NCBI GenBank assembly: GCA_013151415.1
Contig: JAADII010000196.1
Coordinates: forward strand, 1,969-65,968
Length of the DNA stretch: 64,000 nucleotides
Direction: 5' to 3'
DNA from: Chloroflexota bacterium
Lineage (GTDB): Bacteria; Chloroflexota; Anaerolineae; J102
The position numbers were made by a program, and so were the translations under genes. Shown one piece after another: positions 1 to 64,000 of the stretch (positions within the stretch are counted from its first letter, which is position 1; every line of letters starts with the position of its first letter). The notes under the pieces were generated by a model. It did no database searches. It saw nothing but the letters and a program-made list of their open reading frames with translations, and was not told where the DNA came from.

Positions 1-201
1 AATGTAAGGCCGGAGACATTAGTTAATGAAATCCTTCAGCAATACATTCTTCGCCACTATTCTGGTGAAGAACAGAGAGGAAGTGAGTTCTTGTTATCTT
101 TAGCGGGCATGTTCGACACTGAAGCCAACGCGGTCTCTGAAAATGTAGAAACCATTGTGACGAACTTCATATCGAGCAAGAATGAGGAAAGCGTTTCGTG
201 A
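1..201 (+). CDS. Putative antitoxin (VapB-like), 5'-truncated at window edge
   Basis: Frame 1 is open from base 1 (NVRPETLVNEILQQYILRHY...EESVS*). Its TGA overlaps the GTG start of the PIN gene (GTGA coupling), the usual type II TA layout. Confidence 0.6.
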   Translation, partial: NVRPETLVNEILQQYILRHYSGEEQRGSEFLLSLAGMFDTEANAVSENVETIVTNFISSKNEESVS

Positions 202-608
202 CAGCATTGATCGATACCGGTTTTCTGTACGCTGTTTTGGATAAAGGCGACAGAAATCACCGGCGGGTCACACATACTCTATCCACTTTATCGGATGATT
301 TGGTTTTACCAACGGTGGTGCTGGTTGAACTCGCGTATCTGTTACAAGCGCGATTGGGCCATGCGGCCATGCGCCGCTTCGTCCGACAACTGGAAAGCAG
401 CCCTCTCCTATTCGAGCCTGTGACGAGAGCCGATACAACGCGTATTTATGAGCTACTGGAGCAATACTCCAACATCGAACTCGATTTCGTAGACGCGGCC
501 ATTGTCACTCTGGCGGAACGATTGGACATTCGCCGCATTCTTACAGTAGACGGCGACTTTCACATCATACGTCCCAGGCATTGCGATTTCTTTCAAGTAT
601 TACCGTGA
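198..608 (+). CDS. vapC: PIN-domain ribonuclease toxin (VapC family)
   Basis: 136 aa with the acidic PIN tetrad: LIDTG, VLVE, DFVDA, TVDGDF. Confidence 0.9.
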   Translation: MTALIDTGFLYAVLDKGDRNHRRVTHTLSTLSDDLVLPTVVLVELAYLLQARLGHAAMRRFVRQLESSPLLFEPVTRADTTRIYELLEQYSNIELDFVDAAIVTLAERLDIRRILTVDGDFHIIRPRHCDFFQVLP

Positions 609-616
609 AATCGTGA

Positions 617-2617
617 TCATAGAGCCTCGGCCACCAATTCGGCGATGTCCTTTACGGCCACGCCTTCGTCGGCTTCTTTCGAGGCGTCGGTGAGCATGGT
701 CAGGCAGAAGGGGCAGCCCACCGCGATGGTGGAAGCGCCCGCGGCCGCGGCCTCTTTGTAGCGGTTCATGTTCACGGCTTCGGTTCCGTGCTCCTCCTCT
801 TTCCACATCTGCGCGCCGCCCGCGCCGCAACAGAATGACTTGCTCCCGGAGCGCTCCATTTCCACGATGTCGCCCACGGCAAAGCTCAACACCTGGCGCG
901 GGGCCTCGAACACGCCGTTGATTCGGCCCAGATAGCAGGGATCGTGATACGTCACCTCGCCAATGGTTTGCGGATTCACGCGTAGACGACCGGTTTCGAT
1001 CAGTTCGGCGATGAATTCACTGTGGTGGATGACGTTGTAATCGCCGCCATATTGATAATACTCCTTGCCCAGGGTCTGCAAGCAGTGGGGGCAGGTGGCG
1101 ACAATGCGCGGGGCGTTGACTTCGTTTAGCGTCTCGATGTTTTGCTGGGCCAGCTCGAAGAAGAGATATTCGTTGCCCGAACGCCGGGCCGCGTCACCTG
1201 TGCAGCTTTCGCGCTCGCCGAGCACCGCGAAATTGACATTGGCCGCTTTCAAGATTTTGGCGAAGGCCTTGGCCGTGGCTTGCGCTCGCATATCGTAAGC
1301 GGGCGCACAGCCCACCCACCACAAAATCTCCGGCTCGGGATTTTCGTCCACCGTGGGGATGTCCAGGCCCTTGGCCCAGTTCATGCGGTCGGCTGCGCTC
1401 ATTTTCCAGGGGTTGCCCGTGCGCTCCATGCCGGTGTAGGCCGTTTGCAATTCTTCGGGAAAGTCGCTTTCCATCAACACCTGGTCGCGGCGCATGTAGA
1501 GGATGTCGAACATGGGCTCGTTGCCCACCGGACAGATCTCCACGCACGCAGCGCAGGCCGTGCAAGCCCATACGGCCGATTTGCTGATCGCGTAATCGAG
1601 CAAAGGCGCGGAAGGCTCGCCCGCGGCCAGCGAATCCACATGCGCGTTGATGTAGTATCGCTTGTTGATTTCCAGGGCCGAGGGCGATAGCTCCTTGCCG
1701 GTCGCGTAGGCCGGACACACATCCTGGCAACGGTTGCACATGATGCAGGCGTAAGGATCCAAAATCTGCGACCAGGAGAGGTCTTCCAATCGCGCCGCGC
1801 CGAATTGCTCCAACGACTCATCGTCGAAGTCGATAGGCTCCAGTGTGGCCAGCGAGGTGCGCTGCGGTTGGGTGAGGAAGTTGAACCCGGCCATGATGAG
1901 ATGGAAATGTTTCGATTTGGGGAAATAAGGCACAAAAGCCAGGATCAATCCCAGAGCAATCCACCAGCTCAGATGCTCGCCCACCACCAAAGCCGACTCC
2001 GACATCCCCAACCAGAGGTTGCTCACCAATGTGGCGAAGGGTTGGAACGGATCGAAGCCGCCGTGCCCGGCGATGTAGAAGCTCTGACCCAAAAAACGAA
2101 AACCCACGTGGAAGAGAATGAACAGGCCCACGATAAGTGAATCGCGCTTGATGCCGCCTTGTTTCACCGCGTCCATGAGCTTGATATTTTCGCGGTAGTC
2201 CAGGGCTGGGTCCTTGGCGATGAAGCGCCGCACCAAAAAGTAGATCATGCCGATGATGACCGAGACGCTAAAGACGTCGGCCAGGAATCTGTATATGTTT
2301 CCGATAATCCCCTCGCCCAAAAAGCGGATGGGGAAAAAGCCCTCTATCACATCCCCAAAATTCACCAGAAAATAGAACATGAAACCCCAGGCGATCATGG
2401 CGTGGAAGATGTCTTGCGTGGTGCGTATCTTCCAGGTGGGTCTCAGCGTGACCCAATCCACCAACGCGCGCCAGGCCCGTGAGCCGATATTTTCATCATC
2501 TACGTCGCCCTGGCCGCGACGAATGACCTCGTAGACCTTGCGAAACGCCCAATAGCCGTTGTACACCGTGGCCAACACAGCGACGATAAACAGGAGTTTT
2601 TCGACGGTGGTCAACAT
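617..2617 (-). CDS. Membrane-bound Fe-S oxidoreductase (FadF/HdrD-like; NarI-like TM region, 2x[4Fe-4S], two CCG domains)
   Basis: N-terminal TM helices; CIMCNRCQDVCP and CTACAACVEICP; CTG..CPHC, HDPCYLGR, CCGAGG..CPFC; SD AAGGAG upstream. Confidence 0.85.
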   Translation of the reverse strand: MLTTVEKLLFIVAVLATVYNGYWAFRKVYEVIRRGQGDVDDENIGSRAWRALVDWVTLRPTWKIRTTQDIFHAMIAWGFMFYFLVNFGDVIEGFFPIRFLGEGIIGNIYRFLADVFSVSVIIGMIYFLVRRFIAKDPALDYRENIKLMDAVKQGGIKRDSLIVGLFILFHVGFRFLGQSFYIAGHGGFDPFQPFATLVSNLWLGMSESALVVGEHLSWWIALGLILAFVPYFPKSKHFHLIMAGFNFLTQPQRTSLATLEPIDFDDESLEQFGAARLEDLSWSQILDPYACIMCNRCQDVCPAYATGKELSPSALEINKRYYINAHVDSLAAGEPSAPLLDYAISKSAVWACTACAACVEICPVGNEPMFDILYMRRDQVLMESDFPEELQTAYTGMERTGNPWKMSAADRMNWAKGLDIPTVDENPEPEILWWVGCAPAYDMRAQATAKAFAKILKAANVNFAVLGERESCTGDAARRSGNEYLFFELAQQNIETLNEVNAPRIVATCPHCLQTLGKEYYQYGGDYNVIHHSEFIAELIETGRLRVNPQTIGEVTYHDPCYLGRINGVFEAPRQVLSFAVGDIVEMERSGSKSFCCGAGGAQMWKEEEHGTEAVNMNRYKEAAAAGASTIAVGCPFCLTMLTDASKEADEGVAVKDIAELVAEAL

Positions 2618-2805
2618 GGATCGATCTCCTTACGACAGTGGAAGGACGGAAGCGGCGGTTGTTTCTCAAGGATACCTGATGTGGACGCAGATCGCCAAAT
2701 TGGCAGTGCCGCGCTGCGTCATTTGGATACCGAATATCCGAAGCCTTGAAGACACCCAATGCCATTTGCCAAGATGATCGCTCGGCGATATGAATCATGT
2801 GAATA

Positions 2806-4593
2806 TCAAATGATAATCCACCACGAGACGAGATTGAGCGCGAAAAGGCCGCCCGCCAGCAGGGGGATGAATAGCGAACGATGACGCGATGGCCACAGCG
2901 TTTCCCAGCCGCGTAAAAGAAGAATGGCGATGGGCAAAAGCGCAGGGAAGAGATAACGACCCTGAGGTTGCCAGGATTGGCCGAGCATGGGGAGCCAGGT
3001 TTGGGCCAGGATCGCGGCCAGGGCCAGCAACGAGAGCGCGAGCAAACGGTCATCGGTCGAGAGGGGGCCGCGTCGCGCCCGCGCCAATGTCCGCAGGAAA
3101 AGGCGGGCCGCGCCCGCGCCCGCGGCCAAAGTGAGCGCGGCCAGAAGCGCATAAACCGGCCACGGCAGGGGCCGCGTGAGCCAGCCGAAATAGCCCCAAA
3201 AACTGGCCCAGGTGAAGGCCATATAGATCAGATAACGCAGTTGCGAGACCGCATCCCAGGCCGAAGGCGCCATAGCCCGCGCGAAAAACCCGGCCGGAAT
3301 GGGCAGCGTCTTTTCGAGGTGCATAAATAGAGGGCCGGCCAGCGCGTCGGGCAGACGACCATCACCATTGAAAAGCCAGTCGCGACCGTCTTCGTCGAGC
3401 AAGCGCAGGCGCACATGCGCGGGTTGGTCCGCCATAATCTCGACGCGCACAGCCCCAGACCGACCTTGCACTACGAATGGAAGCGTGCATGCTCGCGGCT
3501 CCTTCTGGATAGGGCATCGACCAACGGCTTCGCTCCACTTGTCGGCCAGCCTCATCTTCACCCAGCCATTCTCTTCGCCCCAAACCTCGGTTTTCAAGAG
3601 CAGTTGCTTTCCATCCAGGCCGATGAGCTCCTTTCCTCCCACATACTGCGCCACCCGCGCGGTTTCAGTCCCGCGTGGGGCCAGCATCAAGCCTTCGACT
3701 GAGCGAGAAGTTGCATTGGCGGGAAAGCGCCGCCACCCTGCGGCCCAATGTGGATTGGGCGCTAAAGCCAGCAGAGCCAGCGCGGCCAGAGCCAGAAGCG
3801 CGCGCATTCGCCAGACGCGCGCGGGGAAGTGGGTGAAGGACAGCCAGAGTAAGGCGACCGGCCACAGAAAGAGCAACCCGCGATCCACGAAAATGGGTCC
3901 GGCCAGAATCACAACCCCGGCCAAGAGCCATCCCCCCCGCGATCGCGCCAACGCCAGCAAAGCGAAACCCAACGCGCCCCAGAACATGGCCAATGCATCG
4001 TTGTTCATGCTCCCGCCGATGAACCCCACCATGGGCAGCCCCCCCACCAGCAAGCCCAATCCCAGACGGCGCCTGGGGTGCTGCGGCCATGCGCGATCCG
4101 CCAGCGCCAGGGCCGCGCTCACAGTCAGCAATCGGAGCATGAGCGACCACAAGCGCAGCCATCGTAAGGCCGCAGCCGGTTGGCCCCGCGCGCGCTCGCC
4201 CATCCACCGCAAAGCCAGGGCCGGAACCACATAATAAAGCCGCGGTTCACTACCAATTTGCACGCCGCTGGCCGCGAGCACCGGGTCGTCGGCCAGGCGA
4301 GCAAGGGACGGCTCTGGTGTTTGCCGCCGGTTATAACCCCACCAATCCCATGCCAACAAGCTCGCGATGAGCGCGGTTTCGTCCGCGCGATCGATATTTC
4401 CGTCCGCGGCCCAAAGCCCCCGATCGGCCAACACGCGGGCGTAGAGAAAATGGCCCGGTTCATCTGGCGCGGCCCATGGCGGCGTAATAAGCCACCACCC
4501 CAGACCCAGGGCCAGGGTCCAGGCCAAAACCAAAGCCCATACGCGCCGTTTATGCGCTATTGCAATCGCACCACCACTTTGGCCTCGCTCCAC
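2806..4593 (-). CDS. GT-C fold membrane glycosyltransferase-like protein (DUF2142/ArnT-PMT-like) with inserted soluble domain; start uncertain
   Basis: PPWAAPDEPGH first-loop motif, MNNDALA, C-terminal QGRYLFP, many TM segments. Confidence 0.65.
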   Translation of the reverse strand: MERGQSGGAIAIAHKRRVWALVLAWTLALGLGWWLITPPWAAPDEPGHFLYARVLADRGLWAADGNIDRADETALIASLLAWDWWGYNRRQTPEPSLARLADDPVLAASGVQIGSEPRLYYVVPALALRWMGERARGQPAAALRWLRLWSLMLRLLTVSAALALADRAWPQHPRRRLGLGLLVGGLPMVGFIGGSMNNDALAMFWGALGFALLALARSRGGWLLAGVVILAGPIFVDRGLLFLWPVALLWLSFTHFPARVWRMRALLALAALALLALAPNPHWAAGWRRFPANATSRSVEGLMLAPRGTETARVAQYVGGKELIGLDGKQLLLKTEVWGEENGWVKMRLADKWSEAVGRCPIQKEPRACTLPFVVQGRSGAVRVEIMADQPAHVRLRLLDEDGRDWLFNGDGRLPDALAGPLFMHLEKTLPIPAGFFARAMAPSAWDAVSQLRYLIYMAFTWASFWGYFGWLTRPLPWPVYALLAALTLAAGAGAARLFLRTLARARRGPLSTDDRLLALSLLALAAILAQTWLPMLGQSWQPQGRYLFPALLPIAILLLRGWETLWPSRHRSLFIPLLAGGLFALNLVSWWIII

Positions 4594-4910
4594 AGTTCTT
4601 CCAGGCGATAATACGCCCGTTGTTCAGGAGAAAAAATATGGACGATGACCGTCCCGTAATCGAGCAATTGCCAGCCTGACGCTCGCTCGCCTTCGATGAA
4701 AAGGGGGCGCACTTTCTCTTTGCGCAGCGCCTCCACCAGAGTCTCCACCAAAGCCTGGCTTTGGCGTTCGCTCGCGGCCGTGGCTATGACAAAATAGTCG
4801 GCGAATGGCGAAACTTCGGCGATGTCAAGTAGCAAGATATCCTCGGCTTGCTTCTCGTCGAGGAGGTCAACAATGGTGTGAGATAGGTTTTGGGCGTTCA
4901 GGGGTTGCAC
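4557..4910 (-). CDS. rsfS: Ribosome silencing factor RsfS
   Basis: EKQAEDILLLDI..FADYFVIATA.SERQ, WQLLDYG.VIVHIFS...RAYYRLEELW signature. Confidence 0.93.
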   Translation of the reverse strand: MQPLNAQNLSHTIVDLLDEKQAEDILLLDIAEVSPFADYFVIATAASERQSQALVETLVEALRKEKVRPLFIEGERASGWQLLDYGTVIVHIFSPEQRAYYRLEELWSEAKVVVRLQ

Positions 4911-5018
4911 CTCCGGATCACATGGACGATAGGATGATTAGACGGTGAAGCCGGTTTTAGGGGTATTGGATATTGGAAGTGATGATTTGTTGGCAAAGCG
5001 AACCATGCCATTAAAGTA

Positions 5019-5047
5019 AGTGTACGCTATTCTGTGGCGTTCGTCAA
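5019..5047 (-). promoter_or_regulatory. Sigma70-type promoter upstream of rsfS
   Basis: Minus strand TTGACG (5047-5042), 17 nt, TACACT (5024-5019). Confidence 0.55.
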
Positions 5048-5163
5048 TAGCTATTCTCGGCGATTTTCCCCTGTTTTGGCCTTTGAATCACGCTGAAGTG
5101 CAACTATCGTCTTGTCGGCCAGAGTCTATGGAGGCGAATGCTTGCTTTTGAGGTGCGCATGAT

Positions 5164-6198
5164 TTAGTCCTGGACGGTGTGCAACACTTTGCGGTTGCCG
5201 TACATGCGTTCGTAATATTCTTTGAACTCGCCCTCTTTGATGGGGCGCCACCACCACTCGTTATCCACATACCAGCGCACAGTTTTGCGAATGGCCGCTT
5301 CGGGGTCGTGCCGCGGCTCCCAGCCCAGCGCCCGGATTTTGTCGATGTTGAGAGAGTAGCGCCGGTCATGACCGGGTCGGTCTTCCACATGTTGGATCAG
5401 GCTGCGAGGCGCGCCCAATTCGTCCAACAGAATTTCCACCATTTGCAAGTTTTCGATTTCGGTTCCGGTGCCGATGTTATAAACTTCGCCCGGTTTGCCG
5501 CGATGCAACACCACGTCGATGGCCTCGCAATGATCCAGCACCCACTGATAATCGCGCATTTGTTTGCCATCGCCATATACGGGCAAGGGTTTGCCTTCGA
5601 GTGCATTGGTCACAAATAGGGGCACCACTTTCTCGGGGTACTGATATGGACCGATGTTGTTGGAGCCTCGGCTAATGGTGATGGGCAGGCCATATGTGAT
5701 CCAATAAGCGTTGACCAGCAGGTCGCCGCTGGCTTTGCTGGCCGCATAAGGGCTGCGCGGGGCTACGGGATCGCTTTCCACCGAGGAATAGCCTTCGGGG
5801 ATATGACCATAGACTTCGTCGGTGGAAATCTGATGATAGCGCTCCAGCCCAAACTTGCGAGCGGCCTCGAGCAGCACATAGGTGCCGTAGACATCGGTTT
5901 GGATGAACGCGTCGGGGTTCAGGATCGAGCGGTCTACATGCGTTTCGGCTGCGAAATTGACGATGGCGTCGATGTCATACTCGCGTATGACTCGCTCCAC
6001 CGCGAGAGCGTCGCAAATGTCGCCGCGTACGAAATGGAAACGAGGATCGCGGCTTACATCTTTCAAGTTGTTGAGATTGCCTGCATAGGTCAGCTTATCG
6101 TAGACCACCACCCGATATTCGGGATGGCGTTCTAGCAGATAATGCACGAAGTTGGCGCCAATGAAGCCCGCGCCGCCGGTGATGAGGAAGTTTTTCAT
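5164..6198 (-). CDS. rfbB: dTDP-glucose 4,6-dehydratase
   Basis: TGGAGFIG, DKLTYAGN, AAETHVDRSI, STDEVYG, YAASK, DRPGHDRRY. Confidence 0.96.
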   Translation of the reverse strand: MKNFLITGGAGFIGANFVHYLLERHPEYRVVVYDKLTYAGNLNNLKDVSRDPRFHFVRGDICDALAVERVIREYDIDAIVNFAAETHVDRSILNPDAFIQTDVYGTYVLLEAARKFGLERYHQISTDEVYGHIPEGYSSVESDPVAPRSPYAASKASGDLLVNAYWITYGLPITISRGSNNIGPYQYPEKVVPLFVTNALEGKPLPVYGDGKQMRDYQWVLDHCEAIDVVLHRGKPGEVYNIGTGTEIENLQMVEILLDELGAPRSLIQHVEDRPGHDRRYSLNIDKIRALGWEPRHDPEAAIRKTVRWYVDNEWWWRPIKEGEFKEYYERMYGNRKVLHTVQD

Positions 6199-6201
6199 GG
6201 T

Positions 6202-6888
6202 TTACACCTGGAACTCCATTTCCAACAGGTCGAAGCTGCGACTCAGGGTGAGGGAGGGGATTTTTAGGAAGAGAAGCGAGAGGTCTTCGTGACCGGGGGG
6301 CAATTGCGGCAGATGTCGATAACGTTCATCGGGTGCGGCCGCGGCCATCAAAAAAGTGACATCCCCGCGCCTAAAAAGGAGCTTTCCGGCTTCAGCGATC
6401 TCTTCGCGAGCCTGTTTCATTCGTCGTTGCATGGCCGGCAAAATGCGTCGGGCGAAATGTTGGGCGAATGCATCGTTGGGCCCGCCTCCCGATGCATGAT
6501 AAGCCGGGCAAAACTCGGCGGCCCAGAAGCGCTCGGCCGAACGAAAAGCCGGGGAAAGCAGGTCGGCGTGAATGGTCACATCCAGCGTGGCGCCCAAACG
6601 TTCGATGCGGACCATGGCTTTGACCTGGAGCGGTCGCAAATCGAAGTAGGCCGCCGGATCGAAGCGCGTCCAATGAGGAAATGCGCGTGCAAGGCGGTCC
6701 AAGCGTTCGGCCAACAAGGCCACCGCATCGGCCAACCGGCGTCGCTGCTTTTCTGCAGGACCCCGCAGCGGCACGCGATATGCGGGGACCAATGGCTCTT
6801 CTAAAAACACCTGCGCCAAACTTTGGCAAGGCCAGTAACGATGTGGTTCGGCGATATGTGCGGCGAGAGCGGGAAGTGATGCGGGCAC
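6202..6888 (-). CDS. Hypothetical protein between rfbA and rfbB (GTG start at 6888; true start uncertain)
   Basis: Long open frame that fills the gap between rfbA and rfbB on the same strand and stops 3 nt before the rfbB start. No motif recognised. Confidence 0.6.
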   Translation of the reverse strand: MPASLPALAAHIAEPHRYWPCQSLAQVFLEEPLVPAYRVPLRGPAEKQRRRLADAVALLAERLDRLARAFPHWTRFDPAAYFDLRPLQVKAMVRIERLGATLDVTIHADLLSPAFRSAERFWAAEFCPAYHASGGGPNDAFAQHFARRILPAMQRRMKQAREEIAEAGKLLFRRGDVTFLMAAAAPDERYRHLPQLPPGHEDLSLLFLKIPSLTLSRSFDLLEMEFQV

Positions 6889-6898
6889 AGTTCTCGTG

Positions 6899-7972
6899 TC
6901 ATACAAGCCCCAGGCGCGAATTATCGCCCAGGGTGAGTTTGAGCGCGCGCGGCTTAAGTTCGGAATGTCGAAGCTCGACATTCCGTCCGATGAGGCTATC
7001 TGTAATACGCGCGGGCACATTGATAATTTTGCTATGTTCCAAGATCAGGCTGTGCTCGATTTCCGCGTTCTCGACCAGACAATGGTGGTAGATGGACGTG
7101 AAGGGGCCAATATAGCTATTGACCACGCGCGTGTTTTCGCCAATGATGGTGGGACCGCGCACGACGCTGTTGATGATCTCGGCCCCTTCCTCCACGGTCA
7201 CCCGCTCATCCACTTTGGAATCGCGATCCACAAAACCGCGAATTTCCGGCGTCAACTCCTCCAGCACTTTGCTGTTGGCGTCCAGCATGTCAATGGGTTT
7301 GCCGGTGTCGATCCACCAACCGCGATGAATGTAAGGGTGAACATGATATCCGTGCTCCACCAACCATTGGATTGCATCCGTGATTTCCAGCTCGCCCCGC
7401 CACGACGGTTCGATGGAGCGCACCGCTTCGTGAATATGTTTATCGAACATGTAAATGCCTACAAGGGCCAGATTGCTGGGCGGGTTGCGGGGTTTTTCCA
7501 CCAGGCGCTTGATGCTGCGATCAGGGTTCAACTCTGCCACCCCGTAATGTTGCGGTTCGGCCACTTCGGTGAGCACGATCTGGCTATTGTAGCCAGATTG
7601 TTCGAATTCCCGAATCAAGTTGCTAATGCCGCCCTCGATGACATTGTCGCCGAGGAACATCACAAAACGTTCATCTCCGAGGAAATCGCGGGCGATGAGC
7701 ACGCAATGGGCCAGGCCCAAAGGCGCTTCTTGGAGAATGTAGGTGACATTCACGCCCCAGCGTCGGCCCTGCCCCACGGCCTCTTGCACGCGACGACCAT
7801 TTTCGCCAATGCCAATGATGATGCCGATGTCGGTGATGCCCGCGTCGCGGATGGCCTCGATGACCCGAAAAAGCACAGGTTTGTTGGCCACAGGGATGAG
7901 CTGTTTGGCGTTGGTGTAGGTGAGGGGATAAAGGCGCGAGCCTTTCCCTCCGCTTAATATCAATGCTTTCAT
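6899..7972 (-). CDS. rfbA: Glucose-1-phosphate thymidylyltransferase (long form with C-terminal beta-helix)
   Basis: LSGGKGSRLYPLT...KQLIPVANKP, GLAH, FLGDN, EKP, RGELEITDA, WWIDTG. Confidence 0.93.
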   Translation of the reverse strand: MKALILSGGKGSRLYPLTYTNAKQLIPVANKPVLFRVIEAIRDAGITDIGIIIGIGENGRRVQEAVGQGRRWGVNVTYILQEAPLGLAHCVLIARDFLGDERFVMFLGDNVIEGGISNLIREFEQSGYNSQIVLTEVAEPQHYGVAELNPDRSIKRLVEKPRNPPSNLALVGIYMFDKHIHEAVRSIEPSWRGELEITDAIQWLVEHGYHVHPYIHRGWWIDTGKPIDMLDANSKVLEELTPEIRGFVDRDSKVDERVTVEEGAEIINSVVRGPTIIGENTRVVNSYIGPFTSIYHHCLVENAEIEHSLILEHSKIINVPARITDSLIGRNVELRHSELKPRALKLTLGDNSRLGLV

Positions 7973-8129
7973 GAGGATGTTCGTATTTCATATGGCGCAT
8001 ATTGCCGCGGGCGAAATTCGCCCTTGGCGGGGAGAAATACGTCATACGCACTGCACGAGCCCATTGGCAAGGAACGTTGCGAATTGTCAAGACGATGTGT
8101 GTGCAAAGTGAACCATGTCGAAATGGCAG

Positions 8130-8792
8130 TTATCCATTTTGGCCATAATCGGCGTAGAGCGAGGTGTCGACGGCGGCATTATGAAGCACTGCGCCTACCA
8201 GGCGGGCGTTCACTTTGGCCAACAGGTCCTTGGCTCGTTCCGCGTTTTCTCTTTTTGTTTGTCCGGCGCTTACTACGAGCACGACGCCATCCACCTTGGC
8301 CGCGAGCAAGGCTGCGTCGGTGGCTACGATCACGGGCGGCGCATCCACCAACACCAGGTCGGCCTGCTCGCGCACTCGCGCCAGGATCTGGTCCATACGC
8401 TGCGAAGCCAGCAAATCGGCCGGGTTGGGCGGCAAAGGGCCGCTGGGAAGCACTTCAAGATTGCCAACATTGGTGGGTTGCAAGGGAAGGGCCGCATCTG
8501 GTTCGAGCAACACAGAAGAAACGCCTAAACTGTTGTTTACATCGAAAATGTCGTGCAGACGCGGCCGGCGCAGGTCGCAGTCCATCAAGATCACTTTTCT
8601 ACCGGTTTGCGCCTCGATAACGCCCAAATTGGCCAGGGTGATGGATTTGCCTTCGTTGGGCGATGCGCTGGTTAGTAAAATGGTGTGAAGTGGATGATCG
8701 AGGCTGGAAAATTCCAGGTTGGTTCGCAGGCTCCGATAGGCCTCGGCCTGAGGAGAGCGAACGTCGGTGAGGGTGATGAGGTCGATGCTCAT
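8130..8792 (-). CDS. CpsD/CapB-family BY-kinase, cytoplasmic subunit
   Basis: SPQAEAYRSLRTNL, Walker A TSASPNEGKS, DCDLRRP, VDAPP, C-terminal YADY. Confidence 0.9.
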   Translation of the reverse strand: MSIDLITLTDVRSPQAEAYRSLRTNLEFSSLDHPLHTILLTSASPNEGKSITLANLGVIEAQTGRKVILMDCDLRRPRLHDIFDVNNSLGVSSVLLEPDAALPLQPTNVGNLEVLPSGPLPPNPADLLASQRMDQILARVREQADLVLVDAPPVIVATDAALLAAKVDGVVLVVSAGQTKRENAERAKDLLAKVNARLVGAVLHNAAVDTSLYADYGQNG

Positions 8793-8938
8793 GACGTGGG
8801 TGAAGAGCAGGGAGAAACAGCAAGAAGCGAGGAGCAGGGCGTGGGAGAAAATCGTCTCATCGTCCGATGTTCTTCAGCAAAGAACATATGTCAAACGACG
8901 AGCGTCCTGTAGAAACGGCAAGAGACGTTGCATTTGTC

Positions 8939-9658
8939 CTATGTGGTTTGGGGCGCGGGGCGGGCGGTTTGCCTGGCGCGTTGTCGAGCCGTCATCCGCC
9001 CCGATTCATCGGGAGGTATCACGGCCAACACGCTCAAACCCAGCGTGCGCTCCACATCTTCGGGGGTGCGAATAACGCCAGACTCCAGCCATTCTAGAGC
9101 AAAGACGATGAGCGCTCCCACCAGCGCGCCCAAAATCAGCCCCGCCAACGCGTTCATTTTCGGTTTCGGTTTCCATAAAGGCGCATCGCGCGCGTTGTCT
9201 ACGATGCTGACATCAATGCGATCGCGTTTGTCTTGTTGTTGGTTCCATTCTTCGCGTTCATCTACGAAGAGTTGGGCCAGCGTTTGGACAATGAGAATGG
9301 CTGTTTGCGGATCCGGATCCTTGGCCACAATCTCGATGAGAAAGCGGTCTGGTTCTGGATTGGCTTCCAATTCGGCCAACAACTCGTAGGTGTTCATGTC
9401 GAGCTGGGCCTGGTCGATGACTTTCTGCGCCATGCGATGCGTGAGCAGATTGGTCTGGAAGTTGCGCAACAGATCTTTGGTCGAGTTGCTCAAGCCCCAA
9501 TCCGCTCGGGCCGGCAACACGCTAACCAAAATGCGGGCGCGATAGACCGGCTCCTGAAATCGGCTAAATCCAAACGCAGCCACGGCGGCGACGATGGCCG
9601 TGAGCAGGATAATCCAACCTCTTCGACGTAAAATTCGTAAATATGTTTTGATCTCCAT
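8939..9658 (-). CDS. Wzz/CapA-like polysaccharide chain-length determinant (BY-kinase activator)
   Basis: MEIKTYLRILRRRGW + TM, PVYRA, C-terminal Pro-rich/TM, ERTLGLSVLAVIP. Confidence 0.85.
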   Translation of the reverse strand: MEIKTYLRILRRRGWIILLTAIVAAVAAFGFSRFQEPVYRARILVSVLPARADWGLSNSTKDLLRNFQTNLLTHRMAQKVIDQAQLDMNTYELLAELEANPEPDRFLIEIVAKDPDPQTAILIVQTLAQLFVDEREEWNQQQDKRDRIDVSIVDNARDAPLWKPKPKMNALAGLILGALVGALIVFALEWLESGVIRTPEDVERTLGLSVLAVIPPDESGRMTARQRARQTARPAPQTT

Positions 9659-9838
9659 CTTACAAAAATCTCCCGGCTGGCCACACGCGGCCCAGCCTAC
9701 ATGAATGGGGATGGGGCCATATTCTAGCCCAAGCGCTTTCAGGCTGCAACCAAAAGAACCCCGTGATCATGGGCCATTGTGCGTTTCATATGGATATTGC
9801 GCCCCTTTTGGGCGCATAGCTCTGTGATGGGCGACGCA

Positions 9839-10534
9839 TTATTTGCGACGCGGCACTTCGGCCAGAACAGAGATGCCCAATGCCTCGAGGTCCTTACGAT
9901 CTCGCACCCGATCGTCTAAATATTCCAGCAAGAAGATCACGCCCACCCCGGCGATGAGAGCCAATGTCAGGCGTAGGGGCAGGTCCAGCCGTTCGCGCAA
10001 CGAGGGCCCGAGCGCATTCGCTCCGCCGCGATCCACCAGATAGACCGCGCCCTGATCCGCCAACAGACGCGGCATGAATTGGTCCGCGTCTTCAATCAGA
10101 GTGGCCGCGACCGCGTCCGCAATGCGTTCAACCCGCGCGGGATCACCGCCATAGATGGTGATGTTGAGAATGCGATGCAACGTTCCGGTCTGCGCGCTGC
10201 CCTGGATTTCGCCGGGCGAAACGACAATGCCCTCATCTTTGAGGCGTTCGGACACCGCGGCTGCGAACTCCGAACCTTTGACGATGGCGCTAAAGTCGTC
10301 GATAAGATATTCGGAGGCGAGTGCGGTGTAATAACCGTCGTAAGTGTATTGGTCGGGCAAGGCCTGAGGACGCACGCCGACGCTAAAAGCCATGCCCAGC
10401 GCGTAAGTGGGCGGGCGCGGACGCCATGGCTTTTGTGTGAGCAGGGTCAGCGCCAGCGTCAGCGCGACCAGGACCGCCGGAATCCACCAACGCCGACGCA
10501 AGATGGTCCAATACGCTTGCAAAGGATTGCTCAT
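9839..10534 (-). CDS. Second Wzz/CapA-like membrane protein
   Basis: YWTILRRRWW + TM, C-terminal TM and LEYLDDRVRDRKDLEALGISVLAEVP. Confidence 0.8.
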   Translation of the reverse strand: MSNPLQAYWTILRRRWWIPAVLVALTLALTLLTQKPWRPRPPTYALGMAFSVGVRPQALPDQYTYDGYYTALASEYLIDDFSAIVKGSEFAAAVSERLKDEGIVVSPGEIQGSAQTGTLHRILNITIYGGDPARVERIADAVAATLIEDADQFMPRLLADQGAVYLVDRGGANALGPSLRERLDLPLRLTLALIAGVGVIFLLEYLDDRVRDRKDLEALGISVLAEVPRRK

Positions 10535-10633
10535 GATATGAGAAAAGGGTCCATTCAGATGCGGCGTTATTCTATCATAGGAGGGAAAAGGCGACAACGA
10601 ACCTGGCCCGTCTTCCACCACTCATTATGAACC

Positions 10634-10855
10634 CTACTCACGCGGCGGCCCGCGACGATGGACGCGAACATACACCGTCATGGCATAATAACCCAAAAAC
10701 ACCCCGATGATCGATGCCAACATGGCTCCGCCCAAGAGCCAAAGGCCCGATGGCAAATAACCCAAAACAATGAGAAAAGGGATAACGGCGCCCAAAAAGA
10801 CCAGAACCCCGCCTACAAGCCAAAGTTTCGTCCAAATGGGCAGTGATCCTCTCAT
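10634..10855 (-). CDS. Small two-TM membrane protein
   Basis: ATG overlaps the oppF stop (ATGA); two hydrophobic helices. Confidence 0.6.
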   Translation of the reverse strand: MRGSLPIWTKLWLVGGVLVFLGAVIPFLIVLGYLPSGLWLLGGAMLASIIGVFLGYYAMTVYVRVHRRGPPRE

Positions 10856-11904
10856 GATGTTTCTGGATAGGCTGTGCGATCCCCGTCGTACAACCAGCAA
10901 TCGACGACATGGTTGGGCAAAGGTTCGAAAGTGGGCGGGTTCTTGGCGTCGCACAGATCGGGCATGGCATTGGGGCAGCGGGGATGAAAACGACAGCCTG
11001 TGGGCGGGTTGACCAAACTGGGCGGTTCGCCGGGGGGCACTTCTTTCAGATGCTTGGCGTTTGCCGCGTCCGGCTCCGAGGTGCCGGTGAGCAAGGCCAC
11101 GGTGTAAGGATGCAACGGGTTGCTCAACAAGTCCTTGATATGGGTTTGCTCCACCAATTTTCCGGCGTACATCACGAAAATGCGTTCTGAGAAGAAGCGC
11201 ACTGTGGAAAGATCGTGCGTGATATACATCACAGAGAGGTTGTGCTCCTGTTGCAATTTGCGCAATAAACGCAAGATTTCAACTCGAACCGATGCATCGA
11301 GCATGGATACAGGTTCGTCGGCGACCAGGAGCTTGGGTTCCAGAATCATCGCGCGAGCAATGACGACGCGTTGTTGTTGGCCGCCGCTCAGCATGTGCGG
11401 ATACTTGTTCAAAAAATCTTCGACCGGCGTCAAGGCCACCTCTTGCAGGGCCTGGCGGATGCGCTCCATTCGTTCGGCCTTGGCTTTCACCCCATTGATG
11501 AGCAAAGGCTCTTCCAAAATTCGGCGAACCGTCATAAAGGGCGGCAACGCGCCATAAGGGTTTTGCTGCACAAATCCCACCTGCGAACGATACCATTTGA
11601 GCTCTTTGCCTTTCAAATTGCTGATGTCGCGACCTTGGAAGATGATCTGTCCCTGATGCGGCCGGTTCAATAACAACAAGGTCTTCATCAAGCTGGATTT
11701 TCCGCAGCCGCTTTCGCCTACAATGGCGATGGCCTCGCCTCGTTTCAGGTCGAAGCTTACATCGTCGACCGCGCGCACCCAACCCACATGGCTAAATCCC
11801 CACTTTTTAAGCTCGAACCACACGCGGAGATTTTTCACCGAGATAAGAATATCGTTTGTTTGAACGGGGGCCTCGGTTGGGGATGTTGGTAGCTGGGCGC
11901 TCAT
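10852..11904 (-). CDS. oppF: Oligopeptide/dipeptide-type ABC transporter ATPase (OppF-like)
   Basis: GESGCGKS, LSGGQQQR, ADEP, C-terminal CRFHPRCP..C; ATGA overlap with oppD. Confidence 0.9.
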   Translation of the reverse strand: MSAQLPTSPTEAPVQTNDILISVKNLRVWFELKKWGFSHVGWVRAVDDVSFDLKRGEAIAIVGESGCGKSSLMKTLLLLNRPHQGQIIFQGRDISNLKGKELKWYRSQVGFVQQNPYGALPPFMTVRRILEEPLLINGVKAKAERMERIRQALQEVALTPVEDFLNKYPHMLSGGQQQRVVIARAMILEPKLLVADEPVSMLDASVRVEILRLLRKLQQEHNLSVMYITHDLSTVRFFSERIFVMYAGKLVEQTHIKDLLSNPLHPYTVALLTGTSEPDAANAKHLKEVPPGEPPSLVNPPTGCRFHPRCPNAMPDLCDAKNPPTFEPLPNHVVDCWLYDGDRTAYPETS

Positions 11905-12908
11905 GAGACGCCTCCTTTCACGATTGCGGGTTCGATCACTGTTGCGCTCTCTTGCTCGTATAACCAACATTTGACAGAGCGTCCATCGACCACAAAGGTG
12001 GGCGGGTCTTGATCGCACTTTTCGAAACGCAAATGACAACGAGCCGCGAAGCGACATCCTTTGGGGGGATCAAGCAAGCTGGGCGGACGTCCGGGAATGA
12101 AATCGGGTTGCTCATCATCGTAGAGCTTGGGCACGCTGGCCATGAGCTTTTGAGAATAGGGATGCAAAGGTGAGGAAAAGAAGCTTTCCGCGTCGTTCAC
12201 TTCGACGATTTGGCCCGCATACATGACGGCCACTTCATCCGCCAGCTCGCTGGATGTGGCGATGTCGTGCGTGATGAGGATGTAACTGGCCCCGGTTTCC
12301 CATTTGATGGTTTTGAGCACATTCATGATATTGGCTTGAGTAAGCAGGTCCAAAGCCGAGGTGGGTTCATCCAACACAATAAGTTGGGGTTTGGTGATCA
12401 AGGCCATGGCAATGGCCACGCGCTGGCGCATGCCGCCCGATAGCTCAAATGGATAGCGGTTGAGGAAGTCTACAGGCACGCCCACATGTTGGAACATCTC
12501 TTGCGCGAGATTTAGGGCTTGCTCTTTATCCATATCCAGGTGCACCATGGCGGGCTCCGCCACCTGATCGCCCACCCGAATTACCGGATTGAGCGCGTTC
12601 ATCGCGGCCTGAGGAACCATGGATATCTTCACCCATCGCACCCGAGTGCGATATTCTTCATCGGTGAGACCCATAACATCTTCGCCGTTGAGTTCGATTT
12701 TTCCTGAATAACGGCTTACATTGCGAGGCAGCAGGCGAAGGATGGCTTTGGCCATGGAGGTTTTGCCGCAGCCCGACTCGCCTAAAATAACCACAGCTTT
12801 GTTCGGGCTTAGTTGAAAATGCACATGGTCCACGGCTTGAACATGGCCGCGTCGGGTCTTGAAGTAGAGGACCAAGTCTTCGACGCGAAGTAGAGGCTGA
12901 TCATGCAT
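11901..12908 (-). CDS. oppD: Oligopeptide/dipeptide-type ABC transporter ATPase (OppD-like)
   Basis: GESGCGKT, LSGGMRQR, LDEPT, HPYSQKL, CRFAARC. Confidence 0.9.
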   Translation of the reverse strand: MHDQPLLRVEDLVLYFKTRRGHVQAVDHVHFQLSPNKAVVILGESGCGKTSMAKAILRLLPRNVSRYSGKIELNGEDVMGLTDEEYRTRVRWVKISMVPQAAMNALNPVIRVGDQVAEPAMVHLDMDKEQALNLAQEMFQHVGVPVDFLNRYPFELSGGMRQRVAIAMALITKPQLIVLDEPTSALDLLTQANIMNVLKTIKWETGASYILITHDIATSSELADEVAVMYAGQIVEVNDAESFFSSPLHPYSQKLMASVPKLYDDEQPDFIPGRPPSLLDPPKGCRFAARCHLRFEKCDQDPPTFVVDGRSVKCWLYEQESATVIEPAIVKGGVS

Positions 12909-12909
12909 A

Positions 12910-14244
12910 TTACATTCCTCGAAGGCGCGGATTGAAAATGCGGTCTAACGCGAAGCCCAGCATGGCGAAGGAGAAGCCGGTGAGCATAAGCATGAAGGAG
13001 GGCTCCAGCACCCAATAATACTGTCCTTTGAGCAGCGCGCCGTTGGTGCGCGCGTCATTGATGATCTTCCCCCAGGTGGGCATGACCGGATCGCCCAGGC
13101 CCAATACGGCCAACGAGGCTTCTAAAAAGACGAAGCTGGGAATAAGCACCACCAATGAGGGGATGAGCACTGGAATGATGCGCGGGATCAAGTAGCGCAG
13201 GATGATCCGTCCGTTGCTGGCGCCGTAAGCCTGGGCGGCCTGGATATATCCAGCTTCTCGCTCCTGCATAAAGATGGCGCGAAAGCTTTTGATGCTGGCG
13301 CCGAAAATGCTAAGGAGAATGACGAACCCCAAAATAACCCACAAACTGCGAGAGTAGAAAACGCCGATCATAATGAGGATGGGCAGAACGGGCAACATCA
13401 TGTTGATCTCGGTCACGCGCTGAATGACGCCATCCACCCAACCGCCAAACCAGGCCCCAGTAGCCGCGATGGTCATGGTGAGCACACTGGTGATGACCGC
13501 GGCCAGCAGGCCAAAAGCCAGGGCGACAGGCGTGCCCCAAAGCAGACCTAACATCAGATCGCGCCGAAGATGATCGGTGCCCGCCATGCCATACACTTTT
13601 CCGAAAATGATGGATTTCACTTCAAAGGCGCTTTCCGGTTCAAAGGTGATTCCTGCAATTTCAAGCGTGTAAGTCCCTTTCAAAGGAGCGGGCTCTTCGC
13701 TGTTGGGGTCTGCAAAGAGGGCGACTTCCGCAGGCGCGCCCAATTTTTTGGTCAATTGGTCGTCTTGCGAAATGCGACGAGTATAGGTCTTTTCAATGGC
13801 GAAATCACCGATGCTAATCTCTCGACCATCCGGCGTTTTCCAAATGAGACTAATATAGGGCGCTTTTTTCTCATAAGTCGAGGTGAAAAAGAGGATGATT
13901 TCCTGCGGAAATTCGTCGGCCGTATATTCGAACTGAAACGACATAAAGATGTCTGTCAACTCTTTATCCAATGGCGTGATCTGCTTTTCCACGCCCTCGT
14001 CGGTGGAGCGGTAGACGATGGTCTCAGGCAGTTTTTTCGAACGAACCAGATTGATCCAGGTGGGGGGAACGCCTCGGGGATTGTCTTGCCAGACCATGTC
14101 GCCCCCGCGCCATTTGGTCACCGATTCTTGATAAGGCAGGGCGATGACCGTGTAAATGGAGACGCCCACCAATATCAGGATGATCACCAATGCGACAACG
14201 GCCGAAGGATAACGGGTAATATCTCGAAATTGATTGAGATTCAT
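12910..14244 (-). CDS. oppC: ABC transporter permease (OppC-like) with large extracytoplasmic domain
   Basis: GTDHLRRD, EAA-like loop YIQAAQAYGASNGRII, PTWGKII. Confidence 0.88.
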   Translation of the reverse strand: MNLNQFRDITRYPSAVVALVIILILVGVSIYTVIALPYQESVTKWRGGDMVWQDNPRGVPPTWINLVRSKKLPETIVYRSTDEGVEKQITPLDKELTDIFMSFQFEYTADEFPQEIILFFTSTYEKKAPYISLIWKTPDGREISIGDFAIEKTYTRRISQDDQLTKKLGAPAEVALFADPNSEEPAPLKGTYTLEIAGITFEPESAFEVKSIIFGKVYGMAGTDHLRRDLMLGLLWGTPVALAFGLLAAVITSVLTMTIAATGAWFGGWVDGVIQRVTEINMMLPVLPILIMIGVFYSRSLWVILGFVILLSIFGASIKSFRAIFMQEREAGYIQAAQAYGASNGRIILRYLIPRIIPVLIPSLVVLIPSFVFLEASLAVLGLGDPVMPTWGKIINDARTNGALLKGQYYWVLEPSFMLMLTGFSFAMLGFALDRIFNPRLRGM

Positions 14245-14259
14245 GCCTGATCGTCCTCC

Positions 14260-15363
14260 TTAGCCGATTTTGACCCGCGGGTCGATGAATGCATAGACGA
14301 TGTCCAACAGAAAGACCGTGATCGCCAATAAATAGGCGTAAAGGACGGTGGTTCCCACAATGACCGCGGTGTCGAATAAGCCAATGGCTTGGAAATAGAC
14401 CCGTCCAATGCCTGGCCAGTTAAACACCGTTTCGAAAATGATGGCTCCCAACCAGACGGCGATGGCGGACAAAGCAAAGTTGGTGACAATGGTGGGCAAG
14501 GTGGGACGTAAAATGTAACGTCGTTCGATGGTTCGATCGGTCAGCCCCTTGGCCTTGGCCATTTCCACATAATCTTCGGAAGAGTAGATCAAGAAGAAAG
14601 TTCGCCAGCTATAGATGCTGAGAAAAATGGAGCTGATCGCCAAAGCCAAAAGCGGAAGCACCATGTGTTCGGCGACGCTAAGCGCGTATTTCAATGGGTC
14701 TTCAGGCGGCGGCGCGTCCACCATGCCCCCATAAGGCAGCACTCGGAGCCAGGCCGCGAAGATCACGATGAGAAAAATGCCATAAAACCAGCCCGGCGCG
14801 GCCGAAGTGGGCGAAAGCGCCACCACAAAGCGATCCCAAAAACTGCCGTATCGTCGCGAAAGCATCAGGGCAAGGAAAAGACTCGCAATAAAGTTGATAA
14901 GAAAGGATGTTCCAAATAGCAGCACGGTGGCGGGAAGCCGTTCCAGAATAATCAGTTTGACCTGTCGCGAGCCGCTATCGCTTGTCATATTTTTCGCTCG
15001 TCCCAAGTTCAGGGTGAGCGCATCTTTTAGATAATTAAAGCTCCGTATGATAAAAGGCTGATTCAAGCCCAGTCGCTCCTCCTCCAGCACCACCAGTTTT
15101 TCTTGCAATTGTTTTCGCTCTTCGGTGCTTAGCTTCTTATATTCCGGATTCATGCTTATCTGAATGGCGATGTTCTCGCGTATCTCCGCTCGTTGAATTT
15201 CATCCACATAGCCGCCCATGTTCGCCACCAGAATGGTCAGATAAATCCCCACCGCCACCGCAAAAAAGAGTATGAAAAAACGAATGATGGTGTATTTCCC
15301 AATGCGCTTCAAGGTGTCAAGCTGCGCCTGCCGTTTTAGATCATGTTGAGCCAATTGGGCCAT
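14260..15363 (-). CDS. oppB: ABC transporter permease (OppB-like)
   Basis: ERLPAT, DYVEMAKAKGL, ETVFNWPGIG, DPRV. Confidence 0.88.
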   Translation of the reverse strand: MAQLAQHDLKRQAQLDTLKRIGKYTIIRFFILFFAVAVGIYLTILVANMGGYVDEIQRAEIRENIAIQISMNPEYKKLSTEERKQLQEKLVVLEEERLGLNQPFIIRSFNYLKDALTLNLGRAKNMTSDSGSRQVKLIILERLPATVLLFGTSFLINFIASLFLALMLSRRYGSFWDRFVVALSPTSAAPGWFYGIFLIVIFAAWLRVLPYGGMVDAPPPEDPLKYALSVAEHMVLPLLALAISSIFLSIYSWRTFFLIYSSEDYVEMAKAKGLTDRTIERRYILRPTLPTIVTNFALSAIAVWLGAIIFETVFNWPGIGRVYFQAIGLFDTAVIVGTTVLYAYLLAITVFLLDIVYAFIDPRVKIG

Positions 15364-15471
15364 AGGGTTTCCTCAAACAGACGAATGGAACATCGTGAAT
15401 TGAGGTGGACCGGTCTCCGCCTCGGAAGGGCTTGCCGCGGTCGCGGCGTTTTAGCCGCCATCAACAAAGAA

Positions 15472-15504
15472 AGGGCTGGCGACTGAGCAGCAGTCGCCAG
15501 CCCT
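15472..15504 (-). terminator. Stem-loop downstream of the SBP gene (terminator or mRNA stabiliser)
   Basis: AGGGCTGGCGACT / 7-nt loop / AGTCGCCAGCCCT, followed by TTCTTTGTT on the minus strand. Confidence 0.8.
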
Positions 15505-15517
15505 GTGAGCGCAAAGC

Positions 15518-18118
15518 TTAAGGTACGGAGACGAACTCCATGTCCGCGAAGGAGGGAATGCTCACCACCAATGGCGAGACGGCCACCTCGATGCGGTTGG
15601 AGCCGGCCGGCAGGTTGCCGGTCACGTCGCTGCTGAGGACCACCTGATACTTGCCATCTTCCACCAGTTCGGCGGAGCCGGAAGCCGCCAGATTGCCCTC
15701 GGCGTCGAAGACCAGGTACTTGACTTCGCTGATTTCTGTGGCGGGGTAGGCCTCATCCTGATAGGTGACCATGATCTCGAAGACGGCCTCCTCGCCGATC
15801 TTCACGCGACCAGGCCCATCCACTGCCGCCTCAGCGATCTTGGGTTCGGCGAAGCGAGCCCACTTGTTGGCGGAATCAGGATAGGCTTCGTTGCGCACCA
15901 GTTCCAGCGAGCCTTCGACCGGATACGCCGCCTTGAGAATGAAGGGGCCGGTGTTCACCCAGAAATGTTCGAACTCATCGTAGAACTTGCTCAAGTTCTC
16001 ATAACGAGCCGCGGCCTCGTCTGCGCTGACAAACTCGCCCAGCGTCGCGGCGTAAGGCACGAATCCTTCACCAGCAGCCTCATCTAGGTATTTCTTCAGC
16101 ACTTCCAGGCTGGGGCCGCCAATGAAGCTCATCCATTCCACCTCAAGCGCGTCGGCCTTGTCAGAGGAGAAGGCCAGCTCTTTGTTCTCTTCGGCCTTAT
16201 AGGCCACGGCCAGGGTGTGCCAGGGAGCCTGGCCCTGATCGTAATAAGGCCACCAGGAGCTGATGCTGTTCTCCGCATCCAAAGCGTACTGGTCATCGTA
16301 GGTTTCGATGATCAGAGGATCGGTGGAAACGATGCGCACGCCCTTGAAGTGGCTGAGGAAGGATTCCAGATCGGGCACCACGGCCTCATCGAAGATGGGG
16401 CTGGCTTCCTTGCCGCGATCGAAGGTGAGGATCATGCCCATGATGAAGTCGCCCAGGCTGAGCGGGCTGCCATCTTGCCAGGTGACGGTGTCGAACATGC
16501 CCTCAGGATAGTAAACCACCGATTTCGTGTTGGCGGTGACGGTCTCCGTGAACTTCTCGGCCGCGGTGATGAATGTTTGATTCTCCGCGTCCCAGTCCAC
16601 CCAGGCGTCGTCGGGCACGATGATCTCATCTTCGAAGGTGAGATCGATCCAATCCAGGGTCTTGGCCACGGGCAAGCCTGTCTTCACCACCAGTTCGGCC
16701 TTTTCGATGCGGTTTGGCCAGCTCAGGCCGGTGAAGGGATCGGCGATGACCGCGAATTCGCCGGTGGCCCGCTGGGGCATGGTGTCATAGATCCAGTTGG
16801 AGCCGGCAATGGGATTCCAGGGCTCCACCAACAGACCGGGCTGAGCGATCTTCACCTGACCGCCTTCTTCGTTCGTGCGGCGAACGGTGTAGGGATAGAC
16901 CTGCGCACCCGCGATGCCGCCAGCCAGGTCCGCAGTCACAGATACGTCTGCGCGATAGGGCGAAAACGCGAGCTGATCATTAATCCACACGCGCACACTA
17001 TCCTGCAAGGCCAGTTCCATGGCCTGGCGGAAGAGTTCGCCTCGCTCCTCCATCGTGGCGAAGTCGTTGTTTTCCAGCCGAAGCGACACTTGATCAAAGT
17101 CCTCGCTGGGCTGATAAGCTTGCCACAACGGCACGGGAATGCCACGCGGGGTGTAGAAAAAGCTGAAGTTGCCGCCTTGATCCCGGTCGATGGCCGTGGT
17201 GATCCAACCGCCGGTGTACATGGTCCACTGGCCTTCGGCCGGATCAGTGCGGATCCACAGCGCCGACGCTTCGGTGCGGTTCTTATACATGCGGTCCACC
17301 GTGAAGCCTACGGCCTCCAGCTGGTTGGACACATAATCACCAATCTCTTGGCGCTCATCCTCGGTGCGGATGACAAACTTGATGGTGACCGGGTTGCCAT
17401 TGTATGTCCATTTGCCATCCACCATTTCCGCGCCCATGGCGGCCATCTCTTCCTCAATGATGGCCTTGGCCTTGTCCAGATCATAGGCGTATTTGGCTTC
17501 GAGCTCGCGAACTTTGTCTACATAGCGCGCATAGTCGGGGAAAGCGCTGGTGATGGGCAAGAATTTAGGAATGGCCAAGCCGCCGTAAATCTCCTCAACC
17601 ACGTAGTTTCGGTCGATGAGCCAGTTTACGGCCTCGCGAATCTTGGCGCTGGAGAAGGGGTTCAATTCACCTTCGCCATACTCAGGCCCCACAGGATTGA
17701 AGGTGAGCTCGGTGTAGGAGCCGAAAGATTCGGCGTAAGCCAAATCCGCATTTTCCTTGACCTTCTTGAAGAGTTCAGGATCGCTGACGGTGTAGGCGTA
17801 GATATCGATATCGCCGCCTTCCAGCTGAGACACCGCCAGATCCGCATCCTCCTGCACAGTAAAGACCAACGAATCCACCCAGGCTCCGGTTCGAGGCACC
17901 GGCGTGGGCGTGGGCGGGATAGGCGTCGGCGTGGGCGGCACAGGCGTGGGCGTAGGCGGTTCTGGCGTGGGCGGCTCTGGCGTGGGCGTCGCTTCCGCCG
18001 GCGCTTCAGTCGGTTCGGGCGGAGCGGGCGTGGGCGTTGGTTCGGCTCCTCCACATGCAGCCAGAGTCAACGCCACAATCATAAGCAGACCAGCAATCAT
18101 CAAAATGCGTTTGGACAT
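15518..18118 (-). CDS. Family-5 ABC substrate-binding lipoprotein, 866 aa, with Pro/Thr linker and C-terminal extra domain
   Basis: Lipobox LAAC, PTPTP linker, ELTFNP, IREAVNWLIDR; SD AGGAGG; heads the oppBCDF operon. Confidence 0.88.
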   Translation of the reverse strand: MSKRILMIAGLLMIVALTLAACGGAEPTPTPAPPEPTEAPAEATPTPEPPTPEPPTPTPVPPTPTPIPPTPTPVPRTGAWVDSLVFTVQEDADLAVSQLEGGDIDIYAYTVSDPELFKKVKENADLAYAESFGSYTELTFNPVGPEYGEGELNPFSSAKIREAVNWLIDRNYVVEEIYGGLAIPKFLPITSAFPDYARYVDKVRELEAKYAYDLDKAKAIIEEEMAAMGAEMVDGKWTYNGNPVTIKFVIRTEDERQEIGDYVSNQLEAVGFTVDRMYKNRTEASALWIRTDPAEGQWTMYTGGWITTAIDRDQGGNFSFFYTPRGIPVPLWQAYQPSEDFDQVSLRLENNDFATMEERGELFRQAMELALQDSVRVWINDQLAFSPYRADVSVTADLAGGIAGAQVYPYTVRRTNEEGGQVKIAQPGLLVEPWNPIAGSNWIYDTMPQRATGEFAVIADPFTGLSWPNRIEKAELVVKTGLPVAKTLDWIDLTFEDEIIVPDDAWVDWDAENQTFITAAEKFTETVTANTKSVVYYPEGMFDTVTWQDGSPLSLGDFIMGMILTFDRGKEASPIFDEAVVPDLESFLSHFKGVRIVSTDPLIIETYDDQYALDAENSISSWWPYYDQGQAPWHTLAVAYKAEENKELAFSSDKADALEVEWMSFIGGPSLEVLKKYLDEAAGEGFVPYAATLGEFVSADEAAARYENLSKFYDEFEHFWVNTGPFILKAAYPVEGSLELVRNEAYPDSANKWARFAEPKIAEAAVDGPGRVKIGEEAVFEIMVTYQDEAYPATEISEVKYLVFDAEGNLAASGSAELVEDGKYQVVLSSDVTGNLPAGSNRIEVAVSPLVVSIPSFADMEFVSVP

Positions 18119-18184
18119 TCTTCTTCACCTCCTTTGGAGTGACAGGAAAATTAGACTTGGAAAGTACCTTGACAAAGTGCTGCG

Positions 18185-18214
18185 ATTATAGACAGCAACT
18201 TCTGAACCTGTCAA
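18185..18214 (-). promoter_or_regulatory. Sigma70-type promoter of the ABC operon
   Basis: Minus strand TTGACA (18214-18209), 18 nt, TATAAT (18190-18185). Confidence 0.7.
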
Positions 18215-18550
18215 CCCCACAAGTGGCGTTGTTCACGACTCTCGGCGAGATTTTTAGAAAATTCTCATAAAAGAGCCGTTTTGCCCCGAAAATCTCATCT
18301 TCGTCTCATTTTTGGGCTGCGCTGCGCGCAAATAAAGAAGAGATCGCGTCTGAGAGTCGCCCTTAACCAAAAATCGGACAAGAGGATTGGCTCTGTGCAT
18401 GATTTTCCTTTGTGGGGTGTTCAGCTCTAAATTCGCCTTGCGCGCTGTTCACCCTGGCGCTAAAATAAGGGTGCAATTTTCACTGTTCATCCTATCGTCC
18501 ACAATCCGCGTCGAGATTTGGACGATGATTAACCAAGGGCGCCCTCTCTC

Positions 18551-20407
18551 ATGTTTGCTTCCAGTCCACCCAAACCCATCATCAACGCCGCGCCTTTGTC
18601 ACGCGTACGCGGATTCAGGCGTGAACAAATCGAGGCGCTTCAAGAATATTGGATCACAAGCGTGCAAGAGTTGTTGGCCACGGCCGCTTTGCCCAATGGC
18701 CAACGCGCGCTGCAAACCATACTTGAGGTGGATTCCGAGCGTTTGGAGCGTTTGCTCGAGCGCGCCCGGAATGTCGTTGGCGCGGTTCGCGGCGCCGAAC
18801 GAGACGAGTTGGAGGAGGTCGAATACGCATCGGGCGCGTTGACGCCGCCAGAAGCCATGCGCGCGGCCGAGGTTTACGAAACCATTGTCTATGAAGGCGA
18901 GCTTCCTGCATATGTCCACTATGCCGATAAACTGCCCCCACCCCGCAATCAGGGGCGCCGCGGCACATGCGTGGCCCATGCTGCGGCCGCGGTGCGCGAG
19001 TTTCTCGAAATTCAAGCCGGCGTCGCAGAGCCCGAGGAGATGGATCTTTCCGAGCAATTCATCTATTGGTGGTGCAAGCAAAAAGACAATTTGCCCAATG
19101 TGAGTGGAACCTATCCTCGTCTGGGCGTCGAATGTCTGGTGGAGGCGGGCGCGGCGCCCGAAGAGGACTGGCCTTATAATCCGACGCCCAAGCCCGGCGA
19201 TGAGGGCCAAGGCCCCCCGCCTGAAAAGGCGCTGAAAAACGCTCGGCGCTATCGTCTTAAACGCGCCGTTCATCTCGATCCGAAGGATATCGTCTCGATC
19301 AAGGCGGCATTGGCTAAAGGCAAGGCGGTGCTTTTCACCATTCCCATTTACGAGTCATGGTATCGTAACCGCATCACGCGACGATTTGGCAAGATCAATA
19401 TGCCGTTGCCTGACGAACCCCCAATGAGCGCTCATGCCATGGCCTTGGTGGGATATGTCGATGATAAGCGCGCGCCCGGTGGCGGTTATTTCATCTTGCG
19501 CAATTCCTGGTCGCCCTGGGGAGTGGATAATCCTTTGGGCGAGGGGTTTGGAACCATTCCCTACGCGTTTCTAGCCCTTCATAACATGATCGCGGCCACC
19601 GGCGATCGCGCGCCGCTCAGCGATGTGTACATTCGCAACAATGCAGACGATCGCGGGGAGACGCCGAGCAAGGGCGACCGTTTTAATAGCCCTGATATTT
19701 GGGTTCGACATGAGCAAGATGAGGGCGAAGAGCACCAAAATCCGCGCACAGGCGCTACAAACTGGGTTTATGTGCGCGCGTGGAATATGGGGCCGGCCAT
19801 CGCCAAAGGGGTGAAGGCCGAGCTGTTTTATTCCCCGGCTTCCACTTCCATCTGGCCGCACAATTGGCTGCCTTTGGGTGAGATCGAATTCCCCGACATT
19901 CCGGTCGGCGAGTCTCGGGTGAAGAGCGCGCCGTGGACCCCGAATGATGAAGGGCCGTTTTGTTTTTTGGCCAAACTCAGCTCGCCGGACGACCCCATAC
20001 AATATGACTGGTCTCCACGCAAAGATAATAACATTGCCCAGAAGAATCTTGTCATTTTGACTGTGCGGCCCGGTGAACGAGCGGTGTTTCGCTTTCCCAT
20101 GTTCGGCCTTGCAGATGAGAGGTCTCGCATGAATTTGGCGGTGGATCGTCGTGGGTTTGCTCATGGGCGCATCGAGCTAAACATGAACGAGCGAGTGAAC
20201 GCGGGAGGGGGTGGAAGGCTGGTTGAGGACGAAGCCAGGCTGGCCGAGCTGGCGCTAAAGGCTTCGGAGGTGGAGGAGGTTGAGCTGGCCGTGACCGCGC
20301 TCGTGAACGCGAAGCCGGGAGAACGAGGCGAGATCGCGCTCACCCAACATGATGGACGTTATTTGGTGGGCCGTTTGGTGATTCAAGTGCATGTCGCGGC
20401 GCCATAG
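18551..20407 (+). CDS. Papain-like (C1A-type) cysteine peptidase with extra N- and C-terminal domains
   Basis: NQGRRGTC (oxyanion Gln, catalytic Cys), LSEQFIY, AHAMALVGY (His), ILRNSW (Asn). Confidence 0.88.
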   Translation: MFASSPPKPIINAAPLSRVRGFRREQIEALQEYWITSVQELLATAALPNGQRALQTILEVDSERLERLLERARNVVGAVRGAERDELEEVEYASGALTPPEAMRAAEVYETIVYEGELPAYVHYADKLPPPRNQGRRGTCVAHAAAAVREFLEIQAGVAEPEEMDLSEQFIYWWCKQKDNLPNVSGTYPRLGVECLVEAGAAPEEDWPYNPTPKPGDEGQGPPPEKALKNARRYRLKRAVHLDPKDIVSIKAALAKGKAVLFTIPIYESWYRNRITRRFGKINMPLPDEPPMSAHAMALVGYVDDKRAPGGGYFILRNSWSPWGVDNPLGEGFGTIPYAFLALHNMIAATGDRAPLSDVYIRNNADDRGETPSKGDRFNSPDIWVRHEQDEGEEHQNPRTGATNWVYVRAWNMGPAIAKGVKAELFYSPASTSIWPHNWLPLGEIEFPDIPVGESRVKSAPWTPNDEGPFCFLAKLSSPDDPIQYDWSPRKDNNIAQKNLVILTVRPGERAVFRFPMFGLADERSRMNLAVDRRGFAHGRIELNMNERVNAGGGGRLVEDEARLAELALKASEVEEVELAVTALVNAKPGERGEIALTQHDGRYLVGRLVIQVHVAAP

Positions 20408-20439
20408 ACAAGACGCGTCCGGATCGTTTTGTCGGCGAA

Positions 20440-20482
20440 GCAAAAAGGGCCTTCCGAATTTTTTTCTCGGAAGGCCCTTTGC
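20440..20482. terminator. Probable bidirectional terminator between convergent genes
   Basis: 14-bp stem AAAGGGCCTTCCGA / TCGGAAGGCCCTTT, with A- and T-runs at the ends. Confidence 0.8.
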
Positions 20483-20504
20483 ATGCGCGTTGCTTGGTCT
20501 CGCG

Positions 20505-22841
20505 TTATTTGGTCTTTAGTAAGCGCAGACCGTTGAAAACGACGACAAGCGTGCTGCCTTCGTGACCAATAACGCCCAAAGGCAGGCTAATGCCGATGGT
20601 GAAGGTTGCAATTACGAGAAGCGCCATGACGCCCAAGGCGAAGGCCATGTTTTGGGCAATAATGCGTCGAGAGCGTCGAGCCAACCGCATGGCCAACGGC
20701 AATTTGCACAGATCGTCGGCCATGAGCACCACATCCGCGGTTTCCAGCGCCACATCGGTTCCGGCCGCGCCCATGGCAATGCCCACAGTCGCCAAAGCCA
20801 AAGCCGGCGCATCGTTGACGCCGTCGCCGACCATCGCCACCCGCGCGCCTTGCTCCTGATAGCGTTTGATCACGGCGACCTTGTCCGCTGGCAGCAACTC
20901 GGCGTGCACTTGATCGATGTTCACCGACCGGGCGATTTCCTCCGCCACCTGACGATGATCGCCGGTGAGCATGACAATATGCTTGACGCCAAGACGGCGC
21001 AGCGCGGCCACGGTGTCTGCGGCGTTTTCGCGCAATCGGTCGGCTACAGCCACCGCACCAACCAAATGGCCCTGATTGTAAACCATGACCACAGTCTTGC
21101 CCTGCGCCTGAAGCGCTCGCACTTCGTTGGGAATTGTTTCGGCAGAGCGGCCATTGTGGTTGCGGTGAATGGTTTCGTTGCCGATGATGAGTTCGCGACC
21201 TTCGACAACGGCTTTCACGCCCTGTCCTGGCACGGCAACGAATTTTTCAGGTTCGCTCAGAGTTAGGTTCCGACGTTCAGCTTCGCGCACAATGGCGCGA
21301 GCAATGGGGTGTTCGGAGCGTCGTTCAGCGCTGGCCGTCAGACGAAGCAGCGCATCCTCTGAATAACCATTGAAGACAAGCACATCGGTCACTTCAGGCT
21401 CGCCATAAGTGAGGGTGCCGGTCTTGTCGAACGCGATGGTGTCGACCGTGGCCGCGTTTTCAAGATGCGCTCCACCCTTGAAGAGAATGCCGTTGCGCGC
21501 GCCCGCGGCAATGGCCGATAGGATGGATGCAGGCGTGCTGATGACCAGGGCGCAGGGCGAGGCCACCACCAACAGCGTCATGGCGCGGTAGAAGACATCA
21601 TCGAAGGGAAAACCCAACACCCAGGTTCCCACAACAATGATCAACGCCACAGTGGAAAGCACGGCCACCGCATAGGGGTGTGCGAAGCGGTCGATAAGTC
21701 GCTGTGTGGGCGCCCGCTCACTTTGGGCTTCGGCCACAAGTTCGATGATGCGCGCCAGAGTCGAATCTTGGGCGGGGCGGGTGGCGCGCACATCAATGGC
21801 GCCATCTTGATTGATGGTGCCGGCGAAAACCTCATCGCCGACCTTTTTAAACACGGGCATGGATTCACCGGTGATCGCGGCCTGGTTGATGCTCGTTTCG
21901 CCGCTCACCACCACGCCGTCAACGGCCACTTGTTCGCCTGGTCGCACAACCACGATATCGCCCGGCTTGACGGCCTCAACCGGCACGCGCTCTTCAATAT
22001 GCCCGCGACGGACCGTGGCTTCGGTGGGGCGCAGTTTGGTTAATGCTTCAATGGCGCTGTGCGTGCGATCCAGTGCAAATTCTTCCAGCGCGCCCGAAAG
22101 ACTAAACAGAAAAAGCAATATCGCGCCTTCAGCCCATTGCCCCAGCGCGGCCGCGCCAAGGGCCGCCAGCAGCATAAGCAGATCAACGTTCAACTTGCCA
22201 TGACGTAAATCGCGCAGCGCTTCTTGGGCCGCTTCATAACCGCCGATAACATAGGCCAGGCCAAAGAAAACCAGGTGCATCCAAGGCGCGGCCGGAATCG
22301 ACGCCCATTTTTCGAACAAAAGCCCGAGTAACAGGAAAGCCAGGGTGAGACCCGCATATATAAGACCAATGTTGCGCGTCCAGAAACCTGGCTTGGCTTG
22401 CTCAGCCTCGCTTGCGACCTGATAGCCCATCTCTGCAATGCGCGTTTTCACCGAGGCCAACGCGGCCGGGCTTTCGTAGTGGACGCCCACCACATGGGCG
22501 GCTGGATTGGCCGTCACCCGATGCACGCCCGGAATAGCGGCGAGCTCGGCCTCGAGTTGTGGGGCGCAATTGCGACAATCCATGCCGTCCACGACCAGGG
22601 CGCAATGGTCCATGTGTGAGCCCAACCGAATGCCCAGATCCGCGGCAACGCCCGCCACCACTTCGGGCGCGATTCGATCGGGCTCGTATCGCAGTTCCAG
22701 CTCGCGACGTTGGAAATCAATCTGCGCCGCGCGCACGCCAGGGTGTTGGTTCAATGTTTGTAGTAAAAGTTTGGCGCATTGTTCGCCTTCGCGTTCATCT
22801 TCGGGCAAAACAATGGAGGTGTGTAAGTTTCGTTCAGTCAT
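20505..22841 (-). CDS. Heavy-metal P1B-type ATPase (P1B-4 motifs SPC and HEGST) with N-terminal HMA domain(s)
   Basis: TGES, VASPCALV, DKTGT, SEHP, GDGVNDAP, HEGSTL; HMA-like GMDCRNC. Start MTERNL overlaps the end of the Fur-family gene. Confidence 0.92.
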   Translation of the reverse strand: MTERNLHTSIVLPEDEREGEQCAKLLLQTLNQHPGVRAAQIDFQRRELELRYEPDRIAPEVVAGVAADLGIRLGSHMDHCALVVDGMDCRNCAPQLEAELAAIPGVHRVTANPAAHVVGVHYESPAALASVKTRIAEMGYQVASEAEQAKPGFWTRNIGLIYAGLTLAFLLLGLLFEKWASIPAAPWMHLVFFGLAYVIGGYEAAQEALRDLRHGKLNVDLLMLLAALGAAALGQWAEGAILLFLFSLSGALEEFALDRTHSAIEALTKLRPTEATVRRGHIEERVPVEAVKPGDIVVVRPGEQVAVDGVVVSGETSINQAAITGESMPVFKKVGDEVFAGTINQDGAIDVRATRPAQDSTLARIIELVAEAQSERAPTQRLIDRFAHPYAVAVLSTVALIIVVGTWVLGFPFDDVFYRAMTLLVVASPCALVISTPASILSAIAAGARNGILFKGGAHLENAATVDTIAFDKTGTLTYGEPEVTDVLVFNGYSEDALLRLTASAERRSEHPIARAIVREAERRNLTLSEPEKFVAVPGQGVKAVVEGRELIIGNETIHRNHNGRSAETIPNEVRALQAQGKTVVMVYNQGHLVGAVAVADRLRENAADTVAALRRLGVKHIVMLTGDHRQVAEEIARSVNIDQVHAELLPADKVAVIKRYQEQGARVAMVGDGVNDAPALALATVGIAMGAAGTDVALETADVVLMADDLCKLPLAMRLARRSRRIIAQNMAFALGVMALLVIATFTIGISLPLGVIGHEGSTLVVVFNGLRLLKTK

Positions 22842-23310
22842 GTCCGATTTGCTCCGTCTCTTCTTTTTTGCATTCAGCGCAAAGACCAAATCCATCAACG
22901 CGAAAACCGCGTAATTCGAAGCCCGCAGCTTCGACCATATCTTTTCGGATCGCGTCCATGCGATCCAGGGGGAAGTCAATAATGCGACCGCATCGCAAAC
23001 AAATGAGATTGGCGTGAGGGGTGAGATCGGTTTCATAACGCACGCCCTCGGCTCCGCTGCGAATCTCGATGATTTCGCCGAGATCGCGCAAAACGTTGAG
23101 CGTATTGTACACGGTGGCGCGACTCATGGTTGGATACTGAGCGCGCACATGCTCATAAACTTCGGCTGGCGAAGGATGCTCACGGCTATTGGCCAGGTAT
23201 TCGCAAATGGCCAACCGTTGGGGCGTGAGCCGATACCCCGCTCGTTTCAAAGCTGTGGAAAGCGCCTCATATCGGGCATTGGACATGAGCGGGGGGCGAG
23301 GTTCTTGCAT
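22834..23310 (-). CDS. Fur-family regulator, PerR-like
   Basis: RLTPQR, HPS..EVY, SRATVYNTL, HANLICLRCG, CAEC. Confidence 0.9.
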   Translation of the reverse strand: MQEPRPPLMSNARYEALSTALKRAGYRLTPQRLAICEYLANSREHPSPAEVYEHVRAQYPTMSRATVYNTLNVLRDLGEIIEIRSGAEGVRYETDLTPHANLICLRCGRIIDFPLDRMDAIRKDMVEAAGFELRGFRVDGFGLCAECKKEETEQIGHD

Positions 23311-23322
23311 GGAATTTAACTC

Positions 23323-23380
23323 CTGGAATGATTATCAGGGTGGAACGAGTATTAGTTTAGAACTATTCCAGATTATAATC
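23323..23380. promoter_or_regulatory. Two candidate Fur/PerR-type 7-1-7 boxes
   Basis: CTGGAAT-G-ATTATCA (23323-23337) and TTAGAAC-T-ATTCCAG (23357-23371) in an AT-rich patch just upstream of the Fur-family gene. Confidence 0.55.
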
Positions 23381-23500
23381 TTCTTTTTCGCCCCTGTCAA
23401 ATTTGGTTGGCCGCGCGCGTGCGCGCCGCGCGCACGCATAGCGCAACAATCCTCAGAGGGGATTGAGCGCATCACCCTCCGGTTTTTGGGTTGTCGTCCA

Positions 23501-23938
23501 TCAATGAGGCCGTAGCACCCAGACCGGACAGGGCGCTTGACGCACCACTTCTTCGGCCACGCTTCCGAACACCAGGCGCGATAGACCGCCCCTGCCATGG
23601 GTGGACATCATGATCAGATCCACATCATGCTCGCGCGCATATTGCACAATGGCCGCAGCCACATCATCCGCCTCAATGACATCGATATCGACCGTAAAAT
23701 GTCCATCGATGACGCCCGACGCCTGGCTTCGCAGATAGGCCCGCGCCTCCTCTATGATCTGCGCGCCATCATCCAAGGGCATGGGCGCGGCGACTTCAGG
23801 CGTAATCACGGGCATGGGGCGACGAACCACTTGCAACAAAGTCACACGCGCGCCCTCGGCCGCCAAATCGCCGATATGAGAAAGCGTTTGCGCGGCCAAA
23901 AGCGAACCATCCAATGGAACCAAAATACGATGATACAT
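23501..23938 (-). CDS. Universal stress protein
   Basis: YHRILVPLDGS, MSTHGRGGLSRLVFGSVAE..VRQAPCPV. Confidence 0.92.
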   Translation of the reverse strand: MYHRILVPLDGSLLAAQTLSHIGDLAAEGARVTLLQVVRRPMPVITPEVAAPMPLDDGAQIIEEARAYLRSQASGVIDGHFTVDIDVIEADDVAAAIVQYAREHDVDLIMMSTHGRGGLSRLVFGSVAEEVVRQAPCPVWVLRPH

Positions 23939-23955
23939 GTGACCCCCCTCTTTCT

Positions 23956-24399
23956 TCAATCTTCGGTTGCGCGAACAAGCAAAACCGGACAAGGCGCCTG
24001 TCTGAGCACGCCTTCGGCCACGCTGCCAAACACCAGGCGGCTCAATCCCCCGCGACCGTGGGTGGACATGACGATTAAATCGATATCATGCTCCCGGGCA
24101 TATTCGACGATGGCGACGGCTACGTTTTCATTTTCCAACGCCTCAGCCGACGCTCGAACGCCCTCCTCTTTCAATGTCTCAACCAGTCCATTCAAATAGG
24201 CTTGAGCTTCGGCCAACATTTCGTCGAGATCCATCATCACCATCGATGCTCCCAGATCGGGCGTCATCACGGGGAAGGGAATATGGACCACCTCCAAAAG
24301 GATGATTTCCGTCTCATCGCCCACAAAACGTTTTGCTTCGTCCAAAGCGCGTTCGGCGAATCGCGAGCCATCCAACGGAACCAAAATACGCCTGTACAT
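23956..24399 (-). CDS. Universal stress protein (tandem paralog)
   Basis: YRRILVPLDGS, MSTHGRGGLSRLVFGSVAE..LRQAPCPV. Confidence 0.92.
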   Translation of the reverse strand: MYRRILVPLDGSRFAERALDEAKRFVGDETEIILLEVVHIPFPVMTPDLGASMVMMDLDEMLAEAQAYLNGLVETLKEEGVRASAEALENENVAVAIVEYAREHDIDLIVMSTHGRGGLSRLVFGSVAEGVLRQAPCPVLLVRATED

Positions 24400-24539
24400 T
24401 GAGCCACCTCCGTACAAGAACGCGGGAGAACAACCAAATCGATAAGAAGCGCGAACGCGCGCCCGAGGCTGCGCTTCGTCATTCTTATTATGTCATATGC
24501 AACTCAGCTGGGGTATGAGCAAAATCACAACGCGTTTGG

Positions 24540-25268
24540 TTAGGGAAAGCGTCGTCGCGCCTTTTCCAATTCAATGGCTGCGGCCGTAAAATGATAGAGC
24601 TTGGCCGGACGATGGTCGCCGTAACGAAGTCGTCCCGAATCTTCGATAATGCCCTGGGCCAAAATCTTGCGGCGGAAGTTGCGCTTATCCAAACGTTCTT
24701 GCAGCACCACTTCGTACACTTGTTGCAGCTCGCTCAAGGTGAACTCCTCTGGCAATAGAAGGAATCCAAGGGCCGTATATTCAAGTTTATACCGGAGCCG
24801 CACCAACGCATATTTGATGATGCGTTCGTGATCAAAAGCCAACGAAGGCAAATCGTAAACATTGAACCAGCGCGCGGCCGCCGCGTCGTCACCCGCTCGA
24901 GTTTTTTCAGCCGCATCCGCGCTCATAATGGCGAAATAGGCGACCGTAATAACGCGCCCGCGTGGATCGCGTTGGGGATCGCCGAAGGTGTAAAGTTGTT
25001 CGAGATAGATATTGCTTACTCCCGTCTCTTCGAACAACTCGCGCGCGGCGGCTTGGTCCAATGGCTCGTCGATATTTACGAAGCCGCCCGGCAGGGCCCA
25101 ATAACCCTCGAATGGCGGGTGTTTGCGTTGAATAAGCAGCACGCGAAGCTCCCCTTCGGTGAAGGTGAAGAGCACAATATCAACCGTCACCAAAGGACGA
25201 GGATATGCGTCGGCGCTCTTGGCTCCATTTTCTTGGGCGGAAAGCGAACTCTTGCTCACGGCTATCAT
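24540..25268 (-). CDS. nrtR: NrtR-family Nudix-wHTH protein
   Basis: VTVDIVLF, WALPGGFV...AAARELFEETG (Nudix box), QLYTFGDPQRDPRGR, LAFDH, LDKRNFRRK, RPAKLY. Confidence 0.88.
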   Translation of the reverse strand: MIAVSKSSLSAQENGAKSADAYPRPLVTVDIVLFTFTEGELRVLLIQRKHPPFEGYWALPGGFVNIDEPLDQAAARELFEETGVSNIYLEQLYTFGDPQRDPRGRVITVAYFAIMSADAAEKTRAGDDAAAARWFNVYDLPSLAFDHERIIKYALVRLRYKLEYTALGFLLLPEEFTLSELQQVYEVVLQERLDKRNFRRKILAQGIIEDSGRLRYGDHRPAKLYHFTAAAIELEKARRRFP

Positions 25269-25303
25269 GGTAATGCAACCGAGGGCAAGAGGCAAGAAAT
25301 CGT

Positions 25304-26518
25304 TTATTCCTTACTCGAGCGTCGCCAGCGCTCGATGCGTTTGCTCAGGGCTTCACTCAGCGCATCGCCCTCTTCGGTCATCAAGGTGCCTTCCATCTTA
25401 CGACTCAGCCTTAGCAGGCGCGAGCGCATCTGAGCCAAGCCGTAGGTGGCGGTGCGTTGGCCCGCCCGCCACAAAGGCGCTTCGCGGCTCACCGGCCCCA
25501 CCCACTTGATGGCTGAGGCCGCCCAGGTGAGCCCCGCGCCAAAACCCACCATGACCATGTTGTCGTTGGGTTGCAGTCGTTCTTGTTCGATGGCGTCGCA
25601 CAGCGCGATGGGAATGGAGGCCGTGGAAGTGTTGCCGTAATATTGGAGGTTGATGAACACTTTTTCTTCGGGCAATCCCAATTGTTTCATGGAAAGGCGA
25701 ATAATTCGCTCATTGGCTTGGTGCGGGATCACCAAATCCACATCGCCGACTTCCAAACCCGCTTTGCCCAACACCTCGCGCGTGGCGTCGGCCATGACGC
25801 GCGTCGCGAAACGGAACACCGCTCGACCATCCATTTTGATGAAATGTTGTCCGGCCGCAACCGTTTCTAACGTGGCCGGTTGTTTGCTGCCGCCGGCCGG
25901 CACGGCCAACAGATCGCCGCCCGAGCCATCGCTGCCCAACACAGTGGAGAGCACGCCGCCGGGGGTGGCGCTGGCCTGGAGCAACACCGCTCCGGCGCCG
26001 TCTCCGAAAAGCACGCAAGTGTTGCGATCAGACCAATCGACGATGCGGGAAAGGGTTTCCGCGCCCACCACCAGCACATTGTCGGCCTGGCCCGATGCAA
26101 TCATGCCTCGCGCAAGCGCGAGGCCATAGACGAAGCCGGAACAGGCCGCGCTGAGATCGAACGCGCCGGCGCGAGTCGCGCCCAGCGCATCTTGAATGAG
26201 AGAGGCGGTGGAAGGAAAGAGATGTTCGGGCGACGAGGTGGCGCAGATAATGAGATCGAGTTTGCCGATGGGGAGATCCGCTTTTTCGAGCGCGGCCCGC
26301 GCAGCGCGCGCGCCTAGTGTGGCTGTCGTTTCGTTGGCGTCGATCGCGACATAGCGCTGATGAATGCCCGTGCGCGTACGGATCCACTCATCGCTTGTGT
26401 CCACGATCTGCGCCAGCTCGTCGTTGGTCACCACCCGGTCGGGCAGGGCTTTTCCCCAGCCAGTGATGTGAGCGTAACGTTGCAAGGGCTGAAACTGTCC
26501 GTTATGCTTTCCGACCAT
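25304..26518 (-). CDS. fabH: 3-oxoacyl-ACP synthase III
   Basis: WIRTRTGI, AACSGF (Cys), PHQAN (His), YGNTSTASIP (Asn), GFGAGLTW. Confidence 0.93.
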   Translation of the reverse strand: MVGKHNGQFQPLQRYAHITGWGKALPDRVVTNDELAQIVDTSDEWIRTRTGIHQRYVAIDANETTATLGARAARAALEKADLPIGKLDLIICATSSPEHLFPSTASLIQDALGATRAGAFDLSAACSGFVYGLALARGMIASGQADNVLVVGAETLSRIVDWSDRNTCVLFGDGAGAVLLQASATPGGVLSTVLGSDGSGGDLLAVPAGGSKQPATLETVAAGQHFIKMDGRAVFRFATRVMADATREVLGKAGLEVGDVDLVIPHQANERIIRLSMKQLGLPEEKVFINLQYYGNTSTASIPIALCDAIEQERLQPNDNMVMVGFGAGLTWAASAIKWVGPVSREAPLWRAGQRTATYGLAQMRSRLLRLSRKMEGTLMTEEGDALSEALSKRIERWRRSSKE

Positions 26519-27758
26519 TGTCGGCGCCTCCCAAGATCAAGCAACTATTGTGTCCGCCAAAACCAAAAGAATTGGATGCGGCGTAACGAATGGTATGTTT
26601 TCGCGCCTCGTTGGGCGTGTAATCAAGATCGCAGGCGGGATCCGGCGTTTCATAGTTGATGGTGGGCGGAACAACGCCATCGCGTATGGCCAGCAAACAG
26701 AAGATCGCCTCCAACGCGCCAGCCGCTCCCAAAAGATGGCCAGTCACCGATTTTGTCGAGCTAATGGGGATATGGTGGGCGTTTGGCCCAAACACGCGCT
26801 TGATGGCCAGCGTCTCGGTGGCGTCGTTCAAAGGCGTGCTGGTTCCATGCGCATTGATGTAGTCGATATCCTGGGGTTGCAGGCCAGCCTGACGTAGAGC
26901 CAGCTGCATCGCCTCTTGCGCGCCCAGCCCATCTTTATGGGGCGCAGTGAGATGATGCGCGTCTTCGGTGGCGCTGTAACCTAATATCTCTCCATAGATG
27001 CGCGCGTCTCGCGCTCGCGCGTGCTCCCATCGCTCTAAAACCAACATGGCCGCGCCTTCGCCAATGACAAAGCCGTCGCGCGTGGCGTCGAATGGTCGAG
27101 ATGCGCGGTTGGGGTCTTCGTTTCGGGCCGACATGGCTCGCGCTCGTTCAAAACCGGCCATGGTGTAACGCGTTAGCGCAAATTCAACGCCCCCGCAAAG
27201 CGCCACATCCGCGTCGCCGCGACGGATGGCGTGATAGGCCTCGCCGACGCCATAATTCCCCGATGCGCACGCGCCCACTACAGCAAAATTCACGCCGCGC
27301 AGTCCGTATTCAATGGCCACCATGCCCGGCGCCGAATCCACCAACATGGCGGGAATGGCGAAAGGATTGATTCGTCTTGGCCCCTGCTTTTGTAGCGTGT
27401 CGTAATGGCTGAGCAAGGCGCCAATGCCGCCAATGGCCGAGCCTAAAATGACTCCGACGCGAGCGGGATCGACTTGCGCCAGATTCAGTTTTGCATCGTT
27501 TAGCGCCTCTCCTGCCACATATACGGCATAGGCGATGTATTCGCCCAAACGTCGCAGCGTGCGCGGATTGACGCGCTCCGCCAGATTGAAGTTGGTGATT
27601 TGCGAAGCGAAACGCGTGCGTAAATCGCTGACATCGAAACGCGTGATGGGAGTGATATTGGGCCGACCAGCCACGACGTTGGTCCAAATTTCTTCGATAT
27701 GATGACCAGCCGATGCAATGGCGGCGACGCCAGTGACCGCGACGCGAGGAGGGTTCAT
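26502..27758 (-). CDS. fabF: 3-oxoacyl-ACP synthase II
   Basis: GACASG (Cys), RPFDATRDGFVIGEG, NAHGTST, GHLLGAAG, SNSFGFGGHN. Confidence 0.93.
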   Translation of the reverse strand: MNPPRVAVTGVAAIASAGHHIEEIWTNVVAGRPNITPITRFDVSDLRTRFASQITNFNLAERVNPRTLRRLGEYIAYAVYVAGEALNDAKLNLAQVDPARVGVILGSAIGGIGALLSHYDTLQKQGPRRINPFAIPAMLVDSAPGMVAIEYGLRGVNFAVVGACASGNYGVGEAYHAIRRGDADVALCGGVEFALTRYTMAGFERARAMSARNEDPNRASRPFDATRDGFVIGEGAAMLVLERWEHARARDARIYGEILGYSATEDAHHLTAPHKDGLGAQEAMQLALRQAGLQPQDIDYINAHGTSTPLNDATETLAIKRVFGPNAHHIPISSTKSVTGHLLGAAGALEAIFCLLAIRDGVVPPTINYETPDPACDLDYTPNEARKHTIRYAASNSFGFGGHNSCLILGGADNGRKA

Positions 27759-28210
27759 AGAGTGTGCAATGAATGAAATTTGAGATGGATGAAGAGAACG
27801 ATGAAACGCTAAAACAAAGCGGATGAATTTGCTCGCGCGCCGCGGGTCGCGCACGCGCATGCCGCTCCATTTTATAACACCAACGGTTGCAAACCGATGC
27901 GGAGAATCGGCGTCGAATGCGTCAAAAGCTGGGAAAAAGGAGCATCCCTTACCAAAATTTCGTGATCTCGATCATGGATGAAATGTCGCGAGTATGATAA
28001 GCTTATGAAAATTCACTCAACGTCGATCAGAGAACTGCTAAGGTCGCGCCAGGAGACGCTCGATAAAGAACAAGGCGGTGGACGGCCGGGGCCAAGCGGC
28101 TGTTTGGCTGGCCATCGTCAAGCGCTGGCATGTGACGGAACGTCTTGATTCGAGATGATTAGCCCTAGCAGTTTACGTCATGTGTTTTCCCTGCAAGGAG
28201 AAGTTAAAGG

Positions 28211-28768
28211 ATGCGCACTATTGTTGACACCGGCGCGTATGGCGAATATTTGCATTATGGTCTGCCTTTGACGCTTGTCACGGTTCAGGGGCCAGATGGA
28301 CGCGTCAATGTTTCAACCAACGCTTCCATCGCGCCATTGCCCGGTGACGAGAACCGATTGGCCATGGGAGTGCTCAAGGTGAATTACACGAATGAGCTCA
28401 TTGCCCAGAGCAGAGAATTTGCAGTCAATGTACTAACCTCTGAGATGCGGGCCATTGCTCGTCAGTGCGGTTATATTTCGGGAACCGAGGTGGACAAACT
28501 GGCCCTTTGCGGTCTGACCACCATTCCGGCTCGCTACATTGGCGCGCCCCTCATCGAACAGTGCCCGCTTAATATCGAGTGTCGGGTGGAAGATGTGCAT
28601 GATTTAGGGGATATTGATCTCTGGATAGCGAAAATCCTGGCGGTCGAGGTTGACGAGGCGTGGTCCAATGGTCGAGGCGGCGTGAATCTTCAGCATTATG
28701 ATTTGCTTATTTATGCGTTCGGTCACACGTTCAAGCTTGGCCCCATGGTTGGCCTGGGTGGATTATAA
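28211..28768 (+). CDS. Flavin reductase-like FMN-binding protein
   Basis: REFAVN, GYISG.EVDKL, APLIEQCPLNIEC.V, GDIDLWIAKI; SD AAGGAG. Confidence 0.85.
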   Translation: MRTIVDTGAYGEYLHYGLPLTLVTVQGPDGRVNVSTNASIAPLPGDENRLAMGVLKVNYTNELIAQSREFAVNVLTSEMRAIARQCGYISGTEVDKLALCGLTTIPARYIGAPLIEQCPLNIECRVEDVHDLGDIDLWIAKILAVEVDEAWSNGRGGVNLQHYDLLIYAFGHTFKLGPMVGLGGL

Positions 28769-28822
28769 TGGTTCGCGGCTCGTTTCGGCTCAGAATGCCA
28801 GCAAACGTTTAGGATAATTGCC

Positions 28823-29134
28823 ATGACGACGATCTCTTTTCTCATCACAACGGCAAATGCAAGCCGAGAAGCCTACTATGAATTGGAGGAGCAGATCTTG
28901 GATGCGCCCGGCGCGGACGCCTTTTTCGAAGAAGATTCCAATGGCTTGCGGGTGACGGCTCGCGTCGAGGCTTTACCGCAGGTCGTCTCTATTCTTTACG
29001 GTTGGTGCAGCGAGCATCAACGCGTCTCCACAACGAAAGTGGCATGCGCCAGTGGCGCGGCGCGTTCATTGCTGACCGATGGCCCCAACGAGATCGTTGA
29101 TTTTTTAGCCAACTGCGAGATGGAGGCTGGGTGA
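28823..29134 (+). CDS. Hypothetical protein, 103 aa
   Basis: Fits between same-strand neighbours; no confident family. Confidence 0.6.
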   Translation: MTTISFLITTANASREAYYELEEQILDAPGADAFFEEDSNGLRVTARVEALPQVVSILYGWCSEHQRVSTTKVACASGAARSLLTDGPNEIVDFLANCEMEAG

Positions 29135-29144
29135 TGAGAAGCCA

Positions 29145-30227
29145 TTGGCGCTTTTCGTCATCGGCTGCTCATCAAGCGCTTTTCGGGAGCCGGTCCTCTT
29201 GGGCGGTCAACTGACTCATAGTCGAGAGGTGAATTGGAGCGACGCCATTTGGGATGCGTTCGTGTCGAATCATCGCGCGGCTCATCCATTGCAATTGAGC
29301 GCCTGGGGCCGGTTGAAGCGCGCTTTTGGGTGGGAGGATGTTCGGTTTGCCTGGATGGAGGGGGATGAGATCAAGGCGGGGGTGCAGGTGCTCTTTCGCC
29401 CTTTGCCGCGCGCCCGGCTCTTGCCTTTGCGCATTGCTTATGTTCCCAAAGGGCCGTTGGTGGATTGGGAAAACGAGACGCAAACACGCGCTTTTTTGGA
29501 TGCGGTGTGGCGTTATTGTCGCCGTCATGGGGCCTTATTGCTCAAGTTGGAGCCCGAAGCGCCCGATTCGCCCCAGCTGGCGGCGCGCCTGGTCCGCCTG
29601 GGGTTTCGTCCCAGCAAACGCACCATTCAGCCTCGCACCACTGTGTGGATCGACCTGACCCCGCCAGAGGAAGAAATTTTGGCTCGGATGAAACAAAAAT
29701 GGCGTTACAATGTGCGCTTGGCCGCTCGGAAAGGCGTGCGCGTGCGCAAGGGCGACGATGCCGATGTGGAGACGTTTATCCGTTTGATGGTTATGACAGG
29801 CGAGCGCAATGCATTTGGCGTGCATAGCCCCGAATATTATCGTCGGTTTTGGAAATTGTTTGCAGCCGAAGGGCGCGTCGCGTTGTTATTGGCCGAATAC
29901 CAGGACGAGGCGTTGGCTGCATTGATGGTCGTCCGCCTTGCAGGACGGGCCTATTATCTTTTTGGCGCATCGAGCAACCGCCATCGAAACCGAATGCCCA
30001 ACCATCTCTTGCAATGGGAGACCATGCGTTGGGCCAAAAGCGCTGGCTGCACGCACTATGATTTATGGGGCGCGCCCGATGAAATCGGTCTTGATCCCAA
30101 CGCGCCCATACCTGATTCGCTTACTGGCTTGTGGGGCGTGTGGCGGTTTAAGCGTGGATTTGGGGGCGAAGTGGTGCGTTATATCGGGGCCTGGAACCGA
30201 TCGCTCGCGCCCCTCTCGCTGCTTTGA
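29145..30227 (+). CDS. FemAB/FemX-family peptidoglycan peptidyltransferase
   Basis: HPLQLSAWG, AYVPKGP, LKLEP, IQPRTT..IDL, KWRYNVRLA..KGV, MPNHLLQW, YDLWG, FKRGFGG. Confidence 0.88.
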   Translation: MALFVIGCSSSAFREPVLLGGQLTHSREVNWSDAIWDAFVSNHRAAHPLQLSAWGRLKRAFGWEDVRFAWMEGDEIKAGVQVLFRPLPRARLLPLRIAYVPKGPLVDWENETQTRAFLDAVWRYCRRHGALLLKLEPEAPDSPQLAARLVRLGFRPSKRTIQPRTTVWIDLTPPEEEILARMKQKWRYNVRLAARKGVRVRKGDDADVETFIRLMVMTGERNAFGVHSPEYYRRFWKLFAAEGRVALLLAEYQDEALAALMVVRLAGRAYYLFGASSNRHRNRMPNHLLQWETMRWAKSAGCTHYDLWGAPDEIGLDPNAPIPDSLTGLWGVWRFKRGFGGEVVRYIGAWNRSLAPLSLL

Positions 30228-30230
30228 AAA

Positions 30231-30310
30231 TAGACGATAAGACCATAAGACGATAGGACGATGAGGTTAGGTTTGGCCATGGTCTCTTCGTCCTATGGTC
30301 CCATCGTCTA
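30231..30310. repeat. Imperfect palindromic array of 8-bp units (GAC[G/C]AT[A/G][A/G])
   Basis: GACGATAA GACCATAA GACGATAG GACGATGA (30233-30264), then a reverse-complement arm GGTCTCTTCGTCCTATGGTCCCATCGTCTA (30281-30310). Confidence 0.7.
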
Positions 30311-30485
30311 CTTTGGTCTACGTTGGTCGGCGCAAGCGATCCGCCGCAAGCAAGCCCGCGGTCGGACGGCTTTGAAAACAAGATCGGGCGCTATTTACAG
30401 CTCGCCTTTCATCTGTTACAATAGTTGGCGACATGTTTTGTCATTTGATACGGGTTTCCTTGGTTCTCTTGATAGGAGCGTCGCT

Positions 30486-31292
30486 ATGATAGGCTTTGCT
30501 GTTTTTGTTTTCATTTTATTGATCATCGCGCTTTCGGCCATCAAAGTCGTGCAAGAGTATGAACGGGGCGTGGTGTTTCGTTTGGGGCGTTTTGTCGGCG
30601 TGCGCGGGCCCGGCCTTATCATCCTTGTTCCCTTTATCGAGCGTATGCGCAAAGTGGACTTGCGCGTGGTTACGCTGGATGTGCCCACCCAAGAGGCCAT
30701 TACTCGCGACAATGTCACCGTGCAGGTGAACGCCGTGGTTTATTTCCATGTGTTGGACCCTGACAAAGCCGTGATCAACGTAGAAGATTATCGGCGCGCC
30801 ACCGCACAGATCGCGCAAACCACGCTGCGTTCGGTCATTGGTCAGCACGAGTTGGATGATATTCTCGCCCGCCGCGAACGCATCAATATGGAATTGCAGC
30901 GCGTTATAGACGATGCCACCGAGCCGTGGGGCATCAAGGTCACGGTTGTGGAGGTGAAAGATGTAGGTTTGCCCGCGAGCATGCAGCGGGCCATGGCCAA
31001 GCAAGCCGAGGCCGAACGCGAACGACGCGCAAAGATCATCCATGCCGAGGGCGAGTACACGGCTTCGAAACAATTGGCGCGAGCGGCTGATGTGATGGCC
31101 GCCTCGCCGGGCACGCTTCAGTTGCGTTACCTTTCCACATTGACCGAGATCGCGGTGGAGCAAAACTCGACCATTGTCTTCCCATTGCCTTTGGAGCTGC
31201 TCAGGGCCTTTATGCCCCATATGCCGGAGCAAGCGGCGACCACCGAATCCACCTCTTCATCAGAGCCTGAAGAGCAGAACCCTTTAGACTAA
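30486..31292 (+). CDS. SPFH/stomatin (slipin) family membrane protein
   Basis: [57 protein letters not shown]; SD AGGAG. Confidence 0.93.
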
Positions 31293-31385
31293 AGGCGTAG
31301 AATCCCACCCGAGGAGCGCGTCCATTCTCAATTTGGACGCCCGTCTCCGCGCTTGCCGAGCGCCCCCCTTTTCTAGAAGGCGATC

Positions 31386-32012
31386 ATGGCTGAATGGCGA
31401 CGACATGCGCCCATCATCCTGGCCACCTCCCTAGTTTGGGCCCTTTTTTTCGGGGCATACTTGCTCTTTGGGCAACGTCGTCCCCCGGTTCAGCCCATCG
31501 AGATCGTTCCTCCGCCCACTCTCGTCCCCACAAGAGTCGCTGAAACGCCCACCCCCGCGCGGCTTCGCGTTTACGTGAGCGGCGCGGTCGTTTCTCCTGG
31601 CGTATACCGGCTGGCCCCAGATAGCCTGGTGGAGGACGCCATCAACGCGGCCGGCGGCGCGGCCGCAAACGCGGATTTGATCGCCATCAACCTGGCTCAC
31701 CCTTTAAGCGATGGCGAGCAAATATACGTTCCTCTCCAGGGAGAGAGCGATAGACCCTCCATCAACTCCTCCCAATCCTCAAGCCAGCAACCCGTTTCAA
31801 CCGATCGAGCCGCTCCCTCCACGGGAAAGCGCATCGATCTGAACAGGGCCACGGCGGCCGAACTGGAAACCCTTTCCGGTGTTGGGCCCAAGACCGCCGC
31901 GGCTATCATCGAGGGCCGCCCTTACGCCACGGTGGATGATTTATTGCGCGTCAAGGGCATTGGTCCCGCCACATTGGAAAAGCTGCGCCCCCATGTCACT
32001 GTGGGTGAGTGA
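31386..32012 (+). CDS. comEA: ComEA-family DNA-binding protein (TM, SLBB, HhH)
   Basis: VYVSGAVVSPGVY, INLA..LSDGEQIYVP, IDLNRATAAELETLSGVGPKTA, VKGIG. Confidence 0.9.
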   Translation: MAEWRRHAPIILATSLVWALFFGAYLLFGQRRPPVQPIEIVPPPTLVPTRVAETPTPARLRVYVSGAVVSPGVYRLAPDSLVEDAINAAGGAAANADLIAINLAHPLSDGEQIYVPLQGESDRPSINSSQSSSQQPVSTDRAAPSTGKRIDLNRATAAELETLSGVGPKTAAAIIEGRPYATVDDLLRVKGIGPATLEKLRPHVTVGE

Positions 32013-32017
32013 ACGCC

Positions 32018-32407
32018 ATGAATCCAGCGTTGCTTGCGCTCATCCTTGTTCCCATCATCACGCATCGCTGGGCGCGACGCGGTCGAGCGCAGCGCGTTTG
32101 GCTGCTGACCGGGATCGCGTTTGGCCTTGTTGTGGCGCCATTTGCGCTCGCCCTTTACACAACCTCTTATCTAGCGAGTTATTTGCCGGCGGGGCTACGC
32201 AGCCTCGGTTTCATTCTCGGTTTTCCCGGCTTTATTCTTACGAGAGTTCACGAAGCGCCGGCCATGATATTGGTTTCGTGGTTCGATATGACCGTTCCCG
32301 CCAATAGAATGAGCTATATTTTTCTGGAAGCGATCAACGGTGTTGTGTGGGCCGCGATATATGGCGGTTTGGGTTGGGCGCTGGATCAGCGGCGCGCGCG
32401 TATTTGA
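32018..32407 (+). CDS. Hypothetical membrane protein
   Basis: Several hydrophobic helices; starts just after comEA. Confidence 0.6.
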   Translation: MNPALLALILVPIITHRWARRGRAQRVWLLTGIAFGLVVAPFALALYTTSYLASYLPAGLRSLGFILGFPGFILTRVHEAPAMILVSWFDMTVPANRMSYIFLEAINGVVWAAIYGGLGWALDQRRARI

Positions 32408-32431
32408 CAGACGCGCCGAAATGCGTATAAT
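32404..32431 (+). promoter_or_regulatory. Consensus sigma70 promoter for the tRNA pair
   Basis: TTGACA (32404-32409), 16 nt, TATAAT (32426-32431). Confidence 0.85.
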
Positions 32432-32445
32432 TAAGTCATAAGCAA

Positions 32446-32517
<72 letters not shown>

Positions 32518-32557
32518 CTCGAACAGGCCCTGGAGTCACGCCCAGGGCCTTCCATAT

Positions 32558-32631
32558 GGCGACGTAGCTCAGGAGGTCAGAGCAAGCGGCTCATAATCGC
32601 TGTGTCGGTGGTTCGAGTCCACCCGTCGCCA
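32558..32631 (+). tRNA. tRNA with CAT anticodon (elongator Met more likely; Ile2/lysidine not excluded)
   Basis: GGCGACG/CGTCGCC acceptor stem, AGCGG-CTCATAA-TCGCT anticodon arm, GGTGG-TTCGAGT-CCACC T-arm. Confidence 0.92.
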
Positions 32632-32638
32632 CCTGTTC

Positions 32639-32675
32639 AAACGCTGTTCGCGCAATACGCGAACAGCGTTTTTTA
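32639..32675. terminator. Intrinsic terminator after the tRNAs, probably bidirectional with glgP
   Basis: AAACGCTGTTCGCG / CAATA / CGCGAACAGCGTTT followed by a T-run. Confidence 0.88.
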
Positions 32676-32696
32676 TGGGCCGGGGTCGTTGGGCTT

Positions 32697-35249
32697 TTAG
32701 CTTGCCCATTTCACCAAGGCCATCTCGAATTTGTGGGTGAGAAGAGGATGCCGGGGCAATACGCGCACGCCATAACCGAAGCGTCCATTCCGATCGAACG
32801 TAAGCGCGCCCTTATATCGAATGCCGCCATCAGGCTGAACGCCGTCCGCTTTCATCTCGACCACGCGAATTCCATGAATTTCGTCGTTTTCGCGCCACCC
32901 CCAGGCGATCTCCACCTGCAACTCATCGGCGGAAAGAGGCCCGGGATATAGCCGCGCCTCCAACTCGATGGTTGCGCCCACCTGCACATGTTCTTGCCTG
33001 GCTCGCTCCGCGCTGAGACGCACTTGATGCCAATGCATGTATACGCGCTCTTTCCAGGCCGCGAGCTCGCGAGCCGCGGCAAATTCTTGGGCCGTCATGC
33101 GTTTTCCGGCCGCTGCCGCGGGTAAATAAAGGCGATTGACATAGTCCTTCACCTGCCGGCTCATAGAAAACGCCGGACCGCAAGAGCGAATGGACTCTTT
33201 CATGATGGCCAGCCAGCGCGGAGGCAGGCCCAGCTCGTTGCGTTCGAAAAACGCGGGTATCACCTCATTTTCTAAAAGATAATAAAGCGCGGCCGCATCC
33301 GCGTCGTCCTGCACCTCCTCACTTTTGTATTCTCGATCTTCACCAATGGCCCAACCGTTCTTGCCATTGTAGCCTTCGTCCCACCAACCGTCCAATACCG
33401 AAAGATTGGGGATGCCATTGAGCGCGGCTTTCTGCCCGCTGGTGCCGCTGGCCTCATTGGGCCGACGCGGGTTGTTCAACCACACATCCACGCCTTGCAC
33501 CAAATGGCGGGCGATATTCATATCGTAATCTTCGATGAAGATAATACGTCCCTCGAATTCGGGCGTGTTGGATAATTGATGCACTTGCTTGATCAACGCC
33601 TTGCCCGGCTCATCGGCGGGGTGCGCTTTGCCCGAGAAAATGATCTGCACCGGTCGTTCGGGATGGCTGAGAATGCGACGAATGCGTTCGAGATCGCGAA
33701 AAATGAGCGTAGCGCGCTTGTACGTGGCGAACCGTCGCGCAAAGCCAATGGTCAGCGCGTTGGGATCTAGTAAGTCATAGGCCGCGGCCACCACGGCTGG
33801 CGATTCACCATGCCTTCGCCGTTGTCGAGCCACCCGCTCGCGCAGAAAATCCAGAGCCTTGCGCCGCAATTGCTGGTGCGCGTCCCAAAGCTCTTTGTCG
33901 GGAATATCCGCAACGCCTTGCCAGGGGTCGGGCGAATCCGGTTCTTCGCGCCACTCTCCGTGAAAATAAAGATCGTAAAGCTCGGCCAGTTCAGGCGCGA
34001 GCCAGGTGTCGGTGTGAACGCCGTTGGTGACATGGGTGATGGGAACCTCCTCCACCGGCGTATCGGGCCACAGACCCCGCCACATTTTGCGAGCGACATG
34101 ACCGTGCAGGGCGCTCACGCCGTTCACGAAGTGGGCGAAACGTATGGCCAACACGGTCATGGAAAAACGCTCACCCCACGGAGTCCGCCAGCGGGCCAGA
34201 TTCATAAACCCTTCGCGATCCAAACCCATTTGCCCCCAATAGGAGCGGAAGAAACGTTCGATCATGTCGAAGGGGAAGGCGTCGTTGCCTGCGGGCACGG
34301 GCGTGTGGGTGGTGAACACCGAGCTCGAGGCCACAACCTGCTGCGCCTGGAAAAAACTTAGCCGATGCTCTTGCACCAGCTCGCGCACGCGTTCCAAGCT
34401 GAGAAACGCTGCATGCCCCTCATTCATGTGCCAGACTGTGGGCTTCAGGCCAATGGCCCGCAACGCGCGCACGCCGCCAATGCCCAACACCACCTCTTGG
34501 GCGATGCGCAGTTCCATATCGCCGCCATAAAGTCGGGCCGAAAGTTCGCGATCGGCCGGCGCGTTTTTCTCGACGTCGGTGTCGAGAAGATAGAGTGAAA
34601 CCCGGCCAATTCGCAATTGCCACACGCGCGCGAAGACATCCCGGCCTGGTAGTTGCACGCTAATGAGCACTTCGTCACCGTTGGGGTCGGTCGCGGGAAC
34701 GGCCGGTAGATCCGTGAAATCGAGTTTTTCGTACGAGGCGTATTGCTCGCCATCTTCGCCGATGCGCTGCGTGAAGTAGCCCTGCGGATAAAGAAACCCA
34801 ACGCCCACGAATGGCAAGCCCAAATCGCTGGCCGATTTGCAATGGTCGCCTGATAGAATGCCCAAGCCGCCAGAATAGATGGGAAGCGATTCGTGCAGTC
34901 CGAATTCGGCTGAAAAGTAGGCGATGAGCTCGGTTTCGGCCTGAGCGCAGTGACGATGATACCAGGTTTCTTTGTGGTTCATATAGGCGTCGAACGCGGC
35001 GCACACTTGCTCCAAGTCGTCCAGGAAGCTCCGGTTTCGCGCCAGCGCGTCTAATTGCTCAGGCGCGACGGAATGCAAAAGTTTGACGGGGTTATGATTC
35101 GTCTCCTCCCACAAATCAGGATCAATGCGCTCGAAAAGCGCGTGCGCCTGAGGCGACCAGGTCCACCATAAATTGTAGGCCAACTCGTTCAGACGTTCGA
35201 TAGGCTTGGGAAGAACAGGCTGAACGGCAATGGTTCCGAGTAATCTCAT
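32697..35249 (-). CDS. glgP: Alpha-glucan (glycogen/maltodextrin) phosphorylase
   Basis: AYNLWWTW, YFSAEFGL..SLPIYSGGLG, HMNEGH, FARRFATYKR, EASGTSGQKAALNG. Confidence 0.96.
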   Translation of the reverse strand: MRLLGTIAVQPVLPKPIERLNELAYNLWWTWSPQAHALFERIDPDLWEETNHNPVKLLHSVAPEQLDALARNRSFLDDLEQVCAAFDAYMNHKETWYHRHCAQAETELIAYFSAEFGLHESLPIYSGGLGILSGDHCKSASDLGLPFVGVGFLYPQGYFTQRIGEDGEQYASYEKLDFTDLPAVPATDPNGDEVLISVQLPGRDVFARVWQLRIGRVSLYLLDTDVEKNAPADRELSARLYGGDMELRIAQEVVLGIGGVRALRAIGLKPTVWHMNEGHAAFLSLERVRELVQEHRLSFFQAQQVVASSSVFTTHTPVPAGNDAFPFDMIERFFRSYWGQMGLDREGFMNLARWRTPWGERFSMTVLAIRFAHFVNGVSALHGHVARKMWRGLWPDTPVEEVPITHVTNGVHTDTWLAPELAELYDLYFHGEWREEPDSPDPWQGVADIPDKELWDAHQQLRRKALDFLRERVARQRRRHGESPAVVAAAYDLLDPNALTIGFARRFATYKRATLIFRDLERIRRILSHPERPVQIIFSGKAHPADEPGKALIKQVHQLSNTPEFEGRIIFIEDYDMNIARHLVQGVDVWLNNPRRPNEASGTSGQKAALNGIPNLSVLDGWWDEGYNGKNGWAIGEDREYKSEEVQDDADAAALYYLLENEVIPAFFERNELGLPPRWLAIMKESIRSCGPAFSMSRQVKDYVNRLYLPAAAAGKRMTAQEFAAARELAAWKERVYMHWHQVRLSAERARQEHVQVGATIELEARLYPGPLSADELQVEIAWGWRENDEIHGIRVVEMKADGVQPDGGIRYKGALTFDRNGRFGYGVRVLPRHPLLTHKFEMALVKWAS

Positions 35250-35392
35250 GAAAAACTCCGGTTTATGAGGTGATGATCAGGATTCAAAACTTCGGGGTGG
35301 AAATTGGGCAAACCAGGCCTCGAAGTCGCGCTTGACCAGCCATTGTGCATGTTGTCAAGCGTTCTGGACAGGCATTGATGGATGCTCGCGCT

Positions 35393-36541
35393 TTATGCTT
35401 TTGGGAATTTTTCAAAGGAAGCGACGCGACGGCCAGCCAACACATCGTAAAAGAGCGTTTCGTAAGCGTCAGTGACCGCGTCCCAGGTGTAATATTTTTC
35501 GGCGCGAGCTTTGGCGGCCGCGCGATAGGCCGCGACCCGATCAGGGTTTTGCAGCAGTTCTTGCAACAGGGCGCGCAACGCTTCGCTTCCGCGTTGGCCG
35601 TCGTAACTTAGGCCCGCATCACCTATGGTTTCCAGATTTTCGGGGGTGTCATGCACAATGACGCAATTGCCAAAGGCCATGGCCTCGACCAAGGCCGGAT
35701 GGGTGCCGCCCACGCCCGAGGTGAGGGCGAATGCGTAGGCGTTGCTGGCCAACTCCCAATATCCCTCGCCAAACACATAGCCGGTGAAAACCACCCGCGG
35801 ATCATGCGTCGAGCGAAGCTGGGCCTTGTATTCGTCGGCGTAGGCCGCGTCGCCCACGATGACGCATTTCATGTCGGTTTCCAGCCCTTGCCAGGCTTCC
35901 ACCAGATGATGAGCGCAATTTTCTGGCACCAAGCGCCCCACAAAGAGCACATATTTCCTTGGTTCAAGGCCGAAGCGAGCCAGGGTGGGACCGGGCGGAC
36001 GGGTTGGCAATTCCGCGCCGTAAGCAATGTACGTTGTGGGAATGCCATACACATCTCGATAATACTGCTGCACGACGCGCGAGTCGGTTACGACCGCGTT
36101 GGCCAATGGGCCGGCCAGGCGCTCGGCCAGTTGAATGTATTTTTTGGCCGGAAGAGGCCATTTTTCCCGTTTCCAGTCTAGCCCATCAACGTTGATGATG
36201 GTTTTTTGTCCGGCCAGGCGCGGAATCCACACCACCGGGCTATTGCCGGCAATAAAGTAGAGCGCGATGTCGTATCTTTCTTTTAGGCCATGAAGACTGG
36301 AAAGAAAAGAGTGAGTGATGGTGTCGAGGTATTTGTTGGCCACCGTGGGCAATTTGACCAATCTCATGCCCCGATATGTGGGTTTGTCATACATGATATG
36401 GTGACTGCGCGCATACACGGTGACGCGATGACCGCGTTTGACCAATCGCGAACCGAGTTGTTCGACGCAGGTTTCGAAACCCGAATAGGAGGCCGGAACC
36501 CCCCGCGTGCCCATCAGCGCGATGTTTAGTGGTTTTCGCAT
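35393..36541 (-). CDS. GT4 glycosyltransferase (DUF1972-type N-terminus)
   Basis: MGTRGVPASYSGFET, NVDGLDWKREKW, VGRLVPEN, GTHPALVEAM. Confidence 0.85.
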   Translation of the reverse strand: MRKPLNIALMGTRGVPASYSGFETCVEQLGSRLVKRGHRVTVYARSHHIMYDKPTYRGMRLVKLPTVANKYLDTITHSFLSSLHGLKERYDIALYFIAGNSPVVWIPRLAGQKTIINVDGLDWKREKWPLPAKKYIQLAERLAGPLANAVVTDSRVVQQYYRDVYGIPTTYIAYGAELPTRPPGPTLARFGLEPRKYVLFVGRLVPENCAHHLVEAWQGLETDMKCVIVGDAAYADEYKAQLRSTHDPRVVFTGYVFGEGYWELASNAYAFALTSGVGGTHPALVEAMAFGNCVIVHDTPENLETIGDAGLSYDGQRGSEALRALLQELLQNPDRVAAYRAAAKARAEKYYTWDAVTDAYETLFYDVLAGRRVASFEKFPKA

Positions 36542-36667
36542 AGGTCATTGGACGAGAAGGCGATGGCGACGGCGGCGCGAAGCGGCGTTTCGTCGAGTCA
36601 AACCATCTAAGAGGCATTATAGATCAAGGAGGCGGGTTTTCAAAGCGGAAATCCAGGCGCCCATTCA

Positions 36668-37522
36668 TTACAGCCCGCCAAATTCGCGGCGCAAGGCTTC
36701 GGCGTCGCCTCTCAATTTGGGATCGTCGTTGAGAGCCAGGAATTGTTCGAGAATCTGTAAAGCCAGTTCGCGTTGTCCGCTTCGACCCAAACCCAATGCC
36801 AGGGGCAAAAGCAATTGAGCGTCTTGGGGTCGGATGATGTAGGCCTGTGCAAACTCGTCGGCCGCGAGCGCATAGCGTTGCAGGTTAAGATAGGCCGAGC
36901 CCAAAAGGCGATGCGCCCAATAATGGTTTGGATCAAGCGCGACCGCTCGCTGTAGCGGCGGCGCGGCTTTGTCGCTGCGGCCGAGGCCCAACCAGGCCGC
37001 CCCCAGACCAGCGTTGGCCTCGACATTGGCGAGATCGAGCTCGAGCGCTCGTTCATAGGCCGCGATTGCAGCCTCGAAATCCTGGTCGATGCGCAGACGG
37101 TCCCCTCGCAACTGCCAAAGAAAGGCCTGGGTTTTGGTCGGCAGCGCTTCCAACAATCCCGCCTCTTGAAGCGCTACAAAGGCGTCGGCATCGATGCGCG
37201 TGGGAAGCCAGAAGATGGTCTCGCTCCCGTCGCTCAAGGGCTCTGCTTCACGCGCTTCAAGCCATGTGCGTAAGAGCGCCTGTTGCGGTTGCCGCTCGAG
37301 CGCATCTTTGGGCGCATATAGCCAGATATCTTCGACCTTTGGAGGCAATCCAACGATAGCCTCAATGGAAAGTTTTTCATATCCATCTGGCGCATCAGCG
37401 ACAAATGTGATGTGGCGACCAGGGAGCATGCGCGCGCGTTCGGCCAGGCTTGTCTGTTCGGCGACAGGTGACGCACAAGCCAGAAAAAGCAGTGACAGTA
37501 ACAGAAAAGTCCAGCTTTTCAT
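36668..37522 (-). CDS. TPR-repeat lipoprotein
   Basis: Lipobox FLAC; TPR patterns AIAAYERALELD, LQRAVALDP. Confidence 0.75.
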   Translation of the reverse strand: MKSWTFLLLSLLFLACASPVAEQTSLAERARMLPGRHITFVADAPDGYEKLSIEAIVGLPPKVEDIWLYAPKDALERQPQQALLRTWLEAREAEPLSDGSETIFWLPTRIDADAFVALQEAGLLEALPTKTQAFLWQLRGDRLRIDQDFEAAIAAYERALELDLANVEANAGLGAAWLGLGRSDKAAPPLQRAVALDPNHYWAHRLLGSAYLNLQRYALAADEFAQAYIIRPQDAQLLLPLALGLGRSGQRELALQILEQFLALNDDPKLRGDAEALRREFGGL

Positions 37523-37534
37523 CGCGACGTTATC

Positions 37535-38746
37535 TTATCGTCCATTCGCGCATGAATCTTCCAACAACTGGGCGTATAGTGCCTCGAACGCGGTGACATG
37601 TCGTTCGAAACTAAAGGACTGCACCACATGACGCCGGGCGTTCGCACCCCATTGCTTACGCAGCTCTGGCCGCGACGCGAGCTCAACCAGGGCTTGGGCC
37701 ATCTCTTGGGGATCGCGAGGCGAAACCAACCGGCCTGTCTCTCGATCGAGCACGGTTTCCAGCGGCCCCCCGTGCGCGGTGGCGACGACAGGCTTTCCAG
37801 CGGCCATGGCCTCCACCACGACCATGCCAAAGGGTTCGGGGCGAATGGAAGGCAGCGCCAACACATCCAACGCGGCCATCACTTGTGGGGCGTCGGTGCG
37901 ATATCCGGCCCAGATTATGTTGGTGGCGACGCCCATATTCTGCGCCATTTCTCGCAGGGCCTCGCGCCGCCAGACCTCGCCAGGAACGACATCGCCAACA
38001 AAAACGGCCCGAAGCTGAGGCGCGTGCGCGCTAGCGCGAGCAAAGGCTTTGAGGAAAAAGTCTTGCCCTTTCCAGGCCGAAATGCGGCCCACGACTCCGA
38101 CCAGCACCTCCTCGCGTTTCACCCCCCATTCAGACCGTAACGCCCAACCATCGACATCGGGATGAAAGCGGGTTGCGTCCACCGCATCATGGATGATGGA
38201 TAATCGCGTTGCAAGGTTGGGCTGATCGGCCAGAAGATGATCGGCTACGGCTTGGCTAATGGCGACGACATGATCGCTGTGGCGGGCGATCATCCAGGCC
38301 ACAAGACGGCGAACCCAGGCGGGCTGTGTGATGATCTCATGAACATGCCATAGATGGGGAACGCCCGCCCGCCGCGCGGCCAACGCGCCGCCCCACACCG
38401 CGGCCGTATTTGAATGCGCCAGGGCGACGCGCCGAGCGCGGATTATCTTCTCGACATGTTGCGGCCCGCGATGCAAGCGGCCTGCAAATGCAGGCAAACG
38501 GGCCGGCGAAAGATGCCGACGTCGTAGAATGGGCATGTCTAGGGCCAGGTGTTCGACACCCGCGTCGGCCAGCGCGCGACTTAGCAAACCCTCGTATTGT
38601 AGATCGGTGGGCGTGATCACCAAGGGGCGAAACCGCGTCCGGTCAAGACGTCGCACCAGCTCCAACAACACCACGTCCGACCCATACATCTCATCCGAAC
38701 TATGGGCGAAAAGGATGGGGCGGGGCTTATCTTCCGTAAAGCTCAT
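37535..38746 (-). CDS. GT4 glycosyltransferase
   Basis: YGSDVVL, HLWHVHE, VGRISAWKGQ, EPFGMVVVEAMAAGKPVV. Confidence 0.88.
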   Translation of the reverse strand: MSFTEDKPRPILFAHSSDEMYGSDVVLLELVRRLDRTRFRPLVITPTDLQYEGLLSRALADAGVEHLALDMPILRRRHLSPARLPAFAGRLHRGPQHVEKIIRARRVALAHSNTAAVWGGALAARRAGVPHLWHVHEIITQPAWVRRLVAWMIARHSDHVVAISQAVADHLLADQPNLATRLSIIHDAVDATRFHPDVDGWALRSEWGVKREEVLVGVVGRISAWKGQDFFLKAFARASAHAPQLRAVFVGDVVPGEVWRREALREMAQNMGVATNIIWAGYRTDAPQVMAALDVLALPSIRPEPFGMVVVEAMAAGKPVVATAHGGPLETVLDRETGRLVSPRDPQEMAQALVELASRPELRKQWGANARRHVVQSFSFERHVTAFEALYAQLLEDSCANGR

Positions 38747-38803
38747 CCCGAAACCGCGCTAAACGACGATAGGCCAATGGAAGCCCGAGCATTCGCGAAG
38801 CGT

Positions 38804-39286
38804 TCATCCACCATAACTCCATCCTGTGTCAGAAAGCTCCAACGGCTTGGCTTCGGGATTGCGCACGCCGGCCTCGACGATTTCGGCCACATAAATGGTG
38901 TGGTCTCCGCGCTTCACGGTTTCGACGACGCGCGCTTCCAGCCAGGCCGGAGCATCCAACAGTAAGGGGGCGTTGGTCTTTGGGCCTGGTTCAAATGCGT
39001 AACCGTTAATGCGGTCGTTTTCGATCTGAGAAGGACGGAAGAAGGCCGCGGCTATGTTCTTTTGCCCTTCCGCCAAAATATTGATTGCGAAAGCGCCCAC
39101 GCGCTCGATGAGGCTGTGGATGCCGCTGCTCGCTTTCACGCCCACCATGATCAGCGGCGGCTCGAACGAAGCCTGGGATAGCCAGGTCACTGTGCCCGCG
39201 GCCACGTTGTCGTTTTTGCGCACTGTAAGCACATAGAGTCCATAGGTGAGTTTGCGTAACGCCAGTTTCTTGGCTGTGGCATCCAT
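38804..39286 (-). CDS. Flavin reductase-like protein
   Basis: LRKLTYGLYVLT, WLSQASFEPPL, FAINIL, GDHTIYVAEIV. Confidence 0.88.
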   Translation of the reverse strand: MDATAKKLALRKLTYGLYVLTVRKNDNVAAGTVTWLSQASFEPPLIMVGVKASSGIHSLIERVGAFAINILAEGQKNIAAAFFRPSQIENDRINGYAFEPGPKTNAPLLLDAPAWLEARVVETVKRGDHTIYVAEIVEAGVRNPEAKPLELSDTGWSYGG

Positions 39287-39299
39287 GTTTCTTTAACCT

Positions 39300-39425
39300 C
39301 TATTTTGTTTGTTCGTTGATGAGTGCGATGATCGCCTCGCGAATGCGCTCCAGTTCAGCGGAAAAAACAGCAGCGTCGAGAGCGCGATCAAAAAAAGTCG
39401 CAACAACGGTCGCCTTCCGAGACAT
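39300..39425 (-). CDS. Small 41-aa protein, not in the ORF track
   Basis: MSRKATVVATFFDRALDAAVFSAELERIREAIIALINEQTK*; SD AAGGAG 6 nt before the ATG; its stop overlaps the GAGG SD of the downstream flavin reductase. Confidence 0.65.
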   Translation of the reverse strand: MSRKATVVATFFDRALDAAVFSAELERIREAIIALINEQTK

Positions 39426-39522
39426 CGTTATCTCCTTATGGTATTGAAGGGCATGAACATTATGCCAGGGAATTCAGTGCAGCGTAATGCTATCTTAATC
39501 ACCGCGCCGAGGTCAAACCTGC

Positions 39523-40839
39523 TTAAAGAGAGGGCGACGTTCCTCCGGGCTTCATCAACATATCCTGGCGAGAACGCACCTGAAAACCCAGAAAGATCGT
39601 TTCGGCCATGACAGCCAAGGCAAAAGCCAGAGCGGCAATGTTTACGCCCGGAATGGCAAGCCACTGAATGCCCGCCCACATGACTACTGTGAGCACCATC
39701 ACATTGACGATCACAGCCGCCGTGATGGGCGGGGTGCGACGCCAGGTGACCAGCGCCCCGCGTAGCCAGGCGGTGATAAAGGCGGCCGCAGGCGCCAGGC
39801 CAATAATCAATGTGGGCGCGCGCGCCAGGTCCACCAAATCGGGCGTCAGGCCCGAGATGCGCGCGTACCAGAAATGGTTGAGCGGCGTTACAGCCAAGAG
39901 AATGAGCAGCGCGCTGAGCGCCAGCCCGGCCGAGATGGCGAAGCGGCGCAAAGCCGCCATGCTTTGTTTGTCTTTGAACAGGGCCACAACCACCTCTTGG
40001 TAAGCAAAACCAATGCTACGGAAGAGAAACGCCAATGACATGAGCACCGGCCATAAAGCCAGGGATTCCAGCGGGGCCAGGCCGCGACTAAGGCCTAATG
40101 TAAGCAGCGGACGGCTGATGAAATTGATGATATTGGTCATGGCCAACGGCGCGTAAAATACGAGAAGGCTGCGCATGCCAATGCGATCCATTTCAGCTTC
40201 CGCGAGCGCGAGTTGATCGCTCAGAATGGGCGCCACATAGATGCGGGCCGAAACCGCGCCGGCGATCACGCCCACGCTTAGGGCCGCCGCGGCCAACGAA
40301 GCGCCCGGCAAGCCCCTCCAAATGAGACCCACTCCAGCCACGCCAACGGTGAAGATCAACCGCACAACGGTGGTGATGCTCACCTGGTCTGTTTTCCCAT
40401 AACGGATCATCACGCCTTGCCACAGGCGGCGATAAGCGATGGCCGCGGTCCAGGGCAACATCCAAAAGAACGCGCGTCGCGCCGGCTCCACCAAGGCGGG
40501 GGGCGCGGCAATGACCTTGCCCACGAACAGGCCGAACAAGGGCGTGATCACGATGAGTAAATGGAGCGCGGTGAGCGCCATGGAGAGAAGCGTGGTGAAG
40601 CGAATCAATTGCCCGTATGATTGCCGCCCCTTTGCCAAAGCTGTGCCCGCCACCAAAAGCATGATAATGGGGCTTTCGATGAGCAGAGCCAGCGAAAAGG
40701 TGATGCCAAACGCGGCCAGATTGAGCTTCGGCTCGTCCAAACGGGCGATAAGCGCGGCCAAAATGGGCTGTTCGATGGCCATCATCAACCACATGATGGC
40801 CAAGGGCAGCCAAAAACGGAAAATGTAACGTTGGCTCAT
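39523..40839 (-). CDS. MOP/MATE-superfamily membrane transporter
   Basis: About 12 TM helices in two similar halves (FWLPLAIMW..IEQPILAALIAR / FYAPLAMTN..SRPLLTLGLSR). Confidence 0.65.
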   Translation of the reverse strand: MSQRYIFRFWLPLAIMWLMMAIEQPILAALIARLDEPKLNLAAFGITFSLALLIESPIIMLLVAGTALAKGRQSYGQLIRFTTLLSMALTALHLLIVITPLFGLFVGKVIAAPPALVEPARRAFFWMLPWTAAIAYRRLWQGVMIRYGKTDQVSITTVVRLIFTVGVAGVGLIWRGLPGASLAAAALSVGVIAGAVSARIYVAPILSDQLALAEAEMDRIGMRSLLVFYAPLAMTNIINFISRPLLTLGLSRGLAPLESLALWPVLMSLAFLFRSIGFAYQEVVVALFKDKQSMAALRRFAISAGLALSALLILLAVTPLNHFWYARISGLTPDLVDLARAPTLIIGLAPAAAFITAWLRGALVTWRRTPPITAAVIVNVMVLTVVMWAGIQWLAIPGVNIAALAFALAVMAETIFLGFQVRSRQDMLMKPGGTSPSL

Positions 40840-42197
40840 GGAGTCGATTCTACAACCCGATAAATGGCGCCGCCAAGGTCGAGCACATACAATTCGCCCG
40901 CCTCATCTTCGCCAAACGAAGCGATATTGACTTCCGTGTCGAGCAGTAAGGCCGACCGCCACTCGCCCTGTTCATTTCTGCGCAAACCCCAGATGTTTCC
41001 GGTGCAGAAATCGCCGTAAAAATACACGCCTTCTAAAGCCGGATAAGCGCGACCCCGGTAGACATAACCGCCCGTGATAGAGCAGCCCTGGCTATGATCG
41101 TACTCGTAGATGGGGGCGACTTTTCCGCTGGCGTCGCAACCTTCGGGCGGGTCGAAGCAATGATTGCCCTCTAGCGTGTTCCAACCGTAATGCAATCCGC
41201 CCTGGCCGCCCGCAGGCTCGAAATTGATCTCTTCCCACTTGTTTTGGCCTACATCGGCTATATACATATCGCCGGTGGCGCGATCAAAGGAAAATCGCCA
41301 GGGATTGCGCAAGCCATAGGCCCAGATAGCGGCGCGCGCGTCTCGCCGGTCAACGAAAGGATTGTCGCCAGGCACGACGTAGCCAGGCGCCTCCTTCACA
41401 TCGATGCGCAACATTTTGCCCAGCAGGGTGTTCAGGTTTTCGGCATTATCCCACGGATCGCCGGCCGAGCCGCCATCGCCCATGCCAATGTAAAGATAAC
41501 CGTCCGGCCCAAATTGCAATTGGCCGCCATTGTGGTTGGCTTCGGGCTGATCGATCTGCAACAATATCTCTCCGCTTTGAGGGTCCGCCAGGTTGGGATC
41601 ATCTGAAACCGCGTAACGCGCGACCACCGTGTCGCCGTCGCCCTCACGGGCCGTATAGTTTACATAGAAATAACCGCTTTTCGCGAAATCGGGCGGAAAG
41701 GCGATGCTCAACAACCCCCGCTCCGACGCGGCCGAATCGACTACATCGGAAATGTCCAGAAAGGGTTCATCCTGAACAACGCCATTCTCGACAACGCGCA
41801 CGCGGCCTTTTTTCTCCACCACAAAGATGCGCTGGCGGCCATCGCCTGCGTGGGTGAGATAGGTGATCTCCTCAGACAATGTGACAAAGGGTTGGAGCGA
41901 AATGCCGGGCGGGAATGGCGGCGGGGTGGGTGTGGGCGGAAGGGTGGGCGTCACTGTGGGAACAAACGTCGGCGTGGGCGCAGGCGGAGACGCAGGCGCA
42001 AGCGTGGGCGCAGGTGGAGAGGCCGCGGGCGCAATGGTTGGCTGGAGTGTGGGCGTGGCTGTTGGTGGAAGCGTGGGCGCAATCGTGGGTGAGGGCGTGG
42101 GCGAAGGGGCGGGTTCGCTTCTGCATGCCGCAAAAAGTAGAATGGCCAGAAAAAGGCCAGAAAATGTGATGAAGGTGAAGGATTTTGTGCGTTTCAT
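40836..42197 (-). CDS. PQQ-dependent sugar dehydrogenase (GSDH family) lipoprotein
   Basis: Lipobox FAAC, Pro/Thr linker, ERGLLSIAF, NHNGGQLQFGPDG, YGLRNPWRFSFD, DVGQNKWEEIN. Confidence 0.88.
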   Translation of the reverse strand: MKRTKSFTFITFSGLFLAILLFAACRSEPAPSPTPSPTIAPTLPPTATPTLQPTIAPAASPPAPTLAPASPPAPTPTFVPTVTPTLPPTPTPPPFPPGISLQPFVTLSEEITYLTHAGDGRQRIFVVEKKGRVRVVENGVVQDEPFLDISDVVDSAASERGLLSIAFPPDFAKSGYFYVNYTAREGDGDTVVARYAVSDDPNLADPQSGEILLQIDQPEANHNGGQLQFGPDGYLYIGMGDGGSAGDPWDNAENLNTLLGKMLRIDVKEAPGYVVPGDNPFVDRRDARAAIWAYGLRNPWRFSFDRATGDMYIADVGQNKWEEINFEPAGGQGGLHYGWNTLEGNHCFDPPEGCDASGKVAPIYEYDHSQGCSITGGYVYRGRAYPALEGVYFYGDFCTGNIWGLRRNEQGEWRSALLLDTEVNIASFGEDEAGELYVLDLGGAIYRVVESTP

Positions 42198-42302
42198 TTT
42201 GATTTTGGCGCGAAATACGCGAAGGGTGAAGAGTTTTGTTGCGATGGGAATGCCAAGAATTGACGCTAGAACGGTGATTCGGCTTCCCTGTCGCGTTGTC
42301 GT

Positions 42303-44759
42303 TCAGAAGCCGTAAATGCGACGATAATGATCGGCCTGGACCGCGATGGCGCGGAGATAGGTCTGGGTTTCGTTGAAGCGGATCACTTCCAGGAAGAGAT
42401 CGTCATCCTCGCCCGCGAGCCTGCGCCAATGGGCCGCGTTGCCTGGGCCGCCGTTGTATCCGGCCAGCGCGTCGCCCACCTTGCCCTGGCTGCGTTGCAA
42501 GCCCTGGGCCAGATAAAACGCGCCGAACTCGACGCTGACATGAGGGCGATAGAGCCAGTCGTCGCGATAGTCCGACCAACCCAGTTGTTGGGCGATGCTG
42601 CGCCCCGTGGGCGGGATGACCTGGGCCAGGCCGCGCGCGGCCGCGACGCTGGTGGCCGTATGACCAAAGAGGGATTCCTGGCGGATGAGCGCGAAGAGCA
42701 GGGTTGGATCAAGATCATATCGCCGCGCGGCGTCGAAGATCAAATCCTGGAAATAAAGTGGATAGATCAGTTGTTGTAGTTGGAGCGGGGTTTCGGCCAG
42801 CGGCGTTTTGGAAAGGACGCGCACGCGCGCCGCGGCGCGGATGGATGTGTCGAAATAGCCCAGGTCGCGGGCGAAAAAGGCCAGTTGCAGCAAGCGAACG
42901 GGGTCGTCTTGCCATTGATAACGCAGCGATTCGAGAATGGCGCGCGCCGCGGCCCCTTCGCCGATGGCGTCGAACGCGGCCGCGCGCTCGAATTCGGGAT
43001 GCGATGCCAATACGCGCTCTTTCGTCACCTCCTGGCCTGTCCATTGGCTCAGCCAGGGGAGCAGTTCGGGCAAATTGGATGCGAGTTTGGGCGTGGGCTG
43101 GCCGATTTGCTGCGCCGCGCGCAGGCCATAGTAGTTGGTTCGCCCCCAACGAGCGGCCACACTTTGCCAGTGCGCCTGGGCCCCGGCCTCGTCTCCCTCG
43201 GCCAGCATGGCCTTGCCCAACCAGTAATCCGAAGCCGCCTGCCACAGCCCCCGCCCGCGGCCCGCCACATCCGACCAGGTTTCTCGCGCCCGCGCGTGAT
43301 CGCCCAAACGATAGTGAGCCAGCCCGGCCCGGAATCCCGCCCGCAGCCCGAATTTGCTCTCGGGATAGGTCTTGAATAGCCGCTCATAGACCTGCGCGGC
43401 CTCGGCCATGTCTTCTTGTTCGCGCTCGGCCAGCCACGCGGCCCACCATAATGCTTCGGCCGCGCGGGTTGCATCCACGCCCGCGTCGGCCGCCTGCAAA
43501 TAGACCTCGCTCGCGGCCTCGATATTGCCCAGTCTCCACAGGCTGCGACCCCGACCCAGCCAGGCCTCGCCCGCGCGAGCGTCGCCGGGATGCGTTTCGA
43601 TAAGCGAGCGCCATTCGGCCTCGGCCGCAGCGTAGTTGCCCAACCCCTCGTAGGCGCGCGCGACCAATGCATGACCCTCGCCATCGTGTTCGGGGTTGGC
43701 GTCCATGTAGCGATAAAGCGCGTCGATGGCCGGAAGATAGGCCCCCGCGGCCACGTCGATGCGACCGCGCAGCAGATCATCCACCGGCCGGCCCGCATCG
43801 ACCAGCGCCACCAGGGCCAGATACGCGTACCGGCTTTCGGGCGCGGTCGTGGTCGCGCGGCCGTAGTTTTGCATGGCCGCTTCGGTCTGGCCTGCGGCCA
43901 TTTGCGCCTCGGCCAAACGATAATAGATTTCGGCGCGATAGGCCGCGTTGCGCGCCTGTTGCAAGATGCGTTCATATTGCTCGATGGCCGCGGCGGGATC
44001 GCCCATGTCTATGGCGGCTTCGGCCATGCGTTCGCGCAGGCGCAGTTGCGGGGTCAGGCCAGGGGCGAGTTCAAGCCCGCGACCATATTCGGCCAGGGCC
44101 TGTTCGGGCGCTCGCGTCAGCGCGTAGAGATCGCCCGCGCGTTCATAGGCCAGGTAGGCCAGCGTGGGGACGCGTTGGGCGTAGGCGTGGTAAGCATCGA
44201 CCGCGTCCTGGCTTTGGCCCAGCGCGGCATGTGCGCGCGCCAGCCAGAAGAGCATCTCTGGTTTTTGCGCCACATAGGCTTCGCGTTCGCTCGCGGCCAG
44301 CAAAGGCTCCAGCGCGGCCGCGGGTTGGTCGTCTAGCAAAAGCGCTTTGCCCAGACCAAACAACGCATCGAGATGCATCGGTTCGCGTGCGAGGATGCTG
44401 CGATAGGCGTCGGCCGCGGCCGCGTAGTCGCCGTTGCGCAGCAGGCGCTCGGCTTCGGCCAGTTCGTTGGCCAGGGTGGGCGTGGGCGTTGAGGTGGGCG
44501 TGTGGGTGGGTGTATGGGTTGGCGTGTGTGACGGCGTGGAAGTTGGCGTATGAGTTTGGGTGAGAGTGGGCGCGCGCGTTGGGGTGGAGGAGGGCGTGGC
44601 GTGGAGGGAGGGCGTGGAGGTCGAGGGGGATGTGGTTGCTTCTGCGATTACGGCCCTGGTTTTGGTGGGCGCGGGCGTGGGCGAAGGAGGGGGCGCGGGC
44701 GTGCCAGCGCATGCCGCGACCAGGAACAGGATGGTGAGCGAGCCGAAAAGAAAACGCAT
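42303..44759 (-). CDS. Soluble lytic transglycosylase (Slt-like) lipoprotein with TPR superhelix
   Basis: Lipobox VAAC, Thr/Pro linker, TPR repeats, ALIRQESLF (catalytic Glu), GLAQV, AGYNGGPGN, ETQTY. Confidence 0.88.
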   Translation of the reverse strand: MRFLFGSLTILFLVAACAGTPAPPPSPTPAPTKTRAVIAEATTSPSTSTPSLHATPSSTPTRAPTLTQTHTPTSTPSHTPTHTPTHTPTSTPTPTLANELAEAERLLRNGDYAAAADAYRSILAREPMHLDALFGLGKALLLDDQPAAALEPLLAASEREAYVAQKPEMLFWLARAHAALGQSQDAVDAYHAYAQRVPTLAYLAYERAGDLYALTRAPEQALAEYGRGLELAPGLTPQLRLRERMAEAAIDMGDPAAAIEQYERILQQARNAAYRAEIYYRLAEAQMAAGQTEAAMQNYGRATTTAPESRYAYLALVALVDAGRPVDDLLRGRIDVAAGAYLPAIDALYRYMDANPEHDGEGHALVARAYEGLGNYAAAEAEWRSLIETHPGDARAGEAWLGRGRSLWRLGNIEAASEVYLQAADAGVDATRAAEALWWAAWLAEREQEDMAEAAQVYERLFKTYPESKFGLRAGFRAGLAHYRLGDHARARETWSDVAGRGRGLWQAASDYWLGKAMLAEGDEAGAQAHWQSVAARWGRTNYYGLRAAQQIGQPTPKLASNLPELLPWLSQWTGQEVTKERVLASHPEFERAAAFDAIGEGAAARAILESLRYQWQDDPVRLLQLAFFARDLGYFDTSIRAAARVRVLSKTPLAETPLQLQQLIYPLYFQDLIFDAARRYDLDPTLLFALIRQESLFGHTATSVAAARGLAQVIPPTGRSIAQQLGWSDYRDDWLYRPHVSVEFGAFYLAQGLQRSQGKVGDALAGYNGGPGNAAHWRRLAGEDDDLFLEVIRFNETQTYLRAIAVQADHYRRIYGF

Positions 44760-45016
44760 GGATGGGTGTCGGATGGCGGGGGACAAGTTGTTTGTCAGTA
44801 GTTGTTTGGAGAGTGGCGGTTGTTTGCCGTCCCCGACCATACCAGAGATATGAAGTTTCCCGCAAACGTAGATCATCTGCCAGGCCTGGAAGTCATTACG
44901 CCGGATGAATTTGTCGCGGCGCGCTGAATGGGATGTAACCTTTTGGGGTTTATGTCGTCAAAGAAGTAGATCAGTCGGTCTTTTTTCTTGATCATCGCTT
45001 CATAAGGAGGCGCATT

Positions 45017-45229
45017 ATGACACGCAATATGGGCAACCTTGACCGCATCATTCGTTTGCTGCTGGCGGTTTTGGTCGGTGTGCTTTATTTCACCGGCGTC
45101 ATTTCCGGTGCGGTCGCCATCATCCTCGGCGTCATCGCCGTGATCTTCCTGGTGACCAGCCTGATTGGGTTCTGTCCCCTCTACGTTCCCCTCAAGCTCT
45201 CCACTCGCAAAGAAGCAAAAGAAGCATAA
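45017..45229 (+). CDS. DUF2892/YgaP-like small membrane protein
   Basis: NMGNLDRIIR...TSLIGFCPLY; SD AAGGAGG. Confidence 0.88.
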   Translation: MTRNMGNLDRIIRLLLAVLVGVLYFTGVISGAVAIILGVIAVIFLVTSLIGFCPLYVPLKLSTRKEAKEA

Positions 45230-45261
45230 GCACCCCAATCCTTTCTCCTCCTCCTGTGTGC

Positions 45262-45290
45262 AGGCCGGGCGCGAGTCAAGCGTCCGGCCT
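45262..45290 (+). terminator. Stem-loop after the DUF2892 gene
   Basis: AGGCCGGGCGC / GAGTCAA / GCGTCCGGCCT, then TATTTAT. Confidence 0.55.
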
Positions 45291-45293
45291 TAT

Positions 45294-45325
45294 TTATCGT
45301 CCCATGGTCTCATCGTCTCGTGGTC
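45294..45325 (-). repeat. Four tandem 8-bp units of the GACGATRR family
   Basis: TTATCGTC CCATGGTC TCATCGTC TCGTGGTC on the plus strand. Confidence 0.7.
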
Positions 45326-45415
45326 TGTATGCAAATGAAAGCTATCTTGCGTCTATCCAGGCGCGGCCATAATCGAAGCGCGTAACGCGAGTTCTTGAAT
45401 TCGCCGCGGGTCTTT

Positions 45416-46264
45416 TTATTTGATTGCGCCCGCGGTCAGGCCGCTGATCATCTGGCGTTGGAGCAAGAAAAAGATGACGAGCACGGGGATGGTGCTCACC
45501 ACCGCGGCCGCGGACATGAGATCGAACCGATTCGTATATTGGCCCACGAAGAGCCGAATGCCCACGGGAATGGTGTTGACATTGAGCACCCAGGCGAAGA
45601 GCAGCTCGTCCCACGCGGCCAGGAACACGTAGATGGCCGTGGCCACAATGCCGGGTCGGGCCAGGGGGAGGGCGATGCGCCAAAACGCGCCAAAGGGCGT
45701 GGCTCCGTCGATGAGCGCGGCCTCTTCGAGATCGCGGGGGATGGTGGCGAAGAAGCTGCGCAGAATCCATAGGGAGAGGGGCAAGAAGAACGCGGTGTAC
45801 AGCACAATCGCGCCAAAGTTGGTGCCCACCAGGGGTATGCCCAGCCGTTTCTTGATCAATATGAAGTTGCCGTAAAGAGGCAAGAGAAAGAGGATGCCCG
45901 GAATGAGTTGCGTGCCCAACACCGCCAGGCCGAATGCATCCGCGCCGGGAAAACGAAATCGGGCCAGCGCGTAACCGCTGAGCGTGGCCAGAAAGCTGAC
46001 GATGAGGGTGGTGACGCCGCAGACGATGAGGCTGTTGCGAAAGTAGAGACCGAAATCCACCTGCGCCCACAGGTCTTGATAGTTGTGGAATTGGGGCTTT
46101 TCCGGGAAAAGCGCGGCCGCGGTTAGAATCTCCTGGTTCGTGCGCAATGAGTTGACGATCATCCAAAAGATGGGAAAGAGCACGAGCAGGATGATGGCGA
46201 TGAGCAGGAGATCGGCCAGACGATCCAATGCGAACCGACGATAGCGATAGTAAGTGGCGCTCAT
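45416..46264 (-). CDS. Carbohydrate ABC transporter permease (MalG-like)
   Basis: FPIFWMIVNSL, GYALARFRFPG, EAA loop LEEAALIDGA, FLAAWDEL. Confidence 0.92.
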   Translation of the reverse strand: MSATYYRYRRFALDRLADLLLIAIILLVLFPIFWMIVNSLRTNQEILTAAALFPEKPQFHNYQDLWAQVDFGLYFRNSLIVCGVTTLIVSFLATLSGYALARFRFPGADAFGLAVLGTQLIPGILFLLPLYGNFILIKKRLGIPLVGTNFGAIVLYTAFFLPLSLWILRSFFATIPRDLEEAALIDGATPFGAFWRIALPLARPGIVATAIYVFLAAWDELLFAWVLNVNTIPVGIRLFVGQYTNRFDLMSAAAVVSTIPVLVIFFLLQRQMISGLTAGAIK

Positions 46265-46267
46265 GGG

Positions 46268-47239
46268 CTATTCCTGGGTGAGTGAGCTGCGGAAGGTGCG
46301 ATACCAAAGAAAGACGAAGAACATCATGCCGAACATCATCAGCGTGGACGCGGCCGCGCCCAGGCCAAACAACCAGTAGCGGAAGGATTGACGCTCCAGC
46401 GCGGGCATGAGCAGGTCGCCCCATTCGCCCGGATACCCGCCGCCGTTGCCGAACATCATCACCACGATGTTGTAGCCGAAAAAGGTGAAGATCATGCCCC
46501 ACAACAGCATGATGGCCACCACAGGTTTGATCCAGGGCAAGGTGATGTGGCGGAATCGTTGCCATAAAGACGCGCCATCCACGACCGCGGCGTCATACAG
46601 GTCTTCCGGCACGGTTTGCAGGGCCGAAAGGAGCATGATGGTGGCGAAAGGAAGCTGTCGCCAGATGGTGGGGATGATGATGGCCCAAAGGGTGTTGGGG
46701 CCGATGAGCCAGAAAGGTCTCTGGTCCATGAGATGCAGCCAGTCCACCAGGATGATGTTGATGACGCCTCGTTCGCGTAGCCACATCATGCCCCACAACA
46801 AACCCACCGCGTAGGTTGGCACGACCCAGGGCATGAGAATGAGGGTGCGCGCCAGCCCTCGCCACCAAAATCGACGGTTGAGCAACAAAGCCGTCACCAT
46901 GCCCAGCCCCAAGGTCGCGGCATTCACCACCACACTATAGATAATTGTGTTGCGCGTGGCCTGTCCCAACCCGCGCACAATGGGGTTGTCGGGCGTGAGG
47001 AGGAGAAAACGATAGTTGGCCAGGCCGATGAAAGGCGCTCTCAGAAATTGTCCCAGGGTGTATTGGTTCAAATCCAGCATGGACATGTAGAGCGCCTCGA
47101 CCGTGGGAACGAGATGCACCAAAAGCATGGCGAACAGGGTCGGCGCTATCATGAGATAGGCCAGGCGGTGGCGCGCTGCACGCTCGCGCCATGCCTGCAA
47201 ACGGGTTTTAGGAGGTGAGATGGGTGTGACGATTTCCAT
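46268..47239 (-). CDS. Carbohydrate ABC transporter permease (MalF-like)
   Basis: FIGLANY, LILMPWVVP, WRQLPF, LYDAAVVDGAS.WQRF.HITLP. Confidence 0.92.
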   Translation of the reverse strand: MEIVTPISPPKTRLQAWRERAARHRLAYLMIAPTLFAMLLVHLVPTVEALYMSMLDLNQYTLGQFLRAPFIGLANYRFLLLTPDNPIVRGLGQATRNTIIYSVVVNAATLGLGMVTALLLNRRFWWRGLARTLILMPWVVPTYAVGLLWGMMWLRERGVINIILVDWLHLMDQRPFWLIGPNTLWAIIIPTIWRQLPFATIMLLSALQTVPEDLYDAAVVDGASLWQRFRHITLPWIKPVVAIMLLWGMIFTFFGYNIVVMMFGNGGGYPGEWGDLLMPALERQSFRYWLFGLGAAASTLMMFGMMFFVFLWYRTFRSSLTQE

Positions 47240-47249
47240 GTTGGGTGGG

Positions 47250-47297
47250 GACGATGAGACGATAGGACGATGGCGAATGCGCTCGATGAGACGATAG
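47250..47297 (+). repeat. Tandem 8-bp units of the GACGATRR family
   Basis: GACGATGA GACGATAG GACGATGG (47250-47273) and GACGATAG (47290-47297). Confidence 0.7.
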
Positions 47298-47332
47298 GCT
47301 CATCGCCAGCTTTTCGTTAGGATAGGGCTTCA

Positions 47333-47363
47333 CCCGCGGGCGCATCCCAAACGCGCCCGCGGG
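47333..47363. terminator. GC-rich stem-loop just downstream of the secreted glycosidase-like gene
   Basis: CCCGCGGGCGC / 9 nt / GCGCCCGCGGG; no U-tail in the direction of transcription, so more likely a stabiliser. Confidence 0.55.
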
Positions 47364-47375
47364 AAAAGGAAGGTG

Positions 47376-49856
47376 TTATTGATAGACGCCCTCATAAGGA
47401 ACCGGCGCGCTGGTCGCGATTCCCCAATAAGGATTGTATCCCAGCTCGGCGAAGATAAACCAGGACGTTGCGCCGATATGAAGACGGTTGTAATAGTTCC
47501 AAGGCCCGCCGGTGGGTAGATCGAAGCCGGTGCTCAGGCCATCCTGACTCGCGGCCACAATGCCGTAGCCGTCGGCATGAGGGGCCAGGGTTTGCGCTCG
47601 ACGCACCTCGGCCAGAAACTCGTCGGCTTCGTAATTTTGTCCCACCACTTGCAGCGCGGTCACCATCTGCGAGGTCCCTTCGAACCAGACGCCATCTTGG
47701 TCATCGTTGAAGTCGAACCCCCGGAAGGCCATGCCATTGGTGTTGTCTCGCGTTTGGTGGTGCACGCGCGAGTAGGTGAGCGAACGACCGTACTTATCTG
47801 CTTCGCCCATGCTCAACACGCCCCAAGTATTGACATCGAGAGGAAACGCATCTTGGTTGATGGTGACGCCGTCGGGTGCGGTTCCGGTGTAGAAATAGCC
47901 GTCCTGATCGTTCCACATTGCGGCGACAAAATTCTTGGCGTGCATCGCGCGCGTGCGCCACGTCGAGTCGCCGGTGAGTTCGTAGAGCTTCATGAACGCC
48001 ACATAGACATCGATGTTGTGCTCTGTGGATTTGTATGTCAACACCTCTTGATGAGGCTCCCAGCCCGCCACGCCGCCGGTGTAACCGCCGGGTCCGGTGA
48101 CGCTGTATGTGTTGTCAACGATCCATTGGGCCATGGAGGATGCAGCGTCGAGATACTTCTGGCCGCCGTACGTCTCGTAATAACGCAACAACGCCAGGAT
48201 GGTCCAGGCTGCGTTGCCTGTGGTCGTGCCGTTGCCATACTTGTCGTAATTATGTCGCGCCACGCCTGTGTTGGTGCTGAGTTCGCGCGCGTAATAGGTG
48301 TTGCGAATGCGCCCGTCATTGGCTTCATCGCGCTCTTGGGCGAAAATCAGGCTATCGGCCAGGAGCTGCGCCCGCCCTGCATCGGATGGATCGCCGCCGG
48401 CGAGAAAGGCCAGAAGGACAAGCGCGTTGTCATAAGTGTGCGCTACGTCCATCATAAACGAATCGGGATCGAACGGGGGCGGCAGGAAGTCTTCTTGCAA
48501 AGCCGGATCAGTGGACGCGTTGATAAAGCGGATGTCGTCGAGATAGAACGTGGCGCCGTTGGGATTGTTCGCCTTCGTTGCGGTCCAGGCGAAACCGCCG
48601 ATCACCTGAGAAAGATCATGGTTCGATAGATCGATGATATATTCTTGCCAGGCATTGCTCAGCGTGACCACGCCGGTGGACGCCGCGGGTTGAATCGAAT
48701 CGGGATAAGGTCCTTGAATCCCGCCAACGAGAAACTCGATCTTTTCCCCGCCGACCGCGCCTTTGGCCCAGAAAGAGAGGCGATCCGCGCCATCCAGATC
48801 AAAGCCGCCGGTGCGGTCGCCCCAGTTATAGGCGGGCGATTGCCAATAAACGCCGGCCCACTGTTGCCCCTGACTGGCATTGGCCGAATAATCGATGCGA
48901 ATGGCCGAATCGCCGCTGCGAGGCGCGGACGCGTCGTACGCGTCGAAGCTGATGTCGCCATAATCGCCCATCCAGCCCGTATCGTGATAAATATTGTAGA
49001 TGGAGGCGCCGTCTTTATAAACATAAGCATATCGATAGGCGTCCATGGGCCGCGGCGGCGTCCAATTGGCGTCCACCGTATAACTCTCCAAAAGTCGCAA
49101 CTTATTCGTGTAGTGTTCGAAGCGAATGTCGTCGAGATAGATGGTGGCGCCATTGGGGTTTTGGTTTTGATTGGTCACCCAGACGAAACCTCCGATCACA
49201 TAGCTCAGATCCTTTCCCGTCAGGTCGATGGTGTATTGTTGCCAATTCGATGATAGCGTGATCACGCCGGTGGTCACCTCGGGTTGAATCGAATCGGGAT
49301 AAGGGCCGCCGATCCCTCCCACCTTGAATTCCGCTTTTTCACCGCCCTGCGCGCCTCTGGCCCAAAAAGTGACCGATGTCGCGCCGGTCAAATCGAATCC
49401 GGCATTGGGGATATTGCCCCAGTTGTTGGCGGGTTCTTGCCAATAGATGCCGGCCCATCCCTGACTTCCGGCGGCCGCGTAATCGATACGGATCGCGGTC
49501 GCTCCGGTGTGTGGATTCGTGACATCATCATCGCTGAATGTGATATCGCCGACATCGCCCATCCAGCCGGAGGGCGTGAAGTGATTGCCTATGGCATATT
49601 GCTCACTGTATATGTCGAAAGTGAGATAGCGATCCATAACCTGGCGGAGATGGGTGAGCGCATTGTTTGCGTGCGAGTTCGAAAGGGCTTGGGTGTTGGT
49701 GGTTGCCGACGCTCCTCCATACTCGACCGGAAGCGCTCGCACGCGGTGATTCGAGAGACCGAAGAGCAGAATCAGGACCGCAACCAGGCCAATGGATAGA
49801 AAGAAGAGACGGTTTGTATATTGTGGGTGCATGTTCAAGGTCTCCAGGCATGTCAT
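47376..49856 (-). CDS. Secreted protein with two tandem CBM-like (GWMGD) domains and a C-terminal putative (alpha/alpha)-barrel glycosidase-like domain; start may be 49832
   Basis: Signal peptide; two ~165-aa repeats (GWMGD.GDI.F ... WAG.YWQ.P..NWG ... GPYPDSIQP ... NPNGAT.YLDDIRF); helical C-domain with YDNAL, KSTEHNID, WFEGT. Confidence 0.7.
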   Translation of the reverse strand: MTCLETLNMHPQYTNRLFFLSIGLVAVLILLFGLSNHRVRALPVEYGGASATTNTQALSNSHANNALTHLRQVMDRYLTFDIYSEQYAIGNHFTPSGWMGDVGDITFSDDDVTNPHTGATAIRIDYAAAGSQGWAGIYWQEPANNWGNIPNAGFDLTGATSVTFWARGAQGGEKAEFKVGGIGGPYPDSIQPEVTTGVITLSSNWQQYTIDLTGKDLSYVIGGFVWVTNQNQNPNGATIYLDDIRFEHYTNKLRLLESYTVDANWTPPRPMDAYRYAYVYKDGASIYNIYHDTGWMGDYGDISFDAYDASAPRSGDSAIRIDYSANASQGQQWAGVYWQSPAYNWGDRTGGFDLDGADRLSFWAKGAVGGEKIEFLVGGIQGPYPDSIQPAASTGVVTLSNAWQEYIIDLSNHDLSQVIGGFAWTATKANNPNGATFYLDDIRFINASTDPALQEDFLPPPFDPDSFMMDVAHTYDNALVLLAFLAGGDPSDAGRAQLLADSLIFAQERDEANDGRIRNTYYARELSTNTGVARHNYDKYGNGTTTGNAAWTILALLRYYETYGGQKYLDAASSMAQWIVDNTYSVTGPGGYTGGVAGWEPHQEVLTYKSTEHNIDVYVAFMKLYELTGDSTWRTRAMHAKNFVAAMWNDQDGYFYTGTAPDGVTINQDAFPLDVNTWGVLSMGEADKYGRSLTYSRVHHQTRDNTNGMAFRGFDFNDDQDGVWFEGTSQMVTALQVVGQNYEADEFLAEVRRAQTLAPHADGYGIVAASQDGLSTGFDLPTGGPWNYYNRLHIGATSWFIFAELGYNPYWGIATSAPVPYEGVYQ

Positions 49857-49885
49857 TCGGGGATGGGAGCGCTCCCATCCCCGAA
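49856..49885. promoter_or_regulatory. Perfect 30-bp palindrome with a central CelR/CebR-type operator
   Basis: TTCGGGGATGGGAGC|GCTCCCATCCCCGAA; core TGGGAGCGCTCCCA at 49864-49877. Confidence 0.85.
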
Positions 49886-49894
49886 CAAAAAAAG

Positions 49895-51379
49895 CTATTG
49901 CGAAGCGTAGGAGGCCGTGGCCAAAAGTGCATTCACCTCTTCCGCGGCCTGGTTCAGTCGCTCCGGAATCATGGTCTCGGGATCGAAGGGGCCGTTCACG
50001 CCCGCGACGTCATCCCACAGCGCGCCCAGGTGCTTCACCATGGCCGATTCGATGGGGCCCCAGGCCGCAATGGCCGGGTAGGATTTTCCGTTGGCCACAG
50101 CTTGCACGAAAACGCCATATCGGGGATCATCACTAAAGACCGGGTCGGCCAGGGCCTCTTTGTTGGCCGGAATCATGCCGATGTTGGCGCTGTAGCGCAC
50201 CTGGGACTCCCGGGAAGCCAGGTATTGCACGAACATGACGGCTTCCTTGGGATATTTGCTGCTTTGCCATACGGTGAGATTGGAGCCTCCCACAAAGGTG
50301 AAGCGCCCCGCCGGCCCGGCCGGGATTTCATGCACGGCCAGATTGTTGGCCGCATCGGTTCCCGCAAAACCGCCCTGATCCGAGGGCGTCTCCGAGTTCT
50401 TCACCAGCCAGGGGCCAGAGATGACCATGGCCACCTTGCCCTCGCCATAAAGCCCGTCCACCTGCGCGCTGTTCAGCTCCAATGCATCGGAGGGGGTGTA
50501 GCCTTTGGTGTAAAGGCTGGTGTAGAATTGCACGCCCTCGATGGCCTCGGGGCTGTTGAACGCGGCCGCGGTGTTGCCGGGGTTGAGCATGTCGCCGCCC
50601 GCTTCCCACACCCAGGGCGCGAAGTTGTGCAACACGTTCCAATCGTTTTTACCGGGAAAGGCGATGGGCGCCAGGTCGGGGTTCTTTTCCTTGAGAGTGG
50701 CCAAAGCCTGATCGAAGCTTTCCCAGGTGGCGAAGGCCTCGTCGGGATTCAGCCCCGCCTGCTCCAGCGCGTCGGCCCGATAGACGATGGCGCGGGTGTC
50801 CACGAACCAGGGTAGGGCCGTGGTGAAGCCGCTGCCGATGGGGTTGGCGGTCTGCCAGGACGCGTCCACGAACGCGTCGCCCCCGCCGACCGCGGCGATC
50901 TCATCGGCCGTGAAGGGCCGCAGCGCGCCCATGGCGCTGATGGCCGCGACCCAAGTCGTGCCCAGTTGCGAGATGTCGGGGCCTTCGCCGCTGGTGGCCG
51001 CGGTGGTGATCTTGGACCAGGCCGCGCCCCAATCGATGACCTCAACCTCCACGGTGATGTTGGGGTGCAAGGCGTTGAACGCGTCGGCCTCCTGCTGCAT
51101 GATCTCCAATGGTTGGGGGCCGTTGGGCATGATCCACATTTTCAGGGTCACCGGCTCGGCCGGCGCGGGCGTTGGCGTGACCACCACCTCTTTTTCCACC
51201 ACTTTGGTCACCTCGACTTGCTTCTCCACCACCTTGGTGACCTCTTTTTCCACGATTTTGGTCACCTCGACGGTCTGCACCTCGGGCGTGGGGGCCGGCG
51301 CGGCGCACGCCGCGAGGAAGATCAACAAACTCACACCAATGAGAGCGGCGAAAACGCCGCGATGTCTGCGAAACATCAT
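49895..51379 (-). CDS. Sugar ABC transporter substrate-binding lipoprotein (family 1)
   Basis: Lipobox LAAC, VEVTKVVEK repeats, GPDISQLGTTW, LPWFVDTRA, FVGGSNL; SD AGGAGGAG. Confidence 0.9.
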   Translation of the reverse strand: MMFRRHRGVFAALIGVSLLIFLAACAAPAPTPEVQTVEVTKIVEKEVTKVVEKQVEVTKVVEKEVVVTPTPAPAEPVTLKMWIMPNGPQPLEIMQQEADAFNALHPNITVEVEVIDWGAAWSKITTAATSGEGPDISQLGTTWVAAISAMGALRPFTADEIAAVGGGDAFVDASWQTANPIGSGFTTALPWFVDTRAIVYRADALEQAGLNPDEAFATWESFDQALATLKEKNPDLAPIAFPGKNDWNVLHNFAPWVWEAGGDMLNPGNTAAAFNSPEAIEGVQFYTSLYTKGYTPSDALELNSAQVDGLYGEGKVAMVISGPWLVKNSETPSDQGGFAGTDAANNLAVHEIPAGPAGRFTFVGGSNLTVWQSSKYPKEAVMFVQYLASRESQVRYSANIGMIPANKEALADPVFSDDPRYGVFVQAVANGKSYPAIAAWGPIESAMVKHLGALWDDVAGVNGPFDPETMIPERLNQAAEEVNALLATASYASQ

Positions 51380-51480
51380 GTCTCCTCCTTGTTGGAGAGG
51401 AAAGGCGGAACATCGTTCAAAGGGATGTCGTTCTTTGAAACCAAAGGCTTTCTCCACATTTCACGACATAGGCGACCTCC

Positions 51481-52503
51481 TTACATGACAGAGCCGCATG
51501 AGGCTCGGATGACCAGCTCGGTGGGCAGGATCGCTCGCAATGGCGCTTGCGTTCGTCCTTCCAGAATGCGGAAGAGCAGCTCCGCGGCCGTGCGCCCTAG
51601 TTTGTAGATGGGTTGGCGCACGGTGGTGAGGGGCGGCGTGCTGTAGGCCGCGACCTGGGCGTCGTCGAAGCCGACTACCGCAATATCGGCCGGCACGCGC
51701 AGCTCGGCTTCGTAGATCGCGCGCAGCGCGCCGATGGCCATCAGATCATTGGCCGCAAACACCGCGTCCGGCTTTTGTTGCAACAACTGCTGCATGGCCA
51801 GATAGCCGCCCGCTTCGGTGAAATCCCCCTCGGCTATCAGTGTTTCGTCCACCACATGGCCGTTGCGGCGCAGCGCGGCCTTCCACCCCTCGAGACGATC
51901 CACGCCCGCCACCATGTTCATGGGCCCGGTGATGGTGGCGATGCGACGCCGTCCCAGCCGCATGAGGTGCTCCACGGCCATCAACGCGCCGTGCAGATTG
52001 TCCACATCCACGTAATTCACTTCGGGGATGGTGGGATGACGGCCAATGACCACAAATGGGATGTCGTCGCGATGAAGCCGCGGGATCAGCGCGTCGTCGA
52101 GAAACGCGGAGATGATGACCACGCCCTCCAGCATCTGGCTGCGCAGAGAGCGGCGATAAAAATCATCTTCCTGATGAGGCGGCACCATGGCCAGGAACAT
52201 ATGATATTGCTGCTCGTTGGCCGCGTCCGCGATGCCGTGAAGCACGCGCGAGAAATAGGGGTCGGAGAAAACCGTGTTCACGGCCTGGGGGATGACGATG
52301 CCCAGAGTCTTGGTGCGACGGCCGGCCAGGCTGCGGGCCGCGGCGTGGGGATGATAGCCCATCTCTTTCACGACGCGCCATACGCGCTCGCGCACCGCAT
52401 CGCTGACATTGGGTTCATCGTTGATGACGCGCGAGACGGTGGAGCGCGACACGCCGGCCGCTTTGGCGATTTGTTCGAGGGTGGGGGTGTTGGATGGGGT
52501 CAT
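51481..52503 (-). CDS. LacI-family transcriptional regulator (CelR-like)
   Basis: PTLEQIAKAAGVSRSTVSRVIN...GYHPHAAARSL, VDVDN, EGDFT, FAANDLMA, VVGFDD, PLTTVRQP. Confidence 0.93.
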   Translation of the reverse strand: MTPSNTPTLEQIAKAAGVSRSTVSRVINDEPNVSDAVRERVWRVVKEMGYHPHAAARSLAGRRTKTLGIVIPQAVNTVFSDPYFSRVLHGIADAANEQQYHMFLAMVPPHQEDDFYRRSLRSQMLEGVVIISAFLDDALIPRLHRDDIPFVVIGRHPTIPEVNYVDVDNLHGALMAVEHLMRLGRRRIATITGPMNMVAGVDRLEGWKAALRRNGHVVDETLIAEGDFTEAGGYLAMQQLLQQKPDAVFAANDLMAIGALRAIYEAELRVPADIAVVGFDDAQVAAYSTPPLTTVRQPIYKLGRTAAELLFRILEGRTQAPLRAILPTELVIRASCGSVM

Positions 52504-52517
52504 GATCGCTCCTTGTG

Positions 52518-52531
52518 TGAGAGCGCTCTCA
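52518..52531. promoter_or_regulatory. LacI-type operator variant directly upstream of the regulator's start
   Basis: Perfect 14-bp palindrome TGAGAGCGCTCTCA. Confidence 0.8.
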
Positions 52532-52635
52532 GATAGCTACGATGAAAAGAACGTGATTTTGCTGGAACTATCCCATTTATGGCGCTTGATCGCATGCAAA
52601 CCACTATGTTTGCGAGCTTCTATCGGCCAAAATGT

Positions 52636-52678
52636 CTGGGAGCGCTCCCAGTATAGCACGCGAAAAAGCCCCTGTCAA
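52636..52678 (-). promoter_or_regulatory. Sigma70 promoter with overlapping CelR/CebR-type operator
   Basis: Minus strand TTGACA (52678-52673), 17 nt, TATACT (52655-52650), overlapping by 1 nt the palindrome CTGGGAGCGCTCCCAG (52636-52651), which covers the expected start site. Confidence 0.88.
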
Positions 52679-52708
52679 CCCCTTTTCTCCCCGCCCCCGG
52701 ATTTTTCC

Positions 52709-53962
52709 TCACATTCGCGCTTCGTTCACCTCGCGCACAATCTCGGCCGCGTCTTGCAAGAGCAGCCGTTGCTCCTCTTTTGGCGTCCCCGACACCTGAA
52801 AATAGCGCTCCAACAGTTCCAGCGGCGACATGGCCTCCACATTCACCGCGCCCAGTCGGCTGCGTTCGGCCCAATCGATCTCCTTGCTAATCCCGCCCAC
52901 GATGTAAGCTTCGGCCAGCCTGGCGCGAATCGCCCGCTCCTTGAGCAAAGGCGCCTGGTCCGCGCGCAAGCGCAGACGCACGCGCACCACCGCGTCGCGC
53001 ACGTCGCGACGCTCGATGGCCTCGAGCACGGCCGCGGTGGGGTCCGCGCTCTTGCGGCAATCGCAATCGATGGTCACAAAGCGTCGGGCCTGGCGATGAT
53101 GGCCGGGGATGAATTCGTAATCCGCGCGGCCCCGCTCCAATTCCACCAGCACCCAGCCCTTTGGCTCCTTTTCCTCGCCAAAATCGATGCGCTCGATGCT
53201 GCCGCTGTAGACCACGGGCGGATGCGCGGCCTCGTTCAAGTCCTGGTGCTTGTGAATGTGGCCCAGCGCCACGTAATCCCAGGCCGAATCCACCAACACC
53301 GAACGCGGAACCAGCACATCGCGGCCCACCATGATGCTGCGCTCCGAGCTGACCTTGGCGTCGGTGACCGAAAAATGGCCCACGAGAATGGTGGGCAGGC
53401 CGGGATTTTGGCGGGCGCGGTCGGCCAGCGCGCGAATGGTCTCGGCCATTTTGTCCGTCACCAAATGGTCGAGCTCTTCCAGGCTGGTTCCCCGATACTC
53501 GCTCTTGCTCACCATTTCGGAGATGATGGGATAGGGCGCGGCCGCGATCTGCAGAGGTCTCCCGCGCCGCGTTTCGATGGTCGCCACATCCTCCCGGTCG
53601 AGCACATAGACATTGGGCACGCGCAGGGTGTCGAATATCTCGATGGACGAAGCGCGGCTGGCCGACGCGGGGAGATCGTGGTTGCCGGGCAGGAGGATGA
53701 CCGGGACGCCGCGATCGGCCAGTTCCTTGATGCGCCAGGCGAACTCGCGACGGTAGGTGGAGTTGGGGTCGCGATTTTTGTACGCGTCGCCCGCAAACAC
53801 GACGACATCCACCTCGCGGTCGATGGCGAACTCCACCAGATCGGATAGTCGCCGCAGATAATCCATCACCCGGCCGTTCAATCCCGTGGCCGGATCAATA
53901 TGACCGTATCGTTCCATGCCGATATGTAGATCGGCAAAGTGGAGTAGACGAATGGGATCCAT
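52709..53962 (-). CDS. sbcD: SbcD/Mre11-family nuclease
   Basis: Metallophosphoesterase motifs HFADLHIG, FAGD, PGNHD, VGHF, ALGHIH; YSGSIERIDFGE. Confidence 0.92.
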   Translation of the reverse strand: MDPIRLLHFADLHIGMERYGHIDPATGLNGRVMDYLRRLSDLVEFAIDREVDVVVFAGDAYKNRDPNSTYRREFAWRIKELADRGVPVILLPGNHDLPASASRASSIEIFDTLRVPNVYVLDREDVATIETRRGRPLQIAAAPYPIISEMVSKSEYRGTSLEELDHLVTDKMAETIRALADRARQNPGLPTILVGHFSVTDAKVSSERSIMVGRDVLVPRSVLVDSAWDYVALGHIHKHQDLNEAAHPPVVYSGSIERIDFGEEKEPKGWVLVELERGRADYEFIPGHHRQARRFVTIDCDCRKSADPTAAVLEAIERRDVRDAVVRVRLRLRADQAPLLKERAIRARLAEAYIVGGISKEIDWAERSRLGAVNVEAMSPLELLERYFQVSGTPKEEQRLLLQDAAEIVREVNEARM

Positions 53963-54023
53963 ATGTTTATTCCAGGACTGTGGCGTCGAAGTTGAGGGTT
54001 ACTCCCGCTTTTAGCTCCAATTA

Positions 54024-54365
54024 TCAGTTTAGATCGTCAAGAATGTCCTCGATTTGCTGATGCAGGACAGGAATTTTATTGACTATGACATCCCATACAA
54101 TGTCATTGTCAACCGCGAAATAGCCATGTATCAGACGATCGCGCATCCCGGCGATCACGCGCCAGTCAACTTCATCATACTGTTCGCGCACCTCAGCGGG
54201 TATTTGCTTGACGGCTTCCCCAATAATCTCTAAGCTTCGCACAAACGCTCGCTTCAAAGTGTCATCGTACAAGAATGCCTCTTTACTCAATCCCTCGCTT
54301 TCGCGAAGCAAATAGTCGGTTTCATCCAGAATATGTCGAAGATATTCAATCGGTGAACGAGACAT
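54024..54365 (-). CDS. HEPN/DUF86 ribonuclease toxin (HepT-like)
   Basis: [21 protein letters not shown] (R-X4-H-X-Y). Confidence 0.9.
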
Positions 54366-54681
54366 ATTCCACCTCGGCCAAAATATGAGGGCCAATGTAA
54401 GGACTCAGGGCTTCGGGAGTCACCAGCTCGACAGGATGACGAAAAAGGGCTTCCAGATAGTCGCCCAGCCCTACGAGATTATCCAGGTTCTTTCGTTCTG
54501 GCTCGAATTCGACCAGGATATCGATGTCGCTCCCCTCCCGTGCTTCATTTCGCACAAAAGAGCCGAACAGACCCAGCCTGCGCACGCCGAACGCCCGGAT
54601 TTCAGGCCCATGCGCTTGCAGTAAGGCGATAATGTTTGTTTTGGAAAGCGGGGGTGAGATGGTTGGAGAAGAAATGTCCAT
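54346..54681 (-). CDS. Minimal nucleotidyltransferase antitoxin (MntA-like)
   Basis: [20 protein letters not shown] (GS-X10-DXD); overlaps the HEPN gene. Confidence 0.9.
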
Positions 54682-54706
54682 CTGAATTCACATTTCACAC
54701 TATTTT

Positions 54707-54776
54707 TGACGCGAATTGAGCGAATTTGACGAGTTTTTCCTTGCTTTTTTCGTGAAATTCGTGTTCATTCGCGTCA
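54707..54776. repeat. Long imperfect palindrome of CGAAT/ATTCG units between herA and the TA pair
   Basis: TGACGCGAAT-TGAGCGAATTTGACGAG ... TTCGTGAAATTCGTGTTC-ATTCGCGTCA; the terminal 10 bp are perfectly inverted. Confidence 0.7.
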
Positions 54777-54846
54777 GGATATAAAAGACGTTGGCGTTCA
54801 GTGTTTTGTGTTTTGGCTCATAGCCCACGCGACGCCGGATTCCGCG

Positions 54847-56640
54847 TCAAGTCAGGCGCTTTCGGCGAGGGCCGCGCAGGTCTTCGATGTTGCGGGCCGC
54901 GCGGGCCTGGAGGTCGTCGCCCTCCAAATAACCCATGGCGCGATAGAAATCCATGTCATAACGTCGCGTTTGCACCACCACGGGCATGGGCGTGGCATGA
55001 CCCAGAATTAAAGCCTGCTCCTTGCTATCCAGCCGGGCCAGCACCTGGCGCAATTCCTGCGCGCCGCTCACGCCCATGAACACGGCGCGAATGTCTTCCT
55101 CGTTGTCCAGGGCCAGGGTCACGCGCGTGCCGATCTGCGACATGACTTCGCTGTCGATGCCGCTGGGCCGTTGATCGACAATGAACAGGGTGACGTTGTA
55201 TTTGCGCAGCTCGCGAGCGATGACGCCGAAAATGGTCTCCGCGGCGATGGCCGGCTCTAAAAACTTGTGCGCCTCCTCGATGGTGATGACCAGCGGCTTG
55301 GGCTCCGCGCCCTTTTCGCCAAACGCCTGCTCTTTCAGCTCGACATAACGGCGATGAATGCGTCGCGTGAGGAAGTTGGCCACCAGCAAATACGCGCCCA
55401 GGTCGTTGCCGTAGCGACCGAATTCCAACACCACATGCCGGTTGCGCTGCAAGTGCTCCAAAATCCGCTGCACCGAATCCTCGATCGCGTCTTCACGGAT
55501 GAATTCGTAGCGTTCGAAACGGGCCAGTTTTCGTCGCAACGCGGCCAGGGTTTGTTGGGGCTGGCCCATCTCCTCCGCGAAGACCTTGGTCGCGTTGAGC
55601 TTCTTGCCCGTCTCCTCGTCCACGCCGCCGTAGTTGGTCTCGAGCCACTCGTCATCCAAAAAATGTTGCAGCCAGCGTCGCCCCAGGCGTCGTCGCATGG
55701 CATACATGGCCCCGATCTGCGCGTCGCTGAGATTGAGCACCCCGGCCAGCATCTCCACATCCTCCGGTTCGATGTGCTCGTAGCCGATGAACACGGTGAA
55801 ATCGGGATTCGACCCGCGACGGCGGCTGCTCTCATCATCCAGCGTGAAGATGTCCACGCGGCCGGGGAAGATCTGCTTGAGGCCCTTGACGCGACCGCTC
55901 GCGTGCTCGGCCGTTCCCTCCCAGCCATATTCGTTGTGCATGTCGAAGATGAGATTCACGGCCACATCGTGCTTGATCACGCCCGCGAGCAAAAGTCGGC
56001 TGAGGAATGTTTTGCCCGTGCCCGATTTGCCGAACACGCCCGACGAACGCTCGACCAGTCGCTCCAGGTTGAGCGTGATCTTCACGTTTTCCATGTCCAG
56101 CGGTTCGCCGATGTGGAAGTAATGGGCAGTGCGGCCTTCTTCATCCGCTCGTTCGCCCTCTTCGCCGAACACATAGGCCACTTCCTGTGCGCTGGCCGTG
56201 GTCACGGGCGCATAGTGGCCGGGGATGGTCTTGACGGGGCGGGGGATGAGTTCGTCTTCGTCCAGAACCAGCAAAGGCGAGATGTGGATGCGACCGAACA
56301 CGCTCGCGCCCAAATGGACTTCGCGCAAGAAAGGGTTGCTAAAATCGGGCGGGCTTTTCTCGAACGCGGGGTTCGCGCTATCCAGGGCGATGTCGGTGAT
56401 CATGCCGAAGAAGATGCGTCCCGCGGAGCGGATGACCACATAACGGCCCACGGCCAGGTCTTCCAACGCGCGGTCGCGGTCCAGCTTCACTTCCAGCCCC
56501 GCGCTGAGCGCGCCCGACACCACCTTGCCCAGCCGTCGGCTCGCGTCCTCGCCCAAAGACGCGCCCCGCGCTTCGGTGTTTTCAGCCCGACTCAGTTCGA
56601 GCAATGCTTCGCCGTGCAACTCGTTCATCGTGTTGGTCAT
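54847..56640 (-). CDS. herA: HerA-like FtsK/HerA ATPase (HAS barrel + DUF87)
   Basis: N-terminal beta-barrel (LGKVVSG..VGRYVVI..FFGMITDI), Walker A GKSGTGKT, FDMHNEY, Walker B IEEAHKF, ARELRKY, DQRPS. Confidence 0.85.
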   Translation of the reverse strand: MTNTMNELHGEALLELSRAENTEARGASLGEDASRRLGKVVSGALSAGLEVKLDRDRALEDLAVGRYVVIRSAGRIFFGMITDIALDSANPAFEKSPPDFSNPFLREVHLGASVFGRIHISPLLVLDEDELIPRPVKTIPGHYAPVTTASAQEVAYVFGEEGERADEEGRTAHYFHIGEPLDMENVKITLNLERLVERSSGVFGKSGTGKTFLSRLLLAGVIKHDVAVNLIFDMHNEYGWEGTAEHASGRVKGLKQIFPGRVDIFTLDDESSRRRGSNPDFTVFIGYEHIEPEDVEMLAGVLNLSDAQIGAMYAMRRRLGRRWLQHFLDDEWLETNYGGVDEETGKKLNATKVFAEEMGQPQQTLAALRRKLARFERYEFIREDAIEDSVQRILEHLQRNRHVVLEFGRYGNDLGAYLLVANFLTRRIHRRYVELKEQAFGEKGAEPKPLVITIEEAHKFLEPAIAAETIFGVIARELRKYNVTLFIVDQRPSGIDSEVMSQIGTRVTLALDNEEDIRAVFMGVSGAQELRQVLARLDSKEQALILGHATPMPVVVQTRRYDMDFYRAMGYLEGDDLQARAARNIEDLRGPRRKRLT

Positions 56641-56854
56641 TATACCCGTAGCCAACGCTGCGAACAAACGGAAGCTTCACCGGCGCGCGTTTTAAAAAGG
56701 CGTCGTTGTTTTTGCTTGCGTCGAACATGTGGCCGCGCTCTAGATGACGCGATGACGAGAAGCAATGGGAGTCTGCATTCCCAAACCTGGTTGGACAGAA
56801 AAGCGCGGCAAATGGTAAAGTAGTCATCTACCGTTCACTCATATTGCATCCGCC

Positions 56855-57550
56855 ATGACTCGGGAGCCAGATCGTCAATTACTGCGGAAGAGATTGCGCG
56901 CCGTCTCCTATTTTCAGGGGTTGGACGTCGCCGCTTTGGATGCATTGGCCCAGGCCGCCATCTGGCGCACCTATGCGCCTGGCGCGGTCATATTCTTGGA
57001 GGGCGAGGCGTCGGCTAATCTCTATTTCCTGGCCGAGGGATGGATCAAGGTGGTGAAAACGTCGCCCGAAGGGCGCGAACAAGTGTTGCGTTTTTTGGGG
57101 CCGGGCGAAATTTTCAACGAAGTGGGCGTGTTGGCTCATCGACCCAATCCCGCAACGGCCATTGCTTTGGAACATTCCAAACTGTGGCTTCTCCCGCGCG
57201 ATTCGGTGCGGGCCATGCTGCTCGAACGTCCTGAAGCCATGCTGCAAGTGGTGGAGAACATGGCTGATCGGCTGGTGGAAATGGTGGGTTTGGTGACTGA
57301 TCTCTCATTGCGTTCGGTTGAGGCGCGGCTGGCGCGGTTGCTGTTGGAATCATCGGATGAAACGGGCGTCATGCCAAGACGGCGATGGTCCACTCAAGCC
57401 GAACTCGCGGCTCGCTTGGGCACGGTTCCCGATGTGCTCAGCCGCGCGTTGCGTCGGTTGGTGGACGCAGGCATTGTTCATGTCGAGCGTCGCCAAATTC
57501 GGATCCTCGACCGTGAACGATTGAAAGAGCGGGCCCAGTTGGCGAATTGA
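56855..57550 (+). CDS. Crp/Fnr-family transcriptional regulator (no cysteines)
   Basis: IFLEGE, GREQVL..LGPGEIFNE, SVEARLA, HTH TQAELAARLGTVPDVLSRAL. Confidence 0.92.
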   Translation: MTREPDRQLLRKRLRAVSYFQGLDVAALDALAQAAIWRTYAPGAVIFLEGEASANLYFLAEGWIKVVKTSPEGREQVLRFLGPGEIFNEVGVLAHRPNPATAIALEHSKLWLLPRDSVRAMLLERPEAMLQVVENMADRLVEMVGLVTDLSLRSVEARLARLLLESSDETGVMPRRRWSTQAELAARLGTVPDVLSRALRRLVDAGIVHVERRQIRILDRERLKERAQLAN

Positions 57551-57560
57551 AAAAAAGAAT

Positions 57561-57603
57561 TTCGACAAAAGTCGAAGACAGCGGGGCGAGAGGGGGCTAT
57601 AAT
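57561..57603 (+). promoter_or_regulatory. Class II-type Crp/Fnr-activated promoter
   Basis: Palindrome TTCGAC-AAAA-GTCGAA (57561-57576) and TATAAT (57598-57603), with no recognisable -35. Confidence 0.75.
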
Positions 57604-57653
57604 GTGGGGGAAAAATGATATCAAATTCAAATTCCTCTCAAGGAAATCTCACC

Positions 57654-57980
57654 ATGTCTCTCGATCTTGCATCTCAAGCAATTCACTACTCTGATCTCAA
57701 AGAGCAGGTTGCCTTCTCTGATCTCGGCCCCAACCCCCAGTTTTTGGTGGATAGCGAACATTTCAAGGTTGTGCTGGCCGGATTGGAAAGCGGCCAGGCC
57801 ATTCCGTCTCATCCCGAATCTATGGCGATCTATTACTTTATCGAAGGCGAGGGGGTGATGACAGTGAATGATCAAGAGTTTCCGGTGCAGTCGGGCAGCG
57901 CGATCATCACTTTGGCCGGAGCCCATCGCGGGCTGCGCGCTCATACGCGACTCATCTTTCTTGCTGCAAAAAGTGTATAA
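57654..57980 (+). CDS. Cupin-domain protein
   Basis: LESGQAIPSHPE..AIYYFIEGEG.MTV..QEFPVQSG, GAHRGL; SD AAGGA. Confidence 0.85.
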   Translation: MSLDLASQAIHYSDLKEQVAFSDLGPNPQFLVDSEHFKVVLAGLESGQAIPSHPESMAIYYFIEGEGVMTVNDQEFPVQSGSAIITLAGAHRGLRAHTRLIFLAAKSV

Positions 57981-58007
57981 CCCTGATTCGAACAAGGAGG
58001 TTGCATC

Positions 58008-59198
58008 ATGACCAATCCCTATTTTTTCATGGCTGTTGTTTATTTGCTCGTTGGTTTGGCGGCCGCGGCTGAGATGGCGCTGGTGGGTTTTGGCGTTGTC
58101 CCCGGTTTTAGCGGCGTCAATTGGTTTCGCGTGCATTTCATCACCTTGGGCGTCGTCACCGAAACGCTGTTCGGCTTGTTGCCTCGGCTGCAGGCCGCGC
58201 GCCTGGGGTTGCCCCGCCCGAAAACGCGTCTCGCCACCTGGCTCACCCTCAATGTGGGCCTGATTGCGCTCATTGCGGGCATCTTCGTCATCAATAAATC
58301 CATGATTCTTGTCGGCGGAACCTTGATCTTCGTCGCGGCCCTCTTGCTCATCCAGGAGCTCACGCAAATGTCGAATCAGAGCGGCGACGCGGCGGGGCAG
58401 GGACGTCGCTTTTATATCGTGGGCCTGCTTTATCTGCTTTTGGGCGTCATCATTGGCACAGGCTACTGGTTGGGATGGAGCGGACCGCTGCGCATAGTCG
58501 TCCCCATCGAGGCGCATATCCATGCCAACAACTGGGGTTTCCTATCCCTTGTGTTTGCCGGTCTGCTCGTTGATATGGCTCCCCGACTCACCGGCAAGCC
58601 CCTGGCATCCGATAAAGCCATCTCCTTTATTTTCTGGGGAATGACATTGGGCGCGGCCGGGTTGGTCGCGGGACCCTGGCTAGGCGGCAATCTCGTTGTC
58701 ACGGTTCCGGGTCTCATCCTCCATATCGCCGCGACGGTGAGTTTGGTCGTGGTCCTGATCCGCTCGCTCAAGAACGCCCATCTGACCAACACGCCCGGCG
58801 CCTGGCATCTCATTCTTTCCTATCTCTGGATCTTGCTTCCCGTGGCCATGGCCCCCATTGTGATTCTGAAAATCGGCGGGATAGCGGGCGCGCCTGTTGA
58901 AGCCACTGCGCCGCAAGCCCTCATCTATGGATGGGTGTTGCAATTCGCGTTCGCATTCATCCCTTATTTCATGGGGCGCTACTGGCTTCACGATGAACAG
59001 CCTCGATTAGGCGGCGGCTGGTTGAGCGTGGCCTTCGTCAACATTGGCAGTCTGTTCATCTGGCTGAGCATCTTCATCGAACCGATGCGCAATGTATTCC
59101 AGGGCGCGGCCTATGTTTTCTATGTCGTAGCCATTATTCCGGTGGCGTGGGCGCTGGTGAAACAAGTTCAACAAGACATGCACCTCGTCGAAGCATGA
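58008..59198 (+). CDS. Multi-TM membrane protein with intramembrane His motifs (NnrS-like / heme-copper oxidase-subunit-I-like)
   Basis: About 12 TM helices; RVHFITLG and EAHIHANNWG motifs; SD AAGGAGG. Confidence 0.55.
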   Translation: MTNPYFFMAVVYLLVGLAAAAEMALVGFGVVPGFSGVNWFRVHFITLGVVTETLFGLLPRLQAARLGLPRPKTRLATWLTLNVGLIALIAGIFVINKSMILVGGTLIFVAALLLIQELTQMSNQSGDAAGQGRRFYIVGLLYLLLGVIIGTGYWLGWSGPLRIVVPIEAHIHANNWGFLSLVFAGLLVDMAPRLTGKPLASDKAISFIFWGMTLGAAGLVAGPWLGGNLVVTVPGLILHIAATVSLVVVLIRSLKNAHLTNTPGAWHLILSYLWILLPVAMAPIVILKIGGIAGAPVEATAPQALIYGWVLQFAFAFIPYFMGRYWLHDEQPRLGGGWLSVAFVNIGSLFIWLSIFIEPMRNVFQGAAYVFYVVAIIPVAWALVKQVQQDMHLVEA

Positions 59199-59212
59199 CG
59201 CCTCCTCTCCTT

Positions 59213-59259
59213 GCGAAAACGCAACGCGCGCCGCGATGGCGATGGCGTTGCGTTTTCGC
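59213..59259 (+). terminator. 15-bp stem-loop after the membrane protein gene
   Basis: GCGAAAACGCAACGC / 17 nt / GCGTTGCGTTTTCGC. Confidence 0.65.
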
Positions 59260-59536
59260 GTCTGCGCTGCGTGGTCTTCATTTCCGTGCGCGTTTGCGAT
59301 TCCGATTGCGGCCAGAGACGCCCAATGTAATGTTGATTAACAGAATTGTAAGTCAGTTGAAAGTCTCGAACCTTGAATCATTCCGGACGCCCCATTACAC
59401 TATACAATGAATCCCCTTATCCTTAATTTATCTTTCTTTGATGGACTTACCCCCCTCATAAGCCAGCTGCATTCCGCGGCCTAACCTCGCCGCCCACGGG
59501 CACTGGAATAAGCGTCCAACAAGAATGGAGGAAATC

Positions 59537-60007
59537 ATGTCTAGCAAAGGCGCCAATGGCCACAGTCACACCAACAATCACGATCTGCGCAGCAAGCTGA
59601 TGCAACTCAATTGGCTGCAACATCGATTTTTCGCGCAACAACTTTCGGAGCTAGGTCTTACAGTGCCCCAGTATTTTGTGTTAAGCACGTTGCTTGATCT
59701 GGGCGGCCGAAGCTCCATGGGTGAGCTTTCGCGCAAGACGCATCAGGTGTCGGCCACCATGACCGGCATTGTCGACCGGTTGGTGCGCGACGGCCTGGTG
59801 GAGCGCGTGCGCGGCGAGCAAGATCGTCGTTTGGTCATCGTTGAAATCACGCCGGCGGGCCGCGAGCTGGTTGAGAAAGCAGGAAAGCTTGCCTGGGAAT
59901 CCATGGGCGGCGTATTGGAGACCCTTTCGCCTCGCGAGCAAGAAGTTGCCGAAAAAGTCATCGATTCGTTGGTGGCCGAGATCGAGTTGCAAGAAAGTCG
60001 AGCTTGA
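59537..60007 (+). CDS. MarR-family transcriptional regulator
   Basis: LGLTVPQY.VL, MGELS, SATMTGIVDRLVRDGLVER....DRR.V.V.IT..G; SD GGAGG. Confidence 0.92.
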   Translation: MSSKGANGHSHTNNHDLRSKLMQLNWLQHRFFAQQLSELGLTVPQYFVLSTLLDLGGRSSMGELSRKTHQVSATMTGIVDRLVRDGLVERVRGEQDRRLVIVEITPAGRELVEKAGKLAWESMGGVLETLSPREQEVAEKVIDSLVAEIELQESRA

Positions 60008-60034
60008 TCGCGTCGCATTTCCAGGTGGTTTTAA

Positions 60035-60064
60035 AAAATCCCCTCCGTTTACGGAGGGGATTTT
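60035..60064. terminator. Probable bidirectional terminator between marR and rdgB
   Basis: AAAATCCCCTCCGT / ACGGAGGGGATTTT. Confidence 0.8.
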
Positions 60065-60100
60065 GCATTGGCGGGCTATGTTAGAAAGAAACCCTATGGA

Positions 60101-60694
60101 TTAAAGCCATTGCGCCAACAAGCGTCGCGCGCGGCGGGCTGCCTTGCCGCGATGACTGATGGCGTGCTTCTCTTCAGAGGTCATCTCAGCATAAGTTCGC
60201 CCAAGTTCAGGAACATAAAACACGGGATCGTAGCCAAAACCGCCCGCGCCTCGCGGCGCGTCCAGAATTACGCCGCGAGTTGCGGCCTGGGCCGTCATGA
60301 CTTCGCCATCCGGGGTGGCGATGGCCACAACACAGTGAAAGGCCGCGCCGCGTTCATCGGGGGGGACATTTTGCAAGCGCGCCAATAAGATGTCGATGCG
60401 ATCCTCGTCGGTGGCGTTTGGCCCTGCATGCCGGGCGGACGCCACGCCCGGCCATCCTTGTAGTGCATCCACTGCAAGGCCGCTGTCATCGGCCCAGGTG
60501 AGCAATCCGCTAAGCCGGGCGTATGTGGTCGCCTTTAAGATGGCGTTTTCTTCGAACGTCGCTCCGGTCTCCTCCACCTCCTCTTCAATGCCCTCCGCGT
60601 CCAACCAGGTCACGTCTAGAGGGAGATCGGCCAGCAGTTCTTCGTATTCTCGCGCTTTGCCAGGGTTGCGCGTGGCGATGAGCAGTTTGGTCAT
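60101..60694 (-). CDS. rdgB: RdgB/HAM1 non-canonical purine NTP pyrophosphatase
   Basis: IATRNPGKARE, EETGATFEENAILKA, ADDSGL, GFGYDPVF, AISHRGKA. Confidence 0.95.
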   Translation of the reverse strand: MTKLLIATRNPGKAREYEELLADLPLDVTWLDAEGIEEEVEETGATFEENAILKATTYARLSGLLTWADDSGLAVDALQGWPGVASARHAGPNATDEDRIDILLARLQNVPPDERGAAFHCVVAIATPDGEVMTAQAATRGVILDAPRGAGGFGYDPVFYVPELGRTYAEMTSEEKHAISHRGKAARRARRLLAQWL

Positions 60695-60701
60695 AAGAGG
60701 A

Positions 60702-61058
60702 TCATGATTTGATTTCAATGCGAAGCTGGTCTCCGGGTTGCGCGCCCACGCGCTCAGCCATGCCCGCAGGCGTTTCAATGACATAGCGCGCCTGACGACG
60801 GGGCCTTCCCACGCGCCAGGGCTTCATTGCATGATCGATGTCTACAATGCGATGGTCCGCATCGACATAAATGACATCGATGGGAATGGACATAAACATG
60901 CAATGCACGCTGTTGCAAGGCATGATAAGCAATCCATCGCCATCTGGCAACTCGCGAACGCCTATGAGACCTTTCAATCGCGACCAAAATGTGTCGGCCA
61001 CGCGACCGCGTTCGACCAATGTGGCCTTGCGGGTGAGATCAACGACGCGTAATGTCAT
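60702..61058 (-). CDS. DUF192-family protein
   Basis: VADTFWSRLKGL, CNSVHCMFMSIPIDVIY, YVIETPAG. Confidence 0.88.
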   Translation of the reverse strand: MTLRVVDLTRKATLVERGRVADTFWSRLKGLIGVRELPDGDGLLIMPCNSVHCMFMSIPIDVIYVDADHRIVDIDHAMKPWRVGRPRRQARYVIETPAGMAERVGAQPGDQLRIEIKS

Positions 61059-61061
61059 GCA

Positions 61062-62531
61062 TTATCCCTTCCATGATGTTGTATATCCGGCCGCGCCAAA
61101 CACATTGGGCGGCAGGTGAAGTCCGGCGGCCTCGATGCGATCGATCGCGCGCGGGCGCAATCCTGTTGGCTCCAAACGGCCTATTACGCGACCTTTATCG
61201 TCGATGCCCGTCTGCTTGAAGACGAAGATGTCTTGCATAACGATCATGTCGCCCTCCATGCCGAGCACTTCCGAACATTGCACCACGCGTCGCGAACCGT
61301 CGCGCAGCCGTTCGACATGAACGATGAGATCGATGGCCGATGCGATCTGTTGACGAATGGCCCGCAGCGGCAAGTCCATGCCCGCCATGAGCGTCATGGT
61401 CTCGATGCGGCTCAGCGTGTCGCGCGGGCTGTTCGAGTGAGCGGTGGTGATGGAGCCGTCGTGCCCTGTGTTCATTGCCTGGAGCATGTCCAACGCTTCG
61501 CCGCCGCGCACCTCGCCCACGACAATGCGATCAGGACGCATGCGCAAACTGTTGATGACCAGGTCGCGAATCGTGACGGCCCCCTTGCCCTCGATGTTGG
61601 GCGGCCGCGCCTCCAGGCGCACCACATGATCCTGGTTCAATTGCAACTCGGCCGCATCTTCGATGGTGATGATGCGCTCGTCAGAAGGAATATAAGATGA
61701 AAGCACATTGAGCAGCGTGGTTTTGCCCGAGCCGGTCCCGCCGCTGACAATAATGTTTAAGCGGGCCACCACGGCCGCTTCGATGAACTGGGCGAATTCG
61801 GGTGTGAGCGAGCCATTGGCGATGAGATCATCGATGGTGAGAGGCGTCTTTTTGAATTTACGAATGGTGATGCACGGCCCCACCAATGAAAGGGGCGGAA
61901 TAATGGCGTTTACGCGCGAGCCGTCGGGCAGGCGGGCGTCCACCATAGGCGAGGATTCGTCGATGCGTCGGCCAAGCGGCGCGACAATGCGCTCGATCAC
62001 GCGCATGACATGATCATCGTCCGCAAATTTGACGTCCGTGAGCATCAGACGGCCCTGATATTCCACATAGACCCGATTGGGCCCATTGACCATCACCTCA
62101 TTGATATCGTCGCGGTTGAGCAACGGCTGGATGGGTCCATAGCCCAGGATGTCATCCATGATGAGATTCATCATCAGCTCGCGCTCATTGCGACTAACGG
62201 CCAGGTTGGCTTCGAGCAAGGCCTCGTTGAACACAGGCAATATCTCGCGACGCAGCTCTGTGGGGTTCAAGGCTCTGGCCGGCGCTTTCATATCGTTCAC
62301 CAGGTGCTGTTGCACCTTGCGCCGAACCGCGGCAAATTCAGGTGGAGGCTTATAGCCGCCGGTGGTGGTGAAAAGCGGTTCCGGTTCCACCTCGGGCAAG
62401 TCTGGCTTTGGGTCGTCGTCACCCGACGCCAATGTCGTTTGCGTCGCGGCCATGACCCCTTCCGCGGCCTCGCCATGATTATTGCTCGCCGGTTTTGGCG
62501 CACGTTTGCTAAAGAGCGACATGTTGATCAC
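61062..62531 (-). CDS. cpaF: CpaF/TadA pilus-assembly ATPase
   Basis: [62 protein letters not shown]. Confidence 0.93.
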
Positions 62532-62555
62532 CTCCGTGATGGCGAACCCAGACAG

Positions 62556-64000
62556 CTACTTGAGCCATACCGGGTCCCAGTCGTTGTATTCATTGCGGCT
62601 TATATTGCGTTGTTCGCTGCCATCTGCATTCATCACCCATATCTGCAAACGTCCTGTGATGCGGTTTGAGTAGAAGGCGATGCGTTGCGAATCGGGCGAC
62701 CAGGTGGGATGTTTATCCCATTCCCAGGTGTTGAACGTAAGTTGCGTGGGTTCGGCGCCGTCGGTGCGAATTTTCCAAATCTCGTCGTTGCCGGTGACGT
62801 TGGAAACAAAGGCGATCCATTCATTGTTTGGAGCCCAAACAGGATCATATTCGAAACTCGAACCCCAATCGGTTAGACGAAAGCGGCGCTCCCAGGTGGG
62901 GGGGAGGTCGTCGCGGAAGATATAGATCTCGGTGTCTTCTCGGTTGGCCTCGCGCGCGGCTTCGGCGTAAACGCGAGTGGTGCCATCGGGCGAGCGCCGT
63001 TCTTTCTCGCGTAGCTCTTTGTATTTCTCCATATCTTCATCGCTCAGACGACGCACGCCCCGCCCATCCGGACGCATGACATAGAGACCGGTTCCGCCGT
63101 CGCGGTCACTGAGAAACGCGATCCAGCCTTTGAACCACCGAATGGGCCAAGGCGTGGGCGTGGGGCCGGGCGTGGGTGAAGGCGATGGCGGGGTGGGCGT
63201 GGGGGTGGGCGTGGGCGTGGGCGAAGGCGTAAGGTAGATGGCGATGGCTTCGATGCGCAAGGACGCTTCGGTGCTGGCGTCGGGCAAAGGCATTTCTCCG
63301 GCCTTCTTATAATATGTGATGGCCTCCATGCGCTCTCCCCGTTGCATGGCTTCATCGCCGAGTTGCATATAAATATTGAAGATCTGCTGAGCCAGATAGC
63401 CATCCATATAGTCGGGCTGTTGTTCGTATAAAGGAAGCCATACATCCAGTGCGGTTTGCGGCTCCCCCTCTTCCAGCGCGATCAGCCCCTTTTCGAATTG
63501 TTCCAGGTTTTGGATCTCCCGACGGATTTCCGCGTCGCCTGGTCGTAATGCCAACGCCTTTCGCAAGTTGTCGAGCACAGGGGCGATGTCGGGCGCTCCC
63601 TCTGTGCGCAAAGATTTGGAGAGGATGAACTGGGCGTAGCGTCGATAGGCGTCGAATAGACGTTGCTCGACGATCTCGGCCCGGTAATCTCCGGCTGTGC
63701 GGCGCAGTTCTTTGTAAAGATCAATGGCTTCCTCCCAATCTTCGGCTCCATACGCGGATTCGGCCTGGTAGAAAAGATTTTGCGCCTTCAGTATCTCCTT
63801 CACTTTGGCGATGTCGTCTGAAACGTCTCTATAGCCCGGATGCTTCTCCTCTAAATGCATGTAGAGGGAAAGCGCAGTGGAATAGTCGCCCTGTTCGAAC
63901 GCGGCCCCGGCTTTTTCATACATTTGGCGCGCATCCAGTTGCTCTTCGGCATATTCTTTCCCCTTCAGCGCGGCCTCGTTTTCGGGATCCAACGCCAACA
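62556..64000 (-). CDS. TPR + Pro/Thr linker + TolB/PD40 beta-propeller protein; 5' end lies beyond the window
   Basis: TPR repeats, TPSPTPTP linker, PD40 motifs (DPVWAP, HPTWSPD, IWVMNADGSEQRNIS); frame is open to the window edge. Confidence 0.8.
   Translation of the reverse strand, partial: LALDPENEAALKGKEYAEEQLDARQMYEKAGAAFEQGDYSTALSLYMHLEEKHPGYRDVSDDIAKVKEILKAQNLFYQAESAYGAEDWEEAIDLYKELRRTAGDYRAEIVEQRLFDAYRRYAQFILSKSLRTEGAPDIAPVLDNLRKALALRPGDAEIRREIQNLEQFEKGLIALEEGEPQTALDVWLPLYEQQPDYMDGYLAQQIFNIYMQLGDEAMQRGERMEAITYYKKAGEMPLPDASTEASLRIEAIAIYLTPSPTPTPTPTPTPPSPSPTPGPTPTPWPIRWFKGWIAFLSDRDGGTGLYVMRPDGRGVRRLSDEDMEKYKELREKERRSPDGTTRVYAEAAREANREDTEIYIFRDDLPPTWERRFRLTDWGSSFEYDPVWAPNNEWIAFVSNVTGNDEIWKIRTDGAEPTQLTFNTWEWDKHPTWSPDSQRIAFYSNRITGRLQIWVMNADGSEQRNISRNEYNDWDPVWLK

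Follow-up and report, generated by a model that had tools for sequence, protein, structure and literature searches.

The window, the whole 64,000-nucleotide stretch of Chloroflexota DNA that was analysed, carries an operon with the gene order LacI-family repressor, SBP, 826-aa putative enzyme, permease and permease (Table 1). This agrees with the placement of the enzyme gene between the SBP and the permeases in an earlier description made from the nucleotide sequence (the sequence-only reading). The SBP matches the T. thermophilus beta-glucoside-binding protein (betaGlyBP; E 1e-117) and CbpB (E 3e-93), both of which bind cellodextrins G2-G5 and laminaribiose (PMC9601137), and the proposal of a sugar-uptake operon is borne out by this close homology. 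As in the betaGlyBP and CbpB clusters described in their papers, there are two permease genes and the ATPase gene is absent. The operon also contains no beta-glucosidase gene, as had been reported for both functions; the only GH1 (a beta-glucosidase) and GH3 matches of the genome sit on other contigs. No GT2 synthase gene was found near the enzyme gene.

Table 1. Coordinates of the operon and of the parts of the enzyme gene, numbered from the first letter of the window
Feature	Position	Strand	Remarks
Promoter-like site of operon	52637..52678	(-)	TTGACA-17-TATACT, 11/12, TG-extended
LacI-family repressor	51481..52503	(-)	LacI domains
SBP lipoprotein	49895..51457	(-)	Homologue of T. thermophilus beta-glucoside-binding protein and C. 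thermocellum CbpB
30-bp perfect palindrome	49856..49885	.	Contains exact operator TGGGAGCGCTCCCA at 49864-49877
Whole ORF of enzyme	47376..49856	(-)	826 aa counted from first ATG
N-terminal leader	49734..49832	(-)	Residues 9-41; read from sequence
CBM-like repeat 1	49110..49574	(-)	Residues 95-249; HMM match 3.3e-73
CBM-like repeat 2, beta-jelly-roll	48510..48983	(-)	Residues 292-449; AF2 pLDDT 93.6
(alpha/alpha)6 'X' domain	47397..48500	(-)	Residues 453-820; AF2 pLDDT 91.5, Foldseek, conservation over 344 domains
GC-rich strong stem-loop	47328..47368	(-)	Directly 3' of enzyme stop codon; without T tail
ABC permease 1	46268..47239	(-)	BPD_transp_1
ABC permease 2	45416..46264	(-)	BPD_transp_1

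The 14-bp sequence TGGGAGCGCTCCCA, which we take to be the box of the Streptomyces CebR and Thermobifida CelR cellobiose regulons, has two exact copies in the 4.5-Mb genome, both within this operon. One is part of the palindrome between the SBP stop and the enzyme gene start, and the gene does lie directly behind an operator as had been claimed. The other (52637-52650) abuts or overlaps the -10 hexamer of the promoter-like site, and a copy with two mismatches is found at 52518-52531. Outside the operon, the genome has a single one-mismatch copy; it falls within a RACo-like gene and is probably due to chance. Operators of this type control cellulose and cellobiose catabolism in actinobacteria, and a LacI-family repressor together with an exact box at a promoter-like site is a feature shared with the Streptomyces cebR-cebEFG-bglC and Thermobifida CelR regulons. 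The locus also resembles Ceb/Cel-type systems in that the GH1 is located elsewhere in the genome. Unlike those systems, it has the gene for an 826-aa exported enzyme between the SBP and permease genes, an extra operator right before that gene, and a host genome of Chloroflexota type. As RNA, the palindrome has a folding energy of -28.3 kcal/mol, and a 91-nt stretch in the region of the stem-loop behind the enzyme gene folds at -38.9 kcal/mol.

The 826-aa protein consists of a hydrophobic leader, two beta-sandwich repeats and a C-terminal (alpha/alpha)6 domain of ~370 aa (X). The first ATG of the ORF falls within the 3' arm of the operator hairpin. The ATG of Met9 (49832) has GGAG 9 nt upstream, the orthologue P0003 begins at the equivalent of Met9, and this is probably the true start. 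From there the leader runs from a basic residue through an 18-residue hydrophobic stretch to VRA/LP; judged from these letters, it could be a signal peptide cleaved at VRA/LP or an uncleaved membrane anchor. An equivalent hydrophobic N-terminus is present in all of the orthologues P0002-P0008. The signal peptide of the sequence-only reading stands as a hydrophobic leader, which may instead be a membrane anchor.

The two repeats, whose boundaries were set by HMMs built in this analysis, share 55% identity over 190 residues (E 5e-72), in keeping with their earlier description as highly similar. The model of repeat 2 has the beta-jelly-roll fold of type-B CBMs, and in Foldseek it comes closest to 1wmx (CBM30) and 6r3m (CBM11), with TM 0.58-0.66 and 14-16% identity. 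Of the former label 'CBM/galactose-binding-like', the CBM part holds; the remainder fits only loosely, as the folds closest to the repeat are CBM30, 11, 8, 29 and 4. Pfam CBM30 (PF21582) and CBM11 (PF03425) do not match the 826-aa protein (P0001) even at E<=1; some homologues give weak, partial matches to these models, at or just around the gathering cut-off. With CBM30 and CBM11, the type-B beta-glucan binders of C. thermocellum CelJ and Lic26A-Cel5E, the repeat has in common the beta-jelly-roll (TM ~0.6) and the attachment to glucan-active enzymes. It differs in its own motifs (GWMGD, WAGxYWQ, FWA+G, GGF and YLDDIR), in its chief partners (GH17 and the X domain) and in an identity of just 13-16%, and it likely represents a CBM family separate from both.

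Outside the X family, the repeat tandem is found mainly on GH17 beta-1,3-glucan enzymes (~61 of the 120 best matches), and P0045 fuses repeat, X and GH17 in a single protein. In three contigs, X genes did not co-localise with genes for GH17-plus-repeat proteins. A search of the enzyme's own genome for GH17 gave no match, and the control genomes were equally silent.

By DSSP, the X domain model has 11 long helices in hairpin order, where a full six-hairpin barrel has twelve, and it takes the six-hairpin glycosidase fold. The sequence-only reading had proposed an (alpha/alpha)6 barrel and suggested a Foldseek comparison with six-hairpin glycosidases; the confident AF2 model and its fold neighbours, which are carbohydrate enzymes, agree with it on both points. 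Foldseek against the PDB returned 346 matches at E<=1e-3, and nearly all of the best 50 are carbohydrate enzymes with an (alpha/alpha)6 fold. The likeness of the model is to AGE epimerases, GH76 and GH94, at TM ~0.6 and 10-16% identity.

The motifs YDN, DGRxRNxY, GNxxW, KSTEHNxD, PLDxxxW, DFNxDxDGVWFEGT and RLHxGATxW coincide with or immediately precede the beginnings of helices 1, 3, 5, 7, 9 and 11, with the exception of DGRxRNxY, which sits in the loop after helix 2. All four motifs named earlier (YDNAL, KSTEHNID, PLDVNTW and DGVWFEGT) were found, with 98-99% conservation of their acidic residues in 344 homologous domains. Across the same diverse set, D476, D510, R518, E612, H613, D616, D674, E726 and H793 are at least 96% conserved, as are several Trp and Tyr residues, and R516, R518, H613 and H793 are near-invariant. 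In the AF2 model, the conserved residues sit on or close to the N-termini of the inner helices. An acidic substrate or another chemistry would also suit the conserved Arg and His, and this counts against a beta-glucanase.

No family-level match to a characterised GH was obtained with Pfam, NCBIfam, PDB sequence and profile searches or Foldseek against the PDB (to April 2026), so the earlier statement that no named GH family fits is upheld. The sole Pfam match, to the beta-L-arabinofuranosidase family GH127 (PF07944), is marginal (25.3 bits, cut-off 24.9) and spans profile positions 130-201 of 376, i.e. 72 positions or about one helical hairpin. Enzymes of GH127 rely on a Cys nucleophile and on a zinc site rich in Cys (Cys/Glu); there is no cysteine anywhere in residues 453-826, and GH127 was rejected. 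LanC/LanM-like proteins (NCBIfam, 11.8 bits against a cut-off of 304) were also rejected, as was GH81, a beta-sandwich plus (alpha/alpha)6 endo-beta-1,3-glucanase, which gave no Pfam match and is missing from the best 50 of the 346 fold matches. In fold, X comes nearest to AGE epimerases and GH76 (E 3e-9 to 1e-7, TM 0.55-0.62), which also supply the only hits of the profile search and share with X the barrel with motifs at inner-helix starts; X differs from them in identity (10-16%) and in belonging to an exported, modular protein, and no adjacent DD catalytic pair of the GH76 type was identified in it.

The X family comprises 1745 clusters at 50% identity. In genomes representing species of bacteria and archaea, it occupies at least 530 loci, which range from Chloroflexota to Asgard archaea. 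Pfam and NCBIfam contain no model for it and no structure has been solved, its members are annotated as hypothetical proteins or mis-named epimerases, and our literature searches found no paper that describes it. X occurs standalone and with many display modules, e.g. dockerin, SLH and T9SS. The closest named loci are in Chloroflexota and Ardenticatenaceae MAGs, and the sequencing runs that contain the present sequence are all DNA metagenomes. Among relatives the distribution of X is very patchy, with no member in 27 further genomes of the same taxonomic family and with members in one of the class's 33 other families, which counts against a beta-glucanase.

An orthologue with 87% identity has an identical operon layout, and those with 65% and 63% lie in SBP-permease-permease-GH3-X clusters. 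In actinobacterial contexts X is accompanied by a divergent GntR/UTRA regulator, and no transporter was found there. Elsewhere, some members adjoin kinases, cell-division genes (P0120, together with GT4) or uronate genes (P0108, beside GH88, DUF4861, KduI and a short-chain dehydrogenase). A search for a family-wide conserved neighbourhood (141 neighbours at 36 loci) found no Pfam family in more than three, and this lack of conservation in the wider family also counts against a beta-glucanase.

The standalone X domains of cyanobacteria come after HlyD and a cellulose-synthase-like GT2 (with a PilZ domain in locus L042) at each of the six loci whose flanks were long enough. X there holds the place that in Xcs clusters, according to a review, belongs to an endoglucanase in the third position (PMC12430437), a likeness to XcsC and to BcsZ (GH8). 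That X is the cyanobacterial XcsC could not be shown: an X homologue is missing from 11 of the 13 cyanobacterial genomes that carry XcsA-like GT2 genes, so canonical XcsC and X are probably different families, as judged from genome occurrence. The region beside the GT2 gene in one small genome yielded only glutamine synthetase. GH8 enzymes are (alpha/alpha)6 barrels too, and X differs from BcsZ in having no GH8 among its best fold matches (best 50 of 346) or its best sequence matches.

On balance, we lean towards a secreted or surface beta-glucan depolymerase that feeds the importer, and towards X and the repeat as candidates for a new GH family and a new CBM family. The gene product would be a secreted or surface-anchored modular carbohydrate-active enzyme, in which the two tandem CBM30/CBM11-like modules hold a beta-glucan, most likely beta-1,3- or mixed-linkage and possibly beta-1,4, while the X barrel cuts the chain into short oligosaccharides. 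Catalysis would be by carboxylates at the inner-helix N-terminal ends, with D476, E612, D616, D674 and E726 as candidates. The products would be imported by the co-encoded CebE/CbpB-like lipoprotein SBP and the two permeases, with a shared ATPase and a cytoplasmic GH1, both encoded elsewhere, completing uptake and hydrolysis, and the LacI/CebR-type repressor presumably governs the operon via the two perfect operators. Hydrolysis, like the choice of catalytic residues, is inferred. A beta-glucan substrate is suggested by the close homology of the SBP to cellodextrin and laminaribiose binders, by the occurrence of the repeat otherwise mainly on GH17 beta-1,3-glucanases, and by the place of the cyanobacterial homologues behind HlyD and a GT2 resembling cellulose synthase; the GH3 genes beside close orthologues strengthen the link. 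In this sense the observations of the sequence-only reading are confirmed and its interpretation is supported.

The near-invariant R516, R518, H613 and H793 could bind carboxylates, and P0108 has uronate genes as neighbours. Both would suit an enzyme acting on an acidic or heteropolymeric exopolysaccharide, by a reaction like that of the unsaturated-uronyl hydrolases or as a lyase, and the (alpha/alpha)6 fold is indeed common to GH88/GH105 and several PL families. We nevertheless regard this as rather unlikely: neutral beta-glucans are what one would expect from the SBP, the GH3 neighbours, the module sharing with GH17 and the CBM11/30-like fold, and GH88 and PL structures are absent from the best 50 of the 346 fold matches. 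The position of X in the cyanobacterial HlyD/GT2(PilZ) clusters instead suggests a BcsZ/XcsC-like endoglucanase or transglycosylase that trims or remodels the cell's own exopolysaccharide and does not serve nutrient uptake, with the importer merely recycling the products. GH17, the usual partner of the repeat, includes transglycosylases, and the surroundings of P0120 would also fit. This is unlikely for the present gene, which, like its three closest orthologues, lies in a repressor-controlled uptake operon or beside GH3, has no GT2 synthase nearby and is preceded by an operator of a catabolic type.

A non-catalytic surface protein that binds or tethers glycans and passes chains or oligosaccharides to the SBP would agree with the possible membrane anchor and with a gene placed right after that of the SBP, as an accessory would be; the catalytic residues of X, moreover, are candidates only. 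It is improbable in view of the buried carboxylates, His and Arg, which are 96-99% conserved across phyla and archaea as is typical of active sites, of the occurrence of X alone and with dockerin, SLH and T9SS modules, and of the two dedicated binding modules already present. An AGE-superfamily epimerase or isomerase is suggested by the best PDB profile matches (cellobiose 2-epimerases, E 3.7e-5, ~25 bits), by the top Foldseek matches (glucose and cellobiose 2-epimerases) and by the NCBI name of the cyanobacterial P0258, 'AGE family epimerase/isomerase'; that the nearest sequence-profile relative is an epimerase counts against a hydrolase. However, the AGE epimerase model PF07221 scores 13.4 bits against a cut-off of 23.4, and the fold similarity reaches only TM 0.6 at 12-15% identity. 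The profile alignment pairs Leu673 with the residue that is mutated in PDB 8wbu (H247F) and Asp616 with the His of the NTHLHV motif, both histidines being, we presume, AGE catalytic residues on the inner helices; as this alignment is weak (~25 bits), the mismatch is moderate evidence only. A third AGE His position could correspond to H793. The 826-aa protein is also exported and carries CBMs, whereas the AGE enzymes known to us are cytoplasmic. We rejected an AGE epimerase on the replaced His positions and the export, and consider it very improbable.

The beta-glucan depolymerase may have a wider setting, which we put forward tentatively and as a whole. It is possible, if somewhat short of probable, that X founds a new GH family and the repeat a new CBM family, both for beta-1,3/mixed-linkage (or beta-1,4) glucans; that the pair has spread horizontally over most bacterial phyla, methanogens, Bathyarchaeia and Asgard archaea; and that it serves beta-glucan foraging in Chloroflexota and supplies the missing glucanase, for processing, of some cyanobacterial HlyD/GT2 clusters that make beta-glucan. 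The operon is an unusually clean experimental handle, with enzyme, cognate binding protein, repressor and two perfect operators together, and the binding module shared with GH17 would offer a new means of recognising beta-glucans. If X is a beta-glucanase, many metagenome-based inventories of carbon cycling miss a widespread route of beta-glucan turnover, covering laminarin, curdlan, mixed-linkage glucan or cellulose.

The putative enzyme gene lies in a block of five co-directional genes, ordered LacI, SBP (the substrate-binding protein of the ABC uptake operon), enzyme and two permeases. This order, together with an exact operator box, TGGGAGCGCTCCCA, in the gap upstream, bears out the sequence-only reading, which had placed the gene between the SBP and the permeases, directly behind an operator. 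The box occupies the middle of a perfect 30-bp palindrome (49856-49885). A whole-genome search of the 4.5-Mb genome found only one other exact copy, at the -10 hexamer of a strong, near-consensus promoter-like site on the minus strand (52637-52678; TTGACA-17-TATACT, 11/12 positions matched, TG extension); this contact is consistent with the whole operon, LacI gene included, being repressed directly. As RNA, the palindrome folds at -28.3 kcal/mol. Both stem-loops flanking the enzyme gene have z of about -4, and both lack a T tail; a possible role is in mRNA stability or processing, by which the levels of SBP, enzyme and permeases would be uncoupled.

Features of the operon and domains of the encoded protein
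Feature	Position	Strand or orientation	Remark
Enzyme ORF	47376..49856	minus	826 aa
LacI-family regulator	51481-52503	co-directional with enzyme gene	
SBP_bac_1 binding protein (SBP)	49895-51457	co-directional with enzyme gene	
BPD_transp_1 permease 1	46268-47239	co-directional with enzyme gene	
BPD_transp_1 permease 2	45416-46264	co-directional with enzyme gene	
Exact operator	49864-49877		in 38-nt gap, SBP stop to enzyme gene
Second exact operator	52637-52650		abuts -10 hexamer of promoter-like site
Stem-loop	47328-47368		after enzyme-gene stop codon; -38.9 kcal/mol
Repeat 1	residues 95-249		own HMM
Repeat 2	residues 292-449		own HMM
C-terminal barrel domain	residues 453-820		own HMM

The SBP N-terminus is unusual: past a lipobox-like LAAC, residues about 50-105 carry a repetitive Val/Glu/Lys/Thr run, VEVTKIVEKEVTKVVEKQVEVTKVVEKEVVV, with Pro/Thr/Ala-rich segments on either side, which looks like a long tether from lipid anchor to binding domain. 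Just downstream, the operon is followed by a gene (42303-44876) for a lipoprotein-like protein of 857 aa, which combines a long Thr/Pro/Ser-rich linker and many TPR repeats with an SLT lytic transglycosylase domain at its C-terminus.

The first ATG of the enzyme gene falls inside the 3' arm of the operator palindrome. Because of this, and because Met9 (ATG at 49832) has GGAG 9 nt upstream and aligns with the start of the orthologue P0003, Met9 is the likelier start. The leader has one Arg and 18 hydrophobic residues, then VRA/LP. It may be a signal peptide, as in the sequence-only reading, or a membrane anchor. Every motif quoted in that reading was found in the protein, and its two highly similar repeats align with 55% identity across 190 residues (E 5e-72). 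Their likeness to carbohydrate-binding modules also held: a model of repeat 2 is a beta-jelly-roll (pLDDT 93.6) whose nearest structures are CBM30, CBM11, CBM8, CBM29 and CBM4 (TM about 0.6, identity 13-16%), and several homologues give weak Pfam matches to CBM30 or CBM11.

The C-terminal domain (residues 445-826) was modelled with AlphaFold2 from a 58-sequence alignment (pLDDT 91.5, pTM 0.91). Its 11 long helices follow in hairpin order, in keeping with the proposed (alpha/alpha)6 barrel, and Foldseek against the PDB gave 346 matches at E<=1e-3. Nearly all of the best 50 are carbohydrate-acting (alpha/alpha)6 proteins, among them glucose and cellobiose 2-epimerases, GH76, GH94 phosphorylases, GH47 and a cyclic glucan synthase. 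The best matches reach TM 0.55-0.62 only, with 10-16% identity; in the model, the likeness is superfamily-level, not family-level.

From Pfam, NCBIfam and PDB searches no named GH family could be assigned, as had been said from the sequence. In Pfam the whole protein matches only GH127, marginally (25.3 bits, 72/376 profile positions). GH127 catalysis uses a Cys nucleophile; the C-terminal domain has no cysteine, and GH127 chemistry is therefore ruled out. An NCBIfam search returned only noise and a PDB sequence search no meaningful match. A profile built from 58 homologues had no PDB matches beyond cellobiose 2-epimerases (E 3.7e-5) and one GH76, and NCBI names one cyanobacterial homologue 'AGE family epimerase/isomerase'. 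That name is disfavoured, since in the weak profile alignment two epimerase His positions, which we take to be AGE catalytic residues (one is mutated in PDB 8wbu, H247F), pair with Leu673 and Asp616, and since the protein is predicted to be exported.

Across 344 barrel domains, Y475, D476, D510, D514, R516, R518, Y521, N548, W551, E612, H613, N614, D616, D674, D715, D721, E726, H793 and W799 are 93-99.7% conserved. In the model, the majority are placed at the N-terminal ends of alternate helices or immediately ahead of them, which is where the active sites of six-hairpin enzymes are formed; this pattern speaks for a catalytic domain and against a binding domain. Residues 715-728 (47671-47712, DFNDDQDGVWFEGT) form a conserved Asp/Asn-rich loop resembling DxDxDG-type calcium-binding loops; if it binds calcium, E726 might be a metal ligand, not a catalytic residue.

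At the 50% identity level, a search with the C-terminal domain alone gave 1745 representative clusters with a threshold of E<=1e-3 and 567 with E<=1e-30; in a survey that took a single genome for each species, at least 530 loci were confirmed. Bacterial members occur in Chloroflexota, Planctomycetota, Verrucomicrobiota, Cyanobacteria, Firmicutes, Actinomycetota (including cultured Catenulispora, Actinospica, Streptomyces and Kitasatospora), Desulfobacterota and Nitrospirota, among others; archaeal members include Methanosarcinales, Methanoregula, Bathyarchaeia, Promethearchaeota and Heimdallarchaeota. Six members in Asgard (Promethearchaeota, Heimdallarchaeota), Bathyarchaeia and methanogen MAGs (L013, L061, L015, L017, L035, L059) are 40-46% identical to the window's domain, which suggests wide transfer between domains of life. 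The distribution is patchy: within the family to which the window belongs, the barrel was found in none of the 27 other genomes, and in the rest of the class it was found in 1 of 33 other families. Nearly all members are annotated 'hypothetical protein'. Among 373 collected homologues, 215 have one repeat plus barrel, 78 the barrel alone and about 54 several repeats plus barrel. No conserved neighbourhood was found across the wider family; single members adjoin kinases, cell-division genes or GH88/KduI genes. In Catenulispora and Actinospica (L067, L074, L082) a gene for a GntR/UTRA (HutC-type) regulator stands divergent to the homologue, in place of a LacI/ABC operon.

Gene context and shared modules give clues to the substrate. 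Close orthologues retain the transporter association: one at 87% has the identical LacI-SBP-X-permease-permease operon (X being the barrel protein), and those at 65% and 63% lie within SBP-permease-permease-GH3-X clusters, the GH3 being closest to BglX and exo-beta-1,3/1,6-glucosidase models at scores below cut-offs. GH17 is a beta-1,3-glucan family in CAZy. Outside the X family, the best matches of the repeat tandem are overwhelmingly GH17 (about 61 of the 120 best carry PF00332), with three or four repeat copies each (L122 1702-7099, L123 4583-9851, L124 3437-6661), and P0045 fuses repeats, barrel and GH17. Thr/Pro linkers join the repeat copies in P0032 (L122) and P0036 (L124); at L122 and L123, one copy of the repeat is also present in a smaller gene upstream. 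The SBP aligns with the beta-glucoside-binding protein of Thermus thermophilus (E 1e-117), which binds cellotetraose and laminaribiose, and with Clostridium thermocellum CbpB (E 3e-93), which binds cellodextrins G2-G5 and laminaribiose; both transporter clusters are without an ATPase gene (PMC9601137).

At all six cyanobacterial loci with enough flank (L016, L032, L042, L049, L056, L079), an HlyD-like gene and a cellulose-synthase-like GT2 (with a PilZ domain in L042) precede a standalone barrel gene. At L049 the next genes encode a TPR protein and an MFS transporter. Xcs clusters have an endoglucanase described at the corresponding third position (PMC12430437). Most cyanobacteria with XcsA-like genes are without the barrel family, so the barrel probably stands in for XcsC and is not XcsC itself, and the cluster may represent a form of Xcs-type beta-glucan secretion cluster that has not been described before.

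On balance, we slightly favour an exported or surface beta-glucan hydrolase feeding the importer, its linkage beta-1,3, beta-1,4 or mixed. Exported or surface-anchored, the protein would bind a beta-glucan chain through its two CBM-like modules and hydrolyse it with the barrel, two of D476, E612, D616, D674 and E726 acting as catalytic residues. Oligosaccharides would enter via the lipoprotein SBP and permeases and be cleaved by a cytoplasmic GH1; the genome encodes a single GH1 and a single GH3, both outside this contig, which are candidates to complete hydrolysis. Imported disaccharide would relieve the LacI-type repressor at both operators, and the stem-loops bracketing the gene (-28.3 and -38.9 kcal/mol) may let enzyme expression differ from SBP expression. 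Set apart by Pfam, NCBIfam, PDB sequence and profile, and Foldseek-versus-PDB searches, the C-terminal domain is a candidate new GH family and the repeat a candidate new CBM family, both inside known folds. The barrel family, with its many members, wide spread and lack of annotation, is of interest to carbohydrate enzymology and carbon-cycle genomics; the window's operon is a ready test system for its function.

Follow-up and report, generated by a model that had tools for sequence, protein, structure and literature searches.

In actinobacteria, the 14-bp box TGGGAGCGCTCCCA, its variants (including TGAGAGCGCTCTCA, reported in PMC3377646) and the autoregulated transporter operons that carry them are well described (PMC3377646, PMC4358012, PMC3538285, PMC4898821, PMC4697097), and the function of the box is repression that is released by cellobiose (PMC4358012, PMC4697097, PMC3377646). 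In Thermobifida fusca, TGGGAGCGCTCCCA is the operator of the LacI-family repressor CelR (PMC4697097), and is found upstream of an autoregulated operon encoding an ABC sugar importer together with the regulator (PMC3377646). In T. fusca bglABC-celR the regulator gene comes last and a β-glucosidase is present, and CelR also governs many cellulase genes that are dispersed in the genome. In Streptomyces (S. reticuli, S. griseus and S. scabies; cebR-cebEFG-bglC), CebR recognizes the same box consensus and is released by cellobiose and cello-oligosaccharides (PMC4358012). The cebR gene is divergent from cebE, and tens of boxes are present per genome (PMC3538285, PMC4898821), some of them inside transcription units, e.g. 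within txtB (PMC4358012). The importer consists of a family-1 binding protein and two permeases, while its ATPase MsiK is encoded elsewhere.

A LacI-family survey (Ravcheev 2014) places CelR groups, among the non-proteobacterial groups, only in actinobacteria and Thermotogales, and carries the β-glucoside regulators of Chloroflexi under locus-tag names; our literature search found no paper describing the CelR/CebR box in Chloroflexota. Here we describe a locus in the genome of a bacterium of this phylum, contained in a 64,000-nt stretch of contig JAADII010000196.1 that was analysed as a whole (the window). The promoter, the operators and all genes of the locus read on the minus strand, a point on which the earlier note on this DNA was silent (Table 1). 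The reading that we regard as probable is that a CelR/CebR-type repressor with three 14-bp operators controls this five-gene operon, with a β-linked glucose sugar as the inducer.

Table 1. Control elements and genes of the locus, in window positions
Feature	Positions	Strand	Basis or remark
-35 hexamer TTGACA	52673-52678	minus	Promoter scan, 17-nt spacer
-10 hexamer TATACT with TG extension	52650-52655	minus	Final T doubles as base 1 of O1
O1, exact CelR/CebR box TGGGAGCGCTCCCA	52637-52650		Spans the -10 end and the predicted transcription start
O2, variant TGAGAGCGCTCTCA	52518-52531		Ends 4 nt 5' of the regulator Shine-Dalgarno
Shine-Dalgarno AGGAG of the regulator	52509-52513	minus	Read from sequence; ATG at 52503
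celR/cebR-type LacI-family repressor gene, 340 aa	51481-52503	minus	Pfam LacI and Peripla_BP_3/1, PDB, tree
Family-1 solute-binding lipoprotein of an ABC importer	49895-51379	minus	Pfam SBP_bac_1
O3 within a perfect 30-nt palindrome	49856-49885 (box central, 49864-49877)		Sequence and RNA fold
826-aa secreted or membrane-anchored protein, frame	47376-49856	minus	Signal anchor, repeats, barrel
ABC permease 1, MalF/UgpA-like	46268-47239	minus	Pfam BPD_transp_1, NCBIfam; 79% identity to locus L124
ABC permease 2, MalG-like, last gene of the operon	45416-46264	minus	NCBIfam MalG/GlcU-like; 81% identity to locus L124

The regulator and its box

The regulator belongs to the LacI/GalR family by its Pfam matches (PF00356 LacI, 1.5e-18; PF13377, 2.8e-41; PF00532, 4.9e-32). 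Its top PDB match is 5ysz_A (E 7e-80, 272 bits, 44% identity), 82 bits above the second, a ribose repressor (190 bits). In the reverse search of the genome with the 5ysz chain, the window regulator scored 266 bits (44% identity) and the best paralogue 187 bits, making the pair reciprocal best hits. We take PDB entry 5YSZ to be the cellobiose complex of T. fusca CelR, in line with the placement of the chain among actinobacterial sequences; its label in the PDB table is simply 'LacI family'. The recognition helix reads SRSTVSRVIN in the window regulator and GRGTVSRVIN both in 5ysz and in Streptomyces, with TVSRVIN common to all, while the paralogues in the same genome, which encodes at least ten other LacI-family proteins, carry SRTTVSFVLN or SITTVSRAL. 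The earlier note had remarked that the helix-turn-helix resembles that of CelR, which the shared TVSRVIN and the reciprocal best hit bear out, and by these comparisons the protein can be assigned to the CelR/CebR orthologous group. An exact-sequence look-up found no record of a sequence identical to the regulator, and a scan of public genome contigs with exact peptide words from it returned only distant LacI proteins (at most 39% identity) and no orthologues.

The statements of the earlier note about the sites hold: the 14-mer matches the published CelR/CebR box (PMC4358012, PMC3538285, PMC4697097) and overlaps the -10 and start of a TTGACA-17-TATACT promoter, a variant lies 119 bp away (O1 to O2, centre to centre) beside the regulator Shine-Dalgarno, and a third, exact copy begins at 49864. 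Three or more matches with at most two mismatches arose in one of 100 shuffles of the window. In the entire genome (4.52 Mb in 197 contigs, 58% GC) the exact 14-mer occurs as O1 and O3 alone, the chance expectation being ∼0.04 as estimated from base composition. The two departures of O2 from the consensus occupy mirror-image positions, which preserves its dyad symmetry. With a weight matrix made from 45 sites in related loci, the three local sites rank first, second and fourth in the genome, O1 being the highest-scoring of all (25.1 bits), and they are the genome's only strong sites outside coding frames.

The third-ranked site (C79:4581) was rejected as a coincidence, as it lies within an unrelated 648-aa coding frame that reads as a corrinoid-activation-like protein; the genome's sole one-mismatch site and nearly all of its two-mismatch sites were likewise dismissed, being located within long coding frames.

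Where the earlier note had spoken of a regulon, the genome scan for the 14-mer returned one local operon and no further non-coding sites. The sites of the window thus lie within a single operon, whereas T. fusca CelR serves many dispersed genes and Streptomyces genomes hold tens of boxes, and the genome shows no multi-operon regulon including cellulases of the T. fusca or cellulolytic Streptomyces type. Such a regulon is not needed for membership in the CelR/CebR group, because several actinobacteria use the box only for the transporter operon (PMC3377646).

Comparison across genomes supports the conclusion that the box travels with orthologues of the window regulator and not with its paralogues. 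Orthologues at 50% identity or more are present in 8 of 40 related genomes, and the exact box is found upstream of all six class-level orthologues for which upstream DNA is available. At the level of the phylum, an orthologue is present in 28 of 301 Chloroflexota genomes, and a site with at most two mismatches lies within 1.5 kb in 27 of the 29 orthologue loci, versus none of 11 paralogue loci. The exact box itself is rare in the phylum, occurring in 13 of the 301 genomes, in one or two copies each (2/301 for the reversed-pattern control). In a sample of Actinomycetota, 22 of 301 genomes encode a homologue (41-50% identity), and boxes are present at about half of these loci. A group of Chloroflexus-like loci (f34; L059, L064-L066, L069-L074) have the recognition helix SRSTASRVLN, with Ala in place of Val, and boxes of the form TGGGAACGCTTCCA or TGGAAGCGTTCCCA, a possible case of co-variation between protein and operator.

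The same comparison bears on whether the 14-mers are operators of this regulator at all. They could instead be structural repeats of RNA or DNA (hairpins, REP-like elements), as the perfect 30-nt palindrome and strong predicted RNA hairpin around O3 might suggest, or sites of one of the ∼10 LacI paralogues that the genome offers as candidates. However, O1 and O2 alone form only 5-bp stems, the core is invariant across loci while the flanks vary, the changes in O2 affect both half-sites symmetrically as expected for a dimer-bound site, and no Rfam family was matched in the leader and intergenic regions. Together with the placement of the sites beside orthologues of this regulator and at none of the 11 paralogue loci, this makes either alternative extremely improbable, and we continue to read the boxes as operators of the window regulator. 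Elsewhere in the genome, a perfect palindrome TGAAAGCGCTTTCA occurs at C94:5125 in an intergenic region, ∼400 bp upstream of a LacI-family gene (C94:5529-6455), and is probably the operator of that paralogue.

Layout of the operon and proposed roles of the three sites

The promoter TTGACA-17-TATACT scores 11/12 and is the top promoter of a 10-kb scan. Its -10 hexamer and O1 share one base, the last T of the former being the first of the latter, which places the expected start site within O1. No convincing internal promoter was found before the enzyme gene or between the regulator and binding-protein genes, so a single transcription unit comprising all five genes is the simplest reading. Among sequencing runs, the locus was found in no RNA run, and the DNA runs were all metagenomes. 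The open frame of the binding protein extends to 51457, with the ATG at 51379 as the likely start and a visible signal peptide ending in LAAC; for the 826-aa protein, translation likely begins at the ATG at 49832, in front of which stands GGAG. An ATPase gene is absent from the operon, and three MalK-type ATPase genes are present elsewhere in the genome, an arrangement like that of the Streptomyces ceb importer. The regulator gene comes first in the window, as opposed to last in T. fusca bglABC-celR, and is not divergent from the transporter genes as in Streptomyces. Just beyond the last permease gene there is a GC-rich hairpin with an 11-bp stem (45262-45290), which the scan calls as a plus-strand terminator and which may mark the end of the operon.

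In the mechanism that we propose, a single near-consensus sigma-70 promoter would drive the genes for the repressor, the binding lipoprotein, the secreted enzyme and the two permeases. When inducer is absent, repressor dimers would bind the three copies of the 14-bp palindrome. At O1, over the -10 and the start site, the bound dimer would exclude RNA polymerase; O1 would thus block the repressor's own promoter, and the repressor would therefore be autoregulated. O2, ∼115 nt into the leader beside the ribosome-binding site, may provide a second block or a cooperative anchor. O3, past the binding-protein gene, may act as a roadblock before the enzyme and permease genes and form a stable hairpin once transcribed. 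The inducer would be a β-linked glucose disaccharide or short oligosaccharide (most likely cellobiose or cellodextrins, with laminaribiose or sophorose possible), and uptake would be powered by an ATPase encoded elsewhere. While the sites, their rarity, the orthology of the regulator and the conservation of box and layout are directly observed, repressor binding, the position of the start site, a shared transcript, the nature of the inducer and what O2 and O3 contribute are what we infer from sequence.

The layout is conserved in related Chloroflexota loci: Herpetosiphon-like (f50) and Chloroflexus-like (f34) loci, genomes of the same class and L124 share the regulator clade, an identical or nearly identical box and the design of promoter, O1 and O2. 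A TTGACA-17-TATAnT promoter precedes the orthologous regulators of L042, L043, L045, L047 and L124, with O1 at or just past the -10, and the arrangement of promoter, O1 and O2 is seen again in L041, L042, L043, L045 and L047. The overlap between the -10 and O1 is identical in L124 and L043 (TATACTGGGAGC and TATAATGGGAGC). The TGAGAGCGCTCTCA variant adjoins the Shine-Dalgarno also in L041, and a box adjoins the Shine-Dalgarno or the ATG in L042, L043, L045 and L124.

The nearest relative found, L124, has the same gene order as the window, with identities of 69% for the regulator, 83% for the binding protein, 79% for the enzyme and about 80% for the permeases; at the end of its operon L124 carries a GH116 gene that is absent in the window. 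Its promoter box is TATACTGGGAGCGCTCCCA, with a second box 82 bp downstream and a third, contained in a hairpin (L124:7183-7214), immediately past the end of the binding-protein frame and a stretch of T's. The homologue of the 826-aa enzyme in L124 (L124:7337-9944) is called as three separate frames, pointing to a frameshift or a mistake in the assembly.

O3 is located 10 nt past the stop codon of the binding-protein gene, after a run of seven T's, and its palindrome folds as RNA with a predicted energy of -30.8 kcal/mol (z -3.8). Between this hairpin (49856-49885) and that of L124, both of which follow a TAG and a T-run, the box core is the same and the arm sequence is different. This pattern, an unchanged core between co-varying arms, suggests selection on the operator as well as on the hairpin. 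O3 may be both a DNA operator and an RNA element. A U-rich stretch follows the hairpin in L124 and is absent in the window. It may also be that O3 works mainly as an RNA element and not as an operator; a site within a transcription unit is comparable to the CebR site within txtB.

The earlier note had further proposed that the sites are looped, with one repressor oligomer bridging O1 and O2 across 119 bp, and perhaps O3, in the manner of the lac repressor tetramer. The E. coli lac system resembles the window in having a main operator at the start site and auxiliary operators, of which one is located well downstream inside the transcription unit, although its operator sequence and effector class differ. 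Two or three sites per locus are the rule among orthologues, and of 25 spacings between sites at related loci, 18 deviate by no more than a quarter turn from a whole number of helical turns (10.5 bp each), a weak excess among loci that are not independent. However, the lac repressor tetramerizes, whereas the alignment of the window regulator (340 aa) with LacI spans residues 5-327 of the latter's 360, after which the window protein stops; it therefore has no tetramerization helix, and looping of the lac type is not to be expected. O1-O2 spacing is not conserved among close relatives (73, 75, 75, 82, 119 and 192 bp), the 119 bp of the window misses helical phase by a third of a turn, and the layout is accounted for just as well by two dimers that bind independently. 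We thus consider looping unlikely, and retain separately bound dimers in the proposed mechanism.

Cargo genes and the likely sugar

The binding protein of the window finds its best PDB matches in 7c63 and related entries (E 1e-117), which we take to be a Thermus β-glucoside binder, and matches CbpB (7x0i) at E 2.5e-93, presumably a cellodextrin binder of Clostridium thermocellum. It is ∼28% identical to the binding proteins beside the actinobacterial regulators in L083-L085. Most orthologous Chloroflexota loci have an Opp-type importer (SBP_bac_5) together with GH1, GH94, GH116 or GH130. Herpetosiphon-like loci (f50) encode celR, a binding-protein orthologue at 52% identity, two permeases and GH116, and adjoin GH9-CBM3-CBM2 and GH48-CBM2 cellulases that themselves carry boxes. 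Autoregulated β-glucoside control, as the earlier note had proposed, agrees with the position of O1 at the regulator's own promoter and with the β-glucoside-type cargo in relatives; from sequence, a β-glucoside-type operon appears well supported, and cellobiose specifically as its sugar appears plausible.

The 826-aa protein consists of a signal anchor, two carbohydrate-binding-like repeats of ∼190 aa and, at the C terminus, a six-hairpin barrel whose family has no name. It has a weak Pfam match to GH127 and no match among PDB sequences, and more than 2000 unnamed homologues occur in many phyla and in archaea. The AlphaFold model (pLDDT 90) has remote fold matches (TM ∼0.6) to GH76, cellobiose 2-epimerase and the core of GH94. 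The window operon contains no β-glucosidase, which is present in the T. fusca operon, and no phosphorylase, and no box accompanies the genome's single GH1 gene, so that the link to catabolism is indirect. In the C162:2665-4926 / 6803-7807 region of the genome, a GH94-like gene with 27% identity to a cellobiose phosphorylase homologue adjoins a different LacI paralogue, and may represent a second β-glucoside locus under another regulator.

Because the cargo genes vary among orthologous loci, the effector specificity may have shifted. The same switch might then respond to laminaribiose (β-1,3), sophorose (β-1,2) or gentiobiose, with the operon serving a non-cellulosic β-glucan. This would fit the exchange of cargo that sets the locus apart from most of its orthologues, an enzyme from an unnamed barrel family without a cellulase signature, a genome with no GH116, GH9 or GH48 genes, and the occurrence of Lin1841, which we take to be a β-1,2-glucan binder, among the weaker PDB relatives of the binding protein. 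On the other hand, the 52% binding-protein orthologues sit in a GH9-CBM/GH48-CBM cellulase locus, and CbpB, a cellodextrin binder, is a strong PDB match. In addition, all characterized members of the regulator group answer to cellobiose or cello-oligosaccharides (PMC4358012). A different sugar is, in our judgement, a serious but less likely possibility, and cellobiose or cellodextrins would remain the favored signal.

Descent of the switch and its meaning

The maximum-likelihood tree of the regulators (61 sequences; support given as bootstrap/SH-aLRT) separates the box-associated orthogroup from the paralogues (99/96). Within the orthogroup, the actinobacterial clade of T. fusca and Streptomyces type, which holds 5ysz (100/100), is sister to a clade of 24 Chloroflexota rows, including the window, and six actinobacterial rows (97/91). 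The window groups with L124 (99/95), and the two group with a genome of the same class (99/94). The check that the earlier note had called for, a phylogeny of the LacI protein with CelR/CebR, thus places the regulator in a well-supported clade sister to that of the actinobacterial proteins.

That note had left it between shared descent and horizontal acquisition. A recent acquisition from Actinomycetota might be suspected from the patchy distribution, since, of 24 further genomes from the same family, a single one has an orthologue (and it is not the closest neighbor in the tree), and from the fact that transfers of the regulator gene between the phyla do occur. One Chloroflexota regulator (L076, genome G279) nests inside the actinobacterial CelR clade (100/96) and six actinobacterial regulators (among L083-L088 and L104) are embedded in the Chloroflexota clade; transfers of the module between the phyla have therefore gone both ways. 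However, the window regulator falls in the Chloroflexota-dominated clade, outside the actinobacterial one, its best actinobacterial match is 50% identical compared with 59-69% for relatives on the Chloroflexota side, and the GC and GC3 of the operon match those of neighboring genes. Given the sister-clade placement and the native composition, a recent import from actinobacteria is very unlikely. Within Chloroflexota, where classes are interleaved on the regulator tree and the distribution is patchy, transfer or loss is likely.

On a larger scale, we tentatively suggest, as a view still open to considerable doubt, that CelR/CebR and its 14-bp box are an old module of the Terrabacteria, with an operator that is identical in Actinomycetota and Chloroflexota and cargo that has been repeatedly exchanged. 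Here the module would have come to control a family-1 importer and a six-hairpin-barrel enzyme, with O3 possibly built into an RNA hairpin. If so, the 30 nt of O3 would be at once a DNA roadblock and a stabilizing or processing signal of the mRNA, and the unnamed enzyme family of more than 2000 members would gain its first regulatory and substrate context (β-glucan). The operon ties a likely substrate class to these many unnamed secreted enzymes.

The 'actinobacterial' cellulose switch is not confined to that phylum, as the protein-operator pair is kept in about one in ten of the sampled Chloroflexota genomes, and the β-glucoside regulons of uncultured Chloroflexota are thus predictable from a 14-bp motif. 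A consensus promoter combined with a few operators makes a compact and portable sugar-responsive switch. Current understanding of this switch is not overturned; a known device is extended to another phylum, where its cargo has been rewired.
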